From Ruditapes philippinarum (taxonomy: Eukaryota), in the NCBI RefSeq assembly GCF_026571515.1, contig NW_026860215.1, positions 1 to 64,000 of the forward strand: a DNA stretch of 64,000 nt. The letters run 5' to 3'. Below the pieces are notes generated by a model, which worked only from the letters and a program-made list of their open reading frames with translations, did no database searches and had not been told where the DNA came from. Below, one piece after another: positions 1 through 64,000 of the stretch (positions are counted from its first letter, which is position 1; every line of letters begins with the position of its first letter). A program made the translations under genes and the position numbers.

Positions 1-506
1 AATAATTTCTTTTTACAAGCTATTTTCGCGTTCCGTAAGAACGTCAATTAATGTTATTTAAAATCACTAATTATAAAATGTATAGATTAATAGCTTAAAT
101 GACTTCTTCTCCGTTTAAAACGTTACTTACACGTTAATATATGACCCCTATATGACGTCACTTGATTACTGTTTTGATGGACAAGCGAGACTATCTATAA
201 TCAGTTAATAGATATATCAATATATTCTAACATTAATTACCCCTGCTCACTATATGGCACCGTTTCATTACGAACGTGACCAGAAGGTCTTTAAAGAATT
301 TTCGACAATATTTGTTTACCGCAATGAACTTTATTATAATTATCAGCAGGAGTTAACAGAAAAAAACAACGTGTTATAAATAAAATAATGTTTTAACTGA
401 AAATATAATGAAAAATAGAATACAATTAATAAATACATAAAAAACAAAGAAAAATAAAAAAAGAGATGCATAAAGAAATAAATAAAAACAAATATATGGA
501 TTTAAT

Positions 507-548
507 ATAATAATAATAATAATAATAATAATTATAATAATAATAATA

Positions 549-579
<31 letters not shown>
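507..579. repeat. (TAA)n directly followed by (TTA)n: inverted microsatellite
   Basis: A TAA run at ~507-547 abuts a TTA run at ~551-579; the two halves are reverse complements. Confidence 0.9.
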
Positions 580-581
<2 letters not shown>

Positions 582-1023
582 AGAATGCTTTATATCCAAT
601 AAGATAGAATTTGAATATTAATTTATTCGTTTATAGCGAATTAAAATCCACAGTAATTAAAATGTCAACTGAAAGAACGCGTAACGTAACGTTACGTAAC
701 ACATGTTACACGTAAATAAAATACACTGCGGAAACGAAATCTGGACAGCGGTATTTGATAATTGAATATAAGTGTTATTAATCATTTACATAGATAGAAT
801 GATGAGCAGTGATAGTATTTCACATGGACAAATGAAGATTAGCTAGTTCAATGCTCTTTTTGTTGGGTTTTTATTTCATCAAATCTAATATCTTAAGTGG
901 AAATTGGTAAAAAAGATGTGTCGAAGAGAAAAAATTGTTAAGAATAACATAAGAATTAGTTCATCCTGCCGCTGTCTATATCATCAGCTGGATAAAGCCT
1001 TGCCGGATAAACGTTGGTCAATT

Positions 1024-1121
1024 TTGCGACATTTAGCTGCGGTTGCGACATTTAGCGACACGTGCGACATTTAGCGACAAGTGCGGCATTTAGCGGCGTT
1101 GCGACATATAACGGCGCCACA
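1024..1121. repeat. Five ~19-bp TGCGACATTTAGCG repeats, probably the subterminal repeats and right end of a DNA transposon
   Basis: Tandem tgcgacatttagc copies end in ...acggcgccACA (a TGT...ACA-type terminus). No partner end was found in the window. Confidence 0.45.
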
Positions 1122-1398
1122 AACGTATCTACCTCTATAGTTAGCAACAAAACAAAACTACATAATTATACACGCTGTTTTATCGAGACAGGGGTGGGGG
1201 TCGGGGTAACAATAAAGTCATTCAAATAATCTAAAATCATGATTAAACTGACTAGTGAATTTTGCCATGCTTAACTCACCGGATAAAACTTCTCCATCCC
1301 GGCATCAACCATGCATTCTTTATATTACTGTAGAAAGATTTGTGGACGAATTATTCCACATTTCTTTTGCCCAAATAATTAGTTATACAGATTTTTGA

Positions 1399-1760
1399 CA
1401 TGTTATATGACCGTATATAAACGGTAGTTTGGAAATATAACCCGAGTGGCTAGGCGAGGGTTATATTGCAAGCAACCGTTTATATACGGCCATATACATG
1501 TAAGAAATACTCATAACGAATTTGAAATATAGCAAGCATCTATTTTTTAAAGTGAGATTTCTTTAATAAATTGACAGCAGCTGTGAATGTTAAACTATAT
1601 AAACGCCACGATTATCCAATGAAAAAGCGACGTTAGAAACGTGCCGTATTATAAAGTTGTGAAATACCGCGTTGTACAATACTTTTCAATGATATAAAGA
1701 TAATAAACAGCAACGTCAAAGGAGGCGCTTCAATTAAACGGTACGCATATCCGTTTAAAC
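1399..1760. mobile_element. Non-autonomous long-hairpin element
   Basis: Imperfect ~44-bp arms at 1399-1443 and 1458-1500 (catgttatatgaccgtatataaacggt...ataaccc / gggttatat...accgtttatatacggccatatacatg). A second small inverted site with the same core, ttaaacgg-N9-ccgtttaa, lies at 1734-1758. Confidence 0.5.
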
Positions 1761-2369
1761 GTTACGTGTCACACACGCTTGTTAACGTTTGAAATCTATT
1801 TTTTTTACTAAAATCTTATAGACGTTGTTTTTGACGCAATTGTTTACATGGATAGTTTTACTATTTGTTTTCTTTTTAACCTTTTTTTTGTTACCAATTC
1901 TATGTATTGTTCGAAATGTTTTTAAAATTCCTACCTTTATATAAGATATAATTATGCAGATTCCTAGTTTAGAAATCCTTGTCAGAGATTTTTTACAGTC
2001 ACTGATTTGAACTGACCGTTCAGTAAGGAAAAGTGCGGATTAAATATTAATTAGTAAACCAAGATTTTTTTTGAATAAAATCTAGATTTACGGATTAGTT
2101 GTTTGGATAATGACATTTTGTCATTTTTATGAAAAATAACTCCGACATATCGGTCTTTCTTTGTAGTAGACTGTGTATTAGCGGAAAGAATAACACTTAT
2201 TGAAATATATACTATTACACTAGGTCAATATTTTCTTAATTATTAGTAGCATTATGGTAGATCTGTTGAATCTAATACAAAGTGTGTTTCTTCGTTAAAA
2301 TAATACAAGTATACTACGGTGTCCTTATCGTGCCATTTAGAATGTCGTCCGTCGCGTCTAAGGGTAGAC

Positions 2370-2950
2370 ACACGACAATGCGAAGTGACATCGCGACAAT
2401 GCGAAGCGACGCTCGACAACGCGAAGCGATATGCGACAATGCGAAGCGACGCTCGACAGTGTCAAACGATATGTCGCACTGTCGCCTAGAAATGTCGCGG
2501 TAAAAAAGGGCGACATTTAAGAAATGTCGCTTCGCGTTGTCGAGTGTCGCTTCGCATTGTCGAGCGTCGCTTCGCGTTGTCGCGATGTCACTTCGCGTTG
2601 TCGCGATGTCACTTCGCGTTGTCGCATTGTCACTTCGCATTGTCGAGTGTCGAGGTTGGTAGAAGTGCATACCACGACACTCGACAATGCGAAACGACAA
2701 CGCGACAATGCGATACGACGCTCGACAATGCGAAGTGACACTCGACATCGCGAAGCGACATTTTTTTAAAATGTCGAGTAAATGTTCGCGTTATTTTTAT
2801 GATTTTTTACACCGCGACGCTCAACATTGCGAAGCGACACTCGACAATGCGAAGCGACACTCGACAACGCGAAGCGATACTCGACAACGCGAAGCGACAC
2901 TCGACAATGCGAAGCGACATTTGGAATAATATCGTATCGCATTGTCGTGC
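2370..2950. repeat. 20/21-bp CpG-rich subterminal repeats (GAAGCGACACTCGACAATGC) in the left TIR, mirrored at ~5915-6495
   Basis: A direct 20-bp period is visible at 2831-2920. Blocks switch orientation: forward ~2374-2460, reverse ~2524-2652, forward ~2675-2920. Confidence 0.9.
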
Positions 2951-3502
2951 GTCTACCGGTGCTTGGTCAGAATTTACTAACTCACCGACAAACGGTGCGA
3001 TCATGGAAGGGGTCGCACTAAACTGCTGACGAATTAGCTGACGATTAAAAAATATATAGGAAACTGCTGACAGTTAAATAAAGAAGGATTATCGGAAAAA
3101 TGCTGACCAGTTACACAAAGAAGGGAAACATTGAAGGTGTGAAGTTATATAAACACGCCGTAGGGGGTAATAAAAAGATGGGAAATTACTTTTATTCTTT
3201 TAATTATATTTTAATTTTTTGCATTTATATGACTATGTTTATAAACTAAATTAATATATACATTTAAAGTACCATAATATCATACATTTTAACACGGATT
3301 TACATTACTACATGTAATATAAATCCGTGATTTTAAAAGGATATATTAAACAGCTTTTGATACCTCTAAAGATATGCAAAAATTTGAATTAATGTTTATA
3401 AAGAATTATGATGTTATGAGTTTTATCAAAATCTCTTGTTAGTGATATTTCAATAGAAAAATCTTGTAACGGAAAAAAATGTATTTTCAAAAGCAATAAT
3501 TG

Positions 3503-5098
3503 CAATTTGAATTAATATTAAATAAGTAAGCAGTGTTTTAACTTAATTAAATGTCGACAAAACTTTATACAATATATTGAATTTCGTACATTATAAAATG
3601 AATTAAAATTTCACGACAAAATATATTTTTTTCTATATTTCTAACTGGTCAGCAGTTTCCCTATATATCTAACTGGTCAGCAGATTCTACTACATGTGTA
3701 TATGTTTAACTGGTCAGCATTTTCTCGCCTGAATGTAAAGAGCGTTAAATTTGCTAACCATATAGAATAAGAAGAGTTTTACGGCTTAAATCAATTGAAA
3801 AATAATATTAAATTGGTCAGCAGTGTTTTTACTTAATTAAATGTCGACATAATTTTATAAAATAAATTGAATTTGCATACATAATAAAAATGAATTACAA
3901 TTTCACGGCAAAATATATTTTTCTCTATATATCTAACTGGTCAGCAGTTTCCCTAAATATCTAACTGGTCAGCAGATTCTACTATAAATGTTTAACTGGT
4001 CAGCATTTTCTCGCCTGAATGTAAAGAGCGTTAAATTTGCTGACCATATAGAATAAGAGAGTTTTACGGCTTAAATCAATTTGAATTAACATTAAATTGG
4101 TCAGCAGTGTTTTTACTTAATTAAATGTCGACATAATTTTATAAAGTATATTGAATTTGCATACATTATAAAATGAGTAACAATTTCACGGCAATATATA
4201 TTTTTCTCTATATATCTAACTGGTCAGCAGTTTCCCTATATATCTAACTGGTCAGCAGATTCTACTGTATGTTTAACTGGTCAGCATTTTCTCGCCTGAA
4301 TGTGAAAGAGCGTTAAATTTGCTGACCATATAGAATAAGAAGAGTTTTACGGCTTAAATCAATTTGAATTAACATTAAATTGGTCAGCAGTGTTTTTACT
4401 TAATTAAATGTCGACATGATTTTATATAATATATAAAATTTGCATACATTATAAAATGAGTAACAATTTCACGGCAAAATATATATTTTTTCTATATTTC
4501 TAACTGGTCGGCAGTTTCCCTATATATCTAACTGGTCAGCAGATTCTACTATATGTTTAACTGGTCAGCATTTTCTCGCCTGAATGTAAAGAGCGTTAAA
4601 TTTGCTGACCATATAGAATAAGAAGACTTTTACGGCTTAAATCAATTTGAAATAATATTAAATTGGTCAGCAGTGTTTTTTACTTAATTAAATGTCGACA
4701 TAATTTTATAAAATATATTGATTTTGCATACATTATAAAATGAATTACAATTTCACGGCAAAATATATTTTTCTCTATATATCTAACTGGTCAGCAGTTT
4801 CCCTATATATCTAACTGGTCAGCAGATTCTACTATATGTTTAACTGGTCAGCATTTTTCTCGCCTGAATGTAAAGAGCGTTAAATTTGCTGACCATATAG
4901 AATAAGAGAGTTTTACGGCTTAAATCAATTTGAATTAACATTAAATTGGTCAGCAGTGTTTTTACTTAATTAAATGTCGACATTATTTTTATAAAATATA
5001 TTAAATTTGCATAATGAGTAACAATTTCGTAGCATTTAAAATATATTTTTCTCTATATATCTAACTTTTCAGCAGATTCTACAATATGGTCAGCATTT
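3503..5098 (+). repeat. ~283-bp tandem array (about 5.5 copies) inside the foldback element
   Basis: The anchor aatGTCGACA recurs at 3553, 3843, 4127, 4410, 4694 and 4976. Each unit carries several TAACTGGTCAGCA motifs. Confidence 0.95.
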
Positions 5099-6836
5099 TA
5101 ATAACATATTTTTGACTGTTTATTGTATTTTGTCATAGATAAATCAAGAATGACACGTCGCGTGTGAAATCGATTTTAATATGACCTTGGGGCATATCGA
5201 TCTCGATAAATTATCAGTTTAATGGATATCTGTGGAAACATGTTGTTTATAATGTAATAAAAGCTTATTAACTATAACAATTCGCACATTATTAATTTTT
5301 GTTCAATATTACTTATACAATTATACGAACAACAAATAAGGAAACAGAAATCACTTTATTTCATATTTGCACTAAATACGACATAATAATTATATTTTGT
5401 TAAAATATACATTACGTATATGTACATGTATGTATATATTTTAACCTATGATGCATAGTTTTATACATACTTGAAACAAATTATGATTTTTCGTACATCA
5501 TATTTTGACTACATTTTTAAAATTTTAACCAATATATAACACATAGAAGAAAATTCATTAAGGTACTTAAATAAAATATTTATATCAAAATAAATTGAGA
5601 AATATACAGTATATATCAATTGAATTTTTTTATAATTAATATGTATCATTTGTAATATTGACATCTTGAAAAAACATTTTATCAAGTATTTCTCGACCTC
5701 GCCTGTAATATCACCAACGGCAATTTGACACCTTCATTGTTTTCCCTTCTTCATCTAACAGGTCAGCAGTTTTCGATAATCCTTCTTTGTTTAACTGGTC
5801 AGCAGTTTCCTATATATTCTATATCGTCAGCTAATTCGTCAGCAGTTTAGTGCGACCCCTTCCATGATCGCACCGTTTGTCGGTGAGTTAGTAAATTCTG
5901 ACCAAGCACCGGTAGACGCACGACAATACGATACGATATTATTCCAAATGTCGCTTCGCATTGTCGAGTGTCGCTTCGCGTTGTCGAGTATCGCTTCGCG
6001 TTGTCGAGTGTCGCTTCGCATTGTCGAGTGTCGCTTCGCAATGTTGAGCGTCGCGGTGTAAAAATCATAAAAATAACGCGACATTTACTCGACATTTTAA
6101 AAATGTCGCTTCGCGATGTCGAGTGTCACTTCGCATTGTCGAGCGTCGTATCGCATTGTCGCGTTGTCGTTTCGCATTGTCGAGTGTCGTTGGTATGCAC
6201 TTCTACCAACCTCGACACTCGACAATGCGAAGTGACAATGCGACAACGCGAAGTGACATCGCGACAACGCAAGTGACATCGCGACAACGCGAAGCGACGC
6301 TCGACAATGCGAAGCGACACTCGACAACGCGAAGCGACATTTCTTAAATGTCGCCCTTTTTTACCGCGACATTTCTAGGCGACAGTGCGACATATCGTTT
6401 GACACTGTCGTGCGTCGCTTCGCATTGTCGCATATCGCTTCGCGTTGTCGAGCGTCGCTTCGCATTGTCGCGATGTCACTTCGCATTGTCGTGTGTCTAC
6501 CCTTAGACGCGACGGACGACATTCTAAATGGCACGATAAGGACACCGTAGTATACCCTTCAAAAATTTTTGATTCGCGATATAAAGTTATGAAAACAGTA
6601 AGCTAGCAGATGTGTTATAGAATGTTTATTTTCTCAACATTTAGTCATCACTGCATGGGACCTCCGAGGTTCATTAGATAAGGTATAACAATTTAGCACT
6701 TAATTTTAAATATAAATAAATGACAAACTTGAGTACATATTTATGGTATAAAAAAGAGCTATTTATTCAGTAGCCGCAGTTATCTTTGAGTGGGTCTCAA
6801 AGAATGTAGAGGATCGGGCAACATTCAAGACTCGTT

Positions 6837-6966
6837 NNNNNNNNNNNNNNNNNNNNNNNNNNNNNNNNNNNNNNNNNNNNNNNNNNNNNNNNNNNNNNNN
6901 NNNNNNNNNNNNNNNNNNNNNNNNNNNNNNNNNNNNNNNNNNNNNNNNNNNNNNNNNNNNNNNNNN
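6837..6966. other. Assembly gap (130 N)
   Basis: Run of N. Confidence 1.
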
Positions 6967-7214
6967 AACGGTAACGATTAAAGAATGAGTCACTTGCACC
7001 ATATTATTACCGAATCCGGTTTTCTTCTCGCAGCGGTTACTTCCCCTGTACAGAAATTACTGCCGCCTCGAGTAAAGGTCGGCCGTAATTGAGTCGAGCA
7101 TATTTATATTTCCGAATTTAATACTTGCTATGACTTTAGGTTTCCTGCATATGATTATTGTAATTATCATGCTTAATCTAAAAAAAAACAACCAAACAAA
7201 CACAATAGATAAAT

Positions 7215-7488
7215 TAATGGATGATCGATGGATGATGGATGGATGGGCTGGTGGGGATGGATTGGTGGGTTGGTTTATGACTGGGTGCGTATGCGTAAGG
7301 TATCTAGCTAGTTTATTGAAGGAACATGAATCTACTAATGTGTCCGGAAAGGCCAGAAAGAATGCATCGAAAAGATCTTTCTCAACAAGTGAGGCCGGAT
7401 AATCGGCAAGCGTGAATCAAAACAACGGCGGTGAGGGCCATGTGACTTTAAGTCAGCGGCCAAAATCAATTTTGCCACTGAGGCCCCA
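7215..7488 (-). mobile_element. Degenerate tRNA-derived SINE with a (CCAT/CCAA)-type simple-repeat tail
   Basis: The minus strand starts ggggcctcagtggc...gctgacttaaagtcacatggccctcaccgc, the same head as the SINE at 29671-29943. The body differs, and a GGAT/GGTT-rich tail lies at ~7215-7285. Confidence 0.6.
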
Positions 7489-10400
7489 ATATCTTTTTTT
7501 TTAAAGAGTGTAGAAAACACGAAATTATGAAGCTGGTTGGAACATATCTTTCCCTTTGCAACATCATTAAAATGTTCGCGTTCCTTTCATTTACTTTGTG
7601 TACTTGTGTGTTTGTACCATTGTTTTGTTTTTGTTTATATGCACTTATCCCGTCGCTCTGATTTCTAGCGGTGTTATTACATAGTGGCAAATACTACAAG
7701 CTGGATTCTATACTAATATCTTATAAAAACGTTTGTTCAGATTTTATGAAAATATTTTCAGATTATAATGGTTCAACATTTGAAATAGTTAATCAGTTGT
7801 GTAAACACTGTAAACTTTGTTGGAGAAACGCTGCATAGTTTTAAGATTTTGAAGTAGTTAAGAAAAGTAGTAAAGAATGTAAAAATACAATTATAATAAT
7901 ATCTACCGAACACGAAAAAAACCTGGGTCCAAAACATAAAAAAGTGTGAAAATTAAGGCAAATCTACAAAGACAACAACATGAAAATTTATAACTTCGTT
8001 CATTTATCAAGACATGAAAACAAACTGTTTTCTAGTGTTATTATGTAGACATGCAAGTATGTTTGTTTAACTGAAATACAAATATTTCAATATTATTACC
8101 AACTTTGGTCCAATATTATAATGTAATTTATCATGTGATTGTTTTCTTTATATATATTTAACGCTACAAATTATGCATAATATGAATGATTATATTATAT
8201 ACGACCCTGGCTTTGAACAGGATCATAAGTTCAATTTTCAAGATTTGTTTTATTATAAAAAAACATCACCAGGCTTCAGCTATTAAAACAGACATATTTT
8301 TACGTATTTCGTATGTAAACGTTGTGTAAGAAATATATACACACGAAGATGTTTTTGCTTGTTTTGAGAGATTATGATATACATCACATTTCAAAAGTGA
8401 TAGAAACTATTTTCACGAGCGCGCATGTGAAAATGTGAATATGTTCACACTTTTATTTTCAAGAAATATTTGACGCTTAACCATCGACCAATAAGTACAG
8501 TACAGTACTTACGAAAACAAACTTAAAGCAACCGATAGCATGATAGTGGAAATCGATTGGTCACATGTAGAATCACTATCAAATGTCGATCAAACTCGAC
8601 GAAATCCTAAGTTGTAATGCCCATCTTTCTTCCATTGGTGTTAAGTATAACTTGATTAGTTGTTTATTGGTTGCCCATTGGTGATAATGGGTTGTAAACA
8701 GGTTGGCAATCTGTTGTTTGTAAAAAAAAAATCACCGATCGAGAATTTTAAACATTAAAAAATCTCGGTAATCTTTTCATAGATAAAACGTTTGCTGAGG
8801 CAGAAAGCAGGACTTGGTACAAAATAGGTGATTTCGGTGTTAAAAGCGTTGTCATTGGTTCACTCCACAATCTTCGGGCCACTAACTTTATTTTTGCCCA
8901 AAAAATCATTTTCATTCTTCATTAGTAAGTTAAGAAGCAGATCAGCTGAAGGTTGAACATATTGTAAAATGGCCTTTATAATACTCAAATCCAAAAATAG
9001 AAGAAAACTACCCTTTTTACAAAGTTTCTTATTATTTCCATTGCATCTCCCATTTACAAAATGTGAAAATAACACCAACCATAGGGTCCTTTTATAATCA
9101 ATTATTAATAATGTTTGGTCTGGATTACAAAAAGTAATTATGTTGATAGTGTTAAGTATCAGATATTTCAACAAACCACAATAGAATCATATATGGATGT
9201 TGCTGGCAGAACAAAATATTATTATTCATCATTTAAATATTTAATACAACACTCCTATGAACATGAAGATATCGGCTATCAATAGCTGAGATTAGATAAT
9301 ACAAAATAGATAAGCAAAATAATTAATGTAATTGCATTCATATATTCATGAAATTGAAGAACATATTCCCAAGGGACCAGTCATAGTGGAAAAATTCGAT
9401 GGGATAAATAAATTGTTTCTACTAGTAATGAATTTGACTGTAAAAATCAGTGTTGATTGTCTCATTCTCTTGAAAAATTACTGCATTAAATGAGATGAGT
9501 TAGCGAAAACTCTGGATTTGCAAAGTAAATCAGGAAGGTGTATTGCTTATTTGAAACAAGCTCCGTTGTTATCATTAACACCCAAACTTCACTAGTGAAT
9601 ATATCTTATTGATATAGTGTGCTTAAGAATGATAATTATGTTCTAATATTATTTTAATTATTTATTATTATCATTATTTTTGTAAATTTTGTCAGGATCA
9701 TAGTTCATAATGTTTAAGAGATATAAATTTGATACTTCATTGTAGGATGGATCACAGATATAGGGAATTCAATGCACAAGAATAACAACAAATTGTCCAC
9801 TTATTAAGAGGACCAGGATCAAAATTTATATAAACATGGGAATTTTATTTTCAGTTTCATTTTTTTTGGATTTCTTAAGAATTGCAGTATTGAGTCAAAC
9901 AACTTTTGCACAGATTTTCTTTAACCTGTTTTCCAGTCATAATCCGTATTAACAGCATATTCAGTAGTATGTAATAATTTGAAATTTTCCCCAATTTTTA
10001 CTTTTCCCCCAAAAATTATATCTACAATTAAAGTTGTTCCTATATTACTGTTCATAGAAATATGCAATCATATCATTTTAGACTTATTTATTAAGTTATC
10101 ATTTAGTCAAAAAAATAATATTTCAGGGCAGGACCTAAGATATTTGTTTCATTAACTATTTCCAACTTTCTTTTGTATGTAAATTATTATACATTTATAA
10201 TTGCTAAAATATAATATTATATAATGATGTTAATTTACATATCATATACAATATATACAAGAATAAAACTTGCTAATGCTCGCGGCCTGTCATACAAAAT
10301 AAATGTAAATGTGTCTGCTATTTAAGCTTCACTAACACGACGTATAATTAATTTTTATTAAACTTTTTACTGTACTGAAAAAAAATCAGTTTTAAAATTT

Positions 10401-11836
10401 TGAGTTTGGTTAAATAATATTCCATACTGCCTGATTTTGAAATTGAGAATAACTTTTTCAATGTCGTGATTTCTTCTGTTTAGATAAATCGTTTGTACAA
10501 ATTGCTCTTGTGGATATACAGAAAATATAGTTTGTATAAGATTAGACGAGTCATTGTTAAGGACAATTTTGCTTATGTTAAAAAATGTATACGAAAATTC
10601 ATAAGTTACTGTAAAACATTGTTGATCTCCAATATTTGTATGTAAGATAAGCTAGATGTATAATGCAAGCTTTATAGCGAACCACTGCAAGAACGGTTTT
10701 TATTGCCTTGCCCATAAGTTTTTTGTTAACGGTGTATCAAATTACTACAATTTGTGATATAAAGATACTTATTGCACTCTGATTCGAAATACCAGTGGTG
10801 TTGTAAATAATATTTCATAGAAAACAAACAAGACATGATTGAGTTTAATTGCAAAGTTTCATGGAATCCTAAAAATAAACATTGTCATTCAGATCCAGGT
10901 AGTCTTGATGTCTTGCAACTTATGATGTCCCAGTGTCGCATTACGTGTGCATGCTTGCAAGTATTGATCTTGTTTTTCATGTTTTATAAATATATCGAAT
11001 GTCATTCATAACAAAACACCATGCCGATTAACCATAGCCGAAAATGCTCAAAGTATGAAAGTTGCAAATATATCAAAAACAGTAAACATACTTTCTCTGT
11101 CATCACTATTTTGAGCAATTTAATAAAACGGCCGTGAAATGATGACAAGTGTCAATCGAAATTACCAGCATACTCTTTTTAACTTTGTAGCACATCTGAT
11201 TCAATTCTATTAATATTGATCATGGATTATTAAGGGGAAGTAAATGTTAAAATACTGGTTATGTAAAGTTACCTAAGTTATTCCCCTTCATTTGTCACAA
11301 TTAAAACTGCAAGTTTGCTTTTTTGTGTATTCTATTGATGCATTACCGAATTTCTCAAACATAAAAGAAAATGTATTGTAGCTTAAATTGATAATGTTTG
11401 GTAAAGATAGGCCAATTCTTGTGTATTATATACATGTATTCATATGCTTTTTAAGTAATTTCTTATCTCATTAAACATTCTCACATTACATAAACCATTA
11501 TTTTGTAATTATATATATTCATGTCATGTGTCATTTATGTATTATATGTTGTATTTGTATATGTAATATGGTGATGAGCTTTTTATGCTTAAACCAAGAA
11601 ATAAAGTTTCTGTTCTGTTCTGTTCTAATGAAACCAAGTTTTTGTTATTAGAGTTTAGAAAAATCTTTCGGTAGAGATTTTTCTAGGATTGATTTTGATG
11701 ACCATTTAAAAGCCATTGGCAGTTTTTGTCTGTCCAAATGATAAGACACTGTTAACTGGAAGGATAACAATTAAACCAAAACAAAGCTCTAAATAATAAA
11801 GAATTTATTTAATAAATAATTGTATTCTAAGCTTTT

Positions 11837-12009
11837 TTATCTTTTGAAGAAAGCAAAATATCCAAAAGCAGACATCAATGAGATTCCGGACACAGCAAGT
11901 GTTAGAATTTTCTTTCCAAATGTGAACTGACCAGCGTTGTTACTGAGATTCTTTGTAATGTCGTCATCCATTTGCCCTATGGAATCTTTCTCGGGAATGA
12001 TTTCATTTC
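11837..12009 (-). CDS. Terminal exon encoding a tail-anchor transmembrane helix
   Basis: atatatttcAG|GA AAT...; translation GNEIIPEKDSIGQMDDDITKNLSNNAGQFTFGKKILTLAVSGISLMSAFGYFAFFKR-stop. Confidence 0.8.
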
Positions 12010-14754
12010 CTGAAATATATGTGACATTGTTTACATATCAATATTGAATGTAATATAAATGATGTTCAGTATAATAAACAAAAAATGAATTCAATTAAAA
12101 GGTTTAGTAACATGCATTTTGCTTAAAAACGTACGTAGAGGAATTCAACAGAAAATCAATATCATATCAGGCATATGTTCTGTTTTCACAATTATTTATG
12201 GAATTTAGCTCCTTCCTCTAGGAAGCTTATTTTTAAAAAGTAACGAAATAAAGAATAGAAAACTTTGGCTTTATGACCAAGACATTAAAATAGTACCTGA
12301 AATATCATTGTTCTCTGTTGCGCATGGAGCGTTGCTGCTGTCCTTTGTAGCACATGCAACGTCGTCCTTGTCCTTTGTGGCACCTGCAACGTCGTCCTTG
12401 TCTTTTGTGGCACATTGTAGCTTGTTGTTTTCATTGCGTTTGAAATATGATCATTGATCTTTGCAACACTTGGGACAGTAGCACGTAGTGCGTTGTTATT
12501 TTCTGTTAATACTGGAGGGTTGTTGTCGTTGTCTTGGCCACTATGAACGGAATTTGTTATCTTAACAGCAAGGTTATCAGTGCTAATGTAATCTGAGGCT
12601 CCTGGGGATTTGTTGGCCTTCTCTGCAACACAAGGAGTGTGAGTGTTGCTTTTTGTTGCATGTGGTGGAATATCCGGGATGACATCTTCTCCAGTTTTGA
12701 TAATATCTGAAAATTTTAAAATATTTCATAGTTATCGATTTAAAAGTCAAACTCATAGAAATTACTTAGAAAATTAAAAATATCAACACATGCGATTTAA
12801 AAATTTAATTCGACATTATTTTAGTGCTTGATAGAGGAGATTGAAATTCCTTTAAGAAATTAACGCATTCTGTCGTCTCTATCATTTCTATACACTTCTC
12901 TTTCCAAATAAAAATTCTTTATATCTCTACACATGAATCTTGTTTGAGTGAACTAAATATACACCAAATAAATGACGGATGTAAACTGTCCAACAACTTG
13001 TCAAATAATTCAAAATCATATTTGTTTCGCTAATTCTTAGTGCATGTCTTTACAGTGCAAAGAACTTTATGTGGTTAGATCTTCACTCGGTGCTTTTGAA
13101 AAATCTAGATCGTCCTATATCAACTATACATATAATATAAAAAAATCAATATGAAATCCTTAATAACTCACTCTTCTTTGACTGGGATGCCTCTGTAGTT
13201 GTTAATATACGAAGAAGAAGAGAAAAAAAAACACAAAAAAAACCCACATACACACAACATACCGTCTACTTTGACTGTGGCAGGTACCATTCTTTTACAA
13301 TGTATCAGCCCAATGTTTCTCGGCGGCACGTATTTTGGAGGGTTTTTGATTTTTGGCACAACAAAGCCTACTTTATCTGCACGTGGAATATTGAGACTTG
13401 GCACGTGAAATGTTTCCTTCCTACCTAGAGATGGCGCTGGACGGTTGTGTTCAGGGTATACTAAAATAATTTAACATGAACATGTACTCATTAGCATAAA
13501 AGTTATTTGATAGTATGAAATTAAGATAAATTATGATAATGTCATAATAAAGATTATTTAGAAATTTTATGAACAAATGGTCAGAATGTTGTTGTTTTTC
13601 GCTTAAGTGAAATACATATATGGAATATATTTTTACCCAACAAGATATAATTCCATTCACATCCACGAGCCGGAACAGGAAGTGAAATACAACATATATA
13701 ATTTAGTTTCATCATGATAAGTGAAAATATATTCCATATTTCACGAAATACGAAAAAAATAACCTTTAAATTTAATTTTTCTTGCAAAGAAAAAAAAGAG
13801 TTATTTACAAAAAAAATCACATTTACTACACAGTTGAAATTGTATATATCCAAATATTTTCTTAAAATGAAATGAATTTTAGCTGAAGCTACTAACTCTC
13901 ACAGAAAAATATTAAACAGATCATCATCAGAATGGACACAACTTTTGATATCAAAGAAGGGTCAGAAATGTTTAATATAATACATGTATTTAAAATGATA
14001 AATAATTTTAAAAAGTATGTTTAATTCGTTAATTGAAAGAGAGGTAAAACTGTACCTTCTCTTCCAGCAAATGCTGTTTTGTTGTATGTATGTTCCACCA
14101 TTATTGGATGCTGACCAATATATATCGTATGAGGAGTTGTCGATTCAGTATCAACCACCTTTCCTGTACATGATCTTACTACTAAAAACTTGTAATTCAC
14201 GAAACTGTCTTTGGGAAGCCTTAAATATAAAACATGACAATTGTTTTGAAAGCTTAATTGACAGGTTATTATCTGGAGCTGATGCGTTGTTTAAGCAACC
14301 CAGGGAGCCACAGTTCTAAGACCTGATCGCTAGTTTTATTACAATGAGGTATAATTGAACAATCTTTCAATAACTTTGATATTTAGAAATTTTTAGAAAC
14401 CGTTTGGTATCTACACAAATTTCGAATGACTACCCTGATGTGTTGTACATGTAAAGGAAAAATGATATTATTTTGAATGAAACAAAGAGCTGTTCTGCGA
14501 TTTGTGACGGTTAGAAAATAAGTAATATTTTTGGCGTTCAGACATATTTGTTATAAAACCTACCACAAGTCTTTCTCCCAAACGTTACGCCCAATAGGTT
14601 TGCATCTTGGAGCAATTTCGGGGTTATCATTGCCAAGTTGAATGCCCGGACCGACCACGGCTACAAAGTAGTCATTTGCCCCACCCGGATAACATTCTAG
14701 AGACTTGAACACCCGCAGTTGTACTTTCACTTTATCATTTCTTGTTGATGTCAT
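11837..14754 (-). CDS. Six-exon gene: CBM20-like domain + putative LIR + repeat linker + C-terminal tail anchor (STBD1-like parts, ~393 aa if the 1-bp frameshift is repaired)
   Basis: Exons 14564-14754, 14056-14219, 13637-13681, 13263-13460, 12297-12706 and 11837-12009. Boundaries are GT-AG except one AC acceptor. Phases are compatible (2,1,1,1,1) apart from a 1-bp deficit in exon 5. The joined translation aligns by eye to the CBM20 consensus. A minus-strand AATAAA lies at 11804-11809. Confidence 0.75.
12297..12706 (-). CDS. Coding exon 5: low-complexity linker with 30-bp/10-aa repeats (ATKDKDDVAG/ATKDKDDVAC); contains a 1-bp frameshift
   Basis: aaattttcAG|...TCA G|GTac, 410 bp (411 needed). 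The repeat frame and the downstream phase both require a shift near 12430-12450. Confidence 0.7.
13263..13460 (-). CDS. Coding exon 4: Pro/basic-rich linker
   Basis: attattttAG|...GAC G|GTatgt, 198 bp, phase 1-1, open: YPEHNRPAPSLGRKETFHVPSLNIPRADKVGFVVPKIKNPPKYVPPRNIGLIHCKRMVPATVKVD. Confidence 0.75.
13637..13681 (-). CDS. Putative 45-bp phase 1-1 micro-exon (VPVPARGCEWNYILL) with a WxxI LIR-like motif; its acceptor reads AC
   Basis: gttgtatttcAC|ttcctg...ttgttgG|GTaaaa. The length is a multiple of 3 and the phase matches both neighbours, but the acceptor is non-canonical. Confidence 0.45.
14056..14219 (-). CDS. Coding exon 2: C-terminal half of the CBM20-like domain
   Basis: ttatatttaAG|G CTT...GAA G|GTac, 164 bp, open frame. 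LPKDSFVNYKFLVVRSCTGKVVDTESTTPHTIYIGQHPIMVEHTY contains the LP...YKF CBM20 motif. Confidence 0.8.
14564..14754 (-). CDS. Coding exon 1: N-terminal half of the CBM20-like domain
   Basis: ttattcacAG|ATG...TTG TG|GTaggt. Translation MTSTRNDKVKVQLRVF...FVAVVGPGIQLGNDNPEIAPRCKPIGRNVWEKDLW matches the CBM20 pattern VxFxV...VxVxG...LGxW...W. Confidence 0.8.
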
Positions 14755-15271
14755 CTGTGAATAATTAACATACAAAGTCAATATGTGCTGACTACCATAA
14801 TATTATATTGTTGTCATTTACTATAAACTTTCCTAAATCATTGTAATAAATAGTTGTAGGTATGAAAGGTATAAGGTAACTTTTACAAAGCAAATAAACT
14901 TATTAATTTAAGCAATCCGGCTGACTGGACTAGATAGTCCGTGGACTGGATTGGAACTGACTGATATTACACGCCCGTTAGAAAATTTGGAAATGTTCAC
15001 TTCAGGTAATGTCGTTCAAATCAAACAAATATCAATACATAAAATGCACTGAGTCCAATTTCTCAGGTTATATTATAGTATTTACCCGTATTTTGGTTTT
15101 TTACATGTATAGTTCATTTCAATTAATATGGAACGTCAATGGTTAACATAATCAGATATGTTTTTTTTGTTATTTCAGCCAACAGCTGCAAATAATGTAT
15201 TTTTTTGTAATTTAAAACATTGTTTACAAAATGTACACATATATATTTACAAAATATTACATTATACTTAC

Positions 15272-15460
15272 CTTTAAGCATGAAAGTCTCCTAAAACATT
15301 TAAATATGTTGACTGAAAGAAAAATTGTCTGTATAGCTTACGCTTTGTTATCTTGGAATTGACGTAAATCATATGGAAACGACGTAACGTTAATGACGCA
15401 GCGACGTAAATGTTTATGACGTCACCAATATACATCGGATCTTTCTCGAGTCGCCATTTT
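15272..15460 (-). promoter_or_regulatory. Probable 5'UTR exon(s)/promoter region of the CBM20-like gene
   Basis: Strong minus-strand donor AAG|GTAAGT at 15272. Cluster of GACGT sites with a full CRE palindrome TGACGTCA at 15417-15424, CCAAT at 15425-15429 and YY1-like CGCCATTTT at 15452-15460. Confidence 0.4.
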
Positions 15461-15976
15461 ACATAGACCCGCTGGAATTTTAAACGAGTCGAGGGACATG
15501 ATATAGGATAGCCTGTAACGAGATTTATAACATTTCTAAAAGTTAAATTTATTATGTAAATTAAATTTATTTGAAATGATAACGATTTTTATCACATAAT
15601 ATAAAACCAGAAAACTGCTGAAAACTGCAAAATCTCCGTTAAACGAACAGTTTTATTAATATCATAAGAAGTATGTGTAATATGAAGAATTCTTATTGGT
15701 TATACTTTAACATTGAACGATATCATGTGATTATCTTTTTCCTTTCGAAAAATAAAATGAGACAATTTCTGGATTAGCACACACAATATGGAAATTTTCA
15801 TTTACAGTTACAGCACACAATACAAGTCGAAAGAGTGGCATTTCGCAACAGATGACTAAACTTGGAACAAATGAATTACAATGTTACAGACGGGTGAAAT
15901 CGTAAATAAATGTTTTCTGATGCTTTTGCATAGCCTAGGGTGACCAATAAGGAAGCGGATAAGTTGTAATATATTA

Positions 15977-16313
15977 GGGCACTTGTCGTGTGGTTGCTTG
16001 GCGTCAAATATTGTTGTTCCGTCAACCCGTCATTTTGACAACTGAATTTAAAATGTTATTTTTTATTTTGATCATTATTGTATTTTGAATTAAATGTGCG
16101 TAAATTACGAACAAAAAATATATTGTAGTTTGAACTAAATAATCGCAATTAAGTGTTAATAGTTTGTTAAATTGTTTCTATAAACGTATATTATTACTAC
16201 CCATTAACTGTTAGGTTGTGACAAATCAGCATCGCATCCCTTTCACAACATCAGTTTGACGAAACAACGAAACATTTAGCTGCCTTAGCGTCACAAGGAC
16301 GGAAAATTGCTCC
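15977..16313. mobile_element. Old degenerate MITE-like element
   Basis: Imperfect ~50-bp inverted ends (gggcacttgtcgt...gttgttccgtcaacc vs gtttgacgaaacaac...gacggaaaattgctcc). Confidence 0.35.
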
Positions 16314-16414
16314 ATACGCTGTCTGATGTGCTGGTACAGTGATCCAGCATTCCACCCCCGTGCAATTAATATATAGGTAACAATTATAGCGGTCAAGAAG
16401 TGAAGATGGAGATA

Positions 16415-16800
16415 GAGGGTCTTAGCTTATGGGTAAGAGCATCGGACAAATCCGTCGTGGGCTCGAATCCAGTTAACTTTGTGATTTTCTTTTGACTTCC
16501 ACAACCTACACTAGCGCGATTACTTGTTAGGTAACCAACGACGCTATCAGCTAGCGTAAATTATTTAAAGCGCACGTCTAGGTCATAAATATGTATTAAA
16601 CATTAAATAAATGTGAAAACAAACAATCAAACAAATGATCCTAGGTGTCTGCCTTGAATCCGAGAAGCAGTGGTTAAGCCCAACTCTGATCACCACTATA
16701 ATTCCTCAAATGACACCAGTCCTGGAAAGCTCAAGGAAGCAGACTTAAGCGTTCTTTAAATCAACAAAAGCACTTATTGCCGCAATGATAAATTAATTAG
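16415..16800 (+). mobile_element. Degenerate tRNA-derived SINE remnant(s)
   Basis: A-box-like tagcttatgggtaagagc and B-box-like gggctcgaatcc at ~16420-16470; SINE-like 3' segment gacaccagtcctgg...caaggaagcagact near 16710-16790. Confidence 0.4.
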
Positions 16801-16810
16801 AGGTTAATAC

Positions 16811-16930
16811 TTGGTTGCTGCTCGCCATTATGCGATATTTGTCCGTAGATGTGCATAATGGCCTGAGTGTCGCAGGCCCGAAGGACATTATGAACTCGAG
16901 GGCCATTATCGCATAATGGCGATCAACAGC
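16811..16930. repeat. Long imperfect hairpin (nested inverted repeats)
   Basis: Outer arms tcgccattatgcgata / tatcgcataatggcga; inner arms cataatg...cattatg around a GC-rich loop. Confidence 0.7.
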
Positions 16931-19900
16931 AGCAACAACAACAACAACAACATTTTATTTTGTAAATAAAGGCCTCCGGCCCAAAATACACAATATAATC
17001 AAAACAGATATACATATTTAGCTGTGTCTACAATATACATTGTTATATATGACATGATTTCCTATTGATATTAATTATCAACAATTTTCATAATTTCATG
17101 AACAAAAAGCAATATTCTTATTTTTTTCTTCATTTTTGGTATTAATCAAATTACAAAAATTATGGAATGTATAATCATGACTGTACCATGGAGATATATA
17201 ACGTTGTCTTTATTGGGAAAATCTGTTACAAATAAAAAATACATGAAATTCATATTCGATGAACGAATTGTTATAATTTTGTAAACAGTGTTGGCAAATT
17301 CGCTCATATCTTGGTATACCCAAATGTCGTCCAGTTTCTATATATAATTTATGACTAGAACATCTAAATCTCGATAATGATCTTTTTATATAAAATGGCA
17401 TATCAATAGATAAATACTTTTCAGGATTTAACATAGATTTGAAAAATTTATAGGTGTCAATTCAGGGTGAATTCTGAATTTCTCCATCCAATTTTGTGTT
17501 TTACAATCAATAATCCTTTGTTTAAATTGATAAATAAAAAGATTGATATCCCCAATTTCTTGACTAAGCCATACAAAGCCAAACCCATAAGTATACACTA
17601 AGTTTTTTACTGAAGTAGCCCAATTTTTCTTTCCAACATTATCCTGTCTAGTTAACATCAAATAACAATTTCTAGGATATCTATGTTCTGGCATACAAAG
17701 AAGTTTACACCAATATTTGATAAATTTTACATGATGATCAATACATAAAGGCATCCTTCCACATTCACCCAGTGCAACATTGTCATTAACAGACTAATTT
17801 ACACCTAGAAAATCTTTACAATATTGTATTTGAACTAGTTCAAGAATTTCGGAGGATTTCGGCACCATAGGTAAGTATAGGTTTTAACATAGAGTCAAAT
17901 AATTTAAAATAATCAGAGTGTGAAAACTTGATATGATTTAATAGCTTAAATAGATTTCCTAGCTTGTGCAGCAAGTTTAGTTTTTGCTTTTGGCCAAGAT
18001 AATTTAGGTGTAAATAAAAGACCGATACATTTGTACATTGAGGTGACATTTACTGAACTGCTGTTGTATAACAATTTTTCATATGATCTGAGCGGTCCCC
18101 CATTTCTAAATACAATTATTTCAGTTTTATTCTCATTTATAGACATACCGGTATTATTACAAAATTCTGAAATTTAACTTAATTGAGACTGAAGTTCGAT
18201 CGCAGTATCGGCACAATTTGCAACATCATCAGCGAAAAGAATGCATATAATATCGGGAATTTGATCCGTAATGAATATACCGCGATGCCCCTTATTACGC
18301 AGAAAGGGAGAAAACTTATTTATATACAGATTAAACATAATCGTACTTATTACGTCCCCTTGTCTTGTACCTATGTTACATTTAAAATATTCTGTAGTTT
18401 TGGTAGTACTAACTTGTACACATCCACGCAGTTTGAGTACATTGATAAAATAACACGAAATAAATCCCCCCTAACGCCACATCTGTTTATAGTATTGAAT
18501 AAATTAAAATGTTTAAGTCCATCAAATGCTTTTTTTAAAATCTACATAAAGAACATAAAATCGTCCGCCCAGTTTACTAATATATTTCTGTACCAAACTT
18601 TGTAATATAAAAATATTATCAATTGTAGAGTAAGAATCCGGCTTGGGATTCATCTATTTTATCAAATTTCTCAGCCCAATTATATAACCTATCATATATA
18701 ATATTAGAAAATATCTTATACATAACATTGATTAAGGAAATTCCTCTATAATTAGAAGGGTCATCCTGAGGCCCAGACTTGTACACGGGTACTTTTATAC
18801 TATCATTCCAAATGTCTGGGATAACCCAGTACTAAATATCTTATTAAACAATTTACAAAGGACAGGTGCGATTAATGACGAAGTATTTTTTATAGAATTC
18901 TGCTCCGATGCCATCACTTCCCTGTGATTTTCCACATTTCAATTTATTTATACTTTTGATGACTTCATCAGAGGAAATTTCAGAATTTAAATAGAAATTT
19001 TCCTAATCAGTATTAACTCTAAAGTCCCAATTATTTTCATATATATTAGGTTGGTTACTTTTAAATAATAATTCATGAAAATAATCAAACCAAGCTCCGG
19101 TATCTATCAATGAAGATTGTTAATTTATATACTATTTCTAGATTTTAACAGTTTCCAAAAGGCTTTGGGATTTGATCGTCACGTAATTAGTTGATCGCGC
19201 TTAGACTTTTGGTAACGATACTTTTTTTATATTGCTCGTTTTTTTAAAACGTTTTCGGAGCGCTACAAATTGTTGAAAGTCTAATATATTATAAGACCAG
19301 CGAAAACGTCGTAGAGCTGCGTATTTAAGCAGCATAGTTGTTTCGCATTCTCGATCCCACCAGGGTTGATTATTATTTACACTATTTCGCGCTAAATATC
19401 TAACGCGCATATTTGCTGATGATTTTTTTTATAAATATTAATGATATGATTAACTGCATTGTTAATACTTAGATCTATTTCATGAAGAAAATTCTCTCGT
19501 ATAGAATTATACTCCGTGGTAAATAATTGTAAGAAATCCGACATATACCTATCATTCCATCTATATTTGTCGACATATACTTCATTAAAGGTTTCATTTT
19601 CCTTATTATATCTAACAAATGGTTGTCCTCGCTCTAAAGTCAATCTTGCACAAATTGGTAAATGATCTGATTCGTGACGCTCTTCAACGTTGAAATAACT
19701 TATATGAGAAAAGATATCAGACGAGACAATGTGATAGTCAACAACACTTGCTCCATTGTCAGTTAAACAAGTAAAATTACCTGCAACATCATTGTACAAA
19801 CGACCATTTAAAATATGGATACTATGAATACAACATAATTCTACAAGAGATCTCCCAAATAAATTATATCTCTCAATATCTTTGTTATTTCTAGAAATTT

Positions 19901-20472
19901 CGAAATAGTCTGATTCATAGTCAACTTCTGTATTAAAATATTACATCTAAATTATCATGTGGAATGTAATCTAATAAATTCTTCGTACGTGCATTGAAAT
20001 CGCCACCTAAGTATAGATATACATTTGGATACATATTATTTAATATTTCAATATTACTTTAAATGGTTTTAATTCCATTTTTTAGGACTTTTTGTCATAA
20101 ATATTTGACCCTTTAGGAGAAACATAAACAATGTATAAAAAATATCTTACATGGATCTGAACAAAACACTTTTAATATATAAAACTATACAATCGTTAAA
20201 GTCAGTGCAAATGTGAAATAAAATTGTTTGTTATCAGGTGCGATTTAATATACACGGAAACACCACCACTGTTACGTAAAGAGCCAGAAGATTTTAAACG
20301 CATGTTATTAAAACACGTATAACCATACAAAATGTTTGCAAATTCATTTGCAACATCATTCCAAGTTTCTACTAAACCAATAATGTCAAACCTCTGTCAA
20401 TAATTTAAGAAATTGTATTCATGTACATGTTTCTTTAAACCGCAAATGTTCCATATGACAATGTTTATATTT
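16925..20472 (-). mobile_element. Decayed non-LTR retrotransposon (APE endonuclease + RT; RTE-X-like), ORF2 pseudogene
   Basis: Minus-strand motifs in order: WNICG (~20450), IGLVETW, YLGGDFNART (~20000), VVDY, SDHLP, PWWD, NYRGISL (~18740), YVDFKKAFD (~18540), GTRQGD (~18365), LFADD (~18230), KTEIIVF, LTYGAEI, ALGECGR, SSHKLYIETGR...RICQHC...EFHVFFIC. The 3' end has AATAAA plus a (TTG)n tail. Many stops and frameshifts. The clade assignment rests on recalled motif similarity. Confidence 0.92.
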
Positions 20473-20474
20473 AC

Positions 20475-22498
20475 ACAAGGGCCTTGACATTAAGACTGAA
20501 TTTTGACCTAGTGGCCAAAAATCAAACCAATAGGGATTGTCTATTGGTAGGTAACTGTAAAGGTTGTGTGCAGCAATTTTATGACAAAGTTAACATAAAT
20601 CTTACCGAAAATGTAGGCATAAATTTATTGAATCATGTAGGCCTCCTTAAAGCCAGCCAATTTCATAATATTACATGAGACATTGAACTATGCATTCCAA
20701 AAGCATTTTTAGTTTGATAAAAATATCAACCAAGGCAACTTGAGTCATTGATTTATTGGTTGAAAACAGTCTTTACATACAAGGTCAATGTGACTTTAAC
20801 CTTTGACCCTGAACTCAATAAGGGTTATCTACTGGCCAAAACCAATGCACCTGAGAAGGTTAAGTACCCATGCATTGTTGAGATATTGATCAGAAGCGTT
20901 GTTACTTTTAAGGTTAAAGTGATCTTGACTTCTGGACCCTTGACAACAAAAATCCATTTAGTTCATCTTCTGACCAAAAAACAATGCATCTGTGAAGTTT
21001 GAAGGTAAATGGTCCATGTGTTTTCAAGTTATTGATAGGAAACCGTTTTATCACATATAAGGTCAATTTGACCTTGACCTTTTACCCTTTGATCCCAAAT
21101 CAAAAGGGGTTATCTATTATTCATGACCAATGCATCTACAAAGTTTGAGGGCAAAAGACCCATGTCTTGTCAATATATTGATCAGAAACAGCTTCTACCT
21201 ACAAGGTCAATATGACCTTGACCTTTGACCACTTGACCAAAAAAACAATAGGGGTCATCTACTTGCCATGACAAATGCACCTACAAAGTTTGAGGACCAA
21301 CAACCCATGAATTGTCAAGTTATTGATTGAAAACCGTTTTTACATACAAGGTCAATGTGACCTTGGCCTTTGAACCCTTGACCCAAAAATCAATAGGGGT
21401 AATCTACTGGTCATGAACAATAATCATAACAAGTTTGAAGTTTGTAGGCTTAAGAGTTCTTTAGTTATTGATCAGAAAATGTTTTACCTACAATGTCAAT
21501 GTGACCCCAAAATCAATAAAAATAATCTACTGGTCATGAACAATTATCAGACCAAGTTTCCTAAGAGTTATTTAGTTATTGATCAGAATCCGTTTTTACC
21601 TACAAGGTTAATGTGACCTTGACCTTAGACACTTGACCCTAAAATCAATAGGAATCATCAACTGGTCATTAAGAGTCATAAACAATCATCATATCAAGTT
21701 TAGAGTTCCTAGGCATAAGTGTTCTTTACTTATTGATTGGAAACCGTTTTTATCTAAAAGGTCAATGCGACCATGACATTTGACCACTTGACACCAAAAT
21801 CAATAGCCATCAACTGGTCAAAAACAATAATCATAACAAGTTTGAAGTTCATAGGCATAAGAGTTCTTAAGTTATTGATTAGAAAAGTTTTAACCTACTA
21901 GGTCAATGTGACTTTGACCTTTAACCCATTGACTCAAAAATAAATAGGAGGTCATCTACTGGCCATGAACAATTATCATACCAAGTTTGAAGTTCCTAGA
22001 CCTAAGTGCCCTTTAGTGAATGATCGGAAAACGTTTTTACCTACAAGGTCAATGTCACCCCAAATCAATAGGGGTAATCAACTGGTCATGAACAATCATC
22101 ATACCAAGTTTGAAGTTTCATAGGCCTAAACATTCTTCAGTTATTGATCGGTTTCAGATTTTACCTCTGAGGTCTTTGACCCTTGACCCCAAGATCAAAT
22201 AGGGATCATCTACTTGTCATAAACAATCATCATATCCAGTTTGAAGATCCTAGGATCTAAACCTTCTTCAGTTATTGATCGGAAACTGTTTTTACCTACA
22301 ATGTCAATGTGACCTTTGAACTATTGACCTTAAAATTAATAAGGGGCCATTTACTGACCATAAACAATCATCATAACAAGTTTGTAGTTCATTCTTTAGT
22401 TATTGATCGGAAACCATTTGGTCTACGAACCGATCGAATGAACGACCGGCAGAATAATGCAAAGCAATATACTCCCACTTCTTTGAAGGGGGGCATAA
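20475..22498 (+). mobile_element. Helentron-associated (HINE/pearl-like) element with an internal ~143-bp tandem array
   Basis: About 12 units of aaggtcaatgtgaccttgacctttgacc...aaaatcaataggggtcatctactggtcatg...aagtttga...gttattgatcggaaac. Starts acaagggcc. The 3' end has a GACC-like short-repeat tract, then gcaatata and the hairpin cccacttc-tt-tgaagggggg followed by cataaa. Confidence 0.85.
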
Positions 22499-22899
22499 AA
22501 GTAGTTAATGTCATTTAGTCTGTCACAATGGCATACTTACATATTTTTACATATTTCATTAAGTGGTATTTTGATGAGAAATGATAATGTTATTGGATTT
22601 ATCGTAACACAACACATATTTGACAAATACATTTAAATAATTTTAAATGAAAACTAATATGGATCTTACAATGAAGTTAGAGTGTTATATCATAATAACA
22701 TCTAAAATATAAATCTAAAATGTTTTATTTCTGAAAGACATCTTCTGCTCATCTGTTTACTCTAAACAAGCCTTAAAAGTAAGCAAGATACTACCAATGT
22801 TTTAAATTGTCTGCTAGAGTATGATATAGTTATATACACAAAGGCAATTTGACAAACATGAAATACAAAGTTTATGTTATAATGCATTTAAGGTAAAAC

Positions 22900-24628
22900 A
22901 TGGCAGTGTCAGGAAAGAAAGCTTCAAAACAATGTTCATCTTCCACAACATCCATGTCATCAGATGAAGATTTTCAAATTTACTGCCAGCCTTGTGATGA
23001 GGAAGGACCTAGACTCCCTGCCCATGGTTACTGCACTGACTGCAAGGAACACCTTTGACAAACATGCTTTACATCCCATAAAATAAATAGGCTTTCCAAA
23101 CATCATACACTTCAGGACGCTACTAATATGCCTAAAGTTTTGCAGCAACCCTCAACATCCATACACACAGGTCAGTCTGATGTCCTAACCACATCATGTC
23201 TTAAACATCCAAAAGAAATGATCAAGTTCTACTGCAATGACCATACAGAATTTTTTTGCAATGTTTGTGTTACCCTTGAACATCCTGCAAAGTCAACTAT
23301 ATACCAGACAGTTCTGGTGATATAATAGACAGCAAAGAATATCAAGTTAACTTAAATGCAGTAAATACCACTTCTGACAAATTTCAACAGATAGTAGAAG
23401 ATGTCAAGAACATGATATATAAATCAAATAGCTCTCTCAAAGATGCATTCGTTGACATTAAAAAGTTTCGGCAAAAAATCAACCAAAGACTAGATGAACT
23501 TGAGAGACAGGCTGAAGATGCAGCTAAAGTCATAGAACAAGATAACAAAAAGCATCTGAAGGCAGTAGAAGAAATTTGTGAAGATATAACCAAATCTTTG
23601 AAGATATCAGCAGACAAAATCAAACAACTTAACACATCAAAACAGGCCAACAACCTTTTCATGGAACTCAAACTTGAAGAGAAAACAATACAGAATGTGG
23701 AGGGAAAAGCAGAACAACTTTTATCATACGATATCAAAGAGCACAACTTTCAATCAAATGATGTAAATAAATATGAAATTTGTTTAAAAAACAGAAATCA
23801 CTGGGTTCACTGAGCAATTTTAATAAAGAATGTCCACCTATACAGATAAAGTCTAGACAGTCTTCATATGAGGGAGAAATCTGTGTGAAGACATCAACAT
23901 ATAAATTAGATTTTAATATAACAGGAATGACTCTGCTGACTCCTGATCATCTTATCATCACTGACTACAGTAACAAGGCTTAACAAATGGGGGATACCGG
24001 CATTAAATCTGTGTCTTATCAACTACAACTAGATGCTGAACCATTGGATATCACCAGAGTAACCAGTACTGAACTTGCTGTCATACTTCCTTACAAACAA
24101 ACAATACAATTTATATCTATCTCATCAAACAAACTCATAAAGAAGCACACTGTGAAGGTTGATGGAGACTGTCATGGTATAAGCTGTTACAAAGGTAAAC
24201 TTGTTGTGTCATACTGGGATCCTGCAAAACTTCAGATACTTGATATGAATGGCACTATACTGACAACAATTGATTGAAATGATATTTTCAGTTATCCATG
24301 TGATGTCATCAGTAACAGAAGTTCTATCTATGCATCTGACTGTAACATGAAGACAGTAACAAGATTAAACTGGCAAGGTGATGTGATTGGTAGTTATAGT
24401 GGTATGAGTTGGCCTAGAGGAATGTCACTGTCAATTGATGGTACTGTCTTTGTGTGTGACTGGAGAAGAAACGTTATAGAAGAGATATTAGGAGATTGTT
24501 CTACAGGAAAGGTGCTGCTGCAGGATCTGAAGAGACCAGGGGCTGTATGCTGGTGTGGAGAAACAAAGAAGCTGTATTACAGCTGTGATGAACTACACAA
24601 CTTCCTTCACACCTTTAAACTGTCGTAG
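22900..24628 (+). pseudogene. Intronless TRIM-like gene (B-box1, B-box2, coiled coil, C-terminal NHL/beta-propeller), disrupted
   Basis: ATG at 22900: MAVSGKKAS...YCQPC...YCTDCKEHL*QTC...H; second B-box CLKH...FYCNDH...CNVC...H; coiled coil at 23412-23750; propeller-like repeats at 23900-24628. In-frame stops at 23056, 23981 and 24275; frameshifts near 23285 and 23770. Confidence 0.88.
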
Positions 24629-26144
24629 AACAATACAATTTTAACTTTATTATCAACATAAGTTTATACCTAATTCACTGCATATGTTTGTTCTTTTTCA
24701 TACATTAAAGTGGATAGATAGATCTATAATGGGCACATTTTCCATAAGTGTTTTAAAATGGATGAAAACAATAGGAATGTATCTTTTGGAAATTGAATTA
24801 AAACATTGCTTGGGGAAAAAGTGTTGTTAATGTTAAAGTGGTATACTCAACATCACTAATTCCGCGTCATCACTTATTTCACGGTAATGGCATATTTTCG
24901 TGTTAAAATGGTCTAAATTGACATATTTTATTCATACACCTTAACAACAAAGTTTTTGTGAAAAATATTTTAAATCTCTAGATTTTTATGTAAAACAGAA
25001 CAACATTTTACAAATTTCTGCAAAAAGCAACGATAGTCCATTAAATATATACGTACGTCTGAAACATTCATCCTTTTCAAAATGTTCTTGTTTGTTAAAA
25101 AAATAAATTTTGACTTACAAAGTAAGGATAGTTTTAATTTTTAAAATCACGCAAAATAACATGAGAAATTTTAACTGAAACATAAAAAACTGAAATGTTA
25201 CACCATTACCGCGATTTGAATGATGACACAATGTTTTCAAAATGGCCGACATATGGTCTACGTTTGGTCCATTAAAATTGACTTTGACTGAATATATTGT
25301 TGTTTCTTTGCGTCATACAGCAGAAATACCTAAATGTTATAGCTTATGGCAATTTTTGTACCATAAGTTTCATTTGTTGTTTTTTTTTCTGGTTTCAAAG
25401 TGTTAAGTACCGTGAACTAAGAGGAGCACAGTATATACATCGCATGATGGTCAGCAGCAATTAAGAATTAACCCCTAAATAATGGAATTTGAATCCAGAA
25501 ATATGGCATCAAGAACAAAACGCAACATTTCATTTTTATGTTACAAAAGATATACACACAGTAAAAAAATCGGCAAATCTCACTCACTGTGATATAAAAG
25601 GATTTCATTTTATGGCTGAAACCCAACGTATAAAGTAAAATGCTTTTTTTATACACACTTTTCTATAAGGTGTATGAAGGTGTCTACTCATCAATGAATT
25701 GCAAGCTATATAATTCAAGGATTTGCAGTATAATTTAAAATAGAAAATATAGTGGAAGTTTCTATTAATTTAAGTGATTTGAATTGAGAAGTTGACGCCT
25801 ACTTGGGCAAAATTAAATGATGGCGGAAACTGTCTGGCACAAAGCTTTACAATAAATGCCTAAAATATAGTCTTTTATACGATTTCTACAGTTATTCAAA
25901 TGCCAAAATTTTTCATGATTAGAATTCACCTATGTGCCTTGATTCCAAATATTTAATATGAATTGGTGATTGGTTTAAATTGTTTTCATATTAATTTTTG
26001 TTTGAATATTAACTAAATGGGAAAAAGATAATATTTTTTCACAATTTGCACTTATTTCATTTTAAGAATAAATTACGTTTCGTTATTAACTGTAATTAAA
26101 TTGTACAACAAGGGAGACAATATCGATTTTCTTAGAAAACAATT

Positions 26145-26325
26145 TTAAAAACTCCTCGCAGCAGCTACCTCCCTTTATTCTCCACTACTTACATTCGGAT
26201 TATCAATAGAACGCTGAAAACTGCAAATATCAATTTCAAAAACTCGCAACAGCTACCTTCTGTTATTCTCAACTACTTACTTTCGGATAGCAGATCCTAA
26301 AGGATCGCTCAAAACGGCAAACTTG
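26145..26325 (+). repeat. Diverged two-copy direct repeat (~85-90 bp)
   Basis: aaaactc..cgca.cagctacct.c..ttattctc.actacttac.ttcggat occurs at ~26147 and ~26238. Confidence 0.7.
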
Positions 26326-26949
26326 AAAAGTCTATTTCGTATCAGTGTTAAACCCCAGAAAAAATCAATTGACTACGAGCATCTGAATATAATTTTTCTA
26401 ACTCAAAGAACGATTACATAATAAAAGAAACATTGGGTCAAGTGCTTGTTTTTCAAAAATAGTAAATACACGCACATTTATGCAAATAAGAATAAAGACA
26501 TGAAACACTCATTGTGAACAAGAAAAAAGAAACCCAGTCATCATTACAAACACACTTACTTTACTTGAACACTTTCGGACAAAAGAACATTGAAAATTGG
26601 AAAATGAACACGTAGCCAGATTTTGTTTAAATATGAAATGAAAATCTACAAGGAAGAGCGATAACCACTAAAATGCTACACCAACTGTACTCAGTCACAA
26701 AGGACCATTGGTATGGCATCGAGCTTAGCTTTGAGTAGCCTTGCCTTGTTGATTTTTGTTCTCATTGTTTTTAGTTTAAACAGTGACATCAATCTCATAA
26801 AGCTGAAAACGAATCTTAACGCCTAAGGAAATCCATTCATAATTCCTTCTCAATATGATTTGTATGCATTAACTGTATTACTGATTTGTATCCATTATTA
26901 TTGACAGGAGGCCAGTACCTCTGATCGGGTTTCTGTTAATTAAATTTAA

Positions 26950-27296
26950 AGCTGCACGCCTCCAGATGAGCAAAAATATTTCGATAAAATCAAATCTGAC
27001 AAAGATGTACTACGATTGTAGGAAAGGTATAAAGATTCAAAATTCAAGTAAAAATTTACATGTTATGTGAGATTAATTACCGGATTTTTCAGTGTTTATA
27101 ACTATATTTCTACTGCGTTACTAACGCAGTAAGGGCTATTATTGCCTATTTTGACCTATTTATAGTAGTTAACATAGGTTGTAAGTGTCATTGATAATGT
27201 GTTAATTGCATTCTTTTGGTAACTTTACAATATCATGCTGTTAAATACATTGTCAAATTTTAATGAAAATTAGCATGAATCTGGAGGTGTGCTGCT
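26950..27296. mobile_element. TTAA-flanked MITE family A (Kolobok-like)
   Basis: TTAA|AGCTGCACGCCTCCAGAT ... ATCTGGAGGTGTGCTGCT|TTAA. Confidence 0.85.
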
Positions 27297-27487
27297 TTAA
27301 ATAGAAAGAATCCCTAAAGAACGCATAAAACGGTAAAATAAAAAGGTTCCAGGCTCATTTGGATTTAGCCTGTTCATAGACGGCACTGTAATTATTGTGA
27401 TGATCATTTGCATGTAACCGTTCACAACCCAGCACCGACGTGCCAAAACGTTTTGAAAAGGATATTTATCACGAAGCTTTTCTTATA

Positions 27488-27565
27488 CAAACAGATAGCT
27501 TAAAGGTATTTGATAGGCAAATGATTCAAACAGATAGCTTAAAAGTATTTGATAGGCAAATGATC
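27488..27565 (+). repeat. 39-bp tandem duplication
   Basis: caaacagatagcttaaa(g/a)gtatttgataggcaaatgat occurs twice. Confidence 0.9.
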
Positions 27566-27984
27566 TGAAAACTTTGAGAAAGATATGAACGATATAAGCA
27601 GACTTATTTTGAAGAGTTTGATTATATTCTGCCCGGAGGATTGTCAATTCCGTGACGGACAAATGCATTATCAAAATCAATAATAAAGAAGGAAAGAGGG
27701 GAATAATGATAACACCATCGCCGTAAGTGACGAAGCTTTACGACTGTTGTTGCTCTACAAATATGCTGATCATATTGGCTGGTAGTGACTTCCAACGAAT
27801 TAATAGATACTTTGAGTCTAAATTTGAGTTCAGGTGGTGTGAATGATCATACAGTAGATGTTTAATTGTACTTGTAAAAGTTTACAGAATAAACAATACA
27901 TATTATTTTAACAAACAGCATGTACCGAAGTTATACGTAGGCATATGAAATAATTCATATTTTAATTATCGAATGTAGAAGAAA

Positions 27985-28335
27985 ATAATCACAATCATCA
28001 TTCTTTTTACTTCCCTTTTCTAAGTTTCTGTATTTTCTCCTTCTCCTCGTCATGATCATCGTTCTCGTCATCAGTGTCATCGTCATCATCATCATTGTCT
28101 TATTTTCATTATTTTGCGTCTTCTCCTCATTTTCATTCTAGCTCTTCTCTACAAAATCATAAAAGTCGTTTACCCAACAAACATTCCTTTTATTACTATT
28201 TTATTTTATTCTTCCTCCCATTTCATCGTCGTGTTCACCATCATAGTGATCACCACCAACACTACCGGCATCTAAAACATTGGCTGAGTTTTTTTTATCG
28301 TTGTTATGACCATTACTTTTTATTTTATTTCTATC
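27985..28335. repeat. Degenerate TCA/TCT/TTA low-complexity tract
   Basis: Decayed trinucleotide repeats; explains the S/H/F-rich ORF 28074-28340. Confidence 0.7.
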
Positions 28336-28437
28336 AGTAAAATAATATTTAAGGGAATATATATGTTTTAACAGGAATTTTTTTTCTTATAAATTCAATT
28401 ACATGCCATGATTTGGTCTTATGTTTGTTTATATCTC

Positions 28438-28995
28438 TTTTGACCCCCGCGTTCAGAAAAAGTGGGATATAGTAATGGACACGGTCCGTCCGTACGTCAC
28501 ACGTCGTGCCGGTTTAAAACTTAACATTACATTAAAGGATTTTAAATTTACTATGCACACATGTTCACCATAATAAGACAAAGTGTAAGACAACGCGCAA
28601 CACCCTGACCCCTGCCTCCAAGGTCATTGCCAAACTTTGATGTCAAAGGTCAACTTTGTCTGATGGATCATATTTTTTGTGTCCCATTCATAACGTTTTC
28701 ATCCAAGAAGGAAGTTTAAAATAACTTTGCACACATATAAACCATAGTATGACGATATGTGATGCGAAACACAGGCCCCATACCTCCAAGACCAAGTTCA
28801 CATTTGGATGTCAAAAGTCGATGTTTTCTGATGGAGTGCATTTTGTACCCGGTTCAAGTATCAAGGGATAATAACCGGTAACAAATGTTAACCCTAATGA
28901 AGCAGTCTTTTTAAGCATCACCTGGACCGTACTTCCAAGTTCAATGTCACACTTACAGGCAATAATTATCTTTGGGCTTTTAGTGTCCGGTCAAC
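28438..28995 (-). mobile_element. Degenerate Helentron-associated (HINE) element, opposite orientation to 20475-22498
   Basis: Starts ttttgacccccgc...gtgggatatag, then a (GTCC)n tract, then three to four ~150-bp units with caaggtca...caaaggtcaa. Confidence 0.7.
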
Positions 28996-29670
28996 GGCTT
29001 TTCCAGTCATCATATATTAACTACATAAGAAAATGTTTGGGGGCGAGGTAAATAACTGTAAAAGTTCGTGTAATTCACGGTTTAGCTGAAAACAAAAATC
29101 AAGATTGCTGATTCCCATTACTTTATACATTGTATATACATGCAACTATACTGTTATATGCTAATACTTGATATGCCGTGTCTTTTCTTATCCCTTGCAA
29201 TGTTAGTATCACTCTGTGCATGCCTGGTCGTCTGCTTAAACTTCGTCTGCTTTTTTGAACGGTTTTAAGATTAACAAAGATAAAGGCTGAGTATTAAACA
29301 GCTTGATTGCTAACAAGTGTCTGGCCTAGCACAAGCTGTTTGCAATTGCAAACTCTCTCCCCTTGCAGTGTGATTTATCTACAGTTTACATCTATCTTAG
29401 ATACAGCAAAATCATCAAGATTCTTCTAATAATTTCCTGTGTATTTTTACCTGACTCTTTACTGATTTATAGCTCACTTTTTTTGCTATTAAGTACTAAA
29501 TCTTTTGCGGTTTGATTGGACTGTTTCAAGTTCAATGGAGGGCAAATCTATTTAATTTACACAAAGGTTTTGGATTAGTGGATTCAGTGTTGACTCTAGA
29601 AATAAATGATGTAAATGGGCAAATATTACCTGCATGTCAGTATATCATTGATTTATGATAAACCAAATGC

Positions 29671-29943
29671 GTGTGTGTGTTTGCGTTTTACCATCACGCC
29701 GACACAGTAAAGGTCATATAGCGACGTTCAAGCTTTACTGGCGGAGTAAGATCTCAGGTGCCCTTCCTAGCATTATTTCAGGCATGAACGGGTACCTGAG
29801 CAGAACCACCGACGTTCCGTAAACTAACTTTATAGCTTCCTCACATGAAAGAATCGAAAGTTCATGTCGGGATTCGAACCCACAGCGGTGAGGGGCAAGT
29901 GGTTTGAAGTAAACGACCTTAACCACTCGACCACGTACGCCCC
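29671..29943 (-). mobile_element. Full-length tRNA-derived SINE (Meta-SINE-like) with target-site duplication
   Basis: A box gtggtcgagtggttaagg, B box gggttcgaatccc, central tcatgtgaggaagct...ggtggttct, tail actgtgtcggcgtga+(CA)n. TSD AACCAAATGC at 29661-29670 and 29947-29956. Confidence 0.9.
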
Positions 29944-31151
29944 ATTAACCAAATGCCTTAAATAAACTTGAAAATTTCTTTAATCAATAAATGATTTTCT
30001 GATTTTATCAGTTGATATCATTTTCTTTGCTGGCATAAATATATTGCAGAAACAGCAATTAAATAATTTGTGATAAGTTTGTTATAAATGTCAAAACCTT
30101 ATTAGTAATTGAAACACAACGCTACATAGCTTTGTGTGGTATTGTGTGGGTACATGTGCCTTTTAACATAAAAAAGTATGAACTTTTGATCTGTTGGAGA
30201 ATGGAAAAGTCAAACAATACAACAAAAAAAGTATTTTTTTAAATCATTTTGTTCTAAATAGAATGCAATTATCTGTTTATTGTTTTCATTTAAACGTAAG
30301 AAAGATGAGAATAACTAAGATAACTCTTCGTTCCTCAATTAGAAACAAAATCTTTGATAAATGTATCTACATTTCGTATGTTAACAATATATTTTCCATT
30401 TTATAATAAGTCCAACAATAGAAATGAGCGATACGCGATATTATTATTTATTTCTCCATATGTCTTAATTTTCTTTCATATATATGACTTGTTGAACATG
30501 CTTGTTTTTCTTCTTGCAGGGATTAAAACAGGTTTAACTTCAGTTTCAATAAACATCAATGTGACAGGGCAATCATATCTCAGAAAACAAGAGCAGAACT
30601 GCGTTTATCTGATTTTTGCCAGTGTTAAACAGCGCACAGTGAAAATGATTTGCAAACTCCGTTTCATATTGTTTTACCAATAACATACAGTGACATTGAT
30701 GAATACTTTCAGTCACAGAAAAACTCTTTGAAAAAGAGTTATAAATATATAATGTTCAATTATTCGAGTTAATTTAAGAAATATTGGAATAGGTGTTAAA
30801 AAGGTATTGTATTTATAATTATGTCTTAAAAAAATGTTATTTACCGATTGATATACAGTATTTTATTTTTTTCAATTTTGAATTGATACATTTCGATATA
30901 TTTTTTATAACCTAGAAGGATATAGAGAAATAATGGGAAAATACATGCTTTAGGTCGATGCATCGCCTCTTGTTCTAGCCGCTTTTGTGTTTCTTTTAGA
31001 ACATTTAGGATTATGCAGTGGCCTTTTTGCAAGTCTGGTAACTTTCATAGTTAAAGATTTGTCCTGTAAGACGGAAACATTTGTTTCGCTAGTCAGTATT
31101 TTTATCCAGCGCTTATTCTCTTGATGTTAGATGCATGTAATTTTGTTCTTA

Positions 31152-31366
31152 ATAATTTACTCATTAACAGATTTTGATATTTGCGTCTTGTACTTGAAAA
31201 AAAGAAATAAATACCTTGAAAAAAAAGATATACCAAGAAATGGAATGTTTAAACTTTCAATAATTCACTCATTAACAGATTTTGATATTTGCGTCTTGTA
31301 CTTGAAAAATGAAATAAATACCTTGAAAAAAAAAGATATACCAAGAAATGGAATGTTTAAACTTTT
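31152..31366 (+). repeat. ~110-bp tandem duplication
   Basis: actcattaacagattttgatatttgcgtcttgtacttgaaaa...ggaatgtttaaacttt occurs twice, nearly identical. Confidence 0.92.
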
Positions 31367-31624
31367 CCTGACGGATTACAAATTAATACTACGTAATTAT
31401 GTTTTAAATGATTTCTTAGCAACAAAAAATCATGATGTGATATTTATATATAATTTATAGACTAACAAAAGAACTGGGAATTATTATAAGAAAAAAAGGA
31501 GCATATAAAAAAGTCTTTCGCATCTTTATCGTATTACGTGTAGCAACTGAGAAGGTTCTTTCATAAGCAGGCTTATATCCAGACGCAATTGTTTTCCTTT
31601 AGTTTAATGTATTGTTTGAACAGT

Positions 31625-31868
31625 TAGTCCTCTCAACGCTATGGGGGTTCAAATCCTGTCAAAGACTATCAATTATTTCACATGAGGAAGCTATCCAGCT
31701 GGATGATTACACTTACGGACTGTGGATGGTTCTACTCAAATGCCAGCATGTCAGCTCGAGCGTAAAACAATAATGCCAGAAGGAACATTGGAAGTCCTCC
31801 TACTCCAGGAAAGCTTAAAAGTCGCCATATGAATTTTAACTGTGTCGGCGTGATAAACACTAAACAAA
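31625..31868 (+). mobile_element. Older, 5'-eroded copy of the Meta-like SINE
   Basis: gggttcaaatcc, catgaggaagctatccagctgg, ggttctactca and aaagtcgccatatga...actgtgtcggcgtga match the SINE at 29671-29943. Confidence 0.8.
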
Positions 31869-32626
31869 GAATTTGAAATATCTGCTCGGTTGATTTTTTT
31901 ATGGTAAAAGCTTTAAGTTTTAGACTAGTATTATTTATGTACACATACAACAAAAATTCGTTATTGTTATTCCAGTACTATATGTATAAGGAAACAATTA
32001 TGGCAGTAATTCTAGAACACTTATTTAGAAGTAGCGTTGTATGTGTAATTTGTTATTAGAATCATTTTATATTCAAACTTTCACATTATTTCAATTACCA
32101 TCATGATTTACTATAATTATAAATTATTACGTTTGTGTGTATATGGGCGATCATAAGAATTATCAATAACTACAGCGGAGGATTTAACGGAGATATTTGT
32201 TGCATAACGACTTCAGAAGAACTGCGACTGGTGTTACTTTATATGATAAAAACACATGTTGTTGACATCAGATTTGATAAATTTAAAATAAATACTTTAA
32301 TAATTATCAAGATTACAATCTATTGTGTTATATAGACACATAAGTCATTATTTTATTTCTATAATTATTTTGTGATAAGTTTGTGATGTACATATGAATT
32401 TTGTAAGGTGATTTATTACTAACAAGTATCGCTTGATGGGAATCACTTTATCAAAAATTGCCGCTCACTAAAATTGTATGGAATTTGTGTCAGATATATG
32501 ACATACAGCCATGTAAATTTGTTATGTTTATTTACCAATGTAACGATAAATTTATACGTGTTTACAAAGAGTAATAAGATATTTCTATTTCAATTCAAAC
32601 TTTTTCACCACTATTTTCATCATGAA

Positions 32627-32862
32627 AAGGACTTGTTTAATTAGATTTTCACAAAACATCAAGTTTTTGATACCCATAATTGTTCAAACCTGCTCGTAAA
32701 TATTATTGACATCATTGATAATGGTATATAACTATTTATTATGCACCATAAATAGGACTGGTGTAATTAGATTTTCAAAAAAACCTCAATTTTTTGATAC
32801 CCGATACTTCGAATCTGCTCGCGAATTGACGTCACTTAACATGGTATATAAATATTTATTAT
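32627..32862 (+). repeat. Diverged two-copy ~125-bp direct repeat
   Basis: aggact.gt.taattagattttca.aaaac.tcaa.tttttgataccc...ctgctcg...ttgac.tca...atggtatata occurs twice. Confidence 0.8.
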
Positions 32863-35475
32863 TACATGTTAATCAGGTATTATTTTGTATTATTATGATG
32901 TTGTATAATTATTAAGTAATAAGTGTGTGTTTTTAAATTAACATAAATTCAGTTGTACAGAAAACCACATTGAGTTGTGACATCAAAATCAATCATAAAT
33001 TTGATATGAACATATTGATTAATATTAAAAAGAGATTTAAGATTCAAGCTTTAAAACATAGTTCCGTTAATATAACTTTTTCAGTAAGCATTAAATTAAT
33101 TTACATTATTTTTCTTTTAAATTTGAACTCATATTCTAAACTGTTTATATTTACAGCTTACTTTTTGGAAAGAGATGCATTGATTCGTTTGAACACCAGA
33201 CAACAGTCATAACATTTAACATTAACGAATTTAATGCCTCGCGATTATTTATTTATTTATTTTGAATCACAGTAACTTTAATACTTAAGATTTCGAAATG
33301 ATCACTCTTTCTTATATATTGCTAAGTTGATATCTTCTTTAATTAATTGCTAATGAACAAAATAAGCTATTATTAAAATTGCCTGGCGTGTACAACGCTC
33401 AAATCTTAACTGCTGTTTGTCGTTCAGTTTATTGAGATTTCAATTAACTATATTGGGCAAGACATTTCATTGTGTGGTGCTGAACTATTGTAGCAACACA
33501 AAATCAGATAGCTGTTTAAATTCTGAATATAGAAAGTTATGTTTATAAATACATTGTATATATAATAAGACAGACTTGTGTATTTAAGAAAGTTGAAAAC
33601 TTATGGACGTATTTACACATTGCCATCAGAATTAACGAGGTAAATTTGCATCAAATTGAAATAGTTATAGTTGTTGCATTTCATTTGATAAGGTAAAATA
33701 TTAATTTCTTATTTGCTATAATTTCCTATACAATTATTCAAGTTTGACGAAGAGGCTAATTTATTGTTTTATTCATATTTTATTCGTTAATTCATTTATT
33801 TAAATATTTGATTGATTTATATTTTATTAATTAATTATTTTTTGATTTATGGGACTTGAATTTTTGTTTTCGATTGTTGTGTTGTACCATTCTATGTAGA
33901 AGACCAGTGTCATGTAAGAACGGCGCAGTTTCAAATTATTTTTATGAATCGGTCGATTGACTAGATTTATTTAATTTAGCCGATTTACCAAAGTAAATAT
34001 GATAAGTTTCATTTGAAATACTGCAATTCTATTGGACAAAAACAATTTCAAACACTAAACAAAATGTTTCAAGAAATATATGATAGCACATTGTGTTTGG
34101 ATTCATGACTCCACATTGTCTTTGGATTCATCTTATTTGGATTCTTCTTAGAAATTAAAAAAAAAATGTTTACTTAAATGTATTAGTCTTAATAGTGTTT
34201 TATGCAGACTGAGACGATTGTGATAAAAATAATAATTTCTTCCAGCCAAAGGCAAAGTGACAATCAGATTAAATCTATTTCTTGCTTAGAGCTTATTTTA
34301 TAGATTTCATTGTAGCTGTATTAAAATATGACACATTGTTGGCATTATGGAATAGTTTGTTATATATATTTTATATTATATATAGTAGTTTGAAAATTGT
34401 GCATGAATAATAATTATCTTGATACTGATGACTCTGAAGATGCCAATGATGATGTAGATAATGAAACCACTGGCAACTGCTGCTGCTACTTTAACTTCAA
34501 CTCCTCTTTCTTTTTCTACTTATTGATCTTCTTTTTTAATAATCATATCCTTATAATAATAAACAAGATATGTGCTCCGCTTTTCTTTCAATGCTTAATA
34601 GTAAATAAAAGCAACATAAAAGGGGGTTTAATTCTGCAAATGTGCTTGGAGGACTTACCTGTATTTAATAGTATTTAATAGTAAAGGTACATTTCAAGTA
34701 TGCAGTGAATACTTATGACCTAATTTGAGAAAAAGCAAGGATTTTATTTCAAATTTAATAGTGAACACGTATTTCAAGTTTAAAGTGTATATCTTTGGTA
34801 GTTTTCAGAAATGAAAACGAAAATCTTTTCGAAAAAAATATCAATGACAAAACGAGGGGCAATACCAAAACAAGAAATAATTCATAATGTTAACTGTCCT
34901 TTATTTAATTATTGAACAAGAATATCAAGTTTGAAGTGGTAAACTTAAGACAGTACTTTATTAGAAAGTAGAAGTAAGAAAGTAGAAAAAGGGGAAAAAT
35001 TTAATGAATTTAAGGATTATATGTCCTTCAGCAGTTGTGTCATATTTTGGTAGTGTACATGTATATGTAAATCAAGTTTGAGGTGAACTACTTTGATAGA
35101 TTCTGAGAAAATAGACCTAAACTAAAGGGAACCAAGGTTACACTCTAACAGGGGCATAATATTTAGAATTATTTGCCCATTTGGAATGGCGCCATGTTAA
35201 ATGACAATAAACATGTATATTTGTGGAGTTAAAACTGATAGTTATGGTGGTGATAAGCTTAGTATCACAATAAAAAATCGTTTGTTTGATTTTTACTTAT
35301 CTGAACGATTTTTTAGAGTTTCGTCGAAATGTAAAAAATAAAATATGTTATTTAAATTTAAAAATTCGAACAGACTTATAATGTTATGTATAATCCTTTA
35401 CTTTTGAATATATGGTTCGGCACTATTCACCAAACAAGATTTTCTTCCTTTTCAGATACGCTGAAGTGTTGCATA

Positions 35476-35566
35476 ATGAACCTTCCTGTGGATCAAGGTG
35501 AAATGAAGTGTCAAAATTATAGCTACATCTCATGCTCAAATAAATCCAATTCATCATTCTTGAAAG
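35476..35566 (+). CDS. GPCR coding exon 1 (extracellular N-terminus)
   Basis: Upstream acceptor ttccttttcAG at ~35456; ATG at 35476. MNLPVDQGEMKCQNYSYISCSNKSNSSFLK has three N-x-S sequons. Donor AAAG|GTact is phase 1, matching exon 2. Confidence 0.75.
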
Positions 35567-36781
35567 GTACTTGAAAATGCAGTTGGTTAATTAAAAAGTG
35601 ATTTACCTAAATGAACCTGATAAATATTCGTTAATTGTTAACATTCACTAATATTAAATGAAAATAATATTAATGAATTATATAAATTGATATTAAACAA
35701 GAAATTGTTGCTTGGCCCAATTCATTGAATTGAAAGCAACTGTAAATTTGAGCAGCTGACAAATCTCTTGGACAATGTGGAAAAAATGGCAGTAAAATTG
35801 GGCTATTTTGTGCGGTCCGTCTTTCCGGGAAATTATAAACTTGGCCTTTGTAGAGGATTTAAAATTAAGAAAGTGCCAATCTCATTTAAATCAGATCACC
35901 GATTTTTAATCCGTTAACTTTCCTGATGAAAGGTGCTGGAGCATCAGTTAGGATACTTATGATTTTAAAATCAGATCGAGGATGCACAGATTTCGCAGTT
36001 TGGAATTGCATAAGTACAAAGATTTAAATATGCTTGATTGATACATGTATATCCGAAGGGCAATGATGTGAAATTGCCGTATCTTTGCGTTCATATAAGG
36101 TCGAAGAGGTACCTGGCGGGAACGAGACACAGTAGTTTTTCCTCCAAGCCATTTTAGTAGGTTACATTTAAAGTATGCTTAAGATTTATCCTAAAATTAA
36201 CCGAACGGTCTCGGAACAAAATATCATTCAGTACGTACAGAAGCTTGTTAAAGCTTATCGTGCTTGTAGAAACTAAATCGGCTAATATATATTAAGTTGT
36301 CTGATTCCTTAAACGGATTTTCTTTCTTATTACATGGGACAGTTTTCTCGTATCAGTTAAAGGTCAGTCGCTGATCGTACCCATTCAGTTTTGGTGCACT
36401 CATAAAGGTTGTCTTAATCAATGCATTGCAACAAAAGCATCATTTAACGTTCTGAAATTATCAAATTACATTCATGAATGTATAGACCTACTGCGTATAA
36501 CACATGAACCTTGCAACATAAATGCATTTTTTGGGAACATACATAGTCTCAATTACCGTTATATGTCAGACATATAAAAAAAGACTTGCACAAGTACTCA
36601 GCGTTCAAGGTCTGCCGTCAGCAACTGAATCTACCCATGGTTCAAGCCGCTAACAAGCTCAGCTTGCAGCTCTGTCCGTCGGATCATAGTCTATTATATT
36701 TTCTATCCAGTCTGTGATATTTTGAAATTCCCCCTAAAATGATGTTTTTTTTACGGATTGAAAGAAAAACAATCTATTTAA

Positions 36782-37123
36782 AGGGACTCCACTGAGGTTT
36801 AAAAGCCTAAAAACATAACATTTGAATTTCTTACATAAATGAGCTTGGGCACTTTAGACAAGAAATATATGCAAAGATAGTTAAGAAATATACTTTGAAA
36901 TAATTGAAAATCGTATTTATATGCTTTTCTTAGTCCGATTTGAGTGAAAAGCGTTTAATGGGTCATTTATTTACAATGTGGATAATTATTCTGGAAAAAA
37001 CGGAGTGCGCGAATGATCTGAAATTTGCACAAAGATGACAGGTCTAAACCTTCATCAAATGGTACATTTATATGGAGAAAAAATTTCAGTCCCATCTTAT
37101 CAAAAAACCTCAGTGGAGTCCCT
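36782..37123. mobile_element. TTAA-flanked MITE family B (Kolobok-like) in the GPCR intron
   Basis: TTAA|AGGGACTCCACTGAGGTTT ... AAACCTCAGTGGAGTCCCT|CTAA; perfect 19-bp TIRs. Confidence 0.88.
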
Positions 37124-37284
37124 CTAAGATATGTTTACATCGTGAAATAGTTATAAAAAGGAAGCCTTCTCAAGTTTATAAAAAGTAAAACTAAAAATTA
37201 AGCTTTAGATTGAATATTGAATGAAATTAAAATATACATGTTTCTTTAAATCTAAATTCATTCCGTTTACCATGTTTCTTTCAG

Positions 37285-38318
37285 ATGTACCCACTCCTAT
37301 TATATCTGATTGGGGATTCTGGATAAAGTTTTTATCAACACCGCTAATTGTTCTCGTGGGAATCATTGGTAACAGCCTCTCTCTGATGGTAATGAAGGCG
37401 CCTTCATTGCGTAACAAGAGTTACTCGCATTTTCTCTGTGCGCTGGCAGTGTTTGACACATTTTCACTCCTCATCCGCCAGATCGAAAGTATCGACGAAT
37501 ATTATGTATTCCATTCTGCAAAACCTGGAGTATTTCAAAACTTTAACAGCTTAAGTTGTAAAATGTATAACTACATCGCTCATGTGATAACTTTAATGAG
37601 TTCTTGGTTGGTTGTACTAATGGCCGTAGAAAGACTCATAGCCGTTTGTTTTCCGTTTAAGAACGCAGTGTTGAGGAAACAGAATGGAGCTTTGATTGCA
37701 ATATGTGTGCTTTTATGCATTGTTCTTTTGAGTCAATCATTCCGTTTCATTATCATTGAGCACCTCCTGTACGATCAGAAATTCGAGATTTGGGATTGCC
37801 TTGCAGGGCATGACTTCATCGAACTATACACAAGCCTCGACATTTATTTCTTTCAGTGGGCATTGGTGTTTGTTTTTCCAGTAGTCTTGATTAGCGTTTG
37901 CAACAGTATGGTCATCTATCAAATTTTGAAAGTAAAGAAAGATGTGAATAGAGAGGAAGAATATCTAACACGTGCAGACAACAGTGGTGCTAGAAAGAAG
38001 ACGCGCAGTACCAGGATGCTGCTAATTTTGACATTCACCTATATGCTTACGCTGTTACCAGTGTTCTCTTTAACTTTAATTGTGGATTTATCAATAAAAT
38101 TCAGCAATATTTCAACAGCCCGCAATGTGTACCTTACACTCACGCCATATATAGACGTAGGCGTAGCTATTTCACTGATGAATTATGCTGTTAACTTCTT
38201 CATCTATGTTCTTTCAGGTAAACGGTTTCGATTTGAACTTAAGCGTCTCTTCAGACGCCGCCGTCGAAACAGGCCAAGTATTAAAAGGACGGCTACAGTT
38301 AAAAGTACACGCGTGTAA
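37285..38318 (+). CDS. Class A (rhodopsin-like) peptide GPCR, FMRFamide-receptor-like group, main exon (spliced product 374 aa)
   Basis: Seven hydrophobic segments with GIIGN (TM1), LAVFD (TM2), C...SSWLVVLMAVERLIAVCFPF (TM3), FVFP (TM5), LLP (TM6) and NYAVNFFIY...RFR (TM7/H8). Acceptor tgtttctttcAG at 37284. Confidence 0.93.
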
Positions 38319-41300
38319 AGAGGGGCGTGAGAATACAAACAAAACTTCTCAAAAATAGCTTTCACAAAGATCTCAAATGTTTAAATTGTTCAATAAGTAT
38401 ATAAAACGCTGATATTTCTAATTTACTGCTGCAAGACAAGCATGAAAGATAAACATTCCAATGTGATTTTCATCTAATGAAATTGACAAAATAAGACAAG
38501 CTTCTGTGGAAAACTTTGTCGAGCAATCAGGTTTTATTAAAAAGTATTTAAAACAATTAAAATTGATTAGTTAAAAAGGTGAATACCATGCTTTTATTCG
38601 GTCGAAATTTAATTTTACTTTTAATTAGAAATAACCAGCTATATATGATTTTATTTTGAATTCCGGATAAGAACATGTTCCGTTCAATACTTTACCACAG
38701 CTTCCGGTTCTGTTAATGACATAATTTGAGCTGGTCGTGCCAATGTTATAGGAGTGTATAATTTGTACATCATAAATGTCTAGAGTCAGCTAATTGCCTG
38801 ATATTTTCTAGAAGGATAGGATGGTGAAATGTCACGTCTCTGCCTAATTTGGTTCAGTTCACGTTCCTGTCGCCGATAAAGAAATGAGCTATCATAATTT
38901 TTCAGATTGTAAAATAATATATTGTCCGTTGATTTGAGGCAATCAGAAAGATAGCCATACGAGAGTAATACTTTCTTAAAAAAGAAACTGCTGGAGTTAC
39001 TTGTTACATTTTTTATTCCTTAATTTCCGAACGATATGGAAGGATTTTATGTTATTTAGTCCCATAAAAGCGGAGATCTCTGGGATGTCATAGTATCAAA
39101 AAACCTAGGTGACTTTGCAGGACCTGTTCAGATTAGCGTAGAGATTGTTTCTAATACCCAGTTTATGCATTTTATCTTCATCAATAAAAGTACTTTGATT
39201 TCATAGTCCAAGTTGCCATGCATACAACACGTTTGTCGACTTATGACGGGTAAAGTGTTAATGTCTTCCTCTTTCTTATCATTTAAAATCATGAGTTCTT
39301 ATACTTTATTGTTTTGAAGATTGAAGATATAATAGTTCTCGGTGGTATGGGGTGTGAGATGTGGCACTTTACATTATCAAACATAATCTGAAGTGTTCAT
39401 GTTATTGCTCCGCAGGAACTCCTCTTTTCCATTTTTACAGCATGATGTCATAAGGCTGTTAGAATCAAACTATCGATCGCCCTAGGTTGTCTTTCAATCG
39501 CCTTATTGCAACCAACATTATTAAATTACCAACATTATGAAATTATGGTATTTAACGTATGTCCTTTCAAGTTCTCATTTACAACTGCCTAAAATAAAGC
39601 GATGCAGGACCTATTTTTTTTTGCTGAAGAAATATGACGAAAATCCGTGATAGGGCTTCCGCCCGGAGCATGTTGATCTTAATGTTCATATTCCAAAAGG
39701 AACCATTGGCAACAATGAGAATATGTATTACTATGTGGTATCCATTTTTAACACAATACTAGTAATTTAAATGTTTTTTCTGTTTATTATAAAAAGAATA
39801 TATACAAACAAGTTGGTAAAAATAAAAACAGTTTGTCTCTCTATACATGTTTATTTACCTCAATAAAAGTGTTTACGAAAGGTCTTTTGTCAAGAAATGT
39901 ATGTATGGGTTTCGAGTTAATGATAATCCTATTTAATACCATTAGATATTATCATTCAGTCAGACGTATAAAGTTAAACTCTTAGAAAATTAGGGAAAAG
40001 ATAAAAAAAGGCAAGGCGACGTTCACTGAATGCAGCCCGCGACACAATCAAGCCAAATCAGCTGGGCACCCAGACGGCATCTTAACCTACTAAAAGTGTT
40101 TACTAAACTTGTACAGCTACCATTTGTATCATCAGTTTTTGGGTATTATATCGAAATAAAAATTTGAAGTTGGTCAGTCAACAGTGTAGAGTTTGGTGAA
40201 CTGCAAGTATGCAGGAAGTAATTTGGACCTCAACGAGCTAAAAAGTTATCTCCATACGCCCCTAATCAGCCCCCAAAAAATAAAAATGTCTCAGCTGCAA
40301 TTTCAGTCCGTAAAATGTTCATCGGCTTACTGATTGGTGATTAAAACGCTAGGAGACCTTCAGCGCGAACTGTGTATTATCTTTGAGATAACATTTATGT
40401 TAGACAAATTGCTTTTACAACTATATCATCTATCTTCTAAGCTATGTCTTTATGGAAGTTCTTTCGGAAACACAATGCATTTTTACAGGAGAATACTGGA
40501 TCAAATAATTTGTATGTCTGAATGTCTGTAAATTTTTAATACAACAATAAAATACTACAATATTTCCACGTTGACTTACTAGGAAAATCGTAAAAGCAAT
40601 TAACAACCGCTAGTAACGTAAAAGCTTTCTTGCTTGTTTTAAAATGGAACTACTTTTCTTTCGTTCAGCTGGTGACTTTATCACTAATGATTTTAACAGT
40701 GCTGAAATATCAATGTCACGTTAAATAAATTCAGCACGAAAACACTATTCTGACTTTGATTGTAAGGTTATTTTAACTGGACATCTAAAAATATTAATAA
40801 TTGTTATACAATATCTTTTAAAGTGTAAATTAAACATCTTTTGATACACACAGGGAAGACACTCTACACACAAGATGAATAGGTTTACTTAAAGTTACTA
40901 AAAACTAAACTTGTATTTTTATAATTTATTACCAGGATTAAATACCTTGGCGAGCATAGAGGAATGCAGTTTCCCAAACATACTAACTGCATTTGTCTAT
41001 TCTAATTAGACATGGTACAGTAAGAATAACACTGACTTTAATAAATTGCTGCAATGAAAGTATTTTACCCTTGTATAAGCATATCCAAAAATGAAATATT
41101 TGTTGAGATTAATAAAAAAACTAGTGTAACAATGTTTGTTTGTGCGTCCCTTTTAAAGAACTTTGGTATGGAAGGGGATGGGAGGTCTCCTTCGGCAGGT
41201 AGTGTTCATTACGACATCCAATATTGTTGTAAAATGCCCGTATGGTTTATGAGTTACAGTGCACTGAACTTAATATTTTTCGCTAAAGGTGTAAAGAAGG

Positions 41301-41837
41301 CCAGATAACTCCAAATCGGGGACTCCCATTTTCTTTCGTTTAAATGTTTCCGTTATCATAAAAAATATAATAAATTATTTTATAAAATTCAAAACAGTTT
41401 TCATTATGCTATTTTTAGCATGGACATCATTGGTCCAATAACTTATAGTGGGTAATGTGTTTGGATACTTCTTAAGCTGCTGATAGATGGTGCCAGAAAT
41501 ATTTCACAACCCTTTGCTCTGTAATTAACAAACTTAACTAAAAACTATTTTTTATTTCACACGGTATAATGCAATAGTTTTCTTTTGAAAGTGAATTGGT
41601 CTACAATGAGTACATTTTCTATAAGTATTTCAAATAATTATAATTGATAAAAAAGAAGAAAAAAAAACCATAATCTGACTGTTATAAAATGATAAAATTT
41701 TGTATGTTAAATTTGATCATGTATCTCACCCTTACCTTTAACATCCATATATAATAATCTATTGATATTTTGTAATGGAAAAACCATCAACGTTCTTATT
41801 TGTTGTTATAATCTTAAAACTAAAGATTCATTTTCTT

Positions 41838-42175
41838 ATAGGTGTATGCTTCTAGATGAGCCAATATCTTTAGGAAAATCTGAATATTAAGAGAAAGTAA
41901 AAAAAAATAAAAATCTAGTAATAATTTACATGCTGTGTACGATTAATGAGTGATTCTGCATTATTTATCACCATTTTTTACTGTGTTACTAACGCAGTAA
42001 GCGCTATTTGTGTATATTTTGACCTCCTTTTTGGTAATAAATTGATAAGCAGAATCGAAATGGGGTTTGCATAGCGTTAATTATTTTCTCTGATTTCTTC
42101 ACAATCTTTAACTTGTGAGTACATTTTCAAAATTTTCATGAAAATTATCATCATAGAATCTGGAGGGGTGCTGCT
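41838..42175. mobile_element. Second, diverged copy of TTAA MITE family A
   Basis: Shares gttactaacgcagtaag, ttttgacct and the end gaatctggagg.gtgctgct|ttaa with 26950-27296; left end eroded. Confidence 0.75.
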
Positions 42176-42414
42176 TTAATATAGATCGAATGGTTAATAT
42201 TAGTTTATACAATTGACAAAACATTTAAACACTCTCAAAGATCGCTTATTTATGAAAATATGTGCTAATGAAAACTGAAAGACAAAAGTCTGCACCAAAA
42301 TCGACAGAATATATCAGTCAGTCAAAATGTAGAGAGTTTTATAATAAGAATGCAATAAATTAAAATTTAGCGTGAGGAATTGGGAGGCAAGAAGACAAGC
42401 CAATACATTTTGTT

Positions 42415-43748
42415 ATGGAAAGCCTTGACTATCTTATGATTGTAAAAATGAACGTTGTTGTGTCACTCTTTCTTTATACGATGTGCACTCATAAATATAT
42501 TATGTGGATGCATCCTTATATGAATTCAACTGAACAATATATGATGTCAATGTGTCTTTAAATGATGTCGACCAATCATTATACGATGTGCATTTATGAA
42601 TATATGATGTGGTAGAATCATTATATACAGTCAACTTATCAATATATTATGTCAATCTTTCATTATACGATGTGCATCTATTAGTATACGACCGCTGCTT
42701 TATATGAAGTGCAATCATCATTATATGGTGTGCTTCTGTCATTATACTGATGGGGTTAAATTTACCGGGTTATATCTTACTATGCGCCGTTCGTGGCAAC
42801 AGCGGGAAAACTCAAAGTAAATTAAATCATATAGTGTTAAGCTGACTCTATATAAAGACAATTCTACATACTATAGTGTTGTTTTGACTCTATATAAGAA
42901 TGGTTCCACATAATATATTCGTAATTGCACATCATATAATGAAAAACTGACATCATATAAGGACGTGTTGACATCATATAATGTTAAGTTGACTCTAGAT
43001 AAAGATGGTTTCACATAATATATTTATTAATGCACATCGTATAATGAAAGATTGGCATCATATAAGGACGTGTTGACATCATATATTGTAAAGTTGACTC
43101 TATATAAAGACGGTTCTACTTAATATATTTGTAATTGCACATCATATAATGAAAGACTGACATCATATAAGGACATATTCACATCATATATTGTTAAGTT
43201 GACTCTATATAAGGATGGTTTAACATAATATATTGAAAAATGTACATCGTATAATGAAAGATTGACATCATATAAGGACGTGTTGACATCATATATTGTT
43301 AAGTTCACTCTATATAAGGATGGTTTCACATAATATACTCAAAAATGCACATCGTATAATGAGAGAATGACATTATATAAGGACGCGTTGACATCATATA
43401 ATGTTGACTCTATATAAGAATAGTTCAACATAAAATATTCATAACTTCACATCATATATAACAGACTGACATCATATAAGGACAGATTGACATCATATAT
43501 TGTTGTTTTGACCTTATATAAGGATGGCTCCACATAATATATTCAAAAATGCACAACGTATAATGATAGATTGACATCATATAAAGACACGTTGACATCA
43601 TATATTGTTCAGTTGACTACATATAACGATGGGTCCACATAATATATTAATGAGTGCACATTGTATAAGGAAAGGTTGACTCAATATATTGCTATATGGA
43701 CATAACAACGTTTAGGTTTATAATTATAAGACAGTCAAGGCTTTCCAT
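42415..43748. mobile_element. TIR element with inverted 21-bp/105-bp subterminal arrays (foldback-like)
   Basis: ATGGAAAGCCTTGACT.TCTTAT ... ATAAGA.AGTCAAGGCTTTCCAT. Flanks attttgtt / attttgta (7 of 8 match). The 21-bp units (gacatcatata...) run in opposite orientation on the left (~42470-42750) and right (~42830-43690). Confidence 0.85.
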
Positions 43749-45114
43749 ATTTTGTACTGTTAAACCACATTCTGTAGTAAATTCTCATGATAACCGCAAT
43801 CCGAAATAGAATTAGCAAGAAATGTTTACGAATTAAATAAACGGGAAATGCTCCCTGTCTTGGATAGAGAAAACTATGTGTATGAATAAGAAATAGAAAA
43901 ATATAAAACTAAATAAAATTTAATGTAATAAACCAAAAACGCATTAGGAAGTCTGGGTTTAATGTATTGCGTTAATAAAATCATAGAGGAGATACTCTCG
44001 CAATAATATATCATGAGTTGAATTAATTTACAAACTTTTAAGCTTCTATTTCCTTATTTATACACACCATGCATTGCTATATGTAATGTCACGGATTATT
44101 TTTATAGGAAAGCAATTAATACAAATGCATTTTGTTTTAAAATTTGTTATGAAAAACATATTTCTGGTTTTAATTTCTTGATGCTATTTAATCACAACAT
44201 AAACCTTTTATAAACTTTTTAGATAGCATATACATTTACTTTTCACCTTAATTATGGGTTTCTATGCTGTTTCTTCTAGAAAGGGGGAACATGTATCGTT
44301 CCTGATTAGCTTTATTGCAATAATTGAATCAACACTTTAGTCAAGACTGCCTTGGTAATTCAATTTAAACTACGTTTATACATTTATTATTTACCTATTA
44401 CAGGGGAATGTCGTATAATAGATAGGGTGATTTTTAAAAACAGATACATTGGAACATGCATCTTGCTGACGTTCTGATGAATCTAAAAAAATTCAAATAC
44501 AATCAAAAGTCTCCTAGTTAATATTTGCCAATATTTCGGCCGAAGTAGATTACTCTCTGTGCCTTAATCAACAAATATGTGTACAACATTTTTAGAAAAA
44601 AATAAATTACTTAAAAGTATTCATTTGTTCGTGTTGGACTTAAAGTCAAACCGAAACTGTATAATTAATGTAATATGTGGTTATTCGCCTTTATGAAAAC
44701 AAACATATTTGAGACGTTATTCCCTTTCTTTTTCATACAATTATCAATTTTTAAAGTCTTTATAAAAAAAACTACCCACAGGTATTCAGGAAAATGTGCA
44801 TGTGTCGGGTTGCAATAATTAAATTAACCAACATGATTCCATGTAACACACTTGGCAGATTACACCTTTCAAATTACAGTTAAGTTCACATGCTTATATT
44901 CATTAGAAATATTAAACTTGCAGGGTTACAAATTATATCCATCAGTTAAAAGTGTCAGGGAAACAGCATGTAACATGAAACGTATATCTATGAGAGGACT
45001 GTTAATTCGAACTGACACCAATGTTGTTAACATAACAGTATATGTTTGTTTAACAATTTGTATTGTTAACTTTATATAACTTTATTATATATATCTTTCA
45101 TTTATCCGGTAATT

Positions 45115-45648
45115 CTGCATTAAATCAAATACTTACAATGTAAATCATTTCATTACACCTGCATTAAATTATGCCCTTACAGTGTAAATCATTTTATTAC
45201 ACCTGCATTAAATATATGCACTTACAGTGTAAATCATTTCATTACACCTGCATTAAATTATGCACTTACAGTGTAAATCATTTCATTACACCTGCATTAA
45301 ATTATGCACTTACAGTGTAAATCATTTCATTACACCTGCATTAAATTATGCACTTACAGTGTAAATCATTTCATTACACCTGCATTAAATTATGCACTCA
45401 CAGTGTAAATCATTTCATTATACCTGATTTAAATTATGCAATTAAAGTGTAAATCATTTCATTACACCTGCATTAAATTATGCACTCACAGTGTAAATCA
45501 TTTCATTATACCTGATTTAAATTATGCAATTAAAGTGTAAATCATTTCATTACACCTGCATTAAATTATGCACTTAGTTATACAGTGTAAATCACTTCAT
45601 TACACCTGCATTAAATTATGCACTTACAGTATAAATCATTTCATTACT
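45115..45648 (+). repeat. 44-bp minisatellite, about 12 copies
   Basis: Unit CACTTACAGTGTAAATCATTTCATTACACCTGCATTAAATTATG. Confidence 0.97.
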
Positions 45649-47117
45649 GCACTACTCTATGTTTGAATTATTGTCACATCAGTATTATATGATTTCTTTT
45701 ACCTTAGGTGTGTTAAATTGAATAAAAATCACGCCATAATCACTGCTGTTATTTCACATTTTTAAATTTAAATTTTACCGCCAAGATTGGTTTGTAAAAA
45801 CACTTATGGTTATTTTGGACTCTTTATCAAATAAACTCTTACGTGCAACTATTTTGTAATAACAAAGAAACTTAAATAATATAGATTTATGCAGAACAAC
45901 AATGTTTTACTTACCTATATCATAGTCCAGACATCCTATATTTAGACAAAAAGTATGATAAATGTAATTTGAAAAAGTCTATTAACTTAAACAGACGCCA
46001 ATTAGTGATGTTTTTTTGTATTTAGTTGATAAAAAGGATTGCCGGAAAATACTATGATTTCATTCTAAAGCTGAATAAAATTACTTTCTAAAATCTTGTT
46101 TGAGATGGGAAAAGTAAGTGCTAGGTAATAGTTTGTAGTTTAAAAAGTACCTATTACGCGGCAGCATTTGCTATTGTTGAATACTTTGTCAGCTTGTTGG
46201 AAATTTACGTGGAATATAAAGCGCCGTTTGCAATTATAAGTAAATTAATTTCTTATTCACTTCACAGTTTACTTTTTAAAAGATTTTTATGAAAATCAGC
46301 ACGAATTTGGGGGCATGCTGTTTGAAGTCCGACTGTGATAGAAAAGCCAGAGGTTTATTTAGACATTTCCAAAATTGGCTATTTAAAATGGTTTCATGTG
46401 AGGTCACATAAGTAAATATGGTCGTGCTGCCAGAATAGCTCATACCCGCGAACCCTGAATCTTAGCTACAAGGCACAGTATTTTTTTAAGCATAATCATA
46501 TCAAAGGCAAAATATGCATCGGAAACGACAAAAAAGTTCTTTTTTCTGCGAGGGCATAAATGAGTTTCTGAGCGTATAAATAATGGTTTAAGAGTATGTA
46601 AGAAACTTATCAAATTGCGAAATTATCAAGCTGGTCTAATTGTCAAAAGAATACAGAAGGAATATAGGTAATTTGCAAATGAGTACTTTTATTACTATAA
46701 AATTGTACTAAAAATATGAAAACGCTTTCAAGAAATAAAAATTAAAGCACTTCTAGGCAAAAATTGACCTTTAATTTAAGCTTGTAAAATATGATAACGC
46801 ATACAAATAACGGGAATTGAAATTGATGTATTTGTCAATAAAGTATATACCTGATACTTGTATACCTTGAAATACATAATGTCAGATAATCAACAGTAAC
46901 ACATTGACACTAAAATCTGATATCTTAACACCTCGCTGTAATTACTCTCCATTTTCAAGAGATCTGAAAAATAATGTTATATAATTATAACGAGTGTAAA
47001 ACAAGTAACAAACACGAAAACGGACAATGATTAAGTGTAACATAATTTTATAGGGTTACATAAACTCTAAATTTTCTTTTATTTCAATGTTAAAATCGTT
47101 GTTTGGTATGGTTTTAA

Positions 47118-47382
47118 ACGGACTCCACTGAGGTTGCTTGACATGACGAGACTGAAAATATTTTATTTAGATTAATGTTCCATTTGATATAGGTCTTGTC
47201 CAGTAACCTGTGTTCGAAATTCCAAATCACTTGCTCATTTCGTTTTCCAGAACAATTATCATAATTGTGCAAAATGACCTAAAATTGAAAAGCGCTGCAA
47301 CTCTTTTCACTCAAATTAGCATTCTGCTTTTAAGGTTCCTGCAAATTTAAAAATTTTAAGATTTGCCTCAGTAGAATCCCTT
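47118..47382. mobile_element. Second copy of TTAA MITE family B, inverted relative to 36782-37123
   Basis: ttaa|acggactccactgaggtt ... cctcagtagaatccctt|ttaa; the interior matches the reverse complement of the intronic copy. Confidence 0.8.
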
Positions 47383-49811
47383 TTAAGGTTAACTGATTGA
47401 GTACTAATATTTTTGTAACTTGTTGAACATTGGGAAGAGCAATATGTTGTAGATCACTACGAAGTTGTAATGTAGGGGGGTTGCTCACACCTTTAACATG
47501 TTTATTTGTTGTAAATTTAGTTTAAGTTTCATCAGACATAGAATAGATTGGCAGTAAATTGTTTGTTTTGTTTGGTTTCACGGCGCACCAGCACAATTTA
47601 GGACTTACGTGTACGAATAAAGTTCTATGACATGGATACTACCGTCTATAAATTTCAGGATTTCTGGTTCATTGAATAATATCTCAACATTGATGTTTTA
47701 CAGACGCGTTTTTTAGATGAATATTTCGTAAGCCTACCGATGTAAGCAAAGCGATTCTTTATCTATAACCAGAACATTTTACGTTTACGTCGTACCGAGG
47801 AAGTATCGTTGTTTACTACTGATATAAACAGTTTATGTATTTGTCAAGCATTCTAGCAAGATACACCTAAGTGTTCCTAATTCACATGACTCTCATTATG
47901 ATGACAGTCTAAACCTTAAATTATAACGTAAAATATTTCGTCTCATATTAAGGAATGTCAATATCGTAATTGGATTGATGTTGGCATCTTATATCATTCC
48001 TGGCGTTTAATATCCTTGTACTGCAGTAAGTGGTCTGACAGATATGTAATTTAGTTAAACATGTTGATATATGTCTACCCCTTGAGGAACAAATCTAGAG
48101 TGGTATGGATTATAGGTAGCCGTAAAGACCCATCACGTTCAAAAACAACAAGCGATGGTTTTATGCAAGAGTAAATATATGGCCAAGGAATGATCAACAA
48201 CACCACGAGAAGGCCGAAGTGAGAAAAATCATACTGCTTTCATAAAATTATTCAAATGTCATCATTCATCTAATTTGTTTAACATCTATTTCTATTTTTT
48301 ATTTTAAACTCAATAGCGTACGCCTCGCAAAATTGGATGATATGCAAATATAAAAATAGATGTACTTTTCCGTAGCAGCCTACATAATTTCTATCTATGG
48401 CAAAACATTAGGTATGTTAGTAATGTTTTCTTCACAAATATATAGAAATTTTAAGTATCATGTGATCCGAAAGAAAATGATTATAATTTTTGAAATATTA
48501 TTTATCACTTTATTGAGCCTTAGGTTGAAACGTCTGGTTCATTTTGTTGTTGCTTCCTTATAAATGTCACGTTGTCAAAGAATGCAAGTGATTTATCAAC
48601 ACGAAGTAACAAATAATTGTTATGTGCAACGCCTTTTAAGTGAAGACTTCCTTCATTAGAATCAAAGTAAGAATCAATAGCATTTCAGATTCTAAAAGAA
48701 CCTCTTATCCTTTGCGGAATATATTACATATTTAAAACGAAGATATATACATTAATTATGTGTTTTATGTAACTATCAATTACGAATATGCAAGGACGAG
48801 AATGTTACGTTAACTTAGTAATATATAGTAAGCACACAAGGGCTTATAGTTAACATTTTGAAAATTTACTATTATGACGAAGTCTCAACAAAGTTTAGGA
48901 CCATTTTCAGGGAAATAACTTAAACATAGTGTGATACACAATAACCACTTAAAACTGCTTAGATCCTCTTCCTCTTACCAATTTTAAATTTAGAAAATTT
49001 CTTCATAGCATATTTAGGTCAGTTGCGATCCTTAAAAGCACATTAAAAAGAAGAAACAAAAACAATGCAAGGCGACGGTGATAGTAATAACACTACTGGG
49101 GAGTTTCAACCGATTACAGGTTCGCCAAACCTCTCTCATAGCCACAGTATGTATATAATGACGCTGTATAAAGGAAATGAATACCTGCCAAGTGAAAGCC
49201 ACAGAAATAAATGTGTGTTGTTCCTTCAAAATAAAGGGCAAACAGGAGTTTCAGAATTGTATTGAGAACATTTTTATGCTTAGAATAGTACCGAATGTGA
49301 AATAATTTGTAATTCAGGTGGTACAGGTTGTGTATTTTGACTTCATTAAATAAACTGCACTTAATTTCAAAATGCACAAATGGCAAAATATGGCTCAGCA
49401 AGGAGCATCGGTTTAGAAACTGTAATAGGACACAAAAAAAACAAAAAAACACAAAGCTTTTGAAATATAAAAGTATTAGCATTTTAAGGCTTAATGGACC
49501 TTTGGGAAATACAAAGTTGCTGTATATATACACATATATTGATATTAATACAGAGGGAAGCAATATAATATTTTGTCTGGTACTTCGATCATTAAAAATC
49601 ACACTAAAAGGCTATAAGTTTGTCAAAGAACGGAACAAGAAATTGACGCCGCTGTTTTGATGCATTTTCTGTTGTGATCTAAATGGAAGAGTCTGGCGCA
49701 CGGTCTACATGTACAATATGTTTTCCGGAATATCGATAGCTGTTACTACGTTTAGTTAATATTTTTTTCGGAAAAACTTAGGGTTGATCAAAAATTAGCA
49801 AATATGTTGAA

Positions 49812-50282
49812 TAGGGGTGTGGATCGTCGGATAAGTGACGATCCGATCCGAACCACGATTCAGCACTTACGATTCACAAATCGAACCACAAATCTTTTGT
49901 TATCAAGACACCCATAAAAACATGTACATGTATTAGTTATAAGAACATGTTGATTAAAAACAAACAACGATACTAAACATTAAACATATAAAATATAAAC
50001 TAGGTTTATGTTTTTATTCTTTGGAAGAGTATTTTTGTTTTGTTTTATGAAATCAATTACTTCCTAGCTCAGCATTATGGTACGGCACCTTGTATTTAGG
50101 TAAACTTCCCATAATTTATACTCAAATCGTATTTTTCTCGATTTTAAGAGTGTTAGAAACAGTGAATGTATATAAAAAAAATTAGATCGCGATACACGAT
50201 CTTTGGGCTTACGAATATTCAAACTCGATTTTTCACTTTGATTCGTGATTATTCGAGTACTCGGATACTCGCCCCAGTCCTA
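49812..50282. mobile_element. hAT-type MITE
   Basis: TAGGGGTGTGG ... CCCCAGTCCTA termini; 8-bp TSD ATGTTGAA/ATGTTAAA; subterminal CGAT(T/C)C repeats. Confidence 0.8.
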
Positions 50283-52204
50283 ATGTTAAATGCGGAACAA
50301 GATTGATAAAAGATAGAAAGAATATTTTGGTAATTTCTTATTATCTTTTTTTCTACTTTAATCTATGTGTTTAACAAGAGTTTGTAGGCATTACCCATTA
50401 ACAATTTCATAATGAGAACTCATTATTATTAATAATTATGTTTCGACATGTATTTTCTTTAAAAAATAACGTTTTTATTTGAATGACTTGTGTTGATGAT
50501 AATTTATTGTGTGTCACCTGTCGACATCCTTTTTTAACAGTGACACCAGGTCGACTATGACCTTAACCCTCGTTTACAGTACGGTTCTGGCGATTCGATA
50601 ACTTTTGCCTGGGTTTATTTGTCCAAAATTTATCTCCATTTCAAGGGTTTTTTTTGGGCAAAATACAACTTTTAAAGGGATCCGTTTTTGGGCCCTTTGG
50701 GCGACGAAAAAAGGTTTTCCCCAAAGGGGGCGAAAATTTAACTGCTTTGGACCAAAAAAATGCTGACATGTATATTTGCTGTTTCCCGGGGGGATACGGG
50801 TTTTTTTTGTACAGTCTTTCCCCAAAAATCTGTTTCTTTCTTTAAAAATGCAAAAAATGACACCAATTTGCATATTTAATTTAAAAAAATTTGATAAAAT
50901 CAATCTAATAAAAATAAAAATGAAATAAAATTAAATAGAAAAATGCACCCTTTTTGTGATAAATGAAAAATTTTCGTCATTCCCAAACAAATTTTTTTAT
51001 TTAAATTTTTTGGTTATATTACAAAAGAACACCTAACACGTGCTTTCTTTGCATTTTAAAATTTTAAATTTTAAAAGGGACAATTTTTAAAAAACCGGGG
51101 GATGGGTTTATTTAAAAGCTGAAAAAGGGGTTGAATTGATTGAGTAGATTAAAAGGTGAAAAGTATTAAAAAAAGGGGAAAAAAATGTTAAATTTGGAAA
51201 AGCACAAGGTGGGCAATTAAAAAAAAGTATTTTTTGTTTATGTTTTTTAAAAAATGTTTTAAAAAATGTTTTCTTTAAAAAAATTTGGGCAAAATGGGTT
51301 TTTTTTAAGGTTACCGTGTTTTTTCTCTTTGGTAGGTTTTTGTTTTTTTTATATATAAATAAATTTTTTTTGTTGTTTCATTGGGGTTTTTTAAAAAACG
51401 TTTCTGGCTATTAAACAAAAAGTGTTTTTTTTAAATTTAAAAAAAATGTGTTTGTATATTGTGTATTATTGTGTTTGCAATAATTATTTATTTAATTCTA
51501 TTTTCGTATTATAATTATGCAAATTGATACATTATATGTCAACGTTATGATACAAAACTGTTCTAAATATTATCACTGTGCATTACGATTATTCAGATAG
51601 GTAATCCATGCAGAACAAAGTCCTCTACTAATGACTTTGCTCTTTTACATTAAAAAAGATTGAACAATTGATTTATTTGGGCCGGAAAGTTATAATGCAT
51701 ACATTCCTATAGCATCAGAAAAAAGTTAACAAAGATATTTGACATGTCTAATTTGTTAGCGTATCAATTTATTTGAAAGCAAAACGCTTTCACGTTGATG
51801 CACAACTGGAAATATGAAAGTGTATCTTTTAAGCAAAAGCATATGTTTTAACAACAATAATTTAATCTGGAACAGGGCACTTGTAAAATCTGTAAATAAG
51901 ATGGAAGCCACTTCTATTAACAAAATTCACAGTATTTAGAAATGGTTGTCAATTACGTGTAAGAAGTATAATTTATAATAAAAGTAGTCATATAAGTCTT
52001 ATTTTGCATGTAAAATGTGCAGCGTTAGATTATACTTATTTGAGAACTTTTTACCGCTCATCAGCAACCCTGATTGTGACTTTGTCACTTAAGTGTTGTT
52101 ATATTTTTCTGGTCCATTGGTATCATTGATGCCATAAGTATTGATTGTTGAGAATTGAGTACCGCTCAAGCCGGTGCTAGGGGACATGAGGGTTGTTGCA
52201 CGTT

Positions 52205-52285
52205 TTCACCCTCATGTACAGACTCAATCAAACTGAGTCTGCAATTTTCATGTAATTTGTTGTGATTAATGCTTCCGAGGGATCA
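52205..52285 (+). repeat. Dispersed repeat, second copy at ~56075-56151
   Basis: cctcatgt.cagac..aatcaaac.gagtctgca.tttt..gt.att.tgttgtgat.aatgc.tccgagggatca occurs at both sites. Confidence 0.8.
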
Positions 52286-55200
52286 GTATGTTTCCATTAA
52301 TGGTAATAACTTTGTCAGTTTGATTAAAATTGCTGCAGAAACAAACTTTGTGTATTGTTTTTATTGACATATTAGATTTATAACTGTATCTACCAGAACT
52401 ACTTTTGTAATTTAAAATGTTCATTTTTGGATAAACCACAACCATTTTGTATTTAAGCCGCACTTCTTCATATGCAACACTCTTAAAATGTAAGATAAAT
52501 GTGTACAATTGTTCAACAATTATCTACATGATTGTATAATTGTCTATGAGGTATACTGATTATTGATTAAATACATTTTAATTGTTAAACATGTTAAAGC
52601 AAGGTTACTTCATTAAATTAAAACGCATTTGTTGATTTTCGGCAATTGTAATTATCTTAATATGTATTAAATAAGTTCCCTTACAGCAAACTGAAATAAT
52701 GTATTCTTATATTAAACATTTGGTTATCAACCTCTTTGTAAAGCACAAAACCATAAAGAATCTTTTGAATAACACTTGACAAAATTTTAGCCATTTTTAG
52801 CAGAATAGCAGAAAACAGTTTACCTTATGCTTATTTTAGTATTCGTAACATATTCACTTATTCAATTTGTTGACATTTTCTGATAGAAATTATAATAGTT
52901 TAGTTATCGGAATGCATTTGAAATGATGTTTTATTTTTTCTTAAAACTACGGACTGTGTATGTCTGCACAATAATAACATTGGAAGCAATACATTGAAAG
53001 TCCTCGAAATTTCTATTTTATTGTAAACAAGCACTTCTTTATAAGAGTGCTATCAATAGCACATAAAAACTACATTGTGTGTGAGATTCTATTTCAATCT
53101 TTACTTTATCATTTATTGCATTCTTATCACTAAATGAAATTTAATTTTGCCTGATTCATCACCAGAATTTAAAGAATAGAAACAGGTCTGCATAAATAGA
53201 AACATGTCCGCATAAATCACTTGATCAGGAGTCAAGAACTAATGAACATTTCTTTATTGAACATTGCGGTTCGATGAACATCGTAGAAAACAGTTTATTG
53301 GATTTACTTTCTGGTTTCGTTTGATTTAAATATAGTTTGCGTTTGACTTTAAATCACACACAGTGTAAAAGAAAATGTAATTTATACTAAGCTTATGATG
53401 TTATAATTTATTGAACCTTCTCTCGCTGTTGGAGGCGTAAATTGAACAATTTTGTGGAAGTCGCGACATCTCAACCATATTAAAGTCAAGCTGTTTAACA
53501 GATATTTTTCGTGTCGATTATGACATTTGCACAAAAAAAACATGACAAAAATGGCTCTTCATAAATATGGAGGAGGAACAAAAGCCTAAAAAATGTATGC
53601 CTAATTAGTTGCTGGATAAGAAAGACTCACCAAGAACTCATAAGGTAGTTGGAAGGTGTCTTTACAAAAAAACAACGAAAAGTTTGTTTCGGAGTAGCGA
53701 TTTAAAGCGAGCAACCATGTCAAAGCATGCAATATGATGCCCTTTCATGTTACTTCGTTATGCTTTCCATTTTCAAAATCATTTCTGAAGCGTAATTTAT
53801 GCCAATATAAATGCGCTTTCGTTCGAGTAATATATAAACATATAGTTTACATGAATAGATATTCAAATAAATCTATATATCAATACGTAATGTTGCAATT
53901 AAAAGTATACAGAACAGTGAACATTTTGTTAGAATTTTTTTTTTCAATGGAATGTGGTGTTTGAGCTCACACATATAATATAGGAACTGTAGACAAGGCG
54001 AATGGGTCGATAAAAATATTTGAGTATATTTGATACTGAACAGCGTAATGAAATGTCTGTAAAATCATTACAGATGTTGTCTTTATGATTCCAAATAATA
54101 ATTATTCAGCACGCTGGGCTGTCATTTTGCAAAATAAGTTTGCAGATGGTTCTTAATTCACAATTTCACCATTTTTATGTTTAAATGTTGGATTCTGATT
54201 AATACGAAGCTAGGGGGCGTGGAAGGTGACTTGCACTTTCCAGTAGCGTCCATGAACAGGCTCGATCAAACTGAGCATGCAACAATTTCAGTTTCGTCGT
54301 TTCGGGCGTTCTTTAGGACTTCCGTATTTTTCTATTTGATTTACGATCCAATTTACATAGAAAGGAAGCCCATTAAATGTGTTAACTATTTCAAAAGGTA
54401 TCGGAGAGAAAAAATAAGTGTCGTTTATTTTTACAAGACTAATTATTCAACTGTTTCTCATATAAAAGCATTACAATAACTTGTTGAATGAAATAGGTAA
54501 CAAGAGTATTGAAAACATTAATAACTTAGCCGGACTCATGTAGAAAAGGTTTAGAGTTATATAAGGAACATAACTTAACTTTTATGATCACCCTATATAA
54601 GGCGTTCAGCCAATTATTTCATAGTCAAATGTCAATCATCTGTATCTGTTGTATATATTCATTTATTGATTTGTTGGGAGATGTTTGTATAACCAAGCGG
54701 GGCTTTATAAGATAAATTTATAAGTGCCAGTAATCCCTTCTTAGAAAAAATAAAAAAAATATGATCTCAATAAAGATACGAGTATAAACAATATACAATG
54801 ATATTTCCCTATACTTATAACCAGATTACCCTTTATTTTTATATAAATGTGTAGTCACAAAATGCACTTTAGTTGTAATCTCTAAAAAACATACTGAGAA
54901 GAGAAATATTCAAGCAAATGATCCCGTTGACAGCAAGTTGCATTAATTACACGATTCAAATGACATATTCAAACGACATATTTTGTCTGATTATCTGCAC
55001 ATTCTTCTGAATTTTCAACAATTAATGGCCAATAATTGACACGCAAAGAAGTTAATTGCCACACTTGCACACTTAATTTGGTGGTTTTATTCTGTGTTAA
55101 ATTTGAAAGAATCTTCATTGAAATATTACAGATCCCGAGGCCTTAAATTCTATTTCTAGGTAGAAATGCTATAAATTCAGAAATAACTTAATTGTATTTA

Positions 55201-58200
55201 TAGCACTAGTTTGAATAAACTATAAATAAAATATATCATTTTGTTTCTCCCTCATGCACAGATATTTTCAGAAAGATACTAAATTAATAGGGTTTTGTTT
55301 CGTAGTTTCATACTTACATGATAACGAAACAAATCTTATTAAGTAACCTTCTGGGATGAACTGAAATGGTTTTAATTTTGGGAACACCTTGCATCCTTGC
55401 TGCCACAATTGAATGTATCATTGTCCTATTATATTCTTTCCTGAAAGAGAACGAACATTAAAATCCCATGTTTTTCATTTTGCTTGGTTTGTATTCACAC
55501 GTATTTTTGTTGTCAGTAAAAGTCGCGGATAATGTTTCGCAAGTGAAATATAATTATGAAAATGAACACGATTTTATAATAAAAATATAATAAAAGTTAT
55601 ATTTAATAAAAATATGCTACTATTCGACTCTTTAAGATTCACTTATAATAACAACTTTACATAATTTTTTAGACATTTAATTTTCTTTTTCATGGTGAAA
55701 CCCCTTTTTTAATTTTGGAAAATCGCCCTTTTGATAGAAATTTAAAAATTTAAATAAAAATAAGAAAATCGTAGGGATTTTAAATTTATTTTTGAAATTT
55801 TTTTTAAATATATATTAACCCTTTAAATTTCATGCTCCTCCCACAGCCTTCCCCTGATAGGGGAATTTAAATTTTCTTTTCATAAATTTTTGAGGCCCCA
55901 AATAAATGATATTTTACTTGTTTTTTACAAAAAGTAAACACATAAATTTAAAAACAAAAATTTTTCCCTGACAGGGAAGAAACTATTTTGGCCCTTTATA
56001 TCAACCCAGCTGAAATTTTGGGACCGTCTTTTGGCGGTTTTTAGTGGGCGGGGGATGTTCACCTTTTTTTATATTCCTCATGTTCAGACCAAATCAAACC
56101 GAGTCTGCAGTTTTGTGTCATTTTGTTGTGATGAATGCATCCGAGGGATCACTCTTTTTCCAGATCTTTAAACAACTGTTAAGATACAAACTATAGATCT
56201 TTCACAAACATTATTTATTTATATTTTTGCATAAAGAATTATGTTATTTAAAATTATTTTATGTAAGTCTGCACCAATTATATTTCAGGAATTTCAAGGC
56301 TGAATCAGTTTCATATATCCGCTGTCGAAATAAGTCAATTCAAACTCTGATCGCGAAAATGAATTTTTGCTTTGATTTCATATCTGTTTTTAGTATTTGT
56401 TAAAGCAGTGCGTGATGCTTTACGATAACAGCATTTTTGTTAGCATATCAAAGTGTTAACTACACGGTTGACAGTTGCAGTAACAAATTGAAATTGACAA
56501 GAAAGTTTGAAATATGGAGCGTTAACATAAATAGATTTGTCAGATTACATAAGCGTAAATAAGTCAGACTGATTTCGATTTTTTTTTGTTTTTTGAAAAC
56601 CTCATGATAATCATCCAACTAGTTTACTATTTGACATAATAATACTACAAATTATACTGACTTTTCAATATTGACTATATCATTTCTAACTCGACTATTC
56701 GAAGAAAAGTAAAAGCTTTTGTTTTTACCCAGTTCACACTTTGGTTATTTTTTGCGGGAGTAGTATGACACTTAACACATTTCTGCGGGAGCAATTCTAG
56801 CCCATAACTCTAATATAATTATGACCCTTTTTGAACTATGGATTTCTTCATTATCCAGGTCCTATGAAGCACTGTTAATAGTCGAGCACCTATTTGTTAA
56901 TGTTCGACAGTTATTATTGGGGTACTGAGACGTTTAACAGCTTCGCTAGAATAAAAAAGTGTGTAATGCTTCTACAAACACAGACGAGAATGAGAGTATG
57001 TACTACAATCGTAATAGTGTGTTTTATTGAATAATTAAATATGGCTGGAAATGTCTTTAAAAATTATTGGTGCTCATAGGACAAATGTAATTTGTGTTCA
57101 TATATTATAACAAATAAACAATTCGTACTACTGTCTGGGATTTATCCGTAGTGCAAATTAAACTGGAAATAAAATAAGTGCAAATATTTACAAAATTTAC
57201 TGAAAAAAATATAGTCAATATTTAAATCAGTGAGACACAAAAAGAAACTAAGTCTATTTTTTCTGATTATATTTCTGTGAACAATGGCGACACATTGTAA
57301 ATACATCATCAGATCATACACGCATGGAGCATACCTGCAAAAAGATATAGCTTATAAAGCAATTTAAAGATAGATGATCAAACTTTTAGTTTTCGCGCTC
57401 TAATTAAAATCATTAGCAAAAACCATTTGCATTGGACAAGCAGTAATTTAATTATCATGTCTTTATATATAGCCGGCCTCTACTTCTTTGTTGTTTTTGG
57501 GAAAGAAGCTGATGATAAATCTTTCATATTTATCAGGACTGACGCGAACGTTTAATCTAGGAGGTAGGAAGTAAGGTGTCATTTTGTTTAAACATTACAA
57601 AATACTTTTCTAATCAACAAGACCGTTTTTATATATCAATTTAGTAAGCCAAGTACCTACCCCTTTCTTGAATTTATTCTTCATCATAAGAAAGACCTCC
57701 TTTTGCAATGTATTTAATAATTTATTGGTCATTTTAATTATATAGCACATCCTTTTATTAAAACATCTGTTGAGAGTGCATTACGGTGTGATCTAAAAAG
57801 CTTTTAGGGACCATTAAATGTTTTTCATCCACAAACATACTTCGCCTAAATTTTAATATAATATTAAAAAGGTATAAGAACAATGCCCTAAATACTCATT
57901 GATTGACATGCTTGCATGAGTGTAAAACTGTAATAACAACATTATGTCGTGATTCAACTTTAAGTAAAGTAACCGAGTATGAATAGATGCCTTTCCCCTT
58001 TTTTGTTTTCTCTACTTGCCATTAATATTAAAATGTTGTATTTTTTGTCTAAAATTTATAAAGTTCTGTCAAAAACTGACCAAACCACACGCTTAAAATC
58101 TAAGTTGCGCTTTAAATAATCTTATGGTACATTGACATCTTATATTTAGTAAATTAAGTCAAGTTTCTATAGTTTTAACCTTAAGAAATGCGTTGGCTAA

Positions 58201-61200
58201 TTTTATCAATTCACATTTTTGTTTGATTATCTTTATGTAGAGTTTTCCGTCCAATGTAAACAAATGTTAAGTTTTTTAAATTCCATTTAATGCATAACAC
58301 CAATAATACGCATGCTTTCTTGATTAACAATCTGAGATGTATGCTATAATACCGTTCTACCGGAATAATAAATTATCATTTTATTTTGACTGATTTATTC
58401 TTGTAATTTTTTGAACAAATATGCTTATAAATTAATAAGTAATGCACTAAGCTGTTTTAACTAGATAAAAAACGTACTTTACTGTTGTAGAAAGTACGTC
58501 CACGCCTGTTAATGAAATAATTATCTAATTTGCATGTTTTATTTTCCATCAAAATTAATCGGAGTGAAAAAATGATGCCAATCATGATATATTTGTATAG
58601 GTACAATAAATACTTAAACATATCTTAGATAATATGCAATTAATCAATTAATATTTTGTAAAACCATCGCAACAAAATGTCTGTAAGGACGCACATGACA
58701 ACACATTTGTCTTTTTTCAGGCACACAGCGACGGAAAACTTTAACGCCATGCGCATTCTTCTATACAGCCAATGGCATGTATTATCTACAGAGAGAACAT
58801 AATGTAATTATGTTTAAGGTCTGTCAAAATTTCATCACAAATCAAAATCTTTTGTTTGACTAACAATATTATATTAATATATTAATGTCACATAAGAGGG
58901 ATCTGAAAGAGTCTTACAAGACTGTTTAAAAATGTTTTTAAAAGTGCCGTATTCCGGACACCTTAATGACGAGATTTCGAATAGATAAACGTTGCAATAA
59001 AAAATTGTTGAAACTTGATTACAAAGGAATGTAACATTTAAGTGGTGAAAAATTTTACTGTGACATTTTTAAGGAAACTTCAAACTACGGCAAAATCAGG
59101 CAAATTTTGACGAAATCCATTTTTTTATCATGCACTTTGGTATTATAGAATTTTAATGTACCTCATGTTTTTTGAGCTATGATAATTTAAGGTTACTTGA
59201 GACGGTACTGGATGACATTAGATAAAAAAAATATTTTGCAATTAAATAAATGAAATACCAAACGTTACGAAGGTACACATTTAAGAAGGCAACATGAAAA
59301 TTTGTCACATTTATAATCAAAGTCCAGATAGTTCTGAATAGTCCCTCGTACAAGGAAACTCGCAAATTACGAAAAAGTAACGTTTCGTGCTTGTCAAGAT
59401 AATTGATTATTCGACACGATTCCAATCATTGAACGCCGCCCTTCCTTGTTGATCTTGTTTATCATACATTTTGGTTTGATCATAAAAAATACAAATATAA
59501 AAAAGTTATTTTTCGTTTTTGCCGTAATAATCGAATTATTCAGCCTAATGTCGGTAATAATAACGGTTCACTGTCTTAGACATACTGATTACACCATTTC
59601 ATCTTTGAGCATCAACGGCCATTTATATTACAATTTTCACGTGTACATCATAAACATTGAAATTGATACTAGCATAAACGCTGCATTCAGTTACGTAGAA
59701 GAACACGTGCATTAACGGAAAGAGTCTCGTGACCACGCGCCGTTGTAAAACGATTTTAATATGTGTGACGTAGGGCGCATATTAAAACAGTTTACTGCAA
59801 TGACGGCCCTGGTATTTTTAGTATTCAAATCAGTCAAATGACATTCAACTAATACGTGGAAGGCATGGCTTAAGCAATAATGTCTTTATACCAAAAGTGG
59901 GTGACGAAACGCGGAACTATCGATTAAGATGTATACTATTATGCAAGAAAATGGCTAATGCATTTTTTCCGTGCATTAATATCTACAGAAAACCTCGGAC
60001 TTAATAAACCCTCGTCCTGCAAAAGCGAACTTTAAATGAGTCATCGTGCTTTTGTTATTTCTCGCAGTCGAACTTTAAACATATATTTTATTTAGCGATA
60101 AAGTCACAGTTGGGAATATGTATTTTCTTGCATATAACACAGTCATGACTCTTGTTTGTTCCAGTTCTTCAGTTTTCGAATTATGGAGTGTAAATCATTT
60201 CAGAACATTATTTCACTAGCCTATTACTTGTTTGTTGTACATGTATTGTCCACATAAAATAGCAACATAATTAAGTAACATTCAGTCATGAATACTTCGT
60301 CCTTTTGGTTCTGGTTTAAGTTTTTTATTATTTCAAACCGCTAAAAGTATAGAATAGATTGTTGGGTAATAACATATAGTAATAGACAAACCTTCGGCAT
60401 CAGGTTATGTAATCTAGATAAATTTCAATGACATCTACTTAATATATGCCATGCTCTATTTTGTACTATTATAATTCAATTACTTAACATGTATGGTAGT
60501 TATAACTTTTTACAATTACAAAGAAGCTAAAGTAATATAGAATAATTCACAAAAAATCATGTTTAACAAAGCTAACTATCCCCCAGACATGCTATTTTAT
60601 GACAAAGCTTAAGATGAATTTAGCTTGGAAAAAGTACTTAATCAAAGCCAATTAGCGTCATATTATTATATTATTAAGACAAGGTATGTTAAATCAGTCC
60701 TCATTTTCTATCTTTAACTGAATATCAGTATCATATAGATTTATTTATAGAATTAATGTCTAAAACAAGTAAGAAAGTTTGTAAATATGATGTGAGAATA
60801 ATAAAACTATGAATGTTGTAGGAAACTTTTTCCATGATAAATGTTTGTCATCTAAAATCGCAATTTTAAAGAATGATACATCTGGTTAAACTTATAGAGT
60901 GGATCATTTGGCTTATTCTGGTTTTAGATAATATATGTTTTGTTTCACATTATCTCCTTTATGCACTGTTGAATATGCTTTAATTTCGTTTTGTTACAAA
61001 GTCTTATGTTAATTGTGTTTGCTAATCATAACGCTTTAGTCATGTTACGTTTTTAGTTCAGTTCATCTTGTACAATATCATTATTATGTAATTATCAGTC
61101 TGCGAAGGCCCATGATTGGAAGTGTAATTTCTTTTCCGTTCTATTCTACTCAATTCTGTTTTATTCCATTCATTATTTACCTTTAGAGTATTTATGACTT

Positions 61201-61849
61201 TAAAACAAAAGTATCGCATTTTTAAAAATGTTTCTTATACTGTATTAACCACCTTATATTATGGAAAGATCTAGATTGCTTCAAACATAAATATAACAGA
61301 ATTGTAGCCCAGATAACAAACATATAAACTATTGAAGAAAAAGAAAGAAAATGTAATCTAGTGTTCTATAAGTAAACATCAGGGCACACTTTAATTTGTA
61401 TAAGGTGTATATCATGTAAAAACCATCGTCTGGCATAGTTAAATCTACTACCGATGACTAGATATTTCTTTTCATTCTTGAAAGTAGAACGGTGAAGTAA
61501 CATTTGAATTTGAAAGTTCAAGTACCTCATTAAAATGACAATCTGGTGTTATGCCATTAGATGTCTGAATGACATCTTTCATTTAGTTTGTCGAACATTC
61601 TTAGTTTTTGACACTAAATTGCTTTAACCTTGGAAAGTAGGAAACATGTCTTCTTTATTATAATGAATGTCAGTATAATTTTCAGTTTCTGCCTACGTTA
61701 TTTCTTTTAAAATTAATGTCTATACCGTATACCTGCAAACCTGTTTTTAAATTAGGAAAATTCAATGTATTTATCACTAGATCAGAACAAAAAAGCATTT
61801 TTAGCATTATTATTATATATTACTACCCCTCACTTTTTTCGTAATGCTA

Positions 61850-62745
61850 ATTTCCCATAGGCCTCTGGGAGTTATTCTTACTGTTAATGCAAGTGTACCA
61901 CGTGACTAAGAATTTTGTACTGTTACATAGGTAACAGTACTTTTTAACAGTATAAAATCTGGTCACGTGGTCTATTTTCTAAATAAAATGAAATAAAATG
62001 GCCGCCATTTTTTCTCGATTCATTCTTATTTTCGACGATAGGGCATCGCCGAAGTAACTATTACTTTCATAAAATTTAGCTCTTTGCACCCTAGAGTTCC
62101 TTTCGCGTAATAAATATCTTTTTGTTGAATAGTCAAAAGGAAACATCCGTTTTCAACGGAAGTAATTGTAATGTGAATAATCATGTGTCAAACTGGAACA
62201 TGCAGACGATTAAAGCATGCAACAAAAGATTATTAGTGAAACGTAACAGGTAGAGTTGGTGGACAGACATTTAGCATCTTAAGGATATCATCGTTATTTT
62301 CTAAATACACTTTGTCAAAAACCATGCGAAGAATATTCTGGAAACAGATGGATCAGATTTCACAGATCGTAACCGTGTAAATGGGTTAGTGTTTTGTTTT
62401 CTAAATAAAATCTAGCTTATTGTATGTTTATGATTTGTAGATATCATCACTTGCTTAAAGAATAAAAGAAAAAGGAAACTTCTCAAGTAGGCCTAAAGTA
62501 CACTTAAAACTTAAAAGGTAAGGACAGTTTAGTTATTGTTACTCTTGGTTTATTTTTGTTACAGTTAGATTTAGTTGACAATTTGAGATCATTACAGTAT
62601 TTTTGTTCGGGGTAATAAAATAAATAACACATGGGTTTGTAACAGTAAAAATATCATCCCTCGTAAAAATACTGTACGCCTCGGGTAACAGTATTTTCCT
62701 CATGATAAATTTTTACTGTTACCCACAAACCCATGTGTTATTTAT
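61850..62745. mobile_element. Non-autonomous long-hairpin element (same architecture as 1399-1760)
   Basis: Terminal ~125-bp hairpin at 62620-62745 (ataaataacacatgggtttgt...acaaacccatgtgttatttat, core aatactgt-acgcctcgggta-acagtatt). A second inverted site gtactgttac-atag-gtaacagtac at 61917-61940 is nested in accacgtgac...gtcacgtggt. Confidence 0.55.
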
Positions 62746-63538
62746 ATATTACATGTTTTTATGAGTCTAATATTGAAACGTGTGATTCATTTTATTTTTT
62801 CTTCGTTGTCATAGATTTTAAGCTTTATGTACAACTCCTTTCAATTTTACATATTTTCTTAATTCAATTGTTAGCGAGAATCAATAACAAACATCAAGTC
62901 GTCACGATTTTGTACATCTTTTTTCTCATTTTTATGTTCAATAAGTCCTTCCTTTTCAGAATATATCGCACTTTAGAGTTGGAACATAATAAGAAATACA
63001 TCTTAGAAAATTTCAATATTAGTGAATATGGTCAAGTTTTAACTTAAAGAGAAAATTTTTAAATATAAAAACCCTTCCCAAATTAATTTTCAAACAAAAT
63101 AAAAAATTTTTTATTTTATCTTTTCCTTTTTTGTAGGTGACGGGAAGTTTTAAAATAAAAAACAAAATTAAAGTTTAAACTAAAAAATACGGCTCCCTTT
63201 TTAGTCTTCTTAAAAAGGAATCAATTACAGTAACTTTTTTGTCGGGTCCAAACAACAGCCCGGGCAATTTTTTATCGACTTTTTTTTAGCCCTTTTTCAC
63301 ATTTTTAACTAATTTTAAAATAAATATTTGTAAATATAAATAATTCCCTAATCATTTGACACACACATGCCCTTTTATATTTTTAAAGAAAATGCTTTAA
63401 AGCATAGCATATTTACAAAAACCCCATAAAAGAGAGCTAAAATTAAGGAAAATACACTTCATATTGCATTACAATTGACAATTATAATCATCACAACAAA
63501 GATTTACAGTTTACAGATGTAACAGAAGCACCATCAAA

Positions 63539-64000
63539 CCCAGTCCTACTAAAACACTGCTAAGGACTGCTAAGGACCGCTAAGGACTGCTAAGGAGCCA
63601 CAAAGGACTACTAGGGAGGCATAAAGGACCTTAAAATACCTCCTAGGCATTCTTATAATACATGGTAGTATGTTTAGTGAAAAAAAAAAAAATTTAAGAA
63701 AAAATATTATTTTGGTGAAAATTTTTATGAGTTGCCTGACTGCTAAGGACTGCTCAGATACACAAAAGACTGCTAGGGAGGCACAAAGGACCTTAAAATA
63801 CGACCTAGGGCATTCTTGTAATACAAGTAGGATGTTTAGTGACAAAAAATGTATTATTTTAAGAAAAAATATCATTTTAGTGATAAAATTTATGTTTTTT
63901 GAAGAGTTGCCGGACCGCTAAGGACTGCTCAGGTGCACTAACAACTGCCAGGGAGGCACAAAGGACCTTAAAATCCCCCTAGAACATTTTTATAATATAT
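63539..64000 (+). repeat. ~165-175-bp tandem array with CTGCTAAGGA subrepeats, runs off the window
   Basis: aaaggaccttaaaat recurs near 63624, 63788 and 63961; a 10-bp ctgctaagga run lies at 63557-63596. Confidence 0.85.

Follow-up and report, generated by a model that had tools for sequence, protein, structure and literature searches.

We find that LOC132759271, a minus-strand gene at positions 11837-14754 of a 64,000-nucleotide stretch of Ruditapes philippinarum DNA (the window), is probably one copy of a family of STBD1-like proteins that couple a CBM20 domain to a C-terminal tail anchor, with the anchor frameshifted in this copy, and that the intact family members are likely to be membrane-tethered adaptors. 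RefSeq names the gene's product "uncharacterized". Five minus-strand exons, with their three split codons included, give XP_060606994.1 (P0028; isoform X1, 331 amino acids) exactly, and all introns are GT-AG. The gene is therefore already annotated, and is not the "hidden gene" that the earlier note had taken it to be. We base its splice structure, laid out below, on the RefSeq models and on comparison with paralogs.

14564-14754, minus strand: coding exon 1, with its ATG at 14754; residues 1-63 of XP_060606994.1 and the first half of the CBM20-fold domain
14056-14219, minus strand: coding exon 2, matching XP_060606994.1; the second half of the CBM20-fold domain, gap-free in paralogs
13640-13684, minus strand: proposed 45-bp "LIR micro-exon", with an AC acceptor; rejected as intronic
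13263-13460, minus strand: coding exon 3, matching XP_060606994.1; the disordered region begins here
12297-12706, minus strand: coding exon 4, 410 nt, matching XP_060606994.1; low-complexity linker
12434-12435, minus strand: frameshift site, GCAATG in the window versus GCAAATG in seven paralogs, with one A missing
11837-12009, minus strand: last exon (exon 5), matching XP_060606994.1
11977-12009, minus strand: annotated end of the coding sequence in the shifted frame, ten codons and then TAG at 11977-11979, in the P0028 and P0026 models
11837-12007, minus strand: last exon in the paralog frame, encoding an acidic stretch, GKK, a hydrophobic helix (~11846-11908), KR and a stop at 11837-11839; out of frame as assembled

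The earlier note had joined six exons into one protein. Five of these are the annotated ones, and the sixth, the 45-bp segment, is missing from the RefSeq models P0025, P0026 and P0028. Three paralogous copies show gaps of 1, 14 and 23 nt within this segment and a fourth aligns poorly (51% identity), unlike exons 1, 2, 3 and 5, which are gap-free across paralogs. Nor do the exon phases match throughout, as had been claimed: exon 4 leaves phase 0, while the helix-encoding frame of the last exon needs phase 1. The proposed length of ~393 residues, from (191 + 164 + 45 + 198 + 411 + 173)/3 - 1 = 393, assumes one base more in exon 4 than is present.

The N-terminal domain of the family has a CBM20 fold, confirmed by structure prediction, whose closest solved structure is that of STBD1. 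We used the AlphaFold model of the paralog P0025, which is 90% identical to the window's protein, shares its exon 1 sequence exactly and is 96% identical to it in exon 2. The model has pLDDT values of 75-89 over residues 4-120, and a Foldseek search with it returned the crystal structure of the human STBD1 CBM20 domain (8x8k) as best match (TM 0.88, rmsd 2.2, E 2.7e-8), with the remaining top matches likewise all CBM20. In a profile comparison with PDB sequences, 8x8k again ranked first (E 0.019), and hhalign matched the family to a canonical clam CBM20 protein, P0030, with E 2.8e-5. Pfam CBM_20 scores for five full-length homologs were 17.6, 18.1, 20.2, 23.4 and 25.8 bits, around the PF00686 gathering threshold of 23.3 bits; P0027 carries a precomputed PF00686 match, and the atlas feature score against CBM_20 clusters was 0.97. 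The window's six proposed exon peptides, searched singly against Pfam, gave no CBM20 match, and phmmer with P0005 found no match among PDB sequences. Together, the model, profile, Pfam and atlas results bear out the CBM20-pattern N-terminus read earlier from the letters. One Pfam CBM_20 match in the same genome, at locus L031 on C14449, falls in a satellite repeat and counts as a false positive.

Within this fold, the sugar-binding platform has been altered. In STBD1, W293 and W334 stack on glucose in site 1 (PMC11406230). In our alignments and hhalign comparisons, the first of these positions has changed from the canonical LGxW to LGND across the family (encoded by exon 1 in the window), and the second from xWEE to DTES or DIES, with threonine in place of tryptophan in the window's exon 2; the profile comparison with PDB sequences shows the first change too. 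Of the sugar-stacking Trp pair and lysine that make up site 1, the family thus retains the YKF lysine, which is also present in the window's exon 2, and has lost the pair. As we read the alignments, the equivalents of STBD1 site 2 are altered as well, from Arg to Asp and from Trp to Tyr. With neither site-1 tryptophan kept, the family cannot be taken to bind glycogen, and the loss of the pair, with the site-2 changes alongside, argues against ordinary glycogen binding as far as sequence can tell.

A search of the same genome with exon 1 gave 14 matches, and LOC132759271 belongs to a multigene family, some of whose copies are arranged in tandem, with members in Ruditapes and Mercenaria (both Veneridae). 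A profile search for further homologous proteins returned the input proteins only, so the family is not extended beyond these two genera. Estimates of dN/dS were 0.1-0.3 for exon 1, 0.1-0.6 for exons 1-3 and ~0.5 for the last exon; by this comparison of coding sequences, exons 1-3 and the last exon are under purifying selection. A canonical sugar platform that is lost, in a CBM20 fold that is nevertheless under purifying selection, suggests a changed ligand.

Eight homologs, P0001, P0003, P0004 and P0005 (Mercenaria) and P0007, P0011, P0025 and P0027 (Ruditapes), have the same order of parts, and in nine homologs the best 19-residue segment scores 1.6-2.2 on the Kyte-Doolittle scale, lies 1-8 residues before the C-terminus and has basic flanks. 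The P0025 model places a terminal helix at residues 364-387. We found no signal peptide or second transmembrane segment in the family; the N-terminus is polar, and the one hydrophobic segment among residues 1-40 forms a beta-sandwich strand. Intact family members are thus predicted, from sequence and model, to have tail-anchor topology, with a single C-terminal transmembrane helix and a short tail, in which case the CBM20 domain must face the cytosol. The hydrophobicity and basic flanks of this helix would fit targeting to the mitochondrial outer membrane only loosely. Our literature search found no account of the C-terminal anchor, of the LOC identifiers or of tail-anchored glycogen proteins with a carbohydrate-binding module.

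The copy in the window departs from this plan at a single base. Its exon 4 is 410 nt long, versus 441, 471, 393, 471 and 399 nt in five paralogs, all multiples of three. The missing A shifts the frame, and the assembled gene ends in ...FPRKIP-stop, without the helix. Accordingly, the annotated product reaches a Kyte-Doolittle maximum of 0.57 and lacks a C-terminal helix, and the assembled gene encodes a CBM20 domain and linker with no anchor. The terminal open reading frame with a hydrophobic stretch and KR-stop described in the earlier note is present in the DNA, in the same frame as in the paralogs; the tail anchor proposed from it holds for the Ruditapes and Mercenaria homologs and fails for the window copy as assembled, where the helix is out of frame. 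A "rescue" intron within exon 4 can be dismissed, since in paralogs translation continues across this part of the exon, and no such intron appears in either RefSeq isoform. A DNA search of the same genome found no allelic copy of exons 4-5, the next-best copy being 87% identical.

The AAA to AA difference could be a real mutation or an assembly error, and the window copy may accordingly be a variant that was recently disabled or is soluble, or an intact gene that has been mis-assembled and would encode a tail-anchored protein of roughly 378 residues. We hold it possible, while leaning against it, that the copy has no function of its own, either as a pseudogene or as a decaying part of a birth-and-death array. 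The one-base deletion is peculiar to this copy, and nearby paralogs look damaged as well: stops interrupt the frame of L019, which also has an insertion, the donor site of L020 is gone, and rearrangement or truncation affects L024 and L021. Against decay, exons 1-3 are intact and encode protein nearly identical to that of P0025, and the helix-coding frame of the last exon is still open, with dN/dS values of 0.37-0.65 against paralogs that do not exceed those between other copies. RefSeq also models two isoforms of the gene, and an assembly error would remove the deletion itself.

If the preferred reading of a tail-anchored, STBD1-like family is right, intact members would act as membrane-tethered adaptors of STBD1 type that tether a cytosolic ligand to the surface of an organelle. 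That ligand may be glycogen, held only weakly or at a non-canonical site, or it may be a protein partner, which could be recruited through a motif in exon 3.

The earlier note had gone further and proposed an organelle-anchored glycophagy receptor, in which the CBM20 domain binds glycogen, an LIR binds Atg8 proteins and the tail anchor sits in the mitochondrial outer membrane. The STBD1-like fold, the C-terminal anchor of intact members and its moderate hydrophobicity between basic flanks are all in keeping with such a receptor, and a molluscan STBD1 with an N-terminal CBM20 domain drives glycophagy in the oyster (PMC12913940). However, the exon said to carry the Atg8-interacting LIR is intronic, and our motif scan found no [WFY]xx[LIV] core in the linkers of P0025 and P0028 and none conserved across the family. 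With the glucose-stacking tryptophans also replaced and the anchor lost from the window copy, we consider a receptor of this kind unlikely.

The linker itself is long, disordered and repeat-bearing across the family, as the P0025 model and the paralogs support and as had been suggested for the window copy. Exon 4 carries ~30-nt repeats at ~12322-12411, corresponding to ATKDKDDVA units in the paralog frame, and the number of repeats differs among family members. In the P0025 model the exon 3 part has pLDDT values of 31-37, and paralogs show 90-95% amino-acid identity to exon 3 and no gaps. The exon carries a conserved motif, FHVPSLNIPRADKVGF (~13354-13410, minus strand), whose RVxF-like K-V-G-F lies in the best-conserved stretch of this otherwise disordered region. 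An RVxF-type [KR]-[VI]-x-F occurs at a common alignment position in five of the nine members scanned (P0025, P0028, P0001, P0003 and P0004) and is missing from P0005, P0007, P0011 and P0027.

This motif raises the possibility that the clam proteins are membrane-anchored scaffolds that recruit PP1, by analogy with vertebrate PPP1R3A/GM, the muscle subunit that targets PP1 to glycogen, and with CBM20 in place of CBM21. In GM, a glycogen-binding domain occurs together with an RVxF motif and a domain that binds the sarcoplasmic reticulum (PMC3240831). The clam proteins resemble it in layout: the carbohydrate-binding module lies towards the N-terminus, the chain also holds an RVxF-type motif and a long region that is not globular, and the C-terminus is the membrane-binding part. 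The two share no sequence homology, though, and the RVxF motif of GM precedes its CBM21 domain, whereas the clam motif follows a CBM20 domain and is not family-wide. PPP1R3 proteins are defined by RVxF together with CBM21, and the homologs we searched gave no CBM_21 match in Pfam, which leaves the clam family outside that group. Since RVxF is also short and frequent by chance, we regard the PP1 scaffold as very unlikely.

Tail-anchored, STBD1-like adaptors, the reading we prefer, can be set beside the STBD1 proteins already described. The suggestion that N-terminal CBM20 proteins of STBD1 type might be known in molluscs proved correct: STBD1-alpha, the N-terminal-CBM20 STBD1 of lophotrochozoans, was published in 2026 (Ren et al., Commun Biol 2026, PMC12913940). 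Like the clam proteins, STBD1-alpha has one N-terminal CBM20 domain followed by a non-globular C-terminal part and has expanded in bivalves. The clam CBM20 domain is nearest to that of STBD1 by structure and by profile. The clam proteins differ in ending in a transmembrane helix and in the replacement of both site-1 tryptophans; oyster STBD1 is reported to have no hydrophobic anchor and to bind glycogen "in a free state" (PMC12913940). Most clam members fall below the Pfam trusted cut-off used in that study, so its screen probably missed them.

Vertebrate STBD1 (genethonin-1) shares with the clam family a cytosol-facing CBM20 domain, a membrane anchor and a disordered middle, together with the site-1 lysine and the glutamate adjoining the second Trp position. 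It differs in having the reverse order, in which the anchor (ER/MAM, N-myristoylated; PMC5358331) is N-terminal and the CBM20 domain C-terminal, and in possessing a functional LIR and W293/W334 (PMC11406230), neither of which occurs in the clam family. Of the reversed STBD1-like architecture that the earlier note described, the N-terminal CBM20 domain and C-terminal anchor thus stand for the family, and the LIR and the window copy's own anchor do not.

A second R. philippinarum protein bears on this comparison. P0030 (XP_060594480.1, LOC132748844) has two CBM20 domains (94 bits in Pfam), a long low-complexity linker and a hydrophobic C-terminal helix, with a few residues between the helix and the stop. 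It resembles the window's family in its N-terminal CBM20, linker and terminal helix, and differs in that its two domains keep both tryptophans and its gene has a single exon, whereas the family has one degenerate CBM20 domain and five exons. A bolder proposal, which we offer tentatively and regard as rather doubtful, is that clam STBD1-type proteins, both P0030 and the Trp-less family, are genuinely tail-anchored, and that the Trp-less family has taken on a new role as an adaptor at the organelle surface, where the conserved exon-3 motif recruits a partner that may be PP1.

For LOC132759271 itself the implication is narrower: the gene is already annotated, and the assembly has its anchor out of frame. 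For the family, the 2026 account holds that molluscan STBD1 acts freely in the cytosol, without a membrane anchor, and that vertebrates gained theirs later (PMC12913940), and a conserved C-terminal anchor on clam CBM20 proteins would qualify this picture. If clam STBD1-type proteins are indeed tail-anchored, membrane anchoring of CBM20 glycogen adaptors would not be a vertebrate invention, and the bivalve anchor, which sits at the other terminus, would have arisen independently or already been present. With the clam proteins as a natural "mirror-image" design, one could then ask whether anchoring affects where glycogen is handled.

The minus-strand gene at 11837-14754 lies in a window of AT-rich animal DNA (~30% GC). 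Homologs were retrieved by phmmer with exon 1, then by word-index searches and cluster look-ups, which returned RefSeq proteins from the Manila clam Ruditapes philippinarum (Veneridae) and from Mercenaria mercenaria. One of these, P0028 (XP_060606994.1, "uncharacterized protein LOC132759271 isoform X1", 331 aa), is reproduced exactly by five window exons in an exon-by-exon check that included the three split codons, and all introns between these coding exons are GT-AG. What an earlier note had described as a hidden gene is thus already in RefSeq as the Manila clam gene LOC132759271.

Coding exons of the window gene (LOC132759271)
14754-14564, minus strand: exon 1, 191 nt, coding
14219-14056, minus strand: exon 2, 164 nt, coding
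13460-13263, minus strand: exon 3, 198 nt, coding
12706-12297, minus strand: exon 4, 410 nt, coding
12009-11837, minus strand: exon 5, 173 nt, coding

The earlier note had counted a sixth exon, a 45-bp "LIR micro-exon" at 13640-13684. We reject this exon: its acceptor is AC, it is missing from every RefSeq model, and its alignment shows 1-, 14- and 23-nt gaps in three paralogs and is poor in a fourth, while exons 1, 2, 3 and 5 show zero gaps in paralog alignments. A [WFY]xx[LIV] core is missing from the real linkers of P0028 and of P0025, a Ruditapes paralog, and no instance is conserved across the family members compared, leaving the proposed LIR unsupported. Elsewhere in the window are an ORF of 365 aa that has no introns and encodes a 7TM receptor domain of the rhodopsin family (37221-38318, plus strand; 7tm_1, 63 bits), retroelement ORF fragments (17428-19799, minus strand) with a weak, below-threshold endonuclease-reverse transcriptase match (Exo_endo_phos_2), and a 130-N run at 6837-6966, an assembly gap or mask.

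Single window exons gave no Pfam match, and full-length homologs score 17.6-25.8 bits for CBM_20, on either side of the 23.3-bit threshold. A search of PDB sequences with a nine-member family profile ranked the STBD1 CBM20 chain 8x8k first (E 0.019). In the AlphaFold model of P0025, a beta-sandwich of eight strands is predicted with confidence over residues 4-120 (pLDDT 75-89); the window protein is identical to P0025 over exon 1 and 96% identical over exon 2. Foldseek with this model again placed 8x8k on top (E 2.7e-8, TM 0.88, rmsd 2.2 Å), followed by CBM20 domains only. An Atlas feature search gave 0.97 to CBM_20 clusters, and hhalign against a canonical clam CBM20 gave E 2.8e-5. Since these several independent lines agree, we conclude that the N-terminal domain has a CBM20 fold, in line with the CBM20-like domain of the earlier note. 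Separately, CBM_20 matches of 22-27 bits at C14449:36116-39482 (loci L031/L032) are spurious; they fall on a satellite with the translation …LSWEQRTTY…GTKNN….

In human STBD1, the site-1 tryptophans W293 and W334 stack on glucose units (PMC11406230). An alignment that included canonical CBM20 domains from this genome shows that the clam family has replaced both: Asp stands at the first position, or Tyr in one paralog, and Thr or Ile at the second; the site-1 lysine and the following glutamate are retained.

Nine full-length homologs from the two clam genera share one order of parts: the CBM20 domain, then a conserved stretch that exon 3 encodes, a variable low-complexity linker, and a single hydrophobic C-terminal helix (1.6-2.2 on the Kyte-Doolittle scale, with basic flanks) followed by 1-8 residues. 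In the P0025 model, residues 121-362 are disordered and residues 364-387 form the helix. Family proteins contain no signal peptide, and intact members are predicted to be tail-anchored with the CBM20 domain towards the cytosol.

The exon-3 stretch carries a conserved linear motif within a disordered region, FHVPSLNI-x-R-x-D-[KR]-[VI]-x-F (13354-13410, minus strand), found at the same alignment position in the Mercenaria proteins P0001, P0003 and P0004. The motif includes an RVxF-like K/R-V/I-x-F, which five of the nine family members, spanning both genera, share at a single position of the alignment; it is a candidate PP1-docking pattern, which we offer as a lead only.

The tail anchor proposed for this gene holds for the family; the window copy as assembled does not encode it in frame. 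Exon 4 exits in phase 0, the helix-coding frame of the last exon requires phase 1, and the junction does not have the matching phases previously claimed. Read in the annotated frame, exon 5 yields ten residues before a TAG at 11977-11979. At 12434-12435 the window reads GCAATG where all seven paralogs in the exon 4 alignment read GCAAATG, and exon 4 in five paralogs measures 441, 471, 393, 471 and 399 nt, all multiples of three, versus 410 nt in the window. The 393 aa of the earlier note are expected with a 411-nt exon 4, so that one base was most likely miscounted. A DNA search of the same genome found no second haplotype copy of the exon 4-5 region in the assembly. As assembled, the tail anchor of the window copy is out of frame, through either a true mutation or an assembly error.

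At least 14 matches to exon 1 and at least 13 to the last exon occur in the same genome, including five full pairs 2.7-4.2 kb apart in arrays on C15792 and C7211, and several copies are damaged. dN/dS is 0.1-0.6 for exons 1-3 and about 0.5 for the last exon, and the window copy resembles the others. Within the tandem arrays (C15792:29500-93000 and C7211:30000-65500), where several copies are broken, similarity is mosaic; for example, the copy at C15792:89130 is 100% identical to the window in exon 1 protein and only 77% in the last exon. Such a pattern suggests that copies have undergone gene conversion or swapped exons. A coding repeat of ~30 nt (window 12322-12411, minus strand; paralogs L017, L018, L019 and L025), encoding ATKDKDDVA units in the paralog frame, is present in 1 to 4 copies among paralogs. 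RefSeq isoforms X1 and X2 of the window gene differ by exactly one 30-nt unit, which resembles a polymorphism in repeat number more than a difference in splicing.

A canonical relative, P0030 (LOC132748844; C5612, locus L045:1760-3904, minus strand), is a single-exon gene of 715 aa with two canonical CBM20 domains (94 bits, tryptophans intact); its hydrophobic C-terminal helix lies six residues short of the stop. The protein shares the N-terminal-CBM20/terminal-helix design with the window family and, judged by sequence, is a predicted tail-anchored protein of "STBD1-gamma" type; the accessible literature contains no mention of it.

According to Ren et al. 2026 (PMC12913940), STBD1 with an N-terminal CBM20 ("STBD1-alpha") is the form found in lophotrochozoans and has expanded in bivalves. 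The reversed CBM20 position is therefore already known. The same paper reports that oyster STBD1 lacks the hydrophobic anchor, makes no mention of a C-terminal helix in its main text, and describes a screen at the Pfam trusted cut-off, which most window-family members would fail. Vertebrate STBD1 has its anchor at the N-terminus (PMC5358331), whereas the clam family has its helix at the C-terminus; by part order the closest analogue is PPP1R3A/GM, which combines a carbohydrate module and an RVxF motif with a C-terminus that binds membranes (PMC3240831). The observation of the earlier note is confirmed in part, and its interpretation finds partial support at the family level; in the window copy as assembled, the anchor is out of frame. 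For the family, we infer that the proteins act as STBD1-type adaptors tethered to a membrane, and they may have lost glycogen as their ligand.
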